Source of the DNA: Eledone cirrhosa
Lineage: Eukaryota
Length of the DNA stretch: 64,000 nucleotides
Assembly (NCBI GenBank): GCA_964016885.1
Contig: OZ024743.1
Span: forward strand, 187,550,001-187,614,000
Reading direction: 5' to 3'
Positions 1-64,000 of the stretch are shown one piece after another. Both the position numbers and the translations under genes were made by a program. The first letter of the stretch is position 1; each line of letters opens with the position of its first letter. Under the pieces are notes generated by a model, which was not told the origin of the DNA, did no database searches, and was given only the letters and a program-made list of their open reading frames with translations.

Positions 1-217
1 GTATGTATGTATGTATCTATGTATGCATGTATGTATGCATGCATCCATATATGTATGTATTTATGTATGTATATAAACGTATATATAAATATATATATAA
101 ATATATATGTATATCCAAGCATGGGAAAATGGATGCTAAACGGTGATGATTATTATATTATGATGATGATCATGATATATATATATGTATGTATGTATAA
201 ATATATGTATATATATT

Positions 218-277
<60 letters not shown>

Positions 278-301
278 CACACACACACACATATATATGT
301 G

Positions 302-334
<33 letters not shown>

Positions 335-770
335 GAAAATAGGGAGAAAAAGACGATTTTTAGGAAGAAAAATATTTTTTTTTCCCTTTTATTTTTTTCT
401 CTTTTTTCTGGGTTAGAAAATGTTTAAAACAAAATATATATATATGAAAACACAGACACACACACATATTTGGAAAATATATACAAACTTGCATAGTATA
501 GTTTCATTTGATTGATAGCCTTTCAAGAATGGTTTTCAAGCAAATGTCTTTCAAGAGACATAGGAGAGATTAGTCAGGTTTTAATCACACAAATTAAAAG
601 ATATAATTTGAAAAGAACAGAAAGGAGGAGGGAAGATAAAAAGAAAATAACAGTGATGCACACAACACAATAAACAAAAAGTAGATACAACATATATATT
701 TGTGTGTGTACATATATATGTATATGCATAAAACAGTGATGATGATGATGATACATACACACACACACAC

Positions 771-801
<31 letters not shown>

Positions 802-1260
802 CATATATATGTACATACATATATATATATGCACACATGCACACACATATATATATGTGTGTGTGTGTGTGCATGTTTATATATATATGTGAGCCTGTGT
901 GTATATGTATGTATGTATATGTGTGTGTATATGTGTATATGTGTATGTATATGTGTGTGTATATATATATATATACTTATGCATATATATATACATATAT
1001 ATATGTACATACACACACGAACATTCGTGTATTTACATGTAGGTATGTGTGTGCGCTTGTTATATACGTATTTATTTATCTATATACGTTTATATAATTA
1101 TTTATTTATTTCTATACACGCTTACACACACACACACATTTATATGTGCGTGGTTTTGTTTACCTATGGTAAGTTTTTGCGTATGCTTGTGTATGTACGT
1201 TTCTGTTTGCGTGTATGTATTTATTTATTTCTATTACTTCTGTATTGTATTTATTTACTT
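1..1260. repeat. Compound microsatellite field (TA)n/(TATG)n/(CA)n/(TG)n
   Basis: Direct di- and tetranucleotide arrays; overlapping YIYI/CVCV/HTHT ORFs are translation artefacts. Confidence 0.95.
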
Positions 1261-1269
1261 TGTTCTTAA

Positions 1270-1800
1270 CTCCGTAGCGGAGATTCATTCGGTCTCCTAG
1301 TTAGAATTTAGTCTACGACTTCTGCTATACCATTTACGTGGTTTTGTCTTTGCGTGCTATTGTTCTCTACGCTCCACATATGACGTATTATCTTCGTTTT
1401 TTTCGTTCATCGCCAGAGAACGTCTCTATGCACCACCTAAGAGAACATTAGTCTACGACCTCTATTATACCATAAACGTGGTTCTGTCTTTGCGCGTAAT
1501 TGTTTTTTGACGTATTATATTCGTTTTTTCCCGTTCTTAGCCATCGAACGTTTCCACGAACCAAAGTATCGTCTTCCTGTCTTCCTCCGGTTGCAACGTT
1601 TTTTGAAATATCCAGTTCTGCGTTTACAGATTGACTTTGTTAGTTTCAGAAGATCCCGTTAAGGGTGAAAGCAGCGATTCTTTGCTTAAACTTTAATCTG
1701 TTATTTTAATAAATATTTGCTCTACGGTTCTTATATATTTGATATATATTTATCCTTATCGAGCCCTCTTTGGATTTTAGTCTTCAAATTTATTATTATT
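1270..1800 (+). mobile_element. Small non-autonomous element / Penelope-like terminal repeat with internal ~140-bp duplication and HHR-like motif
   Basis: 1308-1430 is duplicated at 1447-1555; sequence at 1645-1700 and 1755-1785 recurs at 54590-54700; followed by (TA)n. Confidence 0.5.
1642..1692 (+). ncRNA. Type I hammerhead-like motif, variant core CAGAAGA
   Basis: agttt-CAGAAGA-t ccc gttaa ggg t-GAAA-gca gcgattctt tgc-TT-aaact; stems I, II and III all pair. Confidence 0.55.
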
Positions 1801-3052
1801 ACTATATATATATATATATATGACAAGTAAGTATGTTTTGAAACAGTGAGCAGGTTTGAAATTAGAAAATAGAATAGCTTTCACCGTATTTTTCTACTAA
1901 AGAAATTTTAGTTTGATAATGGGGTTGAGAACCCTCAGATAAATGGAAAAAGATGAGTAGTGACATGTATATATGTATATATGTATATATGTATCTATGC
2001 ATGTATATATATACATATATATATATGTACATACATATATATATATGTGTGTGTGTGTATGTATGTATGTCTGTATGCATGCATGCTTGTATGTATGTAT
2101 GTATGCATGTATATATATATATATATATGTATCTATGTATGTAAGGAGGAAGACTGAAAAAAAAAGAATTGGTAAATAAAACAATAGGATTTAAGCTTAT
2201 GATTTTCTTTTACTATATAATCTTCATTATGTTTCTTTTCGGGGAAAAACAGGATCTTTGGAAAATTTCAGTTCAGTTATGACTGGTTCAGAAAAAAATT
2301 TTTGCTTTTTTCCAGTGCAGAGTAATTTTGTAGTTGATGATGAATGATATGAACTTTTTAATGCTTTTTTTTTTCATTGTGTTTCTTCCTTCATATTTAA
2401 TTCTTTGGTGAGAAAAAAACAAGTAACTTTTGAAGGTTTTGTAGTCACTATCTGTCTTTCTGTGTTGAATATATTAGAACTCTGAAGAATACCACTTAAA
2501 TTAAAGAATCAGAATATTTCTTCTATCTTACATCATGTAGCCTTCATTATGCAATATTCCTTACATCAATTTCAGTAAATGTGCTTTATACATCACCTTC
2601 TAGTAATGATTCATTGCATATTTATTCTTTTTCATTTGCTTTGTAATATTTGCTGCAGTTGTGTCCAATGGCTCACGTCAGTTCTGCTTAAGTAGACCTA
2701 TGACACAGAGGTAGCCAATCAAAAGAGGCATCTAAGCTGCATTTCTATCTGTTTCCACCCTGTCTCATGCCTTGTCACATATTTTGTGATCCTGTTTTAG
2801 CTTGAGAATAATGTTAAGGGGGCATATGCTTGTGGAATAATCAGCCACCTCCATGTTAATTTAGCAAGTAGGTAATTTAGTTGATCAAGCAATAGAATGT
2901 TTACTGTCAAAACCAACAGAAAAATGCCTAGTTTCTGTTGAGGCTCAACAAGGACCTTAGGCTGTACTTTCTTGAGTAATGTGCAATATTTTATAGGAGA
3001 GAAAATTGTATTATGATGTCTAATTGGATAAAAGACTCTCTCAGAATCAAAC

Positions 3053-3335
3053 TCAAAGCTCTAAGGACTGTTGAAAATTATTGTTAGGTAGTATTGACCA
3101 CATTTGTGCAATTTTGATTTTCAATTCAGTATATTTTGTTATATTTTCATTTTCTTGCAAGACTATGTTGTAGTCTCCTAAAATGGTAACATCAATAATC
3201 TGGCATTCACACCTATTTCTGTGAATAACTAAAATATCAGGTCTGTTGTATTCATGTCTGCAGTCCATTTGAATAGTGATGTTCTACAATAACTTGGGGT
3301 TATTTATCATCAAACACACTATCTGGGACATGCTG
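3053..3335 (-). pseudogene. Fossil C-terminal restriction-like endonuclease of an RLE-type (R4/Dong/NeSL-like) non-LTR retrotransposon
   Basis: NRPDILVI...IIDVTI...ENENITKYTELKIKIAQMW matches the RPD-D-(E/K)...KY.L motif. Confidence 0.7.
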
Positions 3336-3349
3336 GGTTTACTTATCAG

Positions 3350-3350
3350 A

Positions 3351-3430
<80 letters not shown>

Positions 3431-3455
3431 CTTCTTCTTCTTCTTCTTCTTCTTC
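3350..3455. repeat. Compound (TAC)n(TTC)n microsatellite
   Basis: Direct observation. Confidence 0.95.
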
Positions 3456-5379
3456 TATATATATGTGTATGCATATATATTTATACATATATATATATAA
3501 ATAAATATATATATATATGTATTTTTCAATGTAGGGTCCGTACTGTAGCTAGAATTCAATGTAATCTGATAGCAAATAATCCAGTGAAATCCATAGAAAG
3601 GTTCCGTGTTCTGCTGAGTTAATCCCTTAGATACAAAGTCTGATATTAGGTATTAATTTAACAATGAAAATAATAACAACAAAGTCAAGTTATTTTACCT
3701 ATTGATATTGTTTTATCCCGTTTGTAAAATAAATTGGATTACTTTGAATAAATAATGAATGAATATTACATAATTTATGTACTAAATTTCGTTATCCTTG
3801 ATTAAATATAAATAATTTTGTCGCTTATTTTAAGATTCACTTCTTTAAAATTTTGAAATGTCAACACTTCCGGTTCGCGATCGCTTAAATAAAGAGTCAT
3901 ATATTTATGTCAATGATTACGTTACTGATTACATAAGACAGTGTAATGCAGTCTTCGTTCAATTTCTGTGTATATTGTCAATTACGATTTTATTTGATGT
4001 ATCATATCTACATGCATATATACTTGCGTATAATATCAATATACACACTACACATGCTAGCAGAAAACCTCCCGAAGGTGGTTTTTCTGCTAGCCTGTGC
4101 ATATTGATGTATATATGTATATATATATATGTGTGTGTGTGGAGGGAATAGAAAAATACATGTGGAATTTTAAAAATACAACAAAAAAAGAAACCAAAAC
4201 AAATAAAACAATGAATGCAAAGTCTCTGTTTATAAGAAATTGTTTGTTTGACACCGCATATGTTTTATTGCCTTGATTTGAAACCTATTCTTAATGGACA
4301 AAAAGAAAAGTGAAACTAGAACTATCATAAATAATTTAAATCTCTTGAGAGGCGAAAGAGCTGTGTAAAAAGAATTGACTAAATAAATATGTATTGAGAT
4401 CTCTGATTCAGCTCAAATAAAGCGAATGAATGATTTGAAGTCCTTCAAACAACAAATTATTTTGAAAATTAACACATAAATCTTTATTTCACTTTACCCT
4501 CTCGAAAAGTAACCTCTTCTTTTTATACTGCAATGTCCTTCAATTACCCCCCTGGAATAATCTTTGTACCAAACTGCTATTTTCATTCTTTCACCCCTAG
4601 AATATCTGCAAAAGCTATTTCTTCTTATTGCTTTTTGTTTTTCCTCAACAAATGTTGACATGCAGATTTTCAAATTGAACAGAAATCATATAAATCTTAG
4701 TTGACAAATTGGCAGAATCGTTGGAACACTGGATAGAATGCTTTGCAGCATTTATTCTGGTTATTGGCACTCTGAATTCATATCCCACGGAAGTCAACTT
4801 TACCTTTCATCTTTTTTAGGTCAATAGAAAAGCATTCATCTAATACTGGGATCTATTCTTCCTCTATATCTTTTTCTTACTTCACACCCTTCCTCTTTTT
4901 TTCCTCTCTCATTCTCTTAAAGAAATTGACAGTATTCTGTCTTGGAGAGGGATAGACTCTGCCAGATTTAAATACCCAAGGAACTCCATATGTCAATAAG
5001 GTGCTCCTGTGACTCCACCAGGTCTTTTGGGTCCATACATATATATACATATATTTTCAGAAGACCAGCAAAAAACTATGCTCAATGATATCAATAACAC
5101 TTTAAAAGACAAACCTACTAAAATCCCCTTGCATTAGCACTTTGCCTATTTTTTTACTCTTTAGAAAAACATCACATTGGGATATTTTTCCACACATATT
5201 TTCTCACATGAACCATTGATCTTCAAATATCCAAAGGGGAATTTCTCAAGGCATTATTTTAAGTTGTTTTATTAGTGAATATTCTTTCACTCAAAATCTT
5301 TATTCTCTCAGTCATTCAGTCATTCTAAGATCTGTGAGTACAGAAGAGACTATGTTTTCTAGATATAGTCTAATATTAT

Positions 5380-6300
5380 TTAGTCATGTCAAGAGTTATA
5401 TTTACAAAAGATTAAAACTCCTTCAGCTTCAGGAACATCCAGAAGTCGCATAGGGCTAAGTCTGGACTGTAGAGAGGATGGGGGACAGTCTTGATTCCCA
5501 TATTGGACAAGTAGTTGGTACAGGATGGATTCGTGATAAGGGGCGTTTTCCAGGTGCAGGTGCCACCAACCAGATTTGAAGTGTTATGGTCTCTTGATGA
5601 AGTATCTGTCTGAACTGCCTCAAAACCTCTACATATTATCGTTTGTTGATTGTCTGACCATGTAGGACCATGCGGATGTAAATGATGCCCTTGCTATCAA
5701 AGAATGGGGACATAATGAACTTCACACTGGACCTGCTTTGCCTGGCCGTCTTGGGTCTTGGGGGTCAGAATGTTTCCACAGGACACTCTCTTGTTTGGGC
5801 ACTGGATCATAACAGTAGACCCAGCTCTTATCACAGGTTACCAGAGACTCAAGAGAGACTCAAGGACACTTGGATTCAAAGTTATCCATTTGACCATCAC
5901 CCTACTCTCATCAACACACCTCTGCCTTTGATCTTCACTGCACACCCTGGGAACAAACTTTGCATATGTTCAGATCATGATGACTCTGTGCACAGTGCCC
6001 CCAGCCACTTCAAATTATTTAGCAATCGTCAGAAGAAATGCACAACAGTTCTTACCTAGGACCAACATTGGTGTCCTGGTGTCCCTTATCGACCCTCACC
6101 TGCTCCCTGCTCTTCTGGAACCTCTTGTGCCAGTGGAAAACAGTCACCCAGTTCATTAATATTAGTCTGTAAACAGTTTTGACCATTTCATAAGTTTCTG
6201 TAGCATTTTTGCTGAGCTTGACACGAAACTGTATTGCATATCAAGCCTCCAAGTTGTCCTCAGATCCTGACTGCCTTGTGGAACCTGTCAGCTGTGACAA
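5380..6300 (-). mobile_element. Degraded mariner (Tc1/mariner) transposase fossil
   Basis: Minus-strand translation gives TCDKSWVYCYDP (TGDESW), WHLHLENA (HxDNA) and LYSPDLALCDFW (YSPDLAPxDF); many stops; TIRs not found; ends approximate. Confidence 0.8.
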
Positions 6301-9300
6301 GACTTGTAAGATGGGTAGTGTTCAAAGTGATGTTGCGGGTTGAACCTTCAGCCTGGATAAAAATAGATTTGGCATGTTAGCTTATTATAACCATATCAAG
6401 CATGTATGAAAGTGACAGTTACGTAGACAAATTAAAATTGCCTGAATAAAAGTCTCAAAACGTCTTGAGTGTACCTCGTAAACATTAAGGCTAATAATTT
6501 CTCTTTTCCTAATGATTATAATTCTAAAGGGTTGTTGATTGACAAAATTGTTAGAGCATTGAATAAAAGGCATTGTATTCTGACTTCAAATCCTCCCAAG
6601 GTCAAATTTGCCTTTCATTCTTCCAGGGTTGAGAAAAATAATGGACCAGGCAAGTACTGTTGTCTATGTCATTGACTTTCTCTTTCCTTCGAAAACTACT
6701 AGCCTTGTGCTGAAATTTGAAACAATGATTATAATTTTAATTAATTAAACATTGTGGAAGCATTAAGTATGTTAGCCTCCATTTAACTCTACATTCTTCA
6801 CGGAGAACATATTGCTTGGGAATTTTCTGATGCACCAGAACAGAGGGTAATAAGTCTCTCTAAAGGCTAACCATGAAATGCTTGTAGCAGATTGAACTAA
6901 TGACCTGTTATACAGTCCAATTCTCTTGGTCATTCCACTTCAGCTTTCTAATGTCCTATTTTTCTTCTCTTTTGTTCTGTTGATGCATTTGAATAATTCC
7001 AGTTAAATATGGTTATCAGAATAGAAATAGCAAATCAATAGCTAAATGGTTAGCTGCATTACAAATGTTGTTTATCTGGTGATTTATGTATCTGTTAATT
7101 TTGTTGTCTGGACCAAAGTTAGCCGTGATCAAGTGGACATATGAGGAAAAGCATTCCAGTGGTGACCATTAAAATTGTTCCTCCATTTCAGACACAGTCT
7201 ATCTTGAACTATTTTATCTAATGTGTTTTATTATTTTTACAATGTTAAGGTGTGATACAAAGGAAATTTGGCTTCTATATCCAGAGGGGCAAGCAATCAT
7301 GTAGTCTTTTTAACTGGTCTGTTTCTTTCAAGCCATTTGTGTTCTTTAGTAAAAGACCAGTCATGATTTACCAGACCAATAACTAAAGGCTTCCCTGTGC
7401 AATCAAGTCATCATTTCCTTTCAGACTGTGAATTATATTATCCAATATTTTCTTTTTTAGTTTATTAATACAATTCTGAATGTAACTGGAACTTTCTATT
7501 TTTGTTGTTTTCATTATTTAGTTCCAAGTTAGCCATTATCAAACACGACAAAACATTTTACAAACTATTATCAAACCAGATGTGATGGTTTACAATCTTA
7601 AAAATGAAGGAAATTAACTAATGTAGTCTTAGACACACTTCTTTCCTTGTGCCAAAGGGACAATGAATGATGCCAGGGGCGTCTTTGACAACCACGTGGG
7701 AGAATCAAAGGTAGTTTCTTGTTACTTTTCTGCAGGTATCTTTTGCAACACAATCCTATCAGCTAGACAGAGATAAATTTGACACATCTGTCTAGGCACT
7801 CAGAATGTAAAGAAGTGTAATACTTACTGTAAAGCACTTTTTCCAATGCTCTAACAATTCCACCAATCCACTATCTTGGAATATGGAATAGTTGTTTATT
7901 TTATTGACCTTGGAAGGATTTTCACTTAGAATATAAAGAGCCAAAACATTTTGTCTAATGTTGTAAGGATTCTGCCTCTTCATCTAGATATGTGATACCT
8001 GAATAAAAGATAGGCTGCTCACTGCCGCTTGTTTGTCTTTGAGACAGTTGTTGTTATTTAGACACAAGTTGGCTTGGATTCTGCAGATATATGATCAAAA
8101 GGATTCCATCTGTTACTATTTCCTATTTTTCCATGCATAGTGCACTCAAGACCACATTACTCAATCAGTTCTTGTCTTCTTGGATGGTAAGATGTGATTC
8201 AAGAAAGTATTGGTGGGTATTTCTAGCAAGTTGAGTCAAGTAACAAGTAGATACTTTAGTGTTAGCTTGCCTTTCAACTGTTAGTTATTTATTTCTAAGT
8301 CATCCCCAATTAAGAAGACCTATGATTAAATATATTCCAGCAATGACCATTCTGACTTTTGTATATCTAGAAATGCATTGTCCAATATGATGATAAAGTG
8401 TAATTTAAGGGCTACTTGGCTGCTATTTCTAGCAGTTTGAATGACCATGTAGAAACTCTCAGAGTCTGTAATCAATCTTTTATTATATATAAATGTTTCT
8501 TTCAGAATACCTTTATTACTTCTTAATCTATGGGATGGAGGCATCTCAGAATAGTTTTCTCCGACTTATTTTGTTATCACATTAATTTAATCATTCAAGA
8601 TCCATATTAATTGTAAGGATATGCTTTATTGAGGAGGTCTAATAGGACTGAAAAAAACCTGCAGTTGTCACCACACTGCTAAAGAAGAGACTCACACCCC
8701 TTTGTATTTCATATTGAACTATTTTTAAATAATTAAAATTTAGTGTTTTTCTCCCTTGTTTTCTGTAATAGGAAGTAGTAATTTAGATAATGATTGTCCT
8801 CATTATTCAGAATTTAATTTCATTTAATCAAGATTTATTGGCTAACTTTATTAAGTATCATTTTAGTCTTTATGAAGAGGGCATCTTTTGGTTCCCCTGC
8901 CCAAGCTATCGATCTATTTCTATATCTATATCATCTTTAATATATTTATATTCATAGCTACATGTTACTGTTATTGTAATCAGTCAGGTGACCTAGTTTG
9001 CTGCTCTGGTTATTTATTGTGTTTCAGATGATCGATATTACTGTTGACTATCATGTGTTATATAGTGCTGTTGTGTTTTGTTGTCTATTTGTTGTTCTCT
9101 GCTTGGTCAATATCATTACTGTTTGATGTCATCTTAGCAAATGACTATTATTACAATCACATTTTAAAAAGAGAGATTTTATCTATGATACAGTTACTTA
9201 GTTCAAACCATTTATCTAATTCATAAATAACTTTCCTCAATTTATCACCAGAGGATCTCCATCTATTTGGTTTCCATAATAAATAAAATGGAAGAATAAT

Positions 9301-11212
9301 CTAGAATATTAAGGGAATAATGACCATTAACTGTTTATGGACTTTTTTCATGGGCATCATCATTATCATTGTTAACTTTTCTTCCTCTTCTTTCTTCTTA
9401 TGTCCTTCTCTTCCACATTTGGTTTGTTGATCATGTGTTTCCCTTATCAAGACACCCTACCTATCATATAAAATCAGCATCATCACTCTAATGCAGATTT
9501 GAAACAATTTAGGTCCATTTTCTGAAAATGTGTGTTGTTACAATTTACTTGCGTAATTTTCATTTCAGATTGACCAAATTCAAGTGAGAGGTATGCTCAT
9601 TTTTAGTCATCTGTTAGAAATGCATGATGTTCCACTTCTTGAACCTCATGCATTAAATATTAATGTTACAATAGATATGTTAGCATTCCTATTGTTTAGA
9701 CCTAGAGCTCGTAAGCAGACATAGTAAGCAGTATGCCAGTTTCCTAATTCGAATCCAATAAAATAAATCATTATTTAGTGCAAAGTCAGCTCTGATTAAA
9801 CAGGCCAGTAGTTAAAGGTATTTAAATCACCACCATGCCATTTGGTGGGGGATGACATGAATGGTTGTTATTTATATCACATAAAGTGACCATATAGAGG
9901 CTCCTTCATTGGCTCTACAACAACTATGTTCTTATGTACTCGACTGACATTTTATTTACTTGTATGATTGAAATTTTAAAAGAATGTAAGACAATTCACA
10001 CACTGAATTAACCACTGGAGTGACAGTCAAATATTAGATCTTGATCATTTATGAATTGTTTTGACAGCAGTACTTTCTATGCTATAAAGACAGTTTATAA
10101 TACAAGTGAGCATTGAAGCATATGAATCATTCATAAACCAATGGAATCAGTAAGAAATGACATCAGCATAGCAGTATGCTTGTAATTGAACTTTTTTATT
10201 TGGATGAATTACTTAACACAATGATGCTCAATATGGTTAATACCAAAGTATAGTAAGTTTCTTGTGAACAAGGAAGTCACTATTTGTTTTACATAAAACA
10301 ATCTAAAACTTAAATGAATTAAAAGTATATTTAAATGTATTTTATTATACAATGTATGATTGATTCCTTGATATGTCATGTTATCTTGCATGATGGAATT
10401 TATTTATATTCAGTGCTTCATGAAGTATTCCACCTGAATTTTGTGGACCATCTTCTGAAATGTGTTATGAATCATTGACTTAAATTGTTACAACACCTGC
10501 ATAAAAATAGATATTTGAAATTTTATAACATAGTATGAGTACATGCATTGCTATGTTAAGACATTCAGTTTAGTTAAGACATTCAGTTTAGACTTAATCC
10601 ATTTTCACATTTAACACAACCACTTGACACTCAAGTTCTTTTATTGTAGACCATTATGTTGCAAGTATTCAAGACAGGTTTCTTATTTGAACATAACTTC
10701 TTCCATTCCTTCAAGGGGTCACCAGCACTGTTTTTCTTCCAACTAATCCTTTAAAAAATTACTATATCTCATGTTTTACTTATTATTAAACAAATTCTAT
10801 AGGGGCAGAGCAGCACACATGCAATATATATATAGCTGACAAAAGGCTCATTTTTAAAAATAGGAAATTCCATGGGTGTTGACAATGAAGATATATTAAT
10901 TACTCAGACATATTTATAGAATCACACAATTTTGTTGAAGTAATTTATTATTTGTGGATGGATAGGTGAAAAGAAAAACAGAATTAATTTATTTGGCTTC
11001 AACACCTAAAAACATTAGAATAATTTCATTGTTATATCAATATAATTATTACATCATTGTATCCTTTGAATCATTGTGCTAATAATTATCATTATCAGTA
11101 TTTTAATTCATTGATTTAATAATTTTAGTGAGAGTTTTTCCTCTTTGTTTTCCTTACTTATGGGTATTAGTTACTCAAACAAAAAACATGAAATATTTTC
11201 CTAGCCCTAGAG

Positions 11213-11476
11213 CAGTGGTTCCCAAATCAATCACTATGGTGCCCCACTGTACTGCAAAATGTAAAAAGATGTGCCTCAAACAAACTGAAATTTGCATGAA
11301 AGTTCAAATATAGCTGTCAGATTGGCAAACAAATAAAGTTTAGTAACAAGATTTGCAAAGATTAGCACAATCTGTCAACTCTGTTAAGAATGAGAGGTGT
11401 TTTGTGTATTCCAAGCACCAGCATAATTTTTCTTTTCAAAAATGTGCCACAAGTAAAAACAGTTTTGGAACCACTG
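11213..11476. mobile_element. hAT (Charlie/Buster-like) MITE
   Basis: TIRs CAGTGGTTCCCAAA / TTTTGGAACCACTG; degenerate 8-bp TSD ccctagag/ccctatat. Confidence 0.75.
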
Positions 11477-13097
11477 CCCTATATTATGCAACATAGAAAG
11501 ATCCATAGTAAATACTGATTATAGCTTGTTAAATGTTTCATCCTGTGCTTTATTGTCATTGAATACATTAATCTAACTGGAAGCAGTGTTCTTTGTAAAA
11601 GGTTATATTTTGCATTCAACAGTTAACTGCACTAAAACACATTGACACATTAAATTTAAAAAAAAAAAAAAAAAAATTGTTTCATTATAACTGCCACAAC
11701 CACGACCACGACCTACATTAACCAATATTCCTACTGAAAGCATCACCACCACTTTAAAGGGTACTACAATTCTCAGCATATAACATGTGTGTATGTGTGT
11801 GCATTTAATTAATAGCTCTGCATTTGATAAATAGCATTCCCTCTCACAAGTATCATTTTTCCTTCAATAAATACACTTCTTACCTAACATATATACATAA
11901 GTATATTAATATTACAGATGAACAGTCAAAATAATCAGAAAAAAAAACAACTGAATTAATAATAGTTTGATTTTAAGTCTCTATAGTCAGGGTTGACCTG
12001 CGGTTAAAATACATCAACATAGATCTAGTTTGTAGACCACTGTAATGAAACTTGCCTCTGCTTTGATTATCAGGCTTTTATTCTACTAGTTCCAATTATG
12101 AATGAAGGTTCAGGTCTGAGCCTTTCTTCTAAATATGCATTATATCTAATTTATTGCTCTAGCACACATGTTGCAAACATTTTGTATGAGATGATATTGG
12201 TCTTTACTATTAACTTAATTGCTTCAAATTATTTCCCACCTTCTCTTTGTTTAGTGACTGGGTTTTATAGATCATTTTTTTAAATATTAAAATTAAAAAA
12301 ATTGTGAAATCTAACAATATGAGAAAAAAAAAAAGATTTTTTAATAAAACAATTTAATTAAATTATTGAAGTTGTTGGTGAGCCTGAACTCAGTCTTGAT
12401 CTAACAGATCAAAGGCATTTAATCTGTTGCCATCACAACAGCAATATACAATATGTTCTCCATCTTAAAAAGATATCAGGGTGGGATTTGACTGATTTTT
12501 CTAGCAGGCTGAGCAAAAATGTAGAGGTGCTCTTGTCTTACTTTGATTGAGTGAAAACAAAAGATAACATTTTGGGTTGCATATTTATTAGAAGAATTTC
12601 TACTTGGAACAAGACCTAGTATATGGCTATTATATATATTATCGACTTTGGAAAGAAGGCAAAACTGGCCCTTCTGAATTTGAACTCAGAATGTAAAAGA
12701 ATGGTACAAAATTCAAAGACACTTAATATGGGATGCTTCTATTTCCTCAATTTCACTTTCTATGACTTTATTAGATGGAAGTATGGCCGTGTAGCTAAAA
12801 AATTGGCTTTACAACCATGTCATTTCAGGTTTAATTCCACTAACAAAACTTTGAGCAAGTGTTTTCTAGTATAGTCTCAGACTGACCAAACTTTTGTGAG
12901 TAAAATGTTGTTGATGAGCATCAAATGAACAGATGTGAAAGCCCATTAAAGGAACAGATCCTGTTCTTAGGTAATAGATATGATTCTTTGGCTGGTTTAA
13001 CACTAGCATCTGATACTTTAGTAGAGTCTAACCTGTTGTAATTATTCAAGCTATGTCTCTTGTCTGTGGATACCTTCCTTCGTCACACTAATCTTAA

Positions 13098-13305
13098 CCC
13101 TTTAGCATTTAAACCAGTCATAACTGTGCAGAATTCTCTCACCTCTTTCTGTTTAAACCGGTCATAATTGACCACTCATACTGATGTTAAGGTATTGTTC
13201 TCAAAATAAATAATATAAAAATCTCATAGATTTGATATTATGTGAGATAAAGACTTTACAGTGAAAATATAATAGTAAATATAGAGTAATGTAAATGCTA
13301 AAGGG
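13098..13305. mobile_element. piggyBac-type MITE
   Basis: TTAA at 13094-13097 and 13306-13309; 14-bp perfect TIR CCCTTTAGCATTTA/TAAATGCTAAAGGG. Confidence 0.85.
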
Positions 13306-13929
13306 TTAAGAGAATATGCATAGATTGTATATGGAAATTATTGATATAGTACAACTTAGGAATGGGTAAGAAGTGTTAATAAAATAGACATGCTATCATG
13401 ATCTTATGTAAGTTCCAGCCTCCTTACCAAAATGTGATAAAAAACAAAGAATATAAATCTAATAGAAAATTAGCAATACATGGATTTGTATTTAGGAATA
13501 TATTTTCTTTTAGTTATAAGTCAATCATTTTGTATGATAATTTTCTCCTTTCAATATAAATGTTTGCACATTTATCAAGTTGAAACTAAAATTCAAGCTT
13601 ACTGAAATTACTATAATACTCTAACCTTAAATGAAAGTCTGTTTTCAAAAGCTATGACATGTATTTATTTTTTATTTTCCAAGAAACATGAATATATCTG
13701 CACATATAGACATACAAGCTCATTCTATTTGATTAGTGTATTTATTCGTAAACCTCTTTTTCATTCTTTTTAGGCTTTGCATTAGTTTATATTGTTCTCT
13801 TTTTCATATTCCCTGCAGATGGTTGCCTTCACAAATAAATTTTCAAGAGAACATTACTTACCATCTAAATTCTAATAAAAAGCATTATTGTGTGTTCTTT
13901 AATTTTATTATTATTTTCATTTCTAGTAT

Positions 13930-14210
13930 TGTGAGTGCGTGTGTGTTTTCGTCTATGTGTTTTAGTTTGTGTGTGTGAGTGTGTATATGTATGTGTGTGT
14001 AAGTGATTTTGTGTGTGTGAGTATTTGATTGTGTATGTGTGTGTGTTTTAGTGTGTGCATGAGAGTGTGTGTGTGTGAGAGAGAGTGTTTATGTGCATGT
14101 GTGTGTGTGATTGTGTGTGAGTGAATGTGTGTATGTGTTTGTTTGTGTGTGTAACTGTATATATGTACGTGTGTGTGTGTCTGTGTGTGTGAGTGTGCAT
14201 GTGTGTATTG

Positions 14211-14295
<85 letters not shown>
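13930..14295. repeat. Degenerate and perfect (TG)n array
   Basis: Direct observation. Confidence 0.9.
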
Positions 14296-14297
<2 letters not shown>

Positions 14298-15089
14298 ATT
14301 TGTTTCACCTTCTGCAATTGTTTGTTGATAGAGCCAAGTTGTAATGAGATTATGGTGAAGAAAAGAAATTTCTTTATGTTAGAAAAGAAAATTCGCCCTT
14401 TATTTCTGCAAATGTAGCAGTAAAGAATATGAAAGAAATAATCAAGCTGCATATTGTTGAGGAATGTATTGTAAGAAATTATCTTGCTTCTCAACATTTG
14501 CTGCTAGGGAGTTCAATTACATGTATGAGAAAATAAATATATATTTCCCTCATGATTTTATTGTTTTATTTGTCATGTATTTGAGATATTTGTGTTGTTG
14601 TTGGACTATGAATTGTTCTTGTTTGGATGGTAGGGAGAATTTCTTGAATTATTTTTTAGTTTTGCATAGTAGTGAGTGCTTTTATTTCAATTGAATTGTT
14701 TTTCTAGTTGTTCAGATGTTGGGTATTCTTTTGTGAGTACTTTTAGTTTGTATACTATTTTGTATATTATTGATAATTTTTTGTGCCTTTTATTTTTGGA
14801 ATAGATAAAAGTAGGTAGAATTTCTTCTGATAAATGTTACTTCTGTTTATAGCCTGTAGTTTCCAGATGTAGCACTAAAGCATGTTTCTTTCGAAACCAT
14901 ACCAAGCAAGAATGATAATAAAAGGCAGCTGCAAAATTCTTTATGCCAATTCTTTACACAATGACATTGGTGATTGATGCAATTTTCACTAAGTAACAAT
15001 GATAAGACTAAAGTGAAAAAGATATGGAAAGAAGTGGTAAGATTAGACAACAAAAGGAATACTATAAGAATGTACTGCACTGTCAAAAC

Positions 15090-15665
15090 AGTGTCAATGC
15101 ATTGTAAAATATTGTCAACACATTGTCAACATATATCACCACATTGTCAACACATGCCAACACCTTGTCACCACATTGTACACACATTGTTAACACACTG
15201 CCAACAGATTGTTAACACCTTGTCAACATTTTGTCAACACCTTGTCAACACATTGTACACACATTTTTAAGACATTACCAACACATTGTAACACCTTGTC
15301 AACATTTTGTCAACACCTTGTCAACACCTTGTCAACACTTTGTCAACACCTTGTCAACACATTGTACACCACATTGTTAACACATTACCAACACCTTGTC
15401 AAGATTTTGTCAACACCTTGTCAACACCTTGTCAACACTTTGTCAACACCTTGTCAACACATTGTACACCACATTGTTAACACATTACCAACACCTTGTC
15501 AAGATTTTGTCAACACCTTGTCAACACCTTGTCAACATTTTTTCAACACCGTATCAACACATTGTACACACATTGTTAACACATTACCGACACATTGTCA
15601 ACACATTGTCAACGCATTGTCAACACATGTCAACACATGTAAATATAGTATCAATACATGTCAGC
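15090..15665. repeat. 11-bp minisatellite (TTGTCAACACM) with ~100-bp higher-order repeat
   Basis: Roughly 50 monomers; variant monomer attgtacac at 15361, 15461, 15561. Confidence 0.92.
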
Positions 15666-16065
15666 AGAGAAGTAAAGGAACAATGATATCAGAATGCTGA
15701 TATTTAGGAAAGATGATGATCATAGTAATAATTCTTTCCATAATTATCATTTTTATGAATCAATTTATGATTTTGTCCATTTCGTCCTGTAATAATTATC
15801 TTATTTCTAGAAAACCAATTAAGATATATATTATATATGAGAGAAATGGAAACCAGCTCATTTAAGACAGATAATGAAATAAAAACATCCTCAGACTAAA
15901 TTGCTAAAACTAATAGTGGGGCTATGTGGGTGGATTTGAAGAGGTGCATTCAGCTGTTTGACCAGCCAAATTTCTACTTGTGTAATCAACTTGTGAGTGG
16001 CTGAGTATTCCACAGACGCATCTACACTTAATGAAATTCTCAAGCCAGGTACAATTGAGAGGGGT

Positions 16066-16180
16066 GAAGAAGAAGTAGAAGAAGAAGAAGAAGAAGAAGA
16101 AGAAGAAGAAGAAGAAGAAGAAGAAGAAGAAGAAGAAGAAGAAGAAGAAGAAGAAGAAGAAGACGAAGAAGAAGAAGAAA
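16066..16180. repeat. (GAA)n trinucleotide repeat
   Basis: Direct observation; explains the poly-E/poly-S/poly-F ORFs. Confidence 0.95.
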
Positions 16181-17470
16181 CAGTGCATGCTATTGAATAT
16201 AATGCTTCTATAATTCTGCCCATTTAAGTTGGGGAACACATCTTACGTGTACATTCCCTTTTTGAGATGTTCTATGGCTGGATGTTTTTTCTATTCCCAA
16301 CGACTTTACACAGATAACTGAGTACATTTTATAATTTTGTTGTGGTAAGACTAAAGTGTTCTCTCTATCCTGTGATATCTTCATTTGTTAACCCCTGTTA
16401 CAGAATATACTGAGTTCATTTTAACATGGAACTAACATCATTCTTGATAAACAGATGAGATGATGAAGGCTAGAATACTTTTGATCACAGATCCACTTAA
16501 TCAGAGATGGCATGTGTCTACAGAAGAGGAGCACCAAAATTATTTGCTGCATGCACATATTTGGTTTATTGCATCTACTTAGGTTAGGTTTTCAAAACAT
16601 TAAAAAAACAACACATAAGCAATGGCTCATAGATCTTTATTAAATAGGTTAATACCATTCTTCCCAAACATTGAAAATTCTACATGATGTTAAACAGTCT
16701 TACTTACCTAAATCCATAGAATCAAACCATAAACCAAGAAAAACAAAACACTCTCTTGTCCCTTTTAAACACAGTAACAAATGCAACAAAAACTATTTCT
16801 AACTGTAATCCACAATTACTTCTCTGCCGACGTCTGTCAATAGAAAATACAAACATGTTACCTCCAACTGGACAAAAGACCATAAACACATATCATCCAT
16901 ATAAATAATCATATATCTTGAAACCTGCAACTCAGTCAAAAGTAAATGCAACTGAAATGAGAAAATTGCTTGACAATATGAGAAATGTTCAAGGCAACAA
17001 TACTATAAGAGGAACAATCCAATAAATAATGCATCAGAGAAACAACTGGGATATCTTGCAATACTTATAGAAGAAACAAACCATAACAAAGCAGATTTTG
17101 AAGTTAAAAAAGAATAATGTAAATATAAAATAGATTGGAAATCAATAGACATTGCTATTCCTTATATAAATGGTTCTATGAGTCATCCTATGTGAGTCAT
17201 AAATAAGCTACTCAGCAGATGAAGAGAAATGATATCAGCTTGCAGACAACAGAAGTAATTCATTTTAAAAACCTGGTCTAAACTGCAATCAGTGTGAACA
17301 TCCAATGGAGAAATAACAATGGACATAGAATTGAAAGCCAACAGGATGTTGATATATATAAATGATGGAAATGAAGTTTATTTCTGTTATTTTTTTCTTC
17401 TATTATTGCACAAGGCTTTAGACAGAAAGTCATTTTTATTAGTATATATATATATGTGTGTGTATATATA

Positions 17471-17539
<69 letters not shown>

Positions 17540-17541
<2 letters not shown>

Positions 17542-17840
17542 TCATCATCATCATCATTTTACGTCCACTTTTCCCTGCTTGCAAGTGTGGGACGGGAATT
17601 GATTCTGGCTTGATTTCTACAGCTGGATGCCCTTCCTAACACCAACCTCATTTACAGTGAGTGGTGGGTGCTTTTTCCCAGGGCACCTACGCGACCACTT
17701 TACAATGTGGGCTGGATGTTTTTTTTTTTTTTGCTGTGACACCTTCACGACCACTTTGCAGTGGAATGATAGGGACCCAAGTCCTATCATCTCATTTCTA
17801 CAGCTGAGTAAACTGGAGCAATGTGAAATAAAGTGTCATG
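17540..17840 (-). mobile_element. SINE family A (RTE-derived tail), 5' truncated
   Basis: Reverse complement of the 18088-18440 core and tail; ends in a (GAT)n tail. Confidence 0.85.
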
Positions 17841-17880
<40 letters not shown>

Positions 17881-18087
17881 AGGCACATAGCTTAGTGGTT
17901 AGAGCATGACCGGGTGATGTGTTGTTTCCTTGTATATATATATATATAGTGAAGTGAAATTACTTGATAACACATTGTCTTTGAGTTAAAGATTAAAATG
18001 ATATTGCTGTGATTATTTGTAAATTAGATTGCACAAGCAAATATGAAAGCTATTCTAGATAGAGACACATGGCTTACTGGTTAGATG

Positions 18088-18440
18088 GAGGCATATGGCT
18101 TAGTGGTTAGAGCATTTGGCTTGCAATCGAAAGGTTGTGAGTTCAATTCTCAGACCGGCTGATGTGTTGTTTCCTTGAGCAAGACACTTTATTTCACATT
18201 GCTCCAGTTTACTCAGCTGTAGGAATGAGATGATGGGGACTGAGGTCCCTATCATTCCACTGCAAAGTGGTCGTAGAGGTGCCACGGAAAAAAAAAGCAC
18301 CCAGCACTCACTGTAAATGAGGTTGGTGTTAGGAAGGGCATCCAGCTGTAGAAATCAAGCCAGAATCAGTTCCTATCCCACCCTTGCAAGCAGGGAAAAG
18401 CGGACGTAAAATGATGATGATGATGATGATGATGATGGTG
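18088..18440 (+). mobile_element. Full-length tRNA-derived SINE family A with RTE 3' tail
   Basis: A box TGGCTTAGTGG, B-box-like GAGTTCAATTC, core ccttgagcaagacactt; tail shared with the RTE 3'UTR at 31270-31455; (GAT)n end; partial head duplication at 18061-18086. Confidence 0.9.
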
Positions 18441-19159
18441 ATTCTTACAAGTCTGCTTTGATACAGGAGGAATTATATAGGCCATTTTATTATACTACAG
18501 AGAAAGAAAATTGAAAGAAAACAGAAAATATTGTGTAACACAGATTGAAGATTCCCTATAGAAATATTATTACAGTTGCCACCTAACAAAATTGTGCTGA
18601 ACAAACCATACATATGAATTATACCACGGACATTTTCAGCAGAACATAATCAGTAGAAAGTGATGTTTGTGTTAAAATAAATAGAAAAATATGTCAAAAT
18701 ATCACAGGTTTATCTCAAATGTAAACCCTTTGGTTCTAATCGAACAAGAAAATAAAAAGAAATAAAAAAGAAACAGAATGAAATATGTCTTTGATTTAAC
18801 GAATATCTTACCAAAAAAGGTTTATAATAAGTTCATTAGTTTATTGTAATCTTGCTCAAATGCTATTTTGGTAGTTCAATATTTTAATAGTTCACTAATA
18901 TGTTTTCATGAGAAATTCAAAATCTAAATAATGTGCATTAAATCTATTTGTATATCAGAATAAATGTTGATATGCTACACTTTGTGCAACACTGAGATAT
19001 TGACCCTTCCATGAATTATGTTTCTATTTAAAATTTCTTAATACCTAAAACTCAAGAAATACTCACTTTGCCCTACTTTCTCTATCTCTCTCTTTTACTA
19101 CTTCCCTCCTGTTTAACTCTCTCCACTGCAACAAACAAACTGACTGGACACTGATTATT

Positions 19160-19330
19160 ATTTGGCAGTATTGCCATGCTTTGATGTATAGTTATGGCCC
19201 TTGCCATTCTGAGTTCAAATCCCGCCGAGGTTAACTTTGCCTTTCATCCTTATGGGGTCGATAAAATAAAGTACCAGTAATGCACTGGGTAATTGCTGGC
19301 CTAGTGCCAAAAGTAGAAACAATTATTGTT
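19160..19330 (+). mobile_element. SINE family B (core ...gcctttcatccttatggggtcgataaaataaagtaccag..., Meta-domain-like)
   Basis: Matches the 50237-50430 copy; other copies at ~4710, 6560, 20780, 34465, 41877, 49980, 51680; domain name from memory. Confidence 0.8.
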
Positions 19331-22300
19331 ATTCCTTTTTTCAAAGATTCAGAGCTTAACTTACTGGGCACATGAAGACCAAATTTGATGAAATGCAAGT
19401 ATGAAATCTGAGCTGGTTCAAGTAGCTGATGGCTGTAAACATGATTAGGAATGTTCAGTATAAAGTAATGCACCTCAGATTTCTTTGCTTTTTATAACAT
19501 CTACTTTAAATAATCTCTGGTTCTCTTGAGAATTTTTTGCAAATACAACAAAATGTCCTAGAGAGAGGAAGAAAGGAGGAGAGAGAAAGAGAGAGCAACA
19601 TTATGAGATTTTGCAGTTTTCCTTATTTTTATCTATTTATTTGCAATTATTACTGTATTATTATTTATCATTGAAACCATGTCCTGATTGATCATGAAGA
19701 GGTGAAACATTCTTAGGTCTGATTAAATAAACTGTGATAGCAGAGCTCTAAACATGCAACTTGGGCTTTATTTTGATCATCACTAAGTAGAATAACAATG
19801 GATTTTTTATAGCTTCTTATGTAACTTGCAATCCATATTTTAGGTAAAAACTGTTCACTAAAATAAAAGGCTGGGCAAATGAAAATGCCAAACATTACTT
19901 TTGATAAACTGCAGCTGACTGGGGCATGTAACATATAATACATACAATGATAACTAATCAAAAGCAGTGATATGAATTTTTGGTGTCCACTGGTAAATGG
20001 AATTAAAGCTATTTAGGCATGCAGTGGTGTCAATTAACTTCAATGTTACAGACAATAATCAGCTTAATTTCAAATGCTAATGAATGTTTCAAATAAAATG
20101 AATGAAATAAAATGTTCGTTGTGTTTCCCAACCTACACTATCAGGTAACCAGAAGAAATGGTCGATCTAATTCTCCTTTATTTTAATTTTAATTCTTTAC
20201 ATTCATTGTCGAGATACAATTCATCTCTTCAAGACCTGTGTTGATTGGTTATGAAGGTGTGACAAAATATAAGGTCTGATTAAAGAAATAACTCTAATAG
20301 CAAACTCAGATGATGTGCTTCTTTTTGATGATTGAAATAATTGAGTTTTAGCAACCATTTAAGTAACTAAAAAATCCTTAATTTAAGAAGATTCTACTCA
20401 CTATGGTAAAAGGGATGGATGAATTTACCACCTAAATTACTTCTGATGAACTGTAGATGGTGTAAGTCCTAGATTTGTGGTGGACACTTCACAAAAATAG
20501 AAAAAATTCTCTTTTCTTATGGAACATGCAAACGTTAATTGGTGTAGTTGATTACATGATACTGCTTGATTGGTTCATAGTAGAATAAATTTCTCTGATT
20601 AATTACCAGAAGATGTGCAATATTTATAGAGTAGAAGAGGAAGAATGAGTAGTGCAAGGTAACTGTTCAAGATTATCTGAAAATCACTCTTCTTGATAAA
20701 CTAAATGGAATTCCAAGAGGTGAGAGTGATTGATATATGATTAATCAGACAAAAGTTTAGCAGTATTTATGACTTCTTATGTTCTGAATTCAAATCCCAA
20801 TGAGGTCAACTTTACCTTTCAACCTTCTGAGGCTGATAAAATAAAGTACCATCAAGTACTGGAGTTGATATATTCGACTTTCCCTTCTTCTAATTCATTG
20901 GCCTTAGACTAATGTTAGAAATTATTATTGTGCATCAGCTAGATAAGGGAAACATGCCACCATTGTTAATGCCTCTTCAATAATAATGAGCAGCCTACAA
21001 AGTATCAATGTAAAATGCTATGAAAATCTGAATGTCATCATCTGGTTGACTTCAAGGAAAGAGTTGACACAGATAATATACTCCTGAGATTGTTCCTTCA
21101 GGATACACAGTGCAAGTCAAAACGATTTACTGAACTTCAACTTCTGATTACAATAACGGTTTTGTGTTCTTATTTTTTATAAAACACTTTCATCATAGCA
21201 ATAACATGTTAAATGAAATGCCACAGCTTGAAAAGCAATCTATGACTCCATATTGCAAGGTTCATATCTTATTGTTAATATGGATGGGAATTTGCAGATG
21301 GCAGACTATACATGTCAGTAATGTCTCGAGTTATGCATAATCTTCCAATGATAAAGCAATTAACTATCTTCCACCATCTCCTAAAACTTCACTGATACTA
21401 GACAGCAACCCAGCTGTGACAGATCTTCTATGTTTGCCTTTTAACTGAGTTTTTTTTTTGGAAGGTTTGTACAGTACTAACAAACAAGCTACATTAAAGA
21501 TTTCTACTTATATGACAGAGGGAGCTGTTTACTCATAAATTTAAATATCCAATTAATGTTGACATGTAAAAATGCAAAACACAATTCATATATATTACTC
21601 TAATCATGTAAATTCTGTGAGTATTTCCAAATTTCCTTATATTTCACTTCAAATAGTAATTTCTATGTAAGATTCGGCATAGTTTCTTGGAAGTTGACGA
21701 GACCATTGTTATGATATTTGCTTGAAGACATTGATATTTGTAATAAAAATGTCATTTTCAATGCATTCACTGCAGTTAGCAAGGATGGTATGTGGAAGAT
21801 AATGGGATAACATTTTCTTCATTTTTCTGTTAATATTTCTGTTGATAAAATACCAGAAGACATTGTGTTCTTGATGTGAAAATGCATAAATTAGATAACA
21901 TATAAAGAGAAGAATTAATTTTATAAGATCTAAGGAAAAGCTACCTTAAGGTGAACAGCACATCAGAAAATATTAAGACTGATACACACATGCGAGAAAG
22001 TCTAAGAATGAATAAAATGAAAATCCTGTGAAGTCTAATAATGGCAATGTTTGGATGTCCACCAAAATTTATTGAATTTCTTGATAGTAACCAGGTAAAA
22101 TTCTAAAGTCCTTTTCAGTCGCCAATGGGTTAAAAGAAGACTCACATTTATCTCAAATATAATTCACTAAGATGTTCTTAGCTTTTTATACCATTGGTGG
22201 CCCGTTTTTCTGTAGTATCAGGTGATACTCATGAGGATACTCATCAATCCAATGCCTTAACCTCACTATCATTCATAATAATGCTGTGACTTACTTCAAG

Positions 22301-23029
22301 CTACAACACCAACGTTCCTTGCTGTAGTATGTAATTGAGTGTACATATCTTCTCATGTTTTTCATTTCTTTTCTACTATGTTTTATTGATTTGATTCTTT
22401 TATAAATATTAAACATTATGGTTTGCATATAATCTTAATATTTACGTTTACCAATAAGTTATGTTGGAAATGATTTCAACATACAATAGAATAAAATATA
22501 AACTTTTAAAGTTATGTTTGTCTCTCTTAATTTGAGTTCTAATATTTCTGATGTAAACCAATTGAAGATAATGTGTCATCTAAATCAATAGTTCTCAACC
22601 GGTATCTACATGTGTACAGAGAGGAATTTTGGGGTCCATACAAAAACAAAATTGTAAATTGGGGGTCCACAGTTGCATTTTAGAGGACCATGGGAAATTT
22701 TGCTTTCAGAGAAAATGTCTTAATATTTAGAGAAATAAACAAATTTTAAAAAATCAAATAAAACAATTAACCAAAACAGTTGGTCTAAAAATTTCCTGGG
22801 GAATTAACAGGAATCAAGAGAAATGATACATGGTTATAACAACCACAACAATCAGAATCAATGAAGATGGGAGTAAAGGAATGTATATGCATATACGTGT
22901 CTATACACACACTTATATATATATATATACATATATATATACACACAAGAATACTGTCTCCAGTATATTTTACAAGGGTGGTGGTGATATAGGTGGCATC
23001 GGGTGTACGTACACACACACATATATATA

Positions 23030-23588
23030 TCATCATCATCATCACTGTTTTATGTCCATTCTTCCACGCTAGCATGGGTTAGATGGGTTGTCCTGTTGTG
23101 GGCAATGCCAGGTTGGGTGACCTTGTCTTGCTCATATGGGAACTGATTTTGGCTTGATTTCTACAGCTGGATGTCCTTCCTAACTCCAACCTCATTTACA
23201 GTGAGTGGTAGGTGCTTTTTTACTGTGGTGCCTACATGGCCACTTTACAGTGTGGGCTGGGTGGTTTTTGTTGTGACACCTCCACGACCACTTTGCAGTG
23301 AGAGGGAATGTGGGCATATTGTCTATATGCTTCAGCTTCGGCTTGTACCCATGGGAAGTTGGATCTTCTGTATTACTGTGTGATGCCAAAGGTCATGGTC
23401 CTGTGACATTGCCTTTGAGACGTGCAATTGGGTAAAGTCAGATTTTATCACCTCATCCCAGGTCTTCTTAGGTCTCCCCACTCCAAGGCTTCCATCGATT
23501 TTTAGTGCTCTGCACCTGTTTATGTAGCTGTCATCCTTCATATGCATCACATGACAATACAAATGCAACCTCCTCTCCTGCACACAGC
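23030..23588 (-). mobile_element. RTE LINE 3' fragment
   Basis: QERRLHLYCHV...GRPKKTWDEVIK plus 3'UTR and (GAT)n tail; homologous to 30900-31455. Confidence 0.9.
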
Positions 23589-23653
23589 TGAGGATCCGCT
23601 AAGGTGAAACAATTGTTCTCGGTATGGTGAACTAACTGTTGTGTAACCACTTC
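23586..23653 (+). mobile_element. Fragment of Nematis-like Penelope terminal repeat containing an HHR core
   Basis: Near-identical to 49525-49592 (ctgaggatccgctaaggtgaaacaattgttctcgg); 5' arm of stem I replaced by RTE sequence. Confidence 0.8.
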
Positions 23654-23684
23654 TATATATATATATATGTGTGTGTGTGTGCAT

Positions 23685-25520
<1,836 letters not shown>

Positions 25521-25523
25521 ATA

Positions 25524-25559
<36 letters not shown>

Positions 25560-25565
25560 TGTATG

Positions 25566-25613
<48 letters not shown>

Positions 25614-25615
25614 CA

Positions 25616-25732
<117 letters not shown>

Positions 25733-25752
25733 CTATACACATAGATATATAT

Positions 25753-26067
25753 GGAGGCACATGGCTTAGTGGTTAGAGCATTGGCCTTGCAATCAAAAGG
25801 TTGTGAGTTCAATTCTCAGACCGGCTGATGTGTTGTTTCCTTGAGCAAGACACTTTCACATTGCTCCAGTTTACTCAGCTGTAGAAATGAGATCATAGGG
25901 ACTGGGGTCCATATCATTCCAGTGTAAAGTGGTCGTAGAGGTGGCACGGAAAAAAAGCACCCAGCACTCACTGTAAATGAGGTTGGTGTTAGGAAGGGCA
26001 TCCAGCTGTAGAAATCAAGCCAGAATCAGTTCCCGTCCCACCCTTGCAAGCAGGGAAAAGCGGATGA
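25753..26067 (+). mobile_element. SINE family A, full length
   Basis: Highly similar to 18088-18420; preceded by (TA)n. Confidence 0.9.
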
Positions 26068-26377
26068 AAAAAAAAAAAAAAAGATAAAAAAAAAAAATAA
26101 AAAAAAAATAAAAAAAGAAAAAAAAAAATAAAAGAAAAAAAAAAAACTAAAATTAGTTTCTGAAAGCGAATAAACATGGTTTCCAAGTGGAAAGCATGGA
26201 GAAGCCGTTTCGCCATCAGGAAGTCTGTTCTCAGCTAAGATACCTGGCGATGCGTGGACACAGGGAACTTATACAAAAATAATTCAGTGGATGGAAAAAA
26301 GCAAGCGTGGACTAAATTCCAAGACATTGAAAAAATCACTGCCTACTTGGTCGTTGGCAAATTCAAAAGAATCAATC

Positions 26378-29300
26378 ACGTGGAGAGGAGAATTCGCTAG
26401 AGTCCGCGTAGGCAAAAGTCAATGCTACAAATGTTTCTGGGTGGGAAATTACAATGGGATGGGAGGTGTAGGTATACTATTAGCTGACAAATGGGTTGAT
26501 AAGGTAATCTCAGTGAACAGGGTGAATGCAAGTATCATTAAACTCAGCTAGTCCTGAATAAAACGATTGCCACAATAGTATCAGCTTACGCACCTCAATC
26601 AGGGTTGCCAGACAAACTTAAGGGTAGGTTTTACGAGTCCTTAATGCACACTACTGCCCTAACAAACGACAATGACGTCCTAATCATTGCAGGAGATTTT
26701 AACGGACACATTGGTAAACACCATAACGGCTTCTATAGAGTCCATGGAGGCCACGGGTTTGCCAGAAGAAATGAAGAAGGCTTCTAGCTTCTGGAATTCT
26801 GCGATGCCAATGACATGTTGATATGTAACACAAACTTCATAAAACCTGACAGCCATCTGATCACCTATAGATCAGGGGAGCGTTTTAGTCAGATAGATTT
26901 TACTCTCATCAGAGGGCGTGATAGATGGACTGTTGTAAACACAAAAGCCTTACCTGGTGAGGAATGTAACTCCCAACATAGCTTAGTTGTTAGCAACCTC
27001 ACTGTTAAAACTAGACGAACTTGGAAACAGAAGGCAACCTGGAGAAGAATGATCTGGAAGCTGAAAGACCTCTAAGGCAGTAACAGATTTAAAGATATTC
27101 TACTCGACGCCTATGACAGTAAAGAAGAACAGATAGAGACATTCAATGTAGAAGAGCACTGGGAGTTCCTAAAAAATAACTTACTAAAGGCGGAGAAAGT
27201 CCATAGGGCAGGGGAGAGTGACTTGTTGGTGGAACAATAAGATAGATGAGGCAGTATAGGCTAAGAGACAGGCATGGAAAGAATGGAAGAATGGGGGTAG
27301 CAGGGTACATTACAGGAGGGAAGCTAGGCAACAAGAATACTTAGCTAGAAGGAAGCAGAGGATAGAAAATTCAAGCATGTTTGCAACGTGAGGACCAGAA
27401 ACAGGAGGTGTTCAAGATTGCGAGGCAGTGTGTCAGAGAGAATTGTGATGTCATTGGAGAGAAGTGTATCCGGAATGATAATGGTGAGCTTGCCCTCACA
27501 TGTGCTGAGAAGAAAGCTGCGTGGAAGAGCCATTATGAAAGATTACTAAACGAGGAGAATGCATGGGAAAAAGAGACCCTACCCCAAGTGGACCCTATAG
27601 AGGGGCCAGCAGTACAAGTCAGCAGCAGCGTAGTAAGTAAGGCAATCAAAGATGTGAAGAGGGGGAAGGCAACCGGTCCATCGGGTATAGCTGCCGAGAT
27701 GCTGAAGGCATCTGGGTCGGTAGGTCACACCATAACCACACAAATTGTTAACTGGGTAATACTAGAGGGTATCATACCAAAGGATTGGTGCAACAGCATC
27801 ATTGTCAACTGCTACAAAGGTAAAGGTGATGCACTAGATAGATGAAACTATAGAGGTATAAAGCTGATGGACCAGGCCATGAACGTAATGGAGAGAGTTA
27901 TAGCACAGTTGATTAGGGACCAGGTGAAACTAGATGAGATGCAATTTGGGTTTGTACCAGGAAAAGGCACAACTGATGCCCTCTTCCTTGTGAGGCAGTT
28001 ACAGGAAAAGTACCTAGCTAAAAGTAAGCCGCTCAACCTGGCCTTCGTCGATCTGTAAAAAGCCTTCAACAGAGTCCCCGATGCTATAATCTGGTGGACT
28101 CTTATAAAATTAGGAGTAGATGAATGGCTTGTAAAAGCTGTACAAGCCATGTATAGAGGAGCAGTCAGCAAAGTTAGGGTTAGCAATGACTATAGCGAGG
28201 AATTTAGCATACAGTTCCGTGTCCAACAGGGCTCTGTTCTTAGCCCTCTCCTGTTCATTATAGTTTTGCAGGCAATAATGGAAGAGTTTAATACCGGATG
28301 CTCATGGGAATTTCTATATGCGGATGATGTTGCAGTTATATTTGAATCCATAGTGGAGCTAGAGAAGAAATTCCAAACATGGAAGCAGGGACTAGAAAGA
28401 AAGGGTCTCAAATTCAACCTGACAAAGACTAAGATTCTTGTAAGTAGATGAGAAAACAGAACACAGATCACCTCAGGGAAATGGCCTTGCTCAGTATGTA
28501 GGAAAGGTGTAGGTAGGAACTCCATCCTCTGCCCCAAATGCAAACAATGGGTACACAAGAGATGTAGTGGGATCTCAGGAAGTTTAACTAAGAATGTAGG
28601 CTTCATATGTACCAGCTATGCTGGGACAGCAAGCAGCAAACGACCACAGGAAACAAGCACCACCAAAATCTGGGAGGGTTCTGTAGAAACAGTAGACAGC
28701 TTCTGCTACCTAGGTGACCGAATTAGCAGTGGAGGTGGGTGTTCGGAAAATACAATAACTAGGGTAAGTATGGGATGGAAGAAGTTCAGGGAGCTACTGC
28801 CACTGCTAGCTGCAAAAGGCTTTTGCCTCAAAATGAAAGGCAGACTGTATGATGCATGCATACGAACACCAATGCTACATGGTAGTGAGAACTGGGCGTT
28901 GTGTGTACAAGACTTGCATACATTAGAAAGAAACGAAGCTTGCATGCTCCGATGGATGTGTTATAGTAATATATGCGAACGGAAAAGCATAAACGAATTG
29001 AGAGAGAGACTGAGCTTAAGAGGAATCAAATGCTGTGTGCAGGAGAGGAGGTTACATTGGTATGGACATGTGATTGCGTATGTAGGATGACAGTTGCATA
29101 AAAAGGTGCAGAGCACCAGAAGTAGATGGAAGCCGTGGAATGGGGAGACCCAAGAAGACCTGGGATGAGGTTATAAAAGCCGACCGTACCCAATTGCACC
29201 TCTCAAGGGCAATGACACAAGAACGTGACCTCTGGCGTCACGCAGTAATACAGAAGACCCAACTTCCCACAGGAACAAGCCGAAGCTGAAGCATATAGAC

Positions 29301-29595
29301 AATATGCCCCCCCCCACCCCGACTGCAAAGTGGTCGTGGAGGTGCCACAGCAAAAAAGCACGCATCCCACACTGTAAAGTGGACGTGTAGGCACCACGGA
29401 AACTAAACACTCAGCACGCATTGTAAATGAGGTTTGTGTTAGGAAGGGCATCCAGCTGTAGAAATCAAGCCAGAATCAGTTCCTGAATGAGCAAGACAAG
29501 ATCAGCCGACTGGACACTGCCCACAACAGGACAACCCGTCTAACCCATGCTAGCGTGGAAGAACGGATGTAAAACAGTGAAGATGATGATGATGA
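26378..29595 (+). mobile_element. RTE-clade LINE, near full length, degraded (APE + RT)
   Basis: APE motifs GVGILL, SAYAPQ, IIAGDFNGHIG, SQIDF, SQHSLV; RT motifs QFGFVPGKGTTDA, QGSVLSPLLF, FLYADD; multiple stops; (GAT)n tail. Confidence 0.92.
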
Positions 29596-29616
29596 TAAGA
29601 TATATATATATATATC

Positions 29617-31455
29617 GTATCGTTAACCAGGTAATACTAGAGGGGGCCATACCAAAAGATTGGTGCAGTAGCATCATTGTCAACTGCTACAAAGGTAAAG
29701 GCGATGCACTAGATAGAGGAAACTATAGAGGTATAAAGTTGATGGACCAGGTCATGAAAGTAACAGAAAGAGTTATAGCACAGCTGATTAGGGACCGGGT
29801 GAATATAGACGAGATGCAATTTGGGTTTGTACCAGGGAAAGGCACCACTGATGCCCTCTTCCTTGTGAGGCAATTACAGGAAAAGTACCGAGCTAAAAGT
29901 AAGCCACTCTACTTGGCATTTGTCGACCTTGAGAAAGCCTTTGACAGAGTTCCACGTGCAGTAATCTGGTGGGCTCTTAGAAAACTAGGAGTAGATGAAT
30001 GGCTTGTGAAAGCGGTACAAGCCATGTATAGGGGAGCAGTCAGCAAAGTTAGGATTGGCAATGAGTATAGCGAGGAATTTAGCGTACAGGTTGGGGTCCA
30101 CCAGGGCTCTGTTCTTAGCCCTCTCCTGTTCATCATAGTCCTGCAGGCAATAACGGAGGAGTTTAAGACCGGATGCCCATGGGAACTCCTGTATGCTGAT
30201 GACCTCGCACTCATAGCTGAATCTATGGTAGAACTAGAGAATAAATTCCAAACCTGGAAGCAGGGACTAGAGAGAAAGGGCCTCAAAGTCAACATGACAA
30301 AGACTAAGGTCCTTATAAGTAGACGAGAAAACAGAACCCAGATCCCCTCAGGGAAATGGCCTTGCTCAGTATGTAGGAAAGGTGTAGGTAGGAACTCCAT
30401 TCTCTGCCCCAAATGCAAACAATGGGTACACAAGAGATGTAGCGGGATCTCAGGAAGCTTAATTAAGAATGTAGGATTCACATGCAGCAGCTGTGCTGAA
30501 ACAGCAAGCAAACAGCCACAGGAAACAAGTACCACCAATCTCTGGAGGGCCCTGTAGAAACAGTAGACAGCTTCTGCTACCTAGGTGACCGAATTAGCAA
30601 CGGAGGTGGGTGCTCAGAAAGTACAATAACTAGGGTAAGAACGGGATGGAAGAAGTTTAGGGAACTACTACCACTGCTAGCTGCAAAAGGCTTCTCCCTC
30701 AGAATGAAAGGCAGACTGTATGATGCGTGTATCCGAACAGCAATGTTGCATGGTAGTGAGACCTGGGCGCTGAAGGTGGAAGACTTACGTAGATTAGAGA
30801 GAAACGAAGCCTGCATACTCCGATGGATGTGTAACAGTAATATACGTGAACGACAAAGCATAAAGGAATTGAGAGAGAGACTGAGCACAAGAGGAATCAA
30901 ATGCTGCGTGCAGGAGAGGCGGTTACGCTGGTATGGACATGTGATGCGTATGAAGGATGACAGCTGCATAAAAAGGTGCAGAGCACTAGAAGTTGATGGA
31001 AACCGCGGAGTGGGGAGACCCAAGATGACTTGGGATGAGGTGATAAAAGCCGACCTTACCCAACTACACCTCTCAAAGTCAATGACACACGACCGTGACT
31101 TCTGGCGTCACGCAGTAATACAGGGTACCCGACCTCCCATGGGTACATGCTGAAGCATATAAACAATATGCCCCCCCCTCCCCCCCCCGCAAGGTGGTCG
31201 TGGAGGTGCCACGGCAAAAAAGCACCCAGCCCACACTGTAAAGTGGACGTGTAGGCGCCACGAAAAAGCACCCAGCACTCACTGTAAATGAGGTTGGTGT
31301 TAGGAAGGGCATCCAGCTGTAGAAATCAAGCCAGATCAGTTCCTGTATGAGCAAGGCATGGTCAGCCAACCAGACACTGCCCACAACAGGACAACCCGTC
31401 TAACCCATGCTAGCGTGGAAGAACGGACGTAAAACGGTGATGATGATGATGATGA
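29617..31455 (+). mobile_element. Younger 5'-truncated RTE LINE (RT + PHD insert + thumb + 3'UTR)
   Basis: Open frame to 30557 with LAFVDLEKAFDRV, HQGSVLSPLLF, LLYADDLAL; 1-nt deletion near 30545 relative to copy 1; continues FCYLGD...RRLRWYGHV...GRPKMTW to 31153. Confidence 0.95.
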
Positions 31456-31464
31456 TATATATAT

Positions 31465-31828
31465 ATATACACATTCATGTATACATTGCTATTTCAGAGC
31501 ACCAATCCTAATACTTAATTTTTGCTAGACCAGAAATCGCTCTGTGTAATCAGCTCCTGATTATTACTGGAATTCTATAAGAATGCAGCTTCTATACTTT
31601 TCAGCGGAATCAGTGAGTGTGTGGCTCTGAGGAAAGCCAACCAGCTTGAAACAGACAGTCAGCTTCTCTCCCTTCTTTTGCCAAAAAGAAGTAAGTGACA
31701 TAGTCACTACTTTAAAACTGATAGTGTATGGTCTTGTAAATGTTTTTAGTTAAACATACAGTATATTGCTAAATATACTATACATACATTCATGTACACA
31801 TCACTATTTCAGAGCACCAATCCATATA
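31465..31828 (+). mobile_element. ~315-bp HHR-containing monomer with terminal direct repeat (retrozyme-like or Penelope pLTR-derived)
   Basis: cattcatgta..ca..ctatttcagagcaccaatcc occurs twice (atttcagagc at 31491 and 31806, period 315); internal HHR; between (TA)n tracts. Confidence 0.65.
31623..31664 (+). ncRNA. Type I minimal hammerhead ribozyme
   Basis: ggct-CTGAGGA-aagc caacca gctt-GAAA-c agaca g-TC-agct; canonical core; GUC site after 31660. Confidence 0.75.
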
Positions 31829-32274
31829 CATATATATATATTTATCAAAGGTATATTTTGAGTTAGGAACTCAAAATAGTATCTTACAATAAAATAGCTC
31901 TAAGAAAGGGAATTTTCCGAGCCGTATATTATAATTGAATATAAAAGAAAAACGAACATAGATATATACATATGTGTATTCAAATCGCAAGGGACCAGAT
32001 TCGCTAAGGTGAAAAGAATACTAACTATAGACAATAGGGTTTGCTTGTCTCAATTTAAGAAAAAATCAAGAAAATAAATACAAACCGGAATTGTGGTAAC
32101 TACTATATATATTTATATAGTTCAATGGATTGTAACTTCATGTTACTATTAGTTCACCAACTTGAGCACACAATGCATAGGTGGGTCTATTTAAGTATTC
32201 TACATGGTGTTGTACATTTGATGTTTTTACTATGGTTGGTTTTCTTCATAAGCAGAGTGTAAATCATAATAATA

Positions 32275-32450
32275 ATAATAGTTTCTACTTTTGGCACAAG
32301 GCCAGTAATTAAATCAGTGTATTACTGGTACTTTATTTTATCAACCCCATAAGGTCGAAAGGCAAAGTTAACCTCGGCAGGATTTGAACTCAGACCATAA
32401 AAGGCTGCAAAGCATGGCGTCCGACTCTCTACCGATACTGCCAATTCACA
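32275..32450 (-). mobile_element. SINE family B
   Basis: Reverse complement of 50237-50430. Confidence 0.85.
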
Positions 32451-33159
32451 ATAATAATAAGTAGGATTGAGGTGTCCAAGTATCATTATTAAGTTTATTC
32501 AGGTGTGACATGCATTTCGCATTTGATCAGCTTAAGGTACGTTCCATATCAATCGTGCCCGACTCTGGAATCAATAGCTTATCAGACTCTTGGTTTCCTT
32601 AATGTTGGGTGATATCTACATACAGCTTTAAATTACTATTTCTCATTTACCTGGGGTGTTTTCTTCTTTGTTTTGGTTGGTTGTTTGCTGGGAGAATATA
32701 GGGAAAAAGGTAAAAAAAAGGAAGAGAGGAGGAGTGAGAGTACAAAGGGAAAAAAATAGCAAGGGAATGGGGCTAAAGGTAGGAAGAGGGAGAGATAAGT
32801 ATTGATCAATCTAACAGTGGACAGATTCGAGAAGGGTCAAGGGAATGGTGGGTAGATGGTGATGACTAAGGGGTGCTAGATAAGAATAGGGGATAAGAAT
32901 TAATGGGAGGCCAGAGAAAGGAAATAAGAAAAGAATAAGAAGGGAGAGAAGAAGAAAGAGAAAAGGGAGAAAGGGTGGGAAAGGGATAATGGCAAACATA
33001 ATAAAATGAAGTAAAATGAAACATAATAATTAAAATAATATGGTGAGGTAAAAGAGACAACAATGAAAAATGAAAAATAAACTATAAAATTGAAAAATAA
33101 AAATAAAAATAAAATGGCGGAGTTACAGAAAAGGTATATATATATATATATATATATAT

Positions 33160-33490
33160 TAGTTTTGCGAGGTTTTTGATATGAAATCGTGTGTCGAAAC
33201 AAATATTGTTACACTTTCGGGGGGGGCATATTTGTGTAATATTGCCAGAATTAGTAACAGAACACACTCACTGTTTGGTTGGTTTTTGTTGGTCAGTCAA
33301 TGGCAACATTGAGGACCGGATAAATTAAATTAACCGATATAAAAGACACAGAAGCGCAAAGCGAAAACCAACCAAACAGTGAGTGTGTTCTGTTATTAAT
33401 TCTAGCAATATTACACAAATATGACCTCCCCAAGTATAACAATATATATATAACAAAAAGGTATAAAATCAAAAACTTCAAGAAATAATT
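33160..33490. repeat. Foldback inverted repeat next to (TA)n with degenerate HHR-like motif
   Basis: Arms 33225-33290 / 33360-33430 are reverse complements; TTGATAT..gtc-GAAA-caaatattg-TT at 33176-33210. Confidence 0.7.
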
Positions 33491-33665
33491 GTTTCTACTT
33501 TTTGACACATGGCCAGCAATTACCCAGTATATTACTGGTACTTTATTTTATTGACCTCGTTAGGATGAAAGGCAAAGTTAACCTCGGCGGGATTTGAACT
33601 CAGATCATAAAGGGACGTAACTATGCTAGAAAGCATGTCTGACCCTCTACCGATACTGCCAATGA
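33485..33665 (-). mobile_element. SINE family B
   Basis: Reverse complement of the family B consensus. Confidence 0.85.
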
Positions 33666-33935
33666 GATAAAAAGAGGAAAGTAATATAGTAAAAAAGGGA
33701 AATAAAATGTATGTATGCCAGTAATATGATAATGAAAATGAAATAAAGTAAAATGATAATGAAAATAAAATAAACAGTAAAGAGTGAATATGTCTGGGGC
33801 ATTGATTGTGTTCATAATCTCTTTGAAGTGGCAGTCTTTGGTTGAGGTGTTTCCTACCCTGATCATTTAGATTACCATAGACATGTTATATTAGATTAAA
33901 AAAAAGGATCTAAATGATGGCTCTATTGCTTACAT

Positions 33936-34205
33936 CAGAGGTTCTCAAACTTTTGGGGCCTCTGTACCCCTCAGTCACAGAGAGACCTGTCTACATGCAA
34001 ATTGTAAATAATATATAATAAATTAAGTGATTAATTTATATATAATAAACAATATGATATATAATATGTATAAATAAATATTATATATTTTTTATTTTAC
34101 TATATTTATATATATATATATATGTATCATTTGATATCTAATATACTATTATATCCTCTCTACCCCCCCCCCCCGGTTGGGGAGGGGCTACTTTGAGAAC
34201 CTCTG
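33936..34205. mobile_element. hAT (Charlie/Buster-like) MITE
   Basis: TIR CAGAGGTTCTCAAA / TTTGAGAACCTCTG; perfect 8-bp TSD GCTTACAT. Confidence 0.92.
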
Positions 34206-35229
34206 GCTTACATGAATCAAGCATTATGATCATATTTGCAATGTTGTTGAATACATGAGTAATAATGTTATTGTAGAGAATGCTGAAAATTTATAAAAGT
34301 AAACTTGAAAACCAGCCTTAAAGTAAAATCAACTACTGTTTCTACAGAGCCCTCCCAGAGTTTGGTGGTGCTTTTTTCCTGTGGTCGTTTGCTGTCCCAG
34401 CGCAGCTGCTACATATGAAGCCATCAGTACACTAGGCATGTCAAACTGAGGGTCCTCCGAGGACAACTTAGCCTTTCATCCTTTTGAGGTCGATAAAAGA
34501 AGTACCAGTCTAGTACTGTGGTTGATTCTTCCTCTATATCACTTTCTCATTTCCTCTCTCTCACTTTCTATCTTTCATTGGAAGAAATCTGCTGTATTCA
34601 GGCCTGGAGAGGGATGGGCTCTGCCAAGCTTAAAATGCCCAAGAAACGCTGTATTTCAATACGGCACCGCTATCACTCTCTTGTGGGTTACAGGACCATA
34701 CATACCAATAAAATGTAATGCTTTTGTTGCAAAATTTAGGGTATCTCAAATAAGTTAACTTTTAAAAAATCTGGAAGTAAAGACTGGAAGCATGAGCCAA
34801 ACTGTAAGAGGTAAAATAATTATTTCTGATAGATGTCATTAGATTCATCAACAGTAATAATGTACAGGGTGTCATATCAAATGCATGGGTTGTATTAAGT
34901 ATAATGCTTACAATATCCATAATTGTCATAACGGGAGAACTATGTTTCAGCAAATTAAAGCTTATAAAGACATATTTGATGTTGTTAGTGGCACTAAAGA
35001 GGTTAAGTTTTTTGGCAGATTTGTTAACAGAAAATGATACTGTAGAAACGTAGGTATAGAAAGTGGTATGGAAAAATTGGTTGATTTAAAGATGAGAAAA
35101 ATATTTTAAATAATTTAGCTGAGATAATGTATGTTTTTCAACATCTATTTTTTGTTCATATTCTAGTGTATTAAGTGGCCATATGCATATACATACATAT
35201 ATATACTCAGTTTTCACAGCACTGATTTT

Positions 35230-36110
35230 CATTCCAGCCATGCAGCACTCGCCATCAAACTTATCAAGTGCAAATCAGAGATCACCTTCTTTTAAGTTAA
35301 GTAACATCATGTCATCTACAAATTCCAGTCAACTAATTTTAGACCAACCAGTCATGATACCACTTCCAACCCGGCTGTACCTGTTAATCCTGTTGCTGAA
35401 AATAATGAACAGGAGAGTGAACGGTATGCAACTTTGGTGGAATTTGACTCCCTCAGTGTATGGTTTCGATTTAGCACCATTTATCCAAACACAAATACTT
35501 GGGTATTCATATATAGACATCAGAACAGTAAGAAGCTGACCACTGATCCATACTCCTGAACAACCTTACACAGCATGTCCTGAGGAGCACATGGATATAT
35601 GAATGTTATATGAATGTTATATGAATGTTTGAGGTCTACAAAGCTAGATTATACCTCTTGACAATACTCCCAAGATTTCTGAAAGACCTGCTGCATTGTA
35701 AATATTTGGTCGGTTGTGCAGTATCTGGGGCAAAAAGAACAATGTTCAACAGCTAGCTTGGACTCAACAATCTCCCTGCATCGCTTTGCCAGACACTTAG
35801 CATAGACTTTACTGGGAGGCTTAACAAGGAGGTCCATCTGTAATTGAAACAATCTTGTCTGCCTTTTAGAAAATTGGGATTATCGCTCCCGATTGCCATT
35901 GCTAATATGACTTTCCAGAGATCCAGGCCACCCAGCAAACATGAGTCAGCCAGAAAATACCTTCTCTATTTAATGCTTTTAACATCTCAGTTCGGATTTC
36001 ATCTTCCCCAGCAGCCTTGTCACATTTGAGCTCTTTAACTGCTCTTGTGACCTCAGCCTTTGATAGATTGGTCACCACTTCCAGATGCACCTCATGTACA
36101 TCAGATTTTG
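35230..36110 (-). pseudogene. Old RTE-like reverse transcriptase fossil (different family)
   Basis: EVTRAVKELKCDKAAGEDEIRTEMLKAL; TTDQIFTMQQVFQKSWEY; GVKFHQSC..TLLFIIF. Confidence 0.8.
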
Positions 36111-36915
36111 TGATCAATTACAAATACAAGCAGCAAAAATGGGGTTCCTCCGAAAGGTGTTTGGAGTCATGTTACACAATAGATTACATAGCTTAGAGAT
36201 CAGAGAGTCACTCTAGGTAGAACCACTACATCTATATACATCTATAGTACTGTTTAGATTTTTCTTCTTTGCACAAAGAAGCCACTCAGTGATTTCAAAG
36301 AAAATGTGTTATGATCAATGCCAGTAATATAGATGCAATCTCTTTCCCCTATCTCTTTCTCCCTCTCAATAAAGTGGTAGATCCAATCGATGCTCTGGGA
36401 AATGTTCTTAAATCACTTTGGGATAGGGATGAAAAGTTGGAAATGGAGGCCAAGAATTTCTGTGCTATCACAAACTACAAGCCAACAGCAGGCAATCCAA
36501 GAATGAAAACAAACATCACTCCCAGAGGAAGCAGTTGTTTACTCAGGATAAAAATTCAGATGCAAGACTTTCAATGTCACAAGTGCTTTGTGTCTATTGG
36601 ATGTAGAGAGCGGTGTTCTAAATATGATAGAGTTTGAGTTCATTAAATATTTTTCATGTGCCAAGGATATTTTCTGAGTATTATAGTGATGCATAAAACT
36701 GATATAACTTACTGTACTTAGCTTAAATAAATGTTTTTACTTTGACAGGTGCATTTGAATTTTCTAAGTAGGATTCCATATGTTTGCAAAGCACTCTGTG
36801 ATTGCCCTCCTACGAATGTGTAAGTTTTGAATTTAACATTTATGTATACCATTTAAAAGTTTTGTATTTATGTATATATCTTTGTACAATTTATGCATTT
36901 ATATATATTTCCATG

Positions 36916-36953
<38 letters not shown>

Positions 36954-37024
36954 CAGACGTGAATCTAAATATTGAGTGCTCGACCAGGGTGAACCTACAA
37001 TAACTTCACGTTAAACTCCCTGGA

Positions 37025-37306
37025 TATTCAATTCTTAGACCGGGTGATGTGTTGTTTCCTTGAGCAAGGCACTTTATTTCACATTGCTCCAGTTTACACA
37101 GCTGTAGAAATGAGATGATAGGGACTGGGGTCCATATCATTCCACTGCAAAGTGGTCGTGGAGGTGCCATGGCCAAAAAGCACCCAGCACTCATTGTAAA
37201 TGAGGTTGGTGTTAGGAAGGGCATCCAGCTGTAGAAATCAAGCCAGAGTCAGTTCCCGTCCCACCCTTGCAAACAGGGAAAAGTGGATGTAAAATGATGA
37301 TGATGA

Positions 37307-37310
<4 letters not shown>
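37025..37310 (-). mobile_element. SINE family A, head truncated
   Basis: Core and RTE-derived tail colinear with 18145-18430 on the + strand as written (polarity same as 18088 copy); (GAT)n tail at 37295. Confidence 0.6.
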
Positions 37311-37351
<41 letters not shown>

Positions 37352-37643
37352 CATGTGTATGTATGTATGTGTGTGTGTGTGTGCATTTATTATAATTACA
37401 GATTAACTTTTAAGCAAAGAATTTCTGCTTTCACCCTACTACAGGATCTTCTGACATTGAGAAAAATAAATCTGTAGATGCAGATGTAAATATTTTTTTT
37501 AATGTTACAACCAATAGAAAACAGGAAGACATAACGTTGGTTCATGAAAACATTCTCTGAATATGGACAAAAAATATGCAAGGATAATTATGTCATTTTG
37601 TGAAGCAAAAAGAATAATTTCTTGCTAAGAACAAACATTTTTT

Positions 37644-37825
37644 GCTATGAAAACATCTTTTGACTAAATTCTTTTTAGAATAGCCAAATAATTTCCAGCC
37701 ACCGTGTTTTGAAAATGATGTAAATAAAATTTACTGTTTATCATTTGATTTTATTTACATCATTGTCAATACATGGTAGCTGGCTATTCTAAAAAGAATT
37801 TAGTCTAATGATCTTTTCATAGCAT
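37644..37825. repeat. ~180-bp palindrome / MITE-like element
   Basis: gactaaattctttttagaatagcca / tggctattctaaaaagaatttagtc plus inner arms tgatgtaaataaaat / attttatttacatca. Confidence 0.75.
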
Positions 37826-37829
37826 TTGG

Positions 37830-39896
37830 AAAATGGACGACACATGTATTTTACAGCACCAAATGCAACCCGACAAGCCATAGCACCAAAAAAGACAAAT
37901 TTGGCTGCATTTTAAAAACATTGTAGAACTGACAGCTTTGCACAACCTCAACTATATGGAGAAATGCCATCCTAAACAGAGGGGAAATAGAACTGACAAA
38001 ATCAAGAAAGACCAGAAGAAAACCATCTTGAAATTTGCAAAAGCGAAGCACTGGGTAGAATTTTAACAATACATCTAGGATAACATGAATGTTTCCACTT
38101 GAGAGTGCTGCTAAATATAGTTAGAGGCTCTCAAGGTTTTGGTGAACTTCTTAAATTGAATGGTGCTCTTAATAACACATATCAAAAGGCCTGCATGTGG
38201 AGAATTCTATTTGAAGACGACAATCAATGGGATGCAACACTTGCAGAAGCATCTCTATCTCAGACTGCCAAAAGTATTTGTAATTTGTTTGCAATTATAT
38301 TGCATCATAGCCAAGCCATTGGCCCTTTGGCAGAAGTAAAGTATGACATGTTCAAAGACATCAAACACCAAGTGCAACTGAGAAACTCTGATATAGAAAT
38401 AACTTTTTCAGACAAACATTATAACACAGCTTTGATCAAGATTGAAAACAAACTGGGAGAAATAGATGGACCTGTCCTGCATTTATTAGGCCTGCTCTGC
38501 ATTGATAGAACTAATTTTTATGGCCTATGGAGTGAAATTGTATGAGAAGTTTCATGCAATGTAGAGGACTTCATCTCCCATGTCAACAAAAGTTATCCAC
38601 AACTACTAGACGATCAAATCACAGTATATAACATTATACTTTGAGTAAATTATGCAACAGAATGGTGGCCTACTTTTTAACAATGCTCCAGGTAGAACGG
38701 GTAAAATCTTCCGGAAAAACCTATTGTTGTCTAAAATCTGACAAAACCAAAAAGTAGCTTTAATTGTTGCTTCACCTGGTATTGCTGTTGCACTTTTACC
38801 TTGTGGTTGGACAGCTCATTCTACTTTCAAATTGGACTTGGGCCTCAGTTTGAATGAAATGTCCATGTGTCATATAAAGAAGGACTAAGAAACTGTTCAA
38901 GTATTGCAAAGATGCATGGAAATTGTTTGGGATGAAGGCACAGTGGCACACCGACAGTATTGCAGGCTTCGGACAGAATCATGGGAGTAATCACTGTTGT
39001 TTAATTAGGTATTTCTTACAAACTTTATCTCTGGTAACAAAAGGGACTTGCACTGATCAAATTTGAGATTGCCTAAAATCGCCAACTTTATGGTCACATA
39101 TCACCAAACTCAGTTTAAAAACCAACATGTGGGCACAACTTCACTGTGATAACGTTTTTGTAGAGTTTGCTTGAGAGCTTCTGAAACTTGGTGAAAGCAA
39201 AATATTCCTTGATATTGAAGCATGTTTTGCTCCTTCGGAAATTGTTGATAGCTTAATTTACAAAGTGTTCCCCAATTTCGAAATCCACCATTCCAACGAA
39301 GAGTGGCTGAGCAAAAGAGCAATCCTTACTCCCCCACCCTCAATCATCAGAGAGAGTGCCATCAACAAAAGTCTCTCAAAAATGATCCCTGGAGGTAACC
39401 AAACTTGTAAATCTATCGACAAAATTGTCAACAAGGAGAAAGCTATTCATTATCTGTTGAACTTCTTAACAGACTTAAACCATCTGGTATGCTGCCACAC
39501 AAGCTTGAATTGAAGAAGACCACAGACACCATGCTTCACAGAAAGTTGGATCAGCAAAGATTGTGCAATGGGATGTGTATGGTTGTGACTGAACTACAGC
39601 CTCACATTATTGAAGCCCAAATCCCCACTGGTAAGGGAGACATTGCATTTATATCTAGAATGCTGCTAATACTAACGAATGTCTCCTTTCATTTGAAATG
39701 ATGGCAATTTCCAGTGAGAGTCAGTTATGCAATGACTATCAACAAATCTCAGGTTGTTGGTCTCTATCTATAAGAGGTCTGTTTCTCACATGGTCAATTG
39801 TATATAGGTTGTTCCACAATGGGAAGTCCCAACAAATTCTTCATATATCCTCCAAAGAAAAAAGTTAAAAACTTTGTATATACTGATGTTCTGTAA
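37830..39896 (+). mobile_element. Helitron Rep-Hel (PIF1 helicase) pseudogene
   Basis: ECFHLRVLLNIVRG; NAPGRTGK (motif I); IVWDEG; RLCNG; QFPVRVSYAMTINKSQ; FSHGQLYIGCS; KNFVYTDVL; many frameshifts. Confidence 0.9.
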
Positions 39897-40339
39897 ATGT
39901 TTTGTAATTTTTGTAGAATACATTTTTCTATTATTTTCTTTATTACTTTCTATATTTAGATATTCCAAATAAAATTAAACAACATTTAATGCAATATCTA
40001 AATACCTTTTAAATCTTTTATTTTAAAAAAAATGGACGTAATGATAGATGCCAATCAGTGCCTTATAAATGGAAGTAGAAACTAGGGTTAAGGTCAAGTG
40101 AATAGTAGTGTATATATATATACATATATATATAGTTATATATATATATATTAGAGAAGACGGGGGCCTAGCAGCTGTGCTTTTGTTGTTTCAATAGCTA
40201 ATTCCAGGCCTCGAAGTAGCTGTTGAAACAACAAGTGCTCTACCATTGGGCTCTGACTCACTAATATAGTTACAGTTCCTATCCCAAGTATCAAGTACTC
40301 TACTTAATAATGGTCTTACTAGTTTAAAACTGTTAAAAT

Positions 40340-40819
40340 CCTGATATATATATATATTTCGGCTCCCTCAAGAGGTGAGCTTATTAAGGCGCGTGTGTTT
40401 GACTGTTATTTCTAACCAATACACTCACACCACTTTTGACTTACGGCACACGAGGTGATAAATTCCTTTTTCTGTGTGAACGTTAGTACTAGGAGTTTGT
40501 CGCATTTAATCAGATTCTCTCGCTGATGATGCCCGTGGATTATCTGTTACAAACACACTCAGGGTGAAACAGATTATCCCTAATCTGTCCGAGAGATATA
40601 ATAGTTATTGAGGCGGTTTGTATAATATAATTTTATTTTATTTTATCATTCTGTCTGCTTCATGGTTAAATATTTCAAACAAATGTGGTTCTTCAACCCT
40701 CGTAATATTAGACACACGATTTACTGTGTTTCTTACTACATATATATTATTATAATGCTCAGTATTTATACTTGGAGCTTATTGATTACAGGGTTTCAGT
40801 ATGAGTTATTAGCTCTAAC

Positions 40820-40822
<3 letters not shown>
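40340..40822 (+). mobile_element. ~480-bp non-coding element carrying an intact hammerhead ribozyme, between (TA)n tracts
   Basis: Unique, more GC-rich block bounded by TA repeats; contains the HHR at 40516-40596. Confidence 0.6.
40516..40596 (+). ncRNA. Type I hammerhead ribozyme
   Basis: tctctcg-CTGATGA-t-gccc(loop)gggt-GAAA-cagatta tccc taatctg-TC-cgagaga; 7-bp stems I and III; GUC site after 40589. Confidence 0.88.
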
Positions 40823-40882
<60 letters not shown>

Positions 40883-40887
40883 GATAC

Positions 40888-40969
<82 letters not shown>

Positions 40970-41544
40970 ATTTATATATATATGTATATATATATATATA
41001 TAATTGTACAAGAGTGTTGTTTATCTTAGTTGTTACGTAGTAACTTCCTGATGATAAGCAGGTTCTAGTGATCCAAAGCCCTACACATCAGTAATTTATC
41101 CCACATAGGTGCATCTTAACTACAATTATATATATATTTGTATATTGTTTATTAAGGCTAAATAGTGAGTCTTATTACTCTGGAGTTTCTTGTCTGATGA
41201 CCTTGTGATAAGCAGGTGAAACTCTATTCTGACCAGACTCATCATATATTTATATATGATTATTAATGTAAACAGACATTGGTTGTATTGAATTATTGCA
41301 ACGAAGCGATGAGGGAATATGAAGTTCAAAGAAAAATCGAAAAATGAGAAAATCTGACGTTTGAGTTTCCCATTTTTCCATTTTTCTATGAATTATTAAT
41401 GTATTTTTTTCTTTTATTGAATGAAAAATAAGATTTTCTTCTTCAGGCCATCAAGCAAAAATAAAAAAAATAAAAATTATAATTGAAAGAAGGCATCATA
41501 TCTTGGAAACCCTTTTAAATATCCACAAAAACATTATTTTTAAT

Positions 41545-41730
41545 TGGGTGGTGGATTGGCAGTATCGGTAGAGGGTCGGATGCCATGCTTTGCAGCAAAG
41601 AGTTACGGCCCTTTATGATCTGAGTTCAAATCCCACTGTAGTTAACTTTGCCTTTCATCCTTATGGGGTCGATAAAATAAGTACACTGGGATAATTGCTG
41701 GCCTTGTGCCAAAAGTAGAAACAATTATTT
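41545..41730 (+). mobile_element. SINE family B
   Basis: ggtggattggcagtatcggtagagggtcgga...gagttcaaatccc...ggtcgataaaataag...gccaaaagtagaaac. Confidence 0.85.
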
Positions 41731-43511
41731 TTTATTGGGTATATAACCATCTAATATTAGTAATAGTAATCTGCAATTTTAATTGGGTACACAATCCTTT
41801 AGTATTTGTAATAGCAATTTGTATTTGTAATTTGGTACACAATCAGCTAATATTTGTAATAGTATATTATAATTTAATCCCGCCGAGGTTGACTTTGTCT
41901 TTCATCCTTACGGGGTCGATAAAATAAAGTACCAGTAATGCACTGGGTAATTGCTGGCCTTGTGCCTAAAGTAGAAACAAGTATATTATAATTTAATACC
42001 TCATCTTTATAGACACTTCTCTTCTCTTTAGTTTAAGTTATTTATATTCTTCTCATCACTCTTAATGTAATTTTACTGCACAAGTTATGAATTTGCTGAT
42101 TCCAGTGTTTTTTAAATTCATTTCTTAATGCCATAGTTCATTTTGTTTTAGATTCTGATTATTTCTATACGTTTTTCAAATAATATTAATGTTTACTAAT
42201 GAAAAAAGAAAAAAGACACATCCAGATGTGACTTGTACTCTAATCACTTTTGGCTTGACATAGATTAAGTTTATGGGTGGGAAAGATTTGAGAATGTTAG
42301 CTTTGAGAGAAAAAATACTTTTTTTTTGTTTCACATAGTCTGAATTAAAAGTTTGGATAAAGTTTCTGCTACTTTCTTGATTAAATTTATTTTCTCATCA
42401 TATTTTCAACAGTGCATAAATGCTGTTAAAAGATTTGTATTAAGCAATTTTTATGCAAAACTATTTTCATTTAACGAAAATGTATTTATTGACAATAAAG
42501 TAATGCTTTTAAAAATCGTCAATAACTTCATTTATTTAATGGATCTTTTTCTTTTATAACAAGGAGAAATATGTTTTGTTGAAATAAACTTAATAAATAA
42601 ATAAATAAAATAATTGTCACGTTTTTACTTTAAAATTTCCAGTATTAATATTGACAAAACTAATATGGTTTATCACAATCAAAACAAAAGATATAATGTT
42701 TATTGGCCAGTTCACGATTGTATGAATGGGATTATACTTAACAAACGACTATCAATTTGACATTCAACAAAATTCTATATTACAAAAAAGACCAACAATG
42801 TTTTAACATAATCATTAGAAATCATAGAGAGTACTAATACTAATGCTGAGTTTTGGCATGTGTTAGTTCAGTAAGAAATAAGAATTCTAAGTACGCTATG
42901 GTCTTATGAGAAGAAATATGAAATAATACTGACCAAAATATAGTTTCTCACATAACACAATAACACACTTTAATGTTATTGTTCTCAGTATAATATTCAT
43001 TCAAAATCTGTGTTTCTTTATATTCTTTATATTTGTTACTGAATTATGGGTAAAGTCATTATTTAACATTTCATTTCCTAAGTTAAGCTCGTTTATTACA
43101 TTCCCTGACACACAATTATCTATATCCTAGCATGATGCATCTAGTTATTTTATTGATTAGCTCCTTGCCACGGGTTTGAAACTGCTCCGAAATATTTGGT
43201 TACTGAAGCAACACTAATGATTTTGTTATTAGTGTGTTTAGGATAAGTAAAAAAAAATAAATAAAAGTGTCAAAACCAATTACACAATATTCAATAGGAC
43301 ATTTTAAATTCTGCACTGCAAGCTAAAGAAGAATAAACTACATACTACTTATGTTGCTTACAGAAGTGAATTCTCTTTATTCATAGTTCTCTTTTAATGT
43401 TATTTAGAATTGCTTAGAAATTTTGCCTATGGAACAATTACAGCACTGAGGATATTATATGATACAAAACAATAAACATTCAAGTAGTTTACACCTTACC
43501 AGCCAGCTTTG

Positions 43512-43580
<69 letters not shown>

Positions 43581-43599
43581 TATATATATATATATATAT

Positions 43600-44010
43600 T
43601 ATATATATATAACGTTAAAAGAGATAGAAGGCTAAACAATGCAAAATGGATTGTAAGATGAGGTAACGAAAAGTAAAAGTTACCTGGTAATCTTTGTTTT
43701 GTTGTTGTTGTTCATTTATCTGTCGATTATTTCGGGAACTAAAGTCCCATCATCAGGGTTTAAGGAACCTTCAGTGGATAACATTCCAATTTCCTCTCTT
43801 TGGGATTAAATTTTGATTTTAATCCCAAACAAAGGAAATTGGAACATTATCCACCGAAGGTTCCTAAATATTGGACAGATAAAAGAAGAAGAAGAACAAC
43901 AACAACAACAAAACAAAACAAAGATTACCAGGTAACTTTTACTTTTCGTTACCTCATCTTACAGTCCATTTTGCATTGTTTAGCCTTTTATCTCTTTCAA
44001 CGTTATATAT
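43600..44010. repeat. ~410-bp foldback palindrome next to (TA)n, HHR core in one arm only
   Basis: Arms pair around a loop at ~43811-43817; minus-strand CTGATGA-t-ggga..tccc-GAAA at 43730-43756. Confidence 0.85.
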
Positions 44011-44084
44011 TATATACAATGTTTTAAGCCAACTACAACATTTTATTATATATATAGAGATATTTATATATGTATATATATATA

Positions 44085-47000
44085 TTGGTAAACGGAAAAG
44101 AAAATGCTGACAAACTGTTCACAGTGAAAAATAGTTTAATTAGGAATAAGTGAAAATTAGTCATAGTATTGGTTAGTATTCAGTTTTGGTTTTAAGTTTT
44201 ACCGGTTGCGCATTTCTAATGCTTTTCAAAAATAATTTTGAGATAGAACGCCCGTGATGTTTACTCTAATCTGATTAGTTTTGGAAATTCTACCTGTTTT
44301 ATGTGAAAAAAGTGGCTCCAGAAGTATTAAAATAAGTTTCGCGCCAATTTGTGTTGCAAAAATTCTTGTGGTCAAAACAATTTTGATTGGTCGGTAGAGG
44401 TCATGTGAATGTTAAAAATTGATTTTGCGCCAAATGTAGGTTTGTGTCGGTTGATTGAGAAGTCACTGAAAAATAAGTCTTTCAAAACAAATATGTGTGT
44501 GTGTGTAGTAGTAGTAGTAAAGAGGTTCGTTGTTGTGATAATGGTCAGCAGAGACGTGTGTGCGAACCGCAGCCTGTTGACAGTTCAAATGCCTATTAAG
44601 ACAAGTATGTGTGTGTGTGTGTGTGTGTAGCAGAGTAATTCGTGGTAGAGGGATGGTCAGTAGGAATGTGTCTGTAAGTGTGTGGGGATATTTTAACATG
44701 TTAAAAGATATTTTTCAGCTCTTGTCTTATACGGAGAAGTGTGTGTGTGTGTGTGTGTGTGTATATGTCTCTTTGTATGTTAATGTACGCATGTGTATGT
44801 GTGTGTGTATATATGTGTGTGTGTGTGTGTGCATATATGTGTGTGTGTGTGTGTGAGAATGTGTGTGGGTGGGCCAGTATTTTTGTGATACTGGTAAAAT
44901 GGTGTACATTATTCGATATTTTCAGTAAAAACGATTCTCTCAATAGAACATCAAAAACCTTAATAATAAAAGGTGTGAAATGATATATAGTATTGGCATA
45001 ATACCAAGGTGTGTGTGAGTGTCCAGATTGTACGTACTGCAAGGGGAATCCATTCGGCCTTGCCGTATTGGAATACTTGTGTACAAATATGTATGTGCCC
45101 ATCAGTGTGCAATGCATGTGTGCGTTTATGTATGTGTGTGTGTCGGCACGTTTATATCCATAGACATCAAAAGGTATGCAAATTTGTGTATATTTGTGTT
45201 GCACCATAGAACATGTGTGTTTATGTATGTCATTGTGTTTATATGTGGATAGAGATGTATGCTGATGTAGGTATGTATGTTGACGTGTGTATGTTGTGGG
45301 TTCGTCTTAGGGAGAAGTGTTTAGATAGGGTCCGTATTTGTTAATAAAGTGAGATTCCTTGCTGATGCGCTGGGTGTGGGTGGCATTATCTTTAAATTTG
45401 TAGAAGGGAAAGATTCTGAAGTTGGGATGATTTTGGGCGGCACAGGTATCAATGTGTTCACTCAGTGGTATTTTCCTGTATTCCCGTATTTTAATTTGGG
45501 ATCTATGGACAGTCATGCGTTGGCGGAGGCTGTTTTTGGTCTGGCCTATGTATTGTTCTCGACAACCTGAGCAAGTTAATACATATATTAGATTTTCTGA
45601 TGCGCATGTGAAATTGTGTTTTACTATAAAACGTTGTCCTTTTTTGAAATAGAATTCCGAACCCTCTATTAGGTTGATGCATATGCCACAGTTGGGTCTA
45701 TCACATTTTTTACTGTGGGTTTCGTTGTTGTGGTTGGCAGTACTTTGGCATGTGTTAGGATGTTTTCATTGACTTAGATTGTCTTTTGCTCTTTATGATA
45801 TCGTGTGTTCGTAGGATTTGGTTCATTCTATGGTCCTTTTTCAACACAGGGATGTTCTGGAGGATGGTGTCAAAGGCCTCATTGTTGAGGGGGTTGTGTG
45901 TGGAGAAGTATGGAAGAGCTTTTAGTTTCGGTTGATTTACTTTAGGGTGTCTCAGGTCCTGGGTACTAAGTTTTAGGGCACGTTGAATTCCATTGTCAAT
46001 TAGTGATGCAGGGTAGTCCCTGCCTATGAGTGTGTCCTTTAGTTCTTGTAGCCGTAAGTAGCAGGTGTTTTTATTGGAGATTATAGTACAGATTCTCTTG
46101 GCTAAGTTGTAGGTAATATTAATTTTAACGTGTCTAGGGTGACAAGAGTTGAAAGGAAGATATTGCTTGGAGTCTGTGGGCTTGTAGTATGTCTGTTTCT
46201 ATTTTTTTGTTATGGATCTTAATGAGAATGTTGAGGAAGGGGAGTTGTTGATGGCTGTATTCCATCGTGAAGTTAATATTTGTGTTGAGCCCATTTATAA
46301 GGGTGTGAAATTTTTTAAGTTTCTCGATGTTTTCGTGCCAAAGGATGAAGCAGTCATCTAGATATCGCTTCCAGTTCCTTTCTATGTGTAAGTGGAGAGT
46401 GTTTCCAAATTTGTTTAGGACTTTAGTGTAGAGGGGGATTTCCAGGTATCCCATGACTAGGTTGGCATAAGTGGAGGCTGTCTTCGTTCTCATAGCGGTC
46501 CCAGATTTCTGCCTGTAGGGTTTGTTATTGAAAACGAAGTAATTGTTCTCCAAGATAAATTTGAGTCCCTCTATCACGAATTCTTTTTTGATGCGTTGTG
46601 GGAGTTCATTGTGGTAATTATCCAGCCAGAATTGGATAGCTTCTATTCCTAGGTGGTGGTGGGATGGAGTATAGGTTGACTCTATCGAACGTCACTAGTA
46701 AGGTTTGTTCAGAAAGGGGCATATTAGGGACGTGATTAAGCATATCTAGGTCGTCCCTTATATAGCTTTTGATGTGTTTGAGAAAAGGCTTGAGAAGCGT
46801 ATCAATGAAGTTGCTAAGGCGGTGGGTTTCGCAAGAGGGGCCTGCTATTATAGGTCTTAATTTGAGATCATTGGGTGAGGGGACATTGATGACTATGTCT
46901 GCGGCTTCCTTGCATGCCTTACTTATTAATTCACTTTTATGTACTTTAGGGATACCGTAGAAAAGGCTGGATTAACTTGTGAAGTCTGGGATGAAGCTGA

Positions 47001-48529
47001 ATTCCTTGTTAGTGAGTCCTTCTTTGTATTGGTTGATCAGAGTTTTTAGGTTTCTCATAATTTTCTGTTGATTGTAGTGTTCAGCCTTTTCGTAGTATGT
47101 TTCGTTTTCCAAAGTGGAGAGCGCTAAGTTGATATAGAATTCTGTCTCCATTAGGACTACTGTACTCCCTTTATCAGCCTCTTTAATTGTAATGGTTCTG
47201 TCGGTTTTTAATCTATTTAATTCTTCCCATTCTTTCTTGTTGAGGTTTGGCTTGTGTTTTTGTCTGTGCAAGTGTTGGTAAGGGAAGTTTGTGATGTGTT
47301 CACAGAATTCGTCCAGGATTTTATTTCTACCTTTTGATGGGCTGTAATTGCTTCTATTTCTGGCTAATGATTCATCCTCATTGTACTGGTCGAATAGTTC
47401 TTCACTGAGTCGTAACTTTCTACAGAAGTCTGTGATGTCTTCCTTCATTTCATAGTAGTTAGGATAGTAGTTAGGACGTAGTGGGGTCGGTGTGAATTTA
47501 AGACCTTTGGAGAGTAAGTTGATAAGGTTGGGTGTTGGTTCTGCACTAGTTAGATTGTTAATTTTTATTACTCTCGGTTTCTCCTCCCTGTCTTGTGTTA
47601 TTTTGTTTGCCTGTATCTTGGTGCTGTGTATAAAAAATGGTTGGGGTAGAGGGGTTGTCTGCTGATGTTAAGTGGTCTCCTGTGTTTGTTATATTCCTTG
47701 TTGTTGTAAAATGTGGTTCGGGTTCGTGGTTGTAGATTGAATGGGGTCTTCCTGTATTGCGAGTATGGATGTGTGTTTCTATGTGCCATGTTGGATTGTG
47801 GTGTTATAGGTGGCCTACGTTGTTGGTTGTATCGTGTGGTGTGGGTTTGTTGTGTATTGTGGAAGTGAGAGTTGAGAAAATGGAAATTACCTTGCTGTCC
47901 CCTTGAAGCGGGGAAGTTGTTACATCTATCATGGGGGTGGTATCTTTTCCCTATGTTTGACGATGATGCATCCGCGTAGTAGTTGAGTGATTTGGTATGG
48001 TGTCTCCTTGAAGGGGGAAAGTTGTAAATGTCATTCTGGGGGAGATGATTTCTAGGGTTTGTGTTCCTTCTTATGGGAGCGAGGTTGGGAAGTTCATCTT
48101 CAGTGTGGTGCTTCCTTCTTCGTTTGTTAGTGACTGGGGGGTTTGCGAAGTTGTTGTGCGGTTCGGTTATGGGTTTTCTTATTTTTATGAACGGGTTATT
48201 GGAGGTGTAATCCGTTTGAAAAGTCGATTCATAGTGTAGGAACCAAGCGGCACTTTTTTCCCAGCGTTGAAGGGATTTCAGTTCTTCTCTGTTGCAGTCC
48301 CCTTTCCATAATTTAGAGATCTTCTCTACCTTGGGGCCTTCAGTTTTACTGTTGATTTCCAGGAGGATCTCTTCACCGATGGTTTTAATTTTTTCCTCAT
48401 TTGTCTGGGCCCTCAATTTAAGAAGTTCAATTTCTGTCTTCATTTTTTCTAATGCCATTCTTTCCCTAAGGTGTCTTTAAGGTTCGGGTTCATTTGGAAT
48501 GGACTTTATTTGTATTTTACGGGGGAGAG

Positions 48530-48530
<1 letters not shown>
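44085..48530 (-). mobile_element. Neptune-like Penelope retroelement, degraded (N-terminal extension, RT, Cys linker, GIY-YIG, ~1.2-kb 3' region)
   Basis: IKEADKGSTVV, FYGIPKVHK, RPIIAGP, YRQKSGTAM, WKRYLDDCFILW; linker CDRPNCGIC; GIY-YIG ending at 45307; frameshifted; (TA)n on both sides. Confidence 0.92.
44196..44232 (-). ncRNA. Minimal hammerhead-like motif (U3-A8, GCAA variant)
   Basis: TTGAAAA-gcatt ag aaatgc-GCAA-ccgg-TA-aaa; homologue of 24103-24140. Confidence 0.55.
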
Positions 48531-48589
<59 letters not shown>

Positions 48590-48591
<2 letters not shown>

Positions 48592-49592
48592 GTAGAACAC
48601 TGGAAGGTAATATCCGTAGTAGTAGACCACTCAGTCCATAGGACGAGTTAGGTAGAAGTGGTTACACAACAGTTAGTTCACCATACCGAGATCAATTGTT
48701 TCATCTTAGCGGAACCTCAGCTCGTAATGGACATGGTTATACGGAACAGGAAGGAGAACCGTAAGAATGCGCAAGCGCAGAAACGATCACTTCACACAAG
48801 CAATACTAAATTGCGTGCGATTGCAAAAGTCCGAAAGTTTCTGGTTTATAAGAAAATTAGGATGTTGTTGTAATTCAATCCGGAGCTTTGTAGTTATGTA
48901 AAAGGTTTTCTAGACGTGTGGACAACGTGTGAAGAATTCATTTCTCGTGTTTCGGCAATCATTATTGCGTAATCTCTTTAGAATATTTATTCGTTCATCA
49001 ATACATAGTCCACACGACGGATTGCCCCTTGGGTATGACGCAGGGCCGATTTAAGGAAAGCTTCCTGAACCACCAATCGACCTTTATGTACCCGGACAGA
49101 CGTTCATCCACGAAACTCGCGAGCCACATATGGTCCCTCAAGGACTCATGTATAGACTACTCTATTCAATGGAAAGCCATCAATAATTCCAAGTCATACG
49201 CAAGGGGCAATCCGTCGTGTGGACATGTATTGGTGAACGAATAAATATTCTAAAGAGATTACGCAATAGTGATTGCCTAAACACGAGAAATGAATTCTTC
49301 ACACGTTGTCCACACGTCTGGAAACACCTCTTACATAACTACAAAGCTCCAGATTGAATTACAACATCCTAATTTTCTTATCAACCAGAAACTTTCGGAC
49401 TTTCGCAGTATTCTCCCTTACACCTCTCGCACGCAATTTAGTATTGCCTGTGTGAAGTGATCGTTTCTGCGCATGCGCGTTCATATGATTCTACTTCCTG
49501 TTCCATATAACCATGTCCATTATGAGCTGAGGATCCGCTAAGGTGAAACAATTGTTCTCGGTATGGTGAACTAACTGTTGTGTAACCACTTC
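48590..49592 (+). mobile_element. Nematis-like Penelope 3' end with inverted terminal repeat (palindromic insertion)
   Basis: 48655-49031 is the reverse complement of 49200-49592; centre encodes GMTQGRFK..NHQSTF..STKLASHIWSLK..IQWK..CGLCIDE..LNTRNE..RCPH, stop at 49357. Confidence 0.9.
49517..49566 (+). ncRNA. Minimal type I hammerhead with palindromic stem III
   Basis: ccattatgag-CTGAGGA-tcc gctaa ggt-GAAA-caattg-TT-ctcggtatgg; stem II is weak; mutated antisense copy at ~48681-48730. Confidence 0.7.
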
Positions 49593-49694
<102 letters not shown>

Positions 49695-49751
49695 GGTCTT
49701 ACTTGTTCCTATTATCCACACTACTACCCTAAGTATGGGGTCTTACTTGTT

Positions 49752-49798
<47 letters not shown>

Positions 49799-50236
49799 GC
49801 ATGTGTGTGTGTATTTATGTGAAAGCCTATGAAATGTAGTTATTTGAAAATCTCCTGATTCACATATAAAATCTTGATTCAGTACAATAAACTTCAAACA
49901 ACTTATTGTTTTATCAAAATATTTTTGTGTATGTATATGTATTGTATGTATGTATGTTCTGCTTTTATTATTTTATAAATTTCAAATTCTGCTGAGGTTA
50001 GCTTTTCCTTTCATCCTTACAGGGTTGATAAAATAAAGTACCAGTAATGCACAAGGGTCGATTTAATTGACTTCCCCTCCTCCAAATTGCTGGCCTTGTG
50101 CCTAAATCAGAAACTATTATTATGTTCATCATCATTATTATTATTTATCTTTTACCCTTTACTTGTTTAGTTCCTTGTTTTTATTTTTTATTTTTTGGTT
50201 TTATTTTTAATTTTATTATTTCTTTTACTTTTTAAG

Positions 50237-50430
50237 GAGGTGGATTGGCAGTATCGGTAGAGGGTCGGACGCCATGCTTTGACGCATAGAGTTACGGCCC
50301 TTGCCATTCTGAGTTCAAATCCCGCCGAGGTTAACTTTGCTTTTCATCCTTACGGGGTCGATAAAATAAAGTACCAGTAATGCACTGGGTAATTGCTGGC
50401 CTTGTGCCAAAAGTAGAAATAATTATTTCT
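50237..50430 (+). mobile_element. SINE family B, full length
   Basis: A-box-like TGGCAGTATCGG, B box GAGTTCAAATCC, conserved core, AT-rich tail. Confidence 0.88.
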
Positions 50431-53400
50431 TTTACTTTTTTAATTTTTGTTGTTTTTACTTACTTATTTATCTATTTTCTTTAAATGTTCTTTAAATGTA
50501 AATCTACTGTTACTCATTCACCTACTCCTTCTGCCGGATTTTCTCAACTATAATGATTAGCTATTGTTATAGTCATTCACTTTGGGAGAACATTTGAAAT
50601 TTAAAATGTTCCTCATTCTTTTTAAGTTATCCAATTGTTAACACTTCTAGCAACAGGCTTAGAATCTCCTAAAATGATGGAATTAATGGTCAGCTTCTCT
50701 TTAGGGTAGTGGTTAATGCACTAGTCCAACAAGCAGAAGATGTAGGGTTCGATTCCAGATACACCTCTGACCCCATTTCTTCATCTCCATTATCTTAATA
50801 TATCAGTGTGTGTGTGTGTGTGTGTGTGTGTGCATTAGTGTGTGCATGCATATATAAGAAGTGTATGTTTAGATTATCATCATCATCAATTTTACATCCA
50901 TTTTCCATGTTTGTATAGGTTAGATAAGTCTTTTTCAGCACAGCATCTCTTCACTCACCTCGTTTCTTCGATGTCTCCTCTGTCAGTCTCAGCAATTTTC
51001 CCAGGTCTCTCTTGGTCATCATCTATTGCGGCATTTCCTGGTACTTTTTCATCTAGCGATCATCATTCATACACATCACATGTCCGTACCAATGCAGTCT
51101 TCTTTCCTGCAAACTACCTCGGATTCCCTTTAAACCCAGATATATGGAATAACTTACAGAAATGATTCTTAATAATGTGAAAATCCCTTTTAGTTGGAAA
51201 ACAAAACAAAATAATGACATTTTTGAGACTCAGATAAAAGGAGTGGCAATGTTAATAATTTAAGAATTGAATGAAAGATATCCTCATGCTAAAATAATAT
51301 TTGGTCTTTGTTGGCTGTGATTACTGTATGTTTTATATTCATTTTATTTTCCATTATGTCACATAAACTTAAAATGTACCCAGAGCCCCATAATTCACTG
51401 GATCATAGGGAAACATTTGGAAGCTTAATGTTCATGTGGTTTACTTGATATGTATCAAATTTTTAGTTATTATCTGTGTTCAAGCACTACTCATAGGAAA
51501 ATTTTAAGTTGGCAGTTCAAGTTATTCAAACACTCTTTAATTTTACAGTGTTACTTTACTCATTTAAATCTAGTTGGATTAGACTATTTGATTTAAGTGT
51601 TCTGGTCCTATATTCTGGTGATAAAGTAAGGATTATCAGATGGTTTTCTTGTATGTTATCAATGTCCTATCAATGTACCAAATCCTGCCGAGGTTAATTT
51701 TGCCTCTCATCCTTATGGGGTCGATAAAATAAAGTACCAGTAATACACTGGTGAATTGCTGGCCTTGTGCCAAAAGTAGAAACAATTATTATTCTCTGTT
51801 TGTGTTCAAATAATCTGATGTGAGAACAAGAGCCTGTTTTATCAGCAGAGGTAAATTTAGATAAAGATGATACTTGGGAAAATCAGATTATATTTTCCTG
51901 AAATATAAAGGCCAAAAAAAAAAAAAAAAAAAAAAATCCTTGTAGAATAATATTAGCTATTGAAACAATAACAATAACAACAACAATAATGGCAATGATT
52001 ATGATTATGATGATCATCATCATGATAATGATAATAATAATAACTATAATAATAATAATGATAATAATAATAATAATGATGATGATGTTGATGATGATTT
52101 CTTTAATTATATAGAACAACAACAACAATATCAAAAACCAATAATGAAATAGAATACACGAAGTAATTACAGATTATGTGGAGGTTGTGAAGAAACAATC
52201 AATCACATTTTTTTCTGTCAGCCCAGTTTTCACCAAGAGGAAGTATATTGCCATGCAGCTTCTCTATTTCTATGGAATTTTCAAACACTGAAAACTATGC
52301 CAGCATTATAAAATACTCATAGAAAAGAGATGTACAAACAAATATCACAAATGGTCTCAGAGAATGGCAAAGTGATATTACTCTGAGACACTGGAATGTT
52401 CCAGAATATTCATCATACAATGTATTCATACAGAGCGGGAGACAAAGACAAATCATTCAGAAACCATTGGGAAAAGATATATCTCCTAATCGATTTTCCA
52501 ATTCAAATGGATGGCAATATCTTGATAAAAGAAATGGAGGAACCATCCAAATATAAATATCTGGAAGTAGAGATATCAAGAATGCAGGTATTTAAAAGTA
52601 CAAATAATTTCCAAAATAATTGGTACCATAGAAATTTTAAAGATACATATAATAATATAAAGATATATAATACAAAATAATGAATTAAAAAATACCAAGA
52701 CTTACAGAAAATAACACTAGTAGATGATGTACACAAATTACATACAGTACATTCAATATATTAGGAAACAAGAAACCAAATCATTTTCTGTATCAATTTA
52801 AGTAGTAAATGATTTTTCACTGAAATAAATCATAACCCTCATTATTATTCCTAAATCTGTTCAACATCTATTAAACTATATTTAACAGACAAGGTCTAAT
52901 AAGGTCTAATAAGACTGAAACATGGCGATGGGTTTTATTGTATTAAGATTCATATCAGATTCATTATTCTCAGTAAGTTTTTTTATTCAAATCTGATTTC
53001 AGAGTTGTCTCCCTTACACTTCTTGACAATATTTATTAAAGGTAAACTGTTCTTTTCAAAATTTTGTTAGTCCCCACTTAACTATATGGAATGGGCATTA
53101 TCTAGTACAATATCAGTGGTTGAATTTGGGATGTTTGAAAGATAAATGTTTAAAAAGATGACAACATGAATGATTTACTCATTTCTTTTAACATAGATAT
53201 ATTATTCTAAAGGCTCTTTAAGAAATACTCCATTATTATGTATAAATACTGCCATCATTTTGGTGGCATTTCTAAAGGAACAACAATTATTCTGTGGAAA
53301 TAATAAAAATGCCATAATGATATTGAAGAACTTGAAAATAAAGCTAAATACATTTCATCTCCTTAGATATGTATTTTGAATGGCTGTTTAACTCTGTTCA

Positions 53401-53595
53401 ATACAACTGTAATTGAAGCCAATGATTGACATATGTTCTCCATGAAAGGATATCTTAATTTCCCAAATGGAATGATAGATGAGTTTCAGGAAATTAAACG
53501 CAGTTACACTACAACTGGATGCCTTGTTCAGACATGGCATATCTCATTTGTTGTGAATTTATGAATATGTGTATGTGTAATATTGTGTGTATGCA

Positions 53596-53718
<123 letters not shown>

Positions 53719-53749
53719 GTATATATATATGTATGTATATACGTGAAGT

Positions 53750-54060
53750 CACCTGGTTTTGTGGCTCTGTGTTTAGGGAATTCAACTGATCATAAGGTTG
53801 TGAGTTTGATATCCGGCAGTGCACTGTGTCCTTGAATAAAACGCTATATTTCATGTTGCTTCAGTCCACTCAGCTGGCAAAAATGAGTTCTACGTGCAAT
53901 TCGAAGGGCCAGCCTTGTCACATTCTGTGTCACACTGAATTTCCCTGAGAACTACATTTAAGAGAATGCATGTTTGTGGAATGCTCAGCCACTTGCAGTC
54001 TGTTCCGTTGATCGTATCAACAGGAACACTTGTCATTACAACCGATGGAGTACAACTACC
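53750..54060 (+). mobile_element. SINE family C (family-A-like head and core, different tail)
   Basis: gtgagtttgat..gtgtccttgaataaaacgctatatttcatgttgcttcagtccactcagctg then a distinct tail; older copy at ~2750-2920. Confidence 0.7.
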
Positions 54061-54797
54061 ACTACTATACTATATATGTATATACATCATCATTGTTTAA
54101 CGTCCAGCATTGCTCCTTTATACATGGCTTGCATGGCTCTCACAAATCCTATATACCACGATCATTACGGTTTAATGGCTATTTTTAATGTCTATTTTTC
54201 ATGCTTGAATGGGTTAGATAGGTTGTAGCATTATGAGATAATCAGGTCCAGAGACCACATCATGCTCATACAGATCTGTACTTTGGCTTTGTTGCTACAG
54301 CTGGATGTTCTTCTTAACACCAAACATGTTACAATATGGACTGGGTGCTTTTTATCTTAGCACCAAAATTACTACTTTACAGTGTGAACTGGGTACTTTT
54401 TGTACACAACCAACATACATAAAAGATTGGGTGCCTTTTGTCATGTCAACAACACAACCAGCTTACAAGGTGAGCACCTTATAGTGTGAACTGGCCACTT
54501 GTGTCACCAGCATGACCCCTTTACAGTGTGGACTGGGTGATTTTGCTGTTATGGCACTGGATCAGCATATATATATATATATAGTAATAATAAAGACTAA
54601 AATCCGAAGGGGGTTCGATGAGGATTATATATATATATAATTTTAGAAGTTCTCATTAATGGTGAAAGCAGCGATTCTTTGCTTAAACTTTAATCTGTTC
54701 TTCTAATCATTTTCATCATCATCATTTCATTTTACGTCCACTTTTCCCTGCTTGCAAAGGTGGGACGGGAATGCTCTAACCACTAAGCCATGTGCCT

Positions 54798-54886
<89 letters not shown>

Positions 54887-54971
54887 CATATATATTATAT
54901 TATATATACTATATATATATATACATACATATATATTATATATATGTATGTATATATATATATATATATAT

Positions 54972-55114
54972 ATAGAAGTAGCTCCACAATAGTTAGTTCA
55001 CCATATCGAGGACATTTCTTCTCTGTATGGTGAACTAACTGTTGTGGAACTACTTCTACCAAACTCGTCCCATGGACTGAGTGCTCTACTACTAACCCAC
55101 CAGTATTCTACTAT

Positions 55115-55115
<1 letters not shown>
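54972..55115. repeat. Mini-palindrome of the Nematis-like terminal repeat
   Basis: tagaagtagctccacaatagttagttcaccata / tatggtgaactaactgttgtggaactacttcta; same family as 48590-48690. Confidence 0.8.
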
Positions 55116-55145
<30 letters not shown>

Positions 55146-55329
55146 GTGTGTGTATATATATACATATATATATATATATATCAATATATCATCATCATCA
55201 TCACCATCATCATCATCGTTTAATGTCTATCTTCAACGCTGGCATGGGTTAGACGGGAATTGTTCCACTTGAGGCTCGATTGGTCGAGCCCGTGTCTCGC
55301 TCATATATATATATATATATATATATATA

Positions 55330-55745
55330 ACACAACTAAAAGACATATGTTTATATATATAGAGAAAGTGCCATATATCATAAAAGTAACATGTTATATT
55401 GTATATATACCAAATACATATTCTATAGAAGAGTAGAGTATGTACACAGGTGGAATTGTAAGTGAAACCCTACTTGATTTATTTACGATTTTCATTCTAT
55501 ATTTCCCTTAGAATGTTGGGACTAAACCTTTGATGAGTACCTGAGTCTCATGTGGTTTAATCAGAATTGATAGTGTGTTTTTGATTTTTAGCCACATTTT
55601 CTATAAGGTTTCATTTACGAATCCACCTGTGTACATATTCTTCTATAGAATATGTATTTGGTATATATATATATATAATATACCATGTTTCTTTTAAGAG
55701 ATATGGCTCTTTCTCTATAAACATATATTTTTTAATTTGGTTATT
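55330..55745. repeat. Foldback inverted repeat next to (TA)n
   Basis: 55330-55470 is the reverse complement of 55605-55745. Confidence 0.8.
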
Positions 55746-55983
55746 ATGGCTCTAGATAAAGTCTATTGAGCTTATTGAGAAACACAAAATTCTAAACATA
55801 TTTGATATGTTTTGATTCATCATTTGTGTGTATATATATATATATATTAGAAAGTGAGGTTTTTTTTACAAAATGAAAAATAACGAGTTGTCCTACACGA
55901 GTGAAAGTATAAAGAAAAAAAGATGAAATCGAAAATGCAACTGGAGTCTTATTTTAAAAAAAATAGATATATTTATTTGGTTC

Positions 55984-56019
55984 CTTTACTGGTTTCGCAG
56001 TTCTTCTGCTTTTCAAAAG
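55984..56019 (-). ncRNA. Minimal hammerhead (U3-A8 variant) in a ~300-bp Neptune-related terminal fragment (55850-56150)
   Basis: ctt-TTGAAAA-gcag aagaa ctgc-GAAA-ccag-TA-aag; neighbouring aaaaaagtggctc also occurs in the Neptune 3' region. Confidence 0.65.
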
Positions 56020-56349
56020 TAGAGTTGAGATGGAGGGTCTGTGGTTTTTCTCACATCTGGTTGGTCTTTGAATGTTACTTGTTTTATATGGAAAAAAGTG
56101 GCTCGAAACGCCAGGTTTTTAGAGAAGTAATTTGAGTGGTTGGTCAATAAGTATATATATATATAATGTGTGTATATATATATATATATATATAGAAAAA
56201 GAGTCAGGACTCTGACAGCTGAGATCCGGCCATTTCAACAACTTGATCTGACTCTTTTCCTATTTCCCACTCTACAACCCTAAGTATTGAATACTCTGGT
56301 GCGTTATGGTCCATCTGGTATCTTAGCACACTCTCTTTGTTATATATAT

Positions 56350-56790
56350 ATATCATCATCATCATCATCATCACCGTTTTATGTCCATTCTTCCACGCTA
56401 GCAAGGGTTAGATGGGTTGTCCTGTTGTGGGCAATGTAAGGTCGGGTGACCTTGTCTTGCTCATACAGGAACTGATTTTGGCTTGATTTCTACAGCTGGA
56501 TACCCTTCCTAACACCAACCTCATTTACAGTGAGTACTGGGTGCTTTTTTCCATGGTGACTACACGACTACTTTACAGTGTGGGCTGGGTGCTTTTTTGT
56601 TGTGACACCTCCACAACCACTTTGCAGAAGGAGGGGATGGGGGCATATTGTCTATATGCTTCAGCTTCGGCTTGTTCCTGTGGGCAGTCGGGTCTTCTGT
56701 ATTACTGCGTGACACCAGAGGTCATGGTCCTGTGTCATTGCCTTTGAGATGTGCAATTGGGCAAGGTCCACTTTTATTACCTCATCCCAT
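56350..56790 (-). mobile_element. RTE LINE 3' fragment
   Basis: Reverse complement of 31030-31455. Confidence 0.9.
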
Positions 56791-57569
56791 ATATACACAT
56801 GTATAATATATGATTAATTTACAAAGCATTGGAGGAATATGAATACTTGAAAATTTGTTTGTATTTTCTTTTGTGGAGGAGCCACAATGCAGATAACTAT
56901 AAATAGTTGTTGCATATGTTGGGTAAAATACCCTAATGATGAAAAAATAGCAGACAGAATTACCCAGTGAGAATCAGAGCATGACAGAAACATGATTCAA
57001 ATCCCTCAGGACTTTCTGTCCACATCTTTCCCTTTCCAGATTTACCTTACCAGGCTAATTTAATTATTATAGTTATCTACATTATGGAAGCTTCCCCAAA
57101 TACACATGCATATACACACATATATACATATCGCAGTAAGTACTTCACAAAATCTATAAACAGCAATATACACACAGATTTATATATAGATACATACTGC
57201 ACACACATATACACACAAGTGAAAAGAAACCACACTATTTCTTGTGAGACACTATACCAGCCAATCTTACGTACATTAGTAAAATCTTTCTGAACACTGA
57301 CTTCGCTTCTAACCCACATACACCTTTTAATTATATATATATATTTATATATTCGTGTGCAGATCTTTTTGCATACACACACACAATACATAGGAAAACA
57401 GAAATACAAAAACAAAACATAAACAAACATTTATCTCATTAACAAATGTGCTAAACTTACGCAGCATATTTATTTGTTTACATTTAGATCTTGTTCTACT
57501 GTACAGTGGACAGACAGGACAAAATAGCTTTTGTGACATCCATGGATGAAGTGTGCAATAAAACTGGGC

Positions 57570-60500
57570 GATGTTCCAAAATAGAACATTGCTCAGAAAA
57601 TCATATCTGTCATCTATGTACAGAACCAGAGAACTCCTTCTGAAATCGATGGGTCGAATGTGGCAAATGTCGTGTTTCTGTTTGCCTTCAATGTGCCACA
57701 ACGTTCGAAAGATCCCGTGTCAGAAAAAGAGACACCCTACTTCTATGATGGATGGACTCTGGGAAATGGTCCAGCTAACAAATTGATCCTTTCAGTGCCT
57801 GGCCTGTATGTTTGTCTCTACCATTGCTGTTGAACAACAACAACAAAAAACCGAAGAACGTGTCTTCCTCTACCATTGTTCCTGAACAACAGCAAAAACC
57901 CAAAACGAGAAAACCAACGACCGTAGCTTCTGCTACTACCCCTGTTGAAGGACTTCATCAACAACAGCAACCCATGTCTTCCTCCCTCGTTACTTTTCAA
58001 CAACAACAACCGACGACTGTTGAAGAAGAACAACAAAAATTGACCGTCAATACGGAGTTTGAGGGAATACGGCAAATGATTTCCGCTTTAAGCCGAGAAA
58101 TAGCGGGAATAAAATCAAGTGTTCGTGCAGAACCTCACAATGAGGGATCTTACTGAAGTGCCTTGTTAAAAAATCTCTGCGTACCTCTTGCCGAATCTAG
58201 ACGCATTGAGAATGCCACTGAATCTGTAAACCACGAAGTGATTGCCATTGGTGTTCCAGAAGACATAGTTGATCTTCAGGCATTTGCTGCCAGTTTATCC
58301 AAAGACTTGGGTTGTGCTCCCCCGAAGGGTGCTCTACGCCTTGGCCGACCAGGTCCGAAACCCAGGCTAATTAGACTGTCCTTTTCGAACTCAACTGAGA
58401 CACGTTCATATCTTTTGGCCTCTGATAAAGCTAGGCATGAAAGCCGATTGCCTTCCGAACACGACCTGGTCTTCCACCTGATGTCCGCCCAAAGATGCGT
58501 GCTGCTGCTTCCTTAAACCGCAGCTCGGCAGAACATGAAAGCTTCAGCCTACGTGATGATGGGCAGATATGGAAATTTATTAAGGCTGGGGAAACATGGA
58601 AAAGAGATGACAGCTGGTCTGAAAACACTGTACCCACAACAACTGACAATAAAAAAACTGAAAAAACTCTGGGAAAGTAAATCAGAACAACCTGCCATCC
58701 CCTGCACATAATCATAGACTGGAATCAAGGTACAAATTTTTGTCCTTGAATGCACATAGTCTATGCAATAAGATTCATCTTTTTGACTCCTACAATCACG
58801 GAAACATGGGCAGATTCCTTACTCTGTGATGGGGTTTTCAGCATAACTGGCTACAACTTGTTTCGTAAAGACCACATTAATCGTCCTGTTGGTGGTGTAA
58901 TGGTCTACATTCGGTCAATTTTTTGGGTAATTCCTTGTGTTGATTTGAACCAATCACAGCAGAAAGTATTTTTCTGCGATATACGTATGACCATGACAAC
59001 ACTGCTACTTGGAGTCGTTTACCGTCCCCCAAATTACTATCAGGACACTCAACTCTGTGATATCCTCAGAGTTGCTGCCAGGAAAACAGCCACTTATGTT
59101 TTTATTGCAGGGAAACCTTTCGTTGGCCGCCAAGTGCAAATGACTTCCTTGAGCTAGTACTGGACTCGAACTGGTCCCAAGTAGTCACCTCCTCAACAAG
59201 AGGTGACAACACTTTGGACCTACTCTTCACCACTACTCCTGAAACGGTTATTAGTGTTACTACTGAGGAACCTTTAGATGACTCTGATCATGCTATGATC
59301 ATCTCAATCTATCCCTCATGGGCAGTAACAAAAACCACAACCATCTCCAAACTGCTCACTTTGACTGGAATAAAGCAGACTGGAACTGTTACTGGACAGA
59401 GCTGCAACGTCCAAACTGGCTTGAGTTCTACGACTCTGGAGATGTCAACACTGTACTCCAGAACATCCTGAGCTCAATATGGACAGCATGTGCAGCATCG
59501 GTGCCACGTAAGCAGAAAAAACATCCCAAAAGGGCAATTTAGGAGACTGCAGCAGTCCGTCTTACCAGAAAAGAACGTCATAATGCTGAACGTGAGTACA
59601 AACTGCTTAAATCAGACATCAATAGGAAAAAGCGAAATAAATCATCCAACCATCTCAAACAGGTGACAAAAAAGGCAGTGCTTCAATTTGAGCAGCACAT
59701 AGCAACCAGCGCTGACAGTAAAGTGTTCTGGAAGTATGTTCACTCAAAGCAGAGGCCTCACTCTCCAGTTGGTCCTTTTCATAATCCCCACACAAGCCAG
59801 GTTACTGACGACCCCAAGGAATGCGCAGAGCTCATTGCTGAATGCTATACAGGCATTTTCACTATTGAAGACCAGAGTGTACCGTCTCCACCAACTCTGA
59901 CATCGGATTCTATAACAACTATGGAATTTACACCTTCAATGCTGCGACGTCACCTTAAAAATAAACGCAACTATGCTTCCTGGTCTTGATGGTATTACGT
60001 ACCTGCTTCTTAAACGTGGTGGGTACTTCCTTCTGCACCAGCTATCACGGTTCTTCCAATTCTGTCTGAACAACGGTGCTACTCCAGAACACTGGAAACC
60101 TGCCAGTGTCATTCCTCTGTTCAAAAGGGTGACTGCACATCACCTATGAACTATCGTCCAGTAAGTCTTACTAGCTGCATTGCCAAACTGATGGAATCCT
60201 GTGTCAGAGAAACACTTCGGAACTTCTGGAGCTCTCACAGTCTTATACGGCCCTCGCAATTTGAATTTATCCTTAACTCCAGCTGCTGTGATCAACTTAT
60301 CGAGTTTCTTGAAGACATCCCCCGGATCACTGATGGCGGCTCATGGATGAATGTTGTTTACCTTGACTTTGCTAAAGCTTTCAATTCTGTGCCACACAAA
60401 AGACTTATAGCAAAACTCTCAGCAATGGGTGTGAAGGATGATCTTTTTAACTGGATGAAATTTTTCATTCTCAGTCGAAGAGAGGTAGTCAATGTTCTAG

Positions 60501-61580
60501 GACAGCATCCCTCACCATATGAGATGAAATCTGGTGTACCACAGGGATCTGTTCTTGGCCCCCTTTTGTTTGTGGCATATATTAATGACATAGATGCCAA
60601 CTTAAAGAATGCCACAGTACTGAAATATGCAGATGACATCAAGCTGTACCTTAAGATAAAAAGCACCGATCCTGGATACTATAGATCTTGCCTGCAATCT
60701 GACCTGGACACAATGCAACAATAGATCACAGACTGGCAACTCAAGCTAACTGTGGACAAGTGTACCACCATGCATTTTGGGAGTAAAAACCTAGCGTCCA
60801 CATATTCCCTCCACAACACTAATATCAAGAAGTGTTCTTTGGACATTACGGTCAGCAGCGATTTGCGTTGGACAAAGCATGTCTCTAAGATTGTCAAGAA
60901 GGCCGAGGGTGTCTTGGCATCACTCAGCAAGACCTTTGTTAGCTACTCTCCAGCCATCTATTTAAAGCTGTATACAGCTATGGTACGACCACACTTGGAA
61001 TTTGCATCATTAGTCTGGAACCCCTATCTTGCTCAGAACATTGACCTCCTGGAAACTGTTCAGAGACTTGCAACCAAGCGCATATCCTCCATCAGACACC
61101 TACCATACTCTGAACACCTTGCTTCTCTGGGCATGGATTCATTGAAGCTCCGACGTCTAACATTGGACTTGGTAAACACCCACAAAATTACTAACCATCT
61201 TGCCAACAACAACCCTGAGTACCTTTTTTATTTCCATGTATCTAACACACGTGGGCATGCCCACAAATTCAGAAAACAACACAGCTCCCATGACTTTCGG
61301 AAACATTTTTTCACGCTCAGAGTTGCTGAAGCATAGAACAAACTACCTGCATCAGTTATTAGCTGTCGAGACACAGCATCCTTTAAAACCTCCATGCTTC
61401 CTGAGATTCGCTAACACTACACCTAATATTACCCCTCCATACACACGCACACATGTATATCATGACTCATACACTATTCACTTCCCTGACATTTGTATAT
61501 CATTCTATGTATTATACATGCACCTTTGACGAGTTGTAGTGCACTTGAGCACTGTACACAATAATTTCATTATTATTATA
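57570..61580 (+). mobile_element. CR1-clade LINE, near full length, degraded (Cys-rich ORF1; APE-RT ORF2)
   Basis: ORF1 CHLC..WVECGKC..CLQC; APE ITETW, GGVMVY, GVVYRPP, LDLLF, SDH; RT NYRPVSLTSCIAKLME, YLDFAKAF, SGVPQGSVLGPLLF, YADDIKL, VRPHLEFAS.VWNP; 3' hairpin and (ATT)n tail. Confidence 0.92.
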
Positions 61581-62402
61581 TACATATTTATTTGTGGTAT
61601 ACATGCATGCATGTGCGTATGTGTTTGTGTGTGTGAACAGTAAACCTCCTAAATAGCAGCAACTTCAGAGATTTCAGATTGTAATTATTATAAATTTTCT
61701 GTTGCCAAAGAATGCTTTTTCAAAAGCATTTATGTAAATAAACAAGTACAGAAAATAAAGAAATTCAGATGATGTATAATGAATACCACTTAATTAGCTG
61801 TTAAATATACAATAACAAGATATCAGCAAAAACAAAGGCTTTTAGAATAAAAGAGAAAAAGCATTTTTACAATGACAGAGTTGTACATAAACAAAGTTGT
61901 TGCCAGGAGTTATCTTTTCTCTACAACAATATTCAAATGTGTCATTGGTTTCAGTGTTTTGTTATTAAGGAAGCTTACTACATATATAAATAATTTTTTC
62001 CTATATATAAACATAAGATTATATATAAACATAAACACACTATTTAGATGGTTAGTACAGTTTGTTTGGCAGAAGACTTAGGTACAGGTTAGTGTTCAGT
62101 TTAGCGTATTTGTTGAAAGTGAGTAGACTGGTTTGAGCAATGACAATCTTATTTACATATAAACATACCCTTATACTTACACATAATAACGATACTAATA
62201 CACACACTTTGTATTCCAACTCATTGCCTAACAGTTTGTCCTGTTTACACTCATCATTTTCCATTTTTCTTTTTTCTTCTTTGTGATGCTGTCTCTATTT
62301 TGTACTCCTGAAGAAAGGCTTAAGCCTGACACTTCAAAACTTTCTTTTCCCCTTTCCATATAAAGCGTGAAATTAATAAGACATTTTGTACCTCTGTTGT
62401 CT

Positions 62403-62441
<39 letters not shown>

Positions 62442-62679
62442 AACAAGTATGACCCCGACGGCAGAGCTTAAGCTGTTTCGACGGCTAATTCTGGACGTAT
62501 ATATATATTATGCATATATATATACATATATATGGAGACAAATATATATATATACAGATGTATAGGATATCAGGCAGACTGACAGGAAAAGAAGACTTCT
62601 TATAAAATAGATGTTATAGATGTTCAGGGATGATTGATAATAAGAGGATCAGAGATATAAACCTTTTCCAATCCCAGGA

Positions 62680-63080
62680 AGGATTCATAGAAGTGGATGA
62701 TAGCTTCTGCTGCTTAGGTGATCTAATTAGCAGTGGAGTAGGGTGCTCCTAGAGCATAGTAGCTGGAATAAAGATAGGATGGAAGATGTTTATGGAGCTA
62801 CACCCACTGCTGACAACAAAAGGTTTCTCCCTACGAATGAAAGGACAGCTGTATGATACCAGTGTGCAAAGTGTAATGTTGCATGGTAGTGAAACAGGCA
62901 GTAAATACAGTGGACATGTGAAGGCTGGAGAGAAATGAAGCAAGCATGCTTTGATGGATGTGCAATGTTGATGGGAATGCATGGCTAAGCATGGATGACA
63001 ATTGCTGGGTGACGAAGTGCCAGGAAATCACAGTGGAAGGAAGCCACAGTCGAAGAAGATGAAGGAAAACCTGGGAAGAG
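62680..63080 (+). mobile_element. Old RTE fragment (thumb region)
   Basis: DSFCCLGDLISSG..GWKMF.EL.PLL..KGFSLRMKG.LY..MLHGSET. Confidence 0.8.
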
Positions 63081-63435
63081 TGTGTATGTGTGTACAAGTG
63101 TATGTATATATATTCATTAAGACTCTTTTCCTACTACATCATGTGTTCAACTAATATATATCTCCATTGCACTGTATCATTTACTGTGTTGTTTTCCATC
63201 TACCTTTCACATATATATATACTTTATTTATCAACCTCAAAAGCAGCATGTGGCATTTGAACTCAAAGCATATAAGAACTGGAATGAATACTGCAAAGCA
63301 TTTTATTTGATGTTCTAATACCCGGCTACATAATACCCTCAGGGCCCCCACCACTATTTCCAGAGAGACCTGCCTACACACAAATTGTAAATAATATATA
63401 ATAAATAAAATCGATAATTTATATATAATAAAAAA

Positions 63436-63815
63436 AAGGGTAAAGACCCCCTTCGGTCATGAATGACCATGGGATTTGCACCTAGAAAGTTTTCCTCCGA
63501 GGCACAAGTCCTGGCAAGGTTGTTTTGTGGAAGACCAGTAGTCGCCCCTGGATACCAGTCTCCCCTCTCCACGCCACCGATGAGGTCCAAGGGAAAGGCA
63601 ATGGCCGATACAGCTTAGCACCAATGACGTCGCAACTCATTTCTACAGCTGAGTAAACTGGAGCAACGTGAAATAAAGTGTCTTGCTCAAGGAAACAACA
63701 CATCACCCAGTCCGAGAATTGAACTCACAACCTTTCGATTGCAAGTCCAATGCTCTAACTAAGCGCATTGGGCTTGCACTAAGCCATTGGACTTGCACTA
63801 AGCCTTGCGCCTTCA
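63436..63815 (-). mobile_element. SINE family D (family-A head and core, third tail type)
   Basis: 63640-63760 is the reverse complement of the family A head and core; distinct tail ending ...ggggtctttaccc; short tandem duplications in the A-box region. Confidence 0.85.
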
Positions 63816-63911
63816 CTATTTATATATAATAAATATGATATATATATATTTTTAATCCTCTTTATTTCATCAACATAATTTGAAAGTGGTGAATTGGCAG
63901 AGCCATTAGAA

Positions 63912-64000
63912 CAGAGGTTCTCAAAGTGGCCGCTACTGCCCCGAGGGAGCATTGAGAAGGTTCAGTGGGGTGCTGGGGCCTAAGGGACAGTAGAGATGTT
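63912..64000. mobile_element. Left end of a hAT MITE, cut by the window edge
   Basis: CAGAGGTTCTCAAA, the same TIR as 33936. Confidence 0.6.

What the first reader, a model, noticed from the sequence alone, without database searches (positions are those of the whole stretch)
40340..40822. Intact, non-minimal type I hammerhead with stable stem III and a large loop II
Stems I and III are perfect 7-bp helices, there is an extra U after CUGAUGA, the site is GUC, and loop II is ~27 nt. Unlike minimal PLE hammerheads it should fold as a monomer. Loop II contains ggattat, which could pair with the taatc segments or with the stem III region and may allow a switch. It has no coding parent in this window, making it the best candidate for an active ribozyme here.
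Basis: partly seen in the sequence, partly recalled or inferred. Interest (0 to 1): 0.75.

Follow-up and report, generated by a model that had tools for sequence, protein, structure and literature searches.

The report
Hammerhead braced by a long helix
This is a slightly decayed copy of a protein-free jumping repeat that carries a predicted self-cutting hammerhead RNA, in which an upstream strand is predicted to pair with one loop over an unusually long stretch that four related repeat families have kept with different letters; cutting has not been tested.

Summary
The type I hammerhead motif is in the sequence as described (stem I 7 bp, extra U, stem II 4 bp, loop II 27 nt, stem III 7-8 bp, predicted cut after 40589), though Rfam misses it. 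It lies in a 474-nt non-coding repeat (40357-40826) with several hundred copies. The copies show Penelope-type partial tandems, inverted 5' pieces, two fixed 3' ends and (TA)n targets; no coding parent was found. Three sister families share the fold. In all four, the strand just upstream of stem I is complementary to loop II over 17-21 predicted pairs, with compensatory changes. Published hammerhead pseudoknots I read about are 4-6 bp. This copy is not the best candidate for activity: it has G10.1-U11.1 where 70 of 75 copies have G-C, it has lost one pair of the long helix, and it is predicted to misfold. Three insertions start exactly at the cut site (about 0.6 expected, P about 0.02). The scan noted similar pseudoknotted Penelope-type hammerheads before, in this and other genomes. 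Verdict: new variant of a known kind.

The parts
40357..40826 (+). Full-length monomer (474-nt unit) of a non-coding, Penelope-type dispersed repeat (family A), set in (TA)n on both sides
   Evidence: 1904 and 1515 first-look candidates in the own genome, 40 scored each; head-to-tail junction and ends mapped; no ORF tied to it
40493..40511 (+). 5' strand of the long helix P0, predicted to pair with loop II (8 + 3 + 5 bp in the family majority; the pair at 40494 is broken in this copy)
40516..40522 (+). Hammerhead stem I, 5' strand
   Evidence: sequence; 4 of 7 pairs change on both sides in alignment A1
40523..40530 (+). Catalytic core CUGAUGA plus extra U between A9 and G10.1
   Evidence: family B has the compensated U3-A8 core without the extra base
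40531..40565 (+). Stem II (4 bp) and 27-nt loop II; 40538-40556 is the 3' strand of P0; 40565 is U in this copy and C in the family
40566..40589 (+). GAAA, stem III hairpin and GUC; predicted cut after 40589
   Evidence: pair table; insertions that start at 40590
40590..40596 (+). Hammerhead stem I, 3' strand
40745..40756 (+). First preferred 3' end of inserted copies (inferred inner start of reverse transcription)
   Evidence: 45 of 100 copies end here
40757..40830 (+). About 70-nt optional tail and second preferred 3' end
   Evidence: 44 of 100 copies end at 40828-40830

Best explanation
The locus is a full-length but slightly decayed copy of a 474-nt protein-free repeat that is likely copied by a Penelope-like element's enzymes and that carries a type I hammerhead motif, predicted to be braced by a long helix between its upstream flank and loop II. 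Inferred working, for the family: the flank-loop II helix (P0) forms first during transcription; it keeps loop II from mispairing and holds the short stem II near stem I, in place of the usual loop-loop contact. The RNA would then cut after the GUC, but slowly or with re-joining, because nearly all inserted copies read through the cut site. A Penelope-type reverse transcriptase/endonuclease would nick (TA)n DNA, start at one of two sites about 70 nt apart and copy tandem or circular RNA, giving 5'-truncated, partial-tandem and inverted insertions. This copy has since lost G10.1-C11.1 (a C-to-T change at a CpG) and one P0 pair, and likely cuts poorly. Shown: motif, copy architecture, complementarity in four families, the two changes. 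Inferred: folding, cleavage, helper element, template form.
For: Architecture, in 100 copies chosen only by an exact 25-mer at the cut site (the first 100 listed of 171): 58 are 5'-truncated inside the unit, 40 reach the unit start and 35 of these run on into the tail of a previous unit; 89 end at one of two places. Inverted 5' pieces and (TA)n flanks. These match the traits given for Penelope-like elements in PMC8557442 (passages) and the two-start 'tail' in PMC11167929 (main text parts 1-2). Structure: alignment A1 (15 family A + 18 family B rows) 93% of cells paired, 9 of 24 pairs changed on both sides, slid controls 30-42%. Family B alone: P0 18 pairs, 85.8% paired, 6 pairs changed on both sides, covariation score reached by 1 of 500 shuffles. 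Flank-loop II duplex in the four family majorities -18.4, -24.0, -16.9, -15.5 kcal/mol, reached by 3, 1, 2 and 5 of 1000 shuffles; in family A the adjacent flank is the best partner of loop II in the whole unit. Cleavage hint: 3 independent insertions start exactly at 40590 among 183 exact matches, 0.55-0.61 expected, P about 0.02. Decay of this copy: G-C at 10.1-11.1 in 70 of 75 copies and T at 40494 in 74 of 75; hammerhead fold probability 0.001 against 0.25 for the majority over 40510-40600.
Against: No cleavage assay. No autonomous parent found: none in 182 loci, and two neighbouring Penelope-like elements checked were unrelated. The folding program cannot model P0 together with stems I and II; with flanks added, the nested hammerhead fold drops to 0.064 even for the majority and to 0.04 for stems I and II in the circular unit. 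Most double changes in A1 are one event between two families. Families C and D are too diverged for a pair-by-pair alignment, so there the evidence is complementarity, not counted covariation. The cut-site excess rests on 3 events, two of which I had seen before the count, and all 3 sit at inverted junctions. A straight 19-nt helix strand spans about 51 A, which is tight for the 3- and 5-nt linkers of family A, so the whole helix may not coexist with stem II. In PMC11167929 the hammerhead was not needed for insertion in vitro, and in the 2026 preprint 8 of 9 retrozyme dimers did not cleave.
Confidence: 0.62

Rival explanations
1. The long helix is a brake or timer, not a brace: at full length it excludes stem II and keeps the RNA uncut until a protein (for example the Penelope enzyme) unzips its far half.
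For: P0 is 17-21 predicted pairs against 4-6 in the pseudoknots of PMC3088659 and PMC11300833; stem II is only 2-4 bp; geometry is tight; about 98 in 100 copies read through the cut site; the anole Penelope hammerhead cut only with its protein (PMC11167929).
Against: P0 forms before the 3' strand of stem II is made, so a pure brake would leave little chance to cut; the near half of P0 sits where activating pseudoknots sit, and in family C it abuts stem I directly; linkers of 8-11 nt in total do not rule out coexistence.
Confidence: 0.22
2. The unit is the isolated pseudo-LTR of an autonomous Penelope-like element, amplified by 5' truncation, and not a self-standing non-autonomous repeat.
For: Same ends, tail and inversions as autonomous elements; retrozymes derive from pseudo-LTRs (preprint 10.64898/2026.07.22.740005).
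Against: Where copies run past the unit start they enter the tail of another unit (35 of 40), never a shared ORF; no ORF tied to any of four families in 182 loci. An origin from a pseudo-LTR remains likely.
Confidence: 0.1
3. The motif is a fossil: hammerhead and helix are inherited but no longer cut in any current copy or matter for copying.
For: Nearly all insertions read through the site; copies differ from the majority by a median 3.7%, so the burst is not fresh; only 31 of 75 copies are intact in core, stems and P0.
Against: Core, three stems and P0 are kept with different letters across families only about 65-70% alike, including the compensated U3-A8 core; insertions start at the predicted cut.
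Confidence: 0.06

Closest known systems
Metazoan non-LTR retrozymes (Cervera and de la Pena 2020, PMC7229834, parts 2-3 of 6 read; Li, Clavereau and Pollet 2026 preprint 10.64898/2026.07.22.740005, parts 1-3 of 5 read)
   Same: Non-coding unit of a few hundred bases, one type I hammerhead per unit, head-to-tail copies, low GC, tie to Penelope-like elements; the circular unit is predicted to be well paired (z -3.0).
   Different: Mostly dispersed monomers and partial tandems, not long arrays; 7-8 bp stem III in family A instead of 1-2 bp; 27-32 nt loop II with a long Watson-Crick partner instead of the usual loop-loop contact; circular RNA not shown here.
Hammerheads of Penelope-like elements (Cervera and de la Pena 2014, PMC4209133, parts 1-2 of 4 read; Frangieh et al. 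2024, PMC11167929, parts 1-2 of 4 read)
   Same: Extra base between A9 and G10.1, U3-A8 core variant (family B), position upstream of two 3' ends, AT-rich targets, tandem and inverted insertions. Large helix III is reported there for fungal and protist elements.
   Different: Not minimal: a full stem III is present, so no dimer is needed in principle (4 of 58 copies have a shorter palindromic stem III); tail about 70 nt, not 30-40; no ORF.
Pseudoknotted hammerheads (Perreault et al. 2011, PMC3088659, passages; Zhan et al. 2024, PMC11300833, part 1 of 6)
   Same: A base-paired contact between the stem I side and the stem II side replaces loop-loop docking, with a very short stem II; reported for all three types and for about 40% of representatives.
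   Different: The pseudoknots named in the passages I read are 4-6 bp; here 17-21 predicted pairs, about two helical turns, with internal mismatches, in an animal mobile repeat.
Type-SGC non-circularly permuted hammerheads (Eckert et al. 2023, PMC10085705, passages)
   Same: Extra helix joining the stem I and stem II sides.
   Different: This motif keeps the ordinary type I strand order.

Membership tests
Type I hammerhead ribozyme | Core C3 U4 G5 A6 N7 G8 A9, G12 A13 A14 A15, U16 H17 | tested here: met
   core intact in 61 of 75 copies
Type I hammerhead ribozyme | Three stems around the core, stem I open | tested here: met
Type I hammerhead ribozyme | G10.1-C11.1 pair | tested here: not met
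   G-U in this copy; G-C in 70 of 75 family copies and 50 of 58. Met for the family, not for this copy.
Type I hammerhead ribozyme | Self-cleavage after H17 | not testable with these tools
   only an indirect hint: 3 insertions start at the site, P about 0.02
Rfam hammerhead families | Score above a family threshold | tested here: not met
Minimal Penelope hammerhead (dimer type) | Helix III absent or a short palindrome | tested here: not met
   7-8 bp hairpin here; palindromic short form in 4 of 58 copies
Non-LTR retrozyme | Non-coding unit with a type I hammerhead, in tandem copies | tested here: met
   474-nt unit, head-to-tail junctions, loci with two hammerhead-bearing units such as L027 and L121; this copy itself is a monomer
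Non-LTR retrozyme | Expressed as linear and circular unit-length RNA | not testable with these tools
   no RNA holder listed
Penelope-like element (autonomous) | ORF for reverse transcriptase and GIY-YIG endonuclease | tested here: not met
Penelope-like element (insertion pattern) | 5' truncation, partial tandems, inverted 5' copies, optional tail, microsatellite targets | tested here: met
Pseudoknotted hammerhead | Base pairing between loop II and the stem I side, kept by compensating changes | tested here: met
Pseudoknotted hammerhead | The pairing speeds cleavage | not testable with these tools
   needs disruption and rescue mutants

The most novel reading that the evidence does not exclude
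A natural regulated hammerhead: a two-turn helix between the upstream flank and loop II acts as a built-in timer that holds the ribozyme off until the Penelope protein unzips its far half, leaving the near half as the activating pseudoknot. This would tie RNA cutting to capture by the helper element and explain why nearly all insertions read through the cut site.
Probability: 0.22. Interest if true: 0.72.

Novelty: new variant of a known kind. Interest (0 to 1): 0.43.

Why it matters
What hammerheads do in Penelope-like elements and retrozymes is still open. These four families offer a monomer-competent ribozyme with a plain Watson-Crick control helix, so disruption-and-rescue tests are easy, and hundreds of natural variants are on hand. 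A 17-21 pair pseudoknot would be well beyond the 4-6 pairs in the papers I read. The motif escapes Rfam, so counts of animal hammerheads likely miss this type. For this locus the practical point is to test a family-typical copy, not the window copy.

Tried and rejected
Rfam at two thresholds: no hammerhead. Loop II-stem III switch: present in family A only, so rejected as a conserved device; it is the predicted misfold of this copy. Search for a coding parent: tblastn with the window's Penelope protein pieces and an ORF scan over 182 loci; the element upstream in L107 is only an insertion target; the elements beside L152 and L044 carry an ordinary minimal hammerhead; the RNA model found nothing of this type in them. 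A genome-wide search with the RNA model was not available, so further families and a parent may be missed. Expression: no RNA holder listed; the three contig sets laid are one sample and may be the window's own source. One badly chosen pattern found nothing, and one pair count was out of register (41% paired; corrected). Rows left out: family B, 18 of 30 loci used (11 lacked the 5' part, 1 had a deletion); family A, 15 of 55 rows hand-picked for A1. Lunse et al. (PMC5785218) is not held, and supplements of the papers were not read; either may show a similar long helix. Paper searches returned no listing that describes one, which is weak evidence that it is not in print. The sequence look-ups in earlier findings were blank.

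Full report
Observation. The window is AT-rich animal DNA from a 3.0-Gb assembly. A strict scan gives this one hit in the window and 1 hit in total in 150 shuffled windows. Rfam reports no hammerhead at either threshold.

The carrier. The stretch is one copy of a dispersed repeat. DNA searches of the own genome gave 1904 and 1515 first-look candidates, 40 scored each, and an exact 25-mer at the cut site occurs 171 + 12 times; several hundred hammerhead-spanning copies is my estimate from these. The unit is 474 nt (40357-40830 including the AT junction). I fetched the first 100 listed of the 171 matches. Of these, 58 are 5'-truncated inside the unit, 42 reach its first bases, and 35 of the 40 that reach the exact start run on into the tail of a previous unit; 45 end at 40745-40756, 44 at 40828-40830 and 11 elsewhere. 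Inverted 5' pieces and (TA)n flanks are common. These are the traits described for Penelope-like elements: partial tandems, inverted 5' copies, an optional tail and (TA)n bias (PMC8557442, passages), with the tail lying between two start sites of reverse transcription (PMC11167929, parts 1-2). No ORF was tied to the unit in 182 loci, and the neighbouring Penelope-like elements I checked are unrelated. It is therefore best read as a non-autonomous, retrozyme-like repeat (PMC7229834, parts 2-3; preprint 10.64898/2026.07.22.740005, parts 1-3). The helper element is inferred, not found.

Sister families. A 70% match in one flank led to family B (508 candidates), and an RNA model run over 53 held sources led to families C and D (1804 and 618 candidates). 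All have the type I order, stem I of 7-8 bp, stem II of 2-4 bp, loop II of 27-32 nt, a stem III hairpin and GUC. Family B has the compensated U3-A8 core, known from Schistosoma elements (PMC4209133). In alignment A1 (15 A and 18 B rows) 93% of cells pair and 9 of 24 pairs change on both sides; slid controls give 30-42%. Most of those double changes are one event between the two families.

The long helix (P0). In family A the flank 40493-40511 is complementary to loop II 40538-40556 in three blocks of 8, 3 and 5 pairs; 55 of 75 spanning copies keep all 16. The flank-loop II duplex is -18.4, -24.0, -16.9 and -15.5 kcal/mol in the majorities of A to D (17-21 predicted pairs), reached by 3, 1, 2 and 5 of 1000 shuffles, and it dominates the predicted fold of the part transcribed up to the end of loop II in all four. 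Within family B alone (18 rows) its 18 pairs are 85.8% paired and 6 change on both sides. In family A the adjacent flank is the best partner for loop II in the whole unit. Base-paired contacts between the stem I and stem II sides are a known way to speed hammerheads, but the examples in the passages I read are 4-6 bp (PMC3088659; PMC11300833).

This copy. It differs from the family majority at 14 positions, two of them in positions that matter: 40565 C to T, at a CpG, turns G10.1-C11.1 into G-U (G-C in 50 of 58 and 70 of 75 copies, overlapping sets), and 40494 T to A breaks a P0 pair (T in 74 of 75). Contigs of one public sample show the same majority letters (may be the window's own source). 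G10.1-C11.1 is called highly conserved in PMC4209133; that a G-U there slows cleavage is recalled, not read here. Over 40510-40600 the hammerhead is the minimum-energy fold of the majority (ensemble share 0.25) but not of this copy (0.001), which prefers the loop II-stem III mispairing; its P0 duplex is -14.0 kcal/mol, reached by 53 of 1000 shuffles. With flanks added, the nested hammerhead share falls for the majority too (0.064), because the program must choose between P0 and stems I and II.

Does the family cut? Of 12 matches without C17, 4 segments from 3 insertions begin exactly at 40590, 3 are internal deletions at short repeats and 5 are C-to-T changes. At the measured truncation rate of 0.36-0.41% per base, 0.55-0.61 such starts are expected (P about 0.02). 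One more copy starts one base earlier with a chance C (L236). This is a hint only: few events, two seen before the count, all at inverted junctions, and earlier notes of this scan suggested the test. About 98 in 100 copies read through the site, so templates were mostly uncut or re-joined RNA.

Mechanism. Most likely (0.62) P0 forms first, shields loop II and braces the short stem II against stem I, and the repeat is copied by a Penelope-type enzyme from tandem or circular RNA. The main rival (0.22) is that full-length P0 is a brake: a straight 19-nt helix strand spans about 51 A, tight for family A's linkers of 3 and 5 nt, and the anole Penelope hammerhead cut only with its protein. The two are separable by deleting the far half of P0.

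Earlier notes. The scan already holds notes on pseudoknotted Penelope-type hammerheads in this genome (one with a U3-A8 core, possibly my family B; a sequence look-up did not confirm that) and on 7-bp loop II-flank pairings in other genomes.

Verdict. Observation confirmed; interpretation partly supported. A new variant of a known kind, interest 0.43.

Noticed in passing
window 44700-49600 (- strand): Broken Penelope-like element (GIY-YIG hit) with an inverted pseudo-LTR pair at about 48655-49592 and a minimal hammerhead with palindromic stem III (about 48680-48716 on -, 49527 on +); further pieces at 23586-23661, 25162-25600 and 54967-55094.
   Followed up: partly
window 31615-31672 (+); L036 about 1340-1390 (-): Another short type I hammerhead family (stem I 4 bp, stem II 4 bp, stem III about 2 bp, GUC); a relative sits in the (TA) tail of a family A copy in L036.
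   Followed up: no
window 40160-40340 and 41030-41250: The repeat is flanked by other repeats: on the left a palindromic hairpin followed by hammerhead-like boxes in the order GAAA first, which recalls the scrambled hammerhead families in earlier notes; on the right two CUGAUGA boxes at 41048 and 41194 that do not close a type I fold.
   Followed up: no
L010, L020, L027 (two copies): 4 of 58 family A copies lack 6-7 nt of loop III, leaving a perfect 14-nt palindrome that could pair as a dimer.
   Followed up: partly
L032 1643-1765 (-): Single family A copy with a compensating C-G to G-C swap in stem I.
   Followed up: partly
L158-L182 (family D): Many copies read CCGAUGA at the core (U4 to C), others CUGAUGA.
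   Followed up: no
L245, L253, L279, L300, L304 and the window copy (40357): 5 of 100 sampled copies, and the window copy, begin exactly at the unit start without a preceding tail, which may mark a transcription start or an AT microhomology.
   Followed up: no
flanks of L005, L007, L009, L011, L035, L042, L056, L067, L070, L083, L096, L029, L131: Several further hammerhead families with AU-rich stem I and short palindromic stem III turned up in random flanks; the genome is dense in them.
   Followed up: no
window 27366-31153 (+), 58750-61336 (+), 18096-18153 (+), 63704-63773 (-): Two LINE-type reverse transcriptase regions (RVT_1 hits, one with a PHD finger) and two tRNA-like matches, likely SINE heads.
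   Followed up: no
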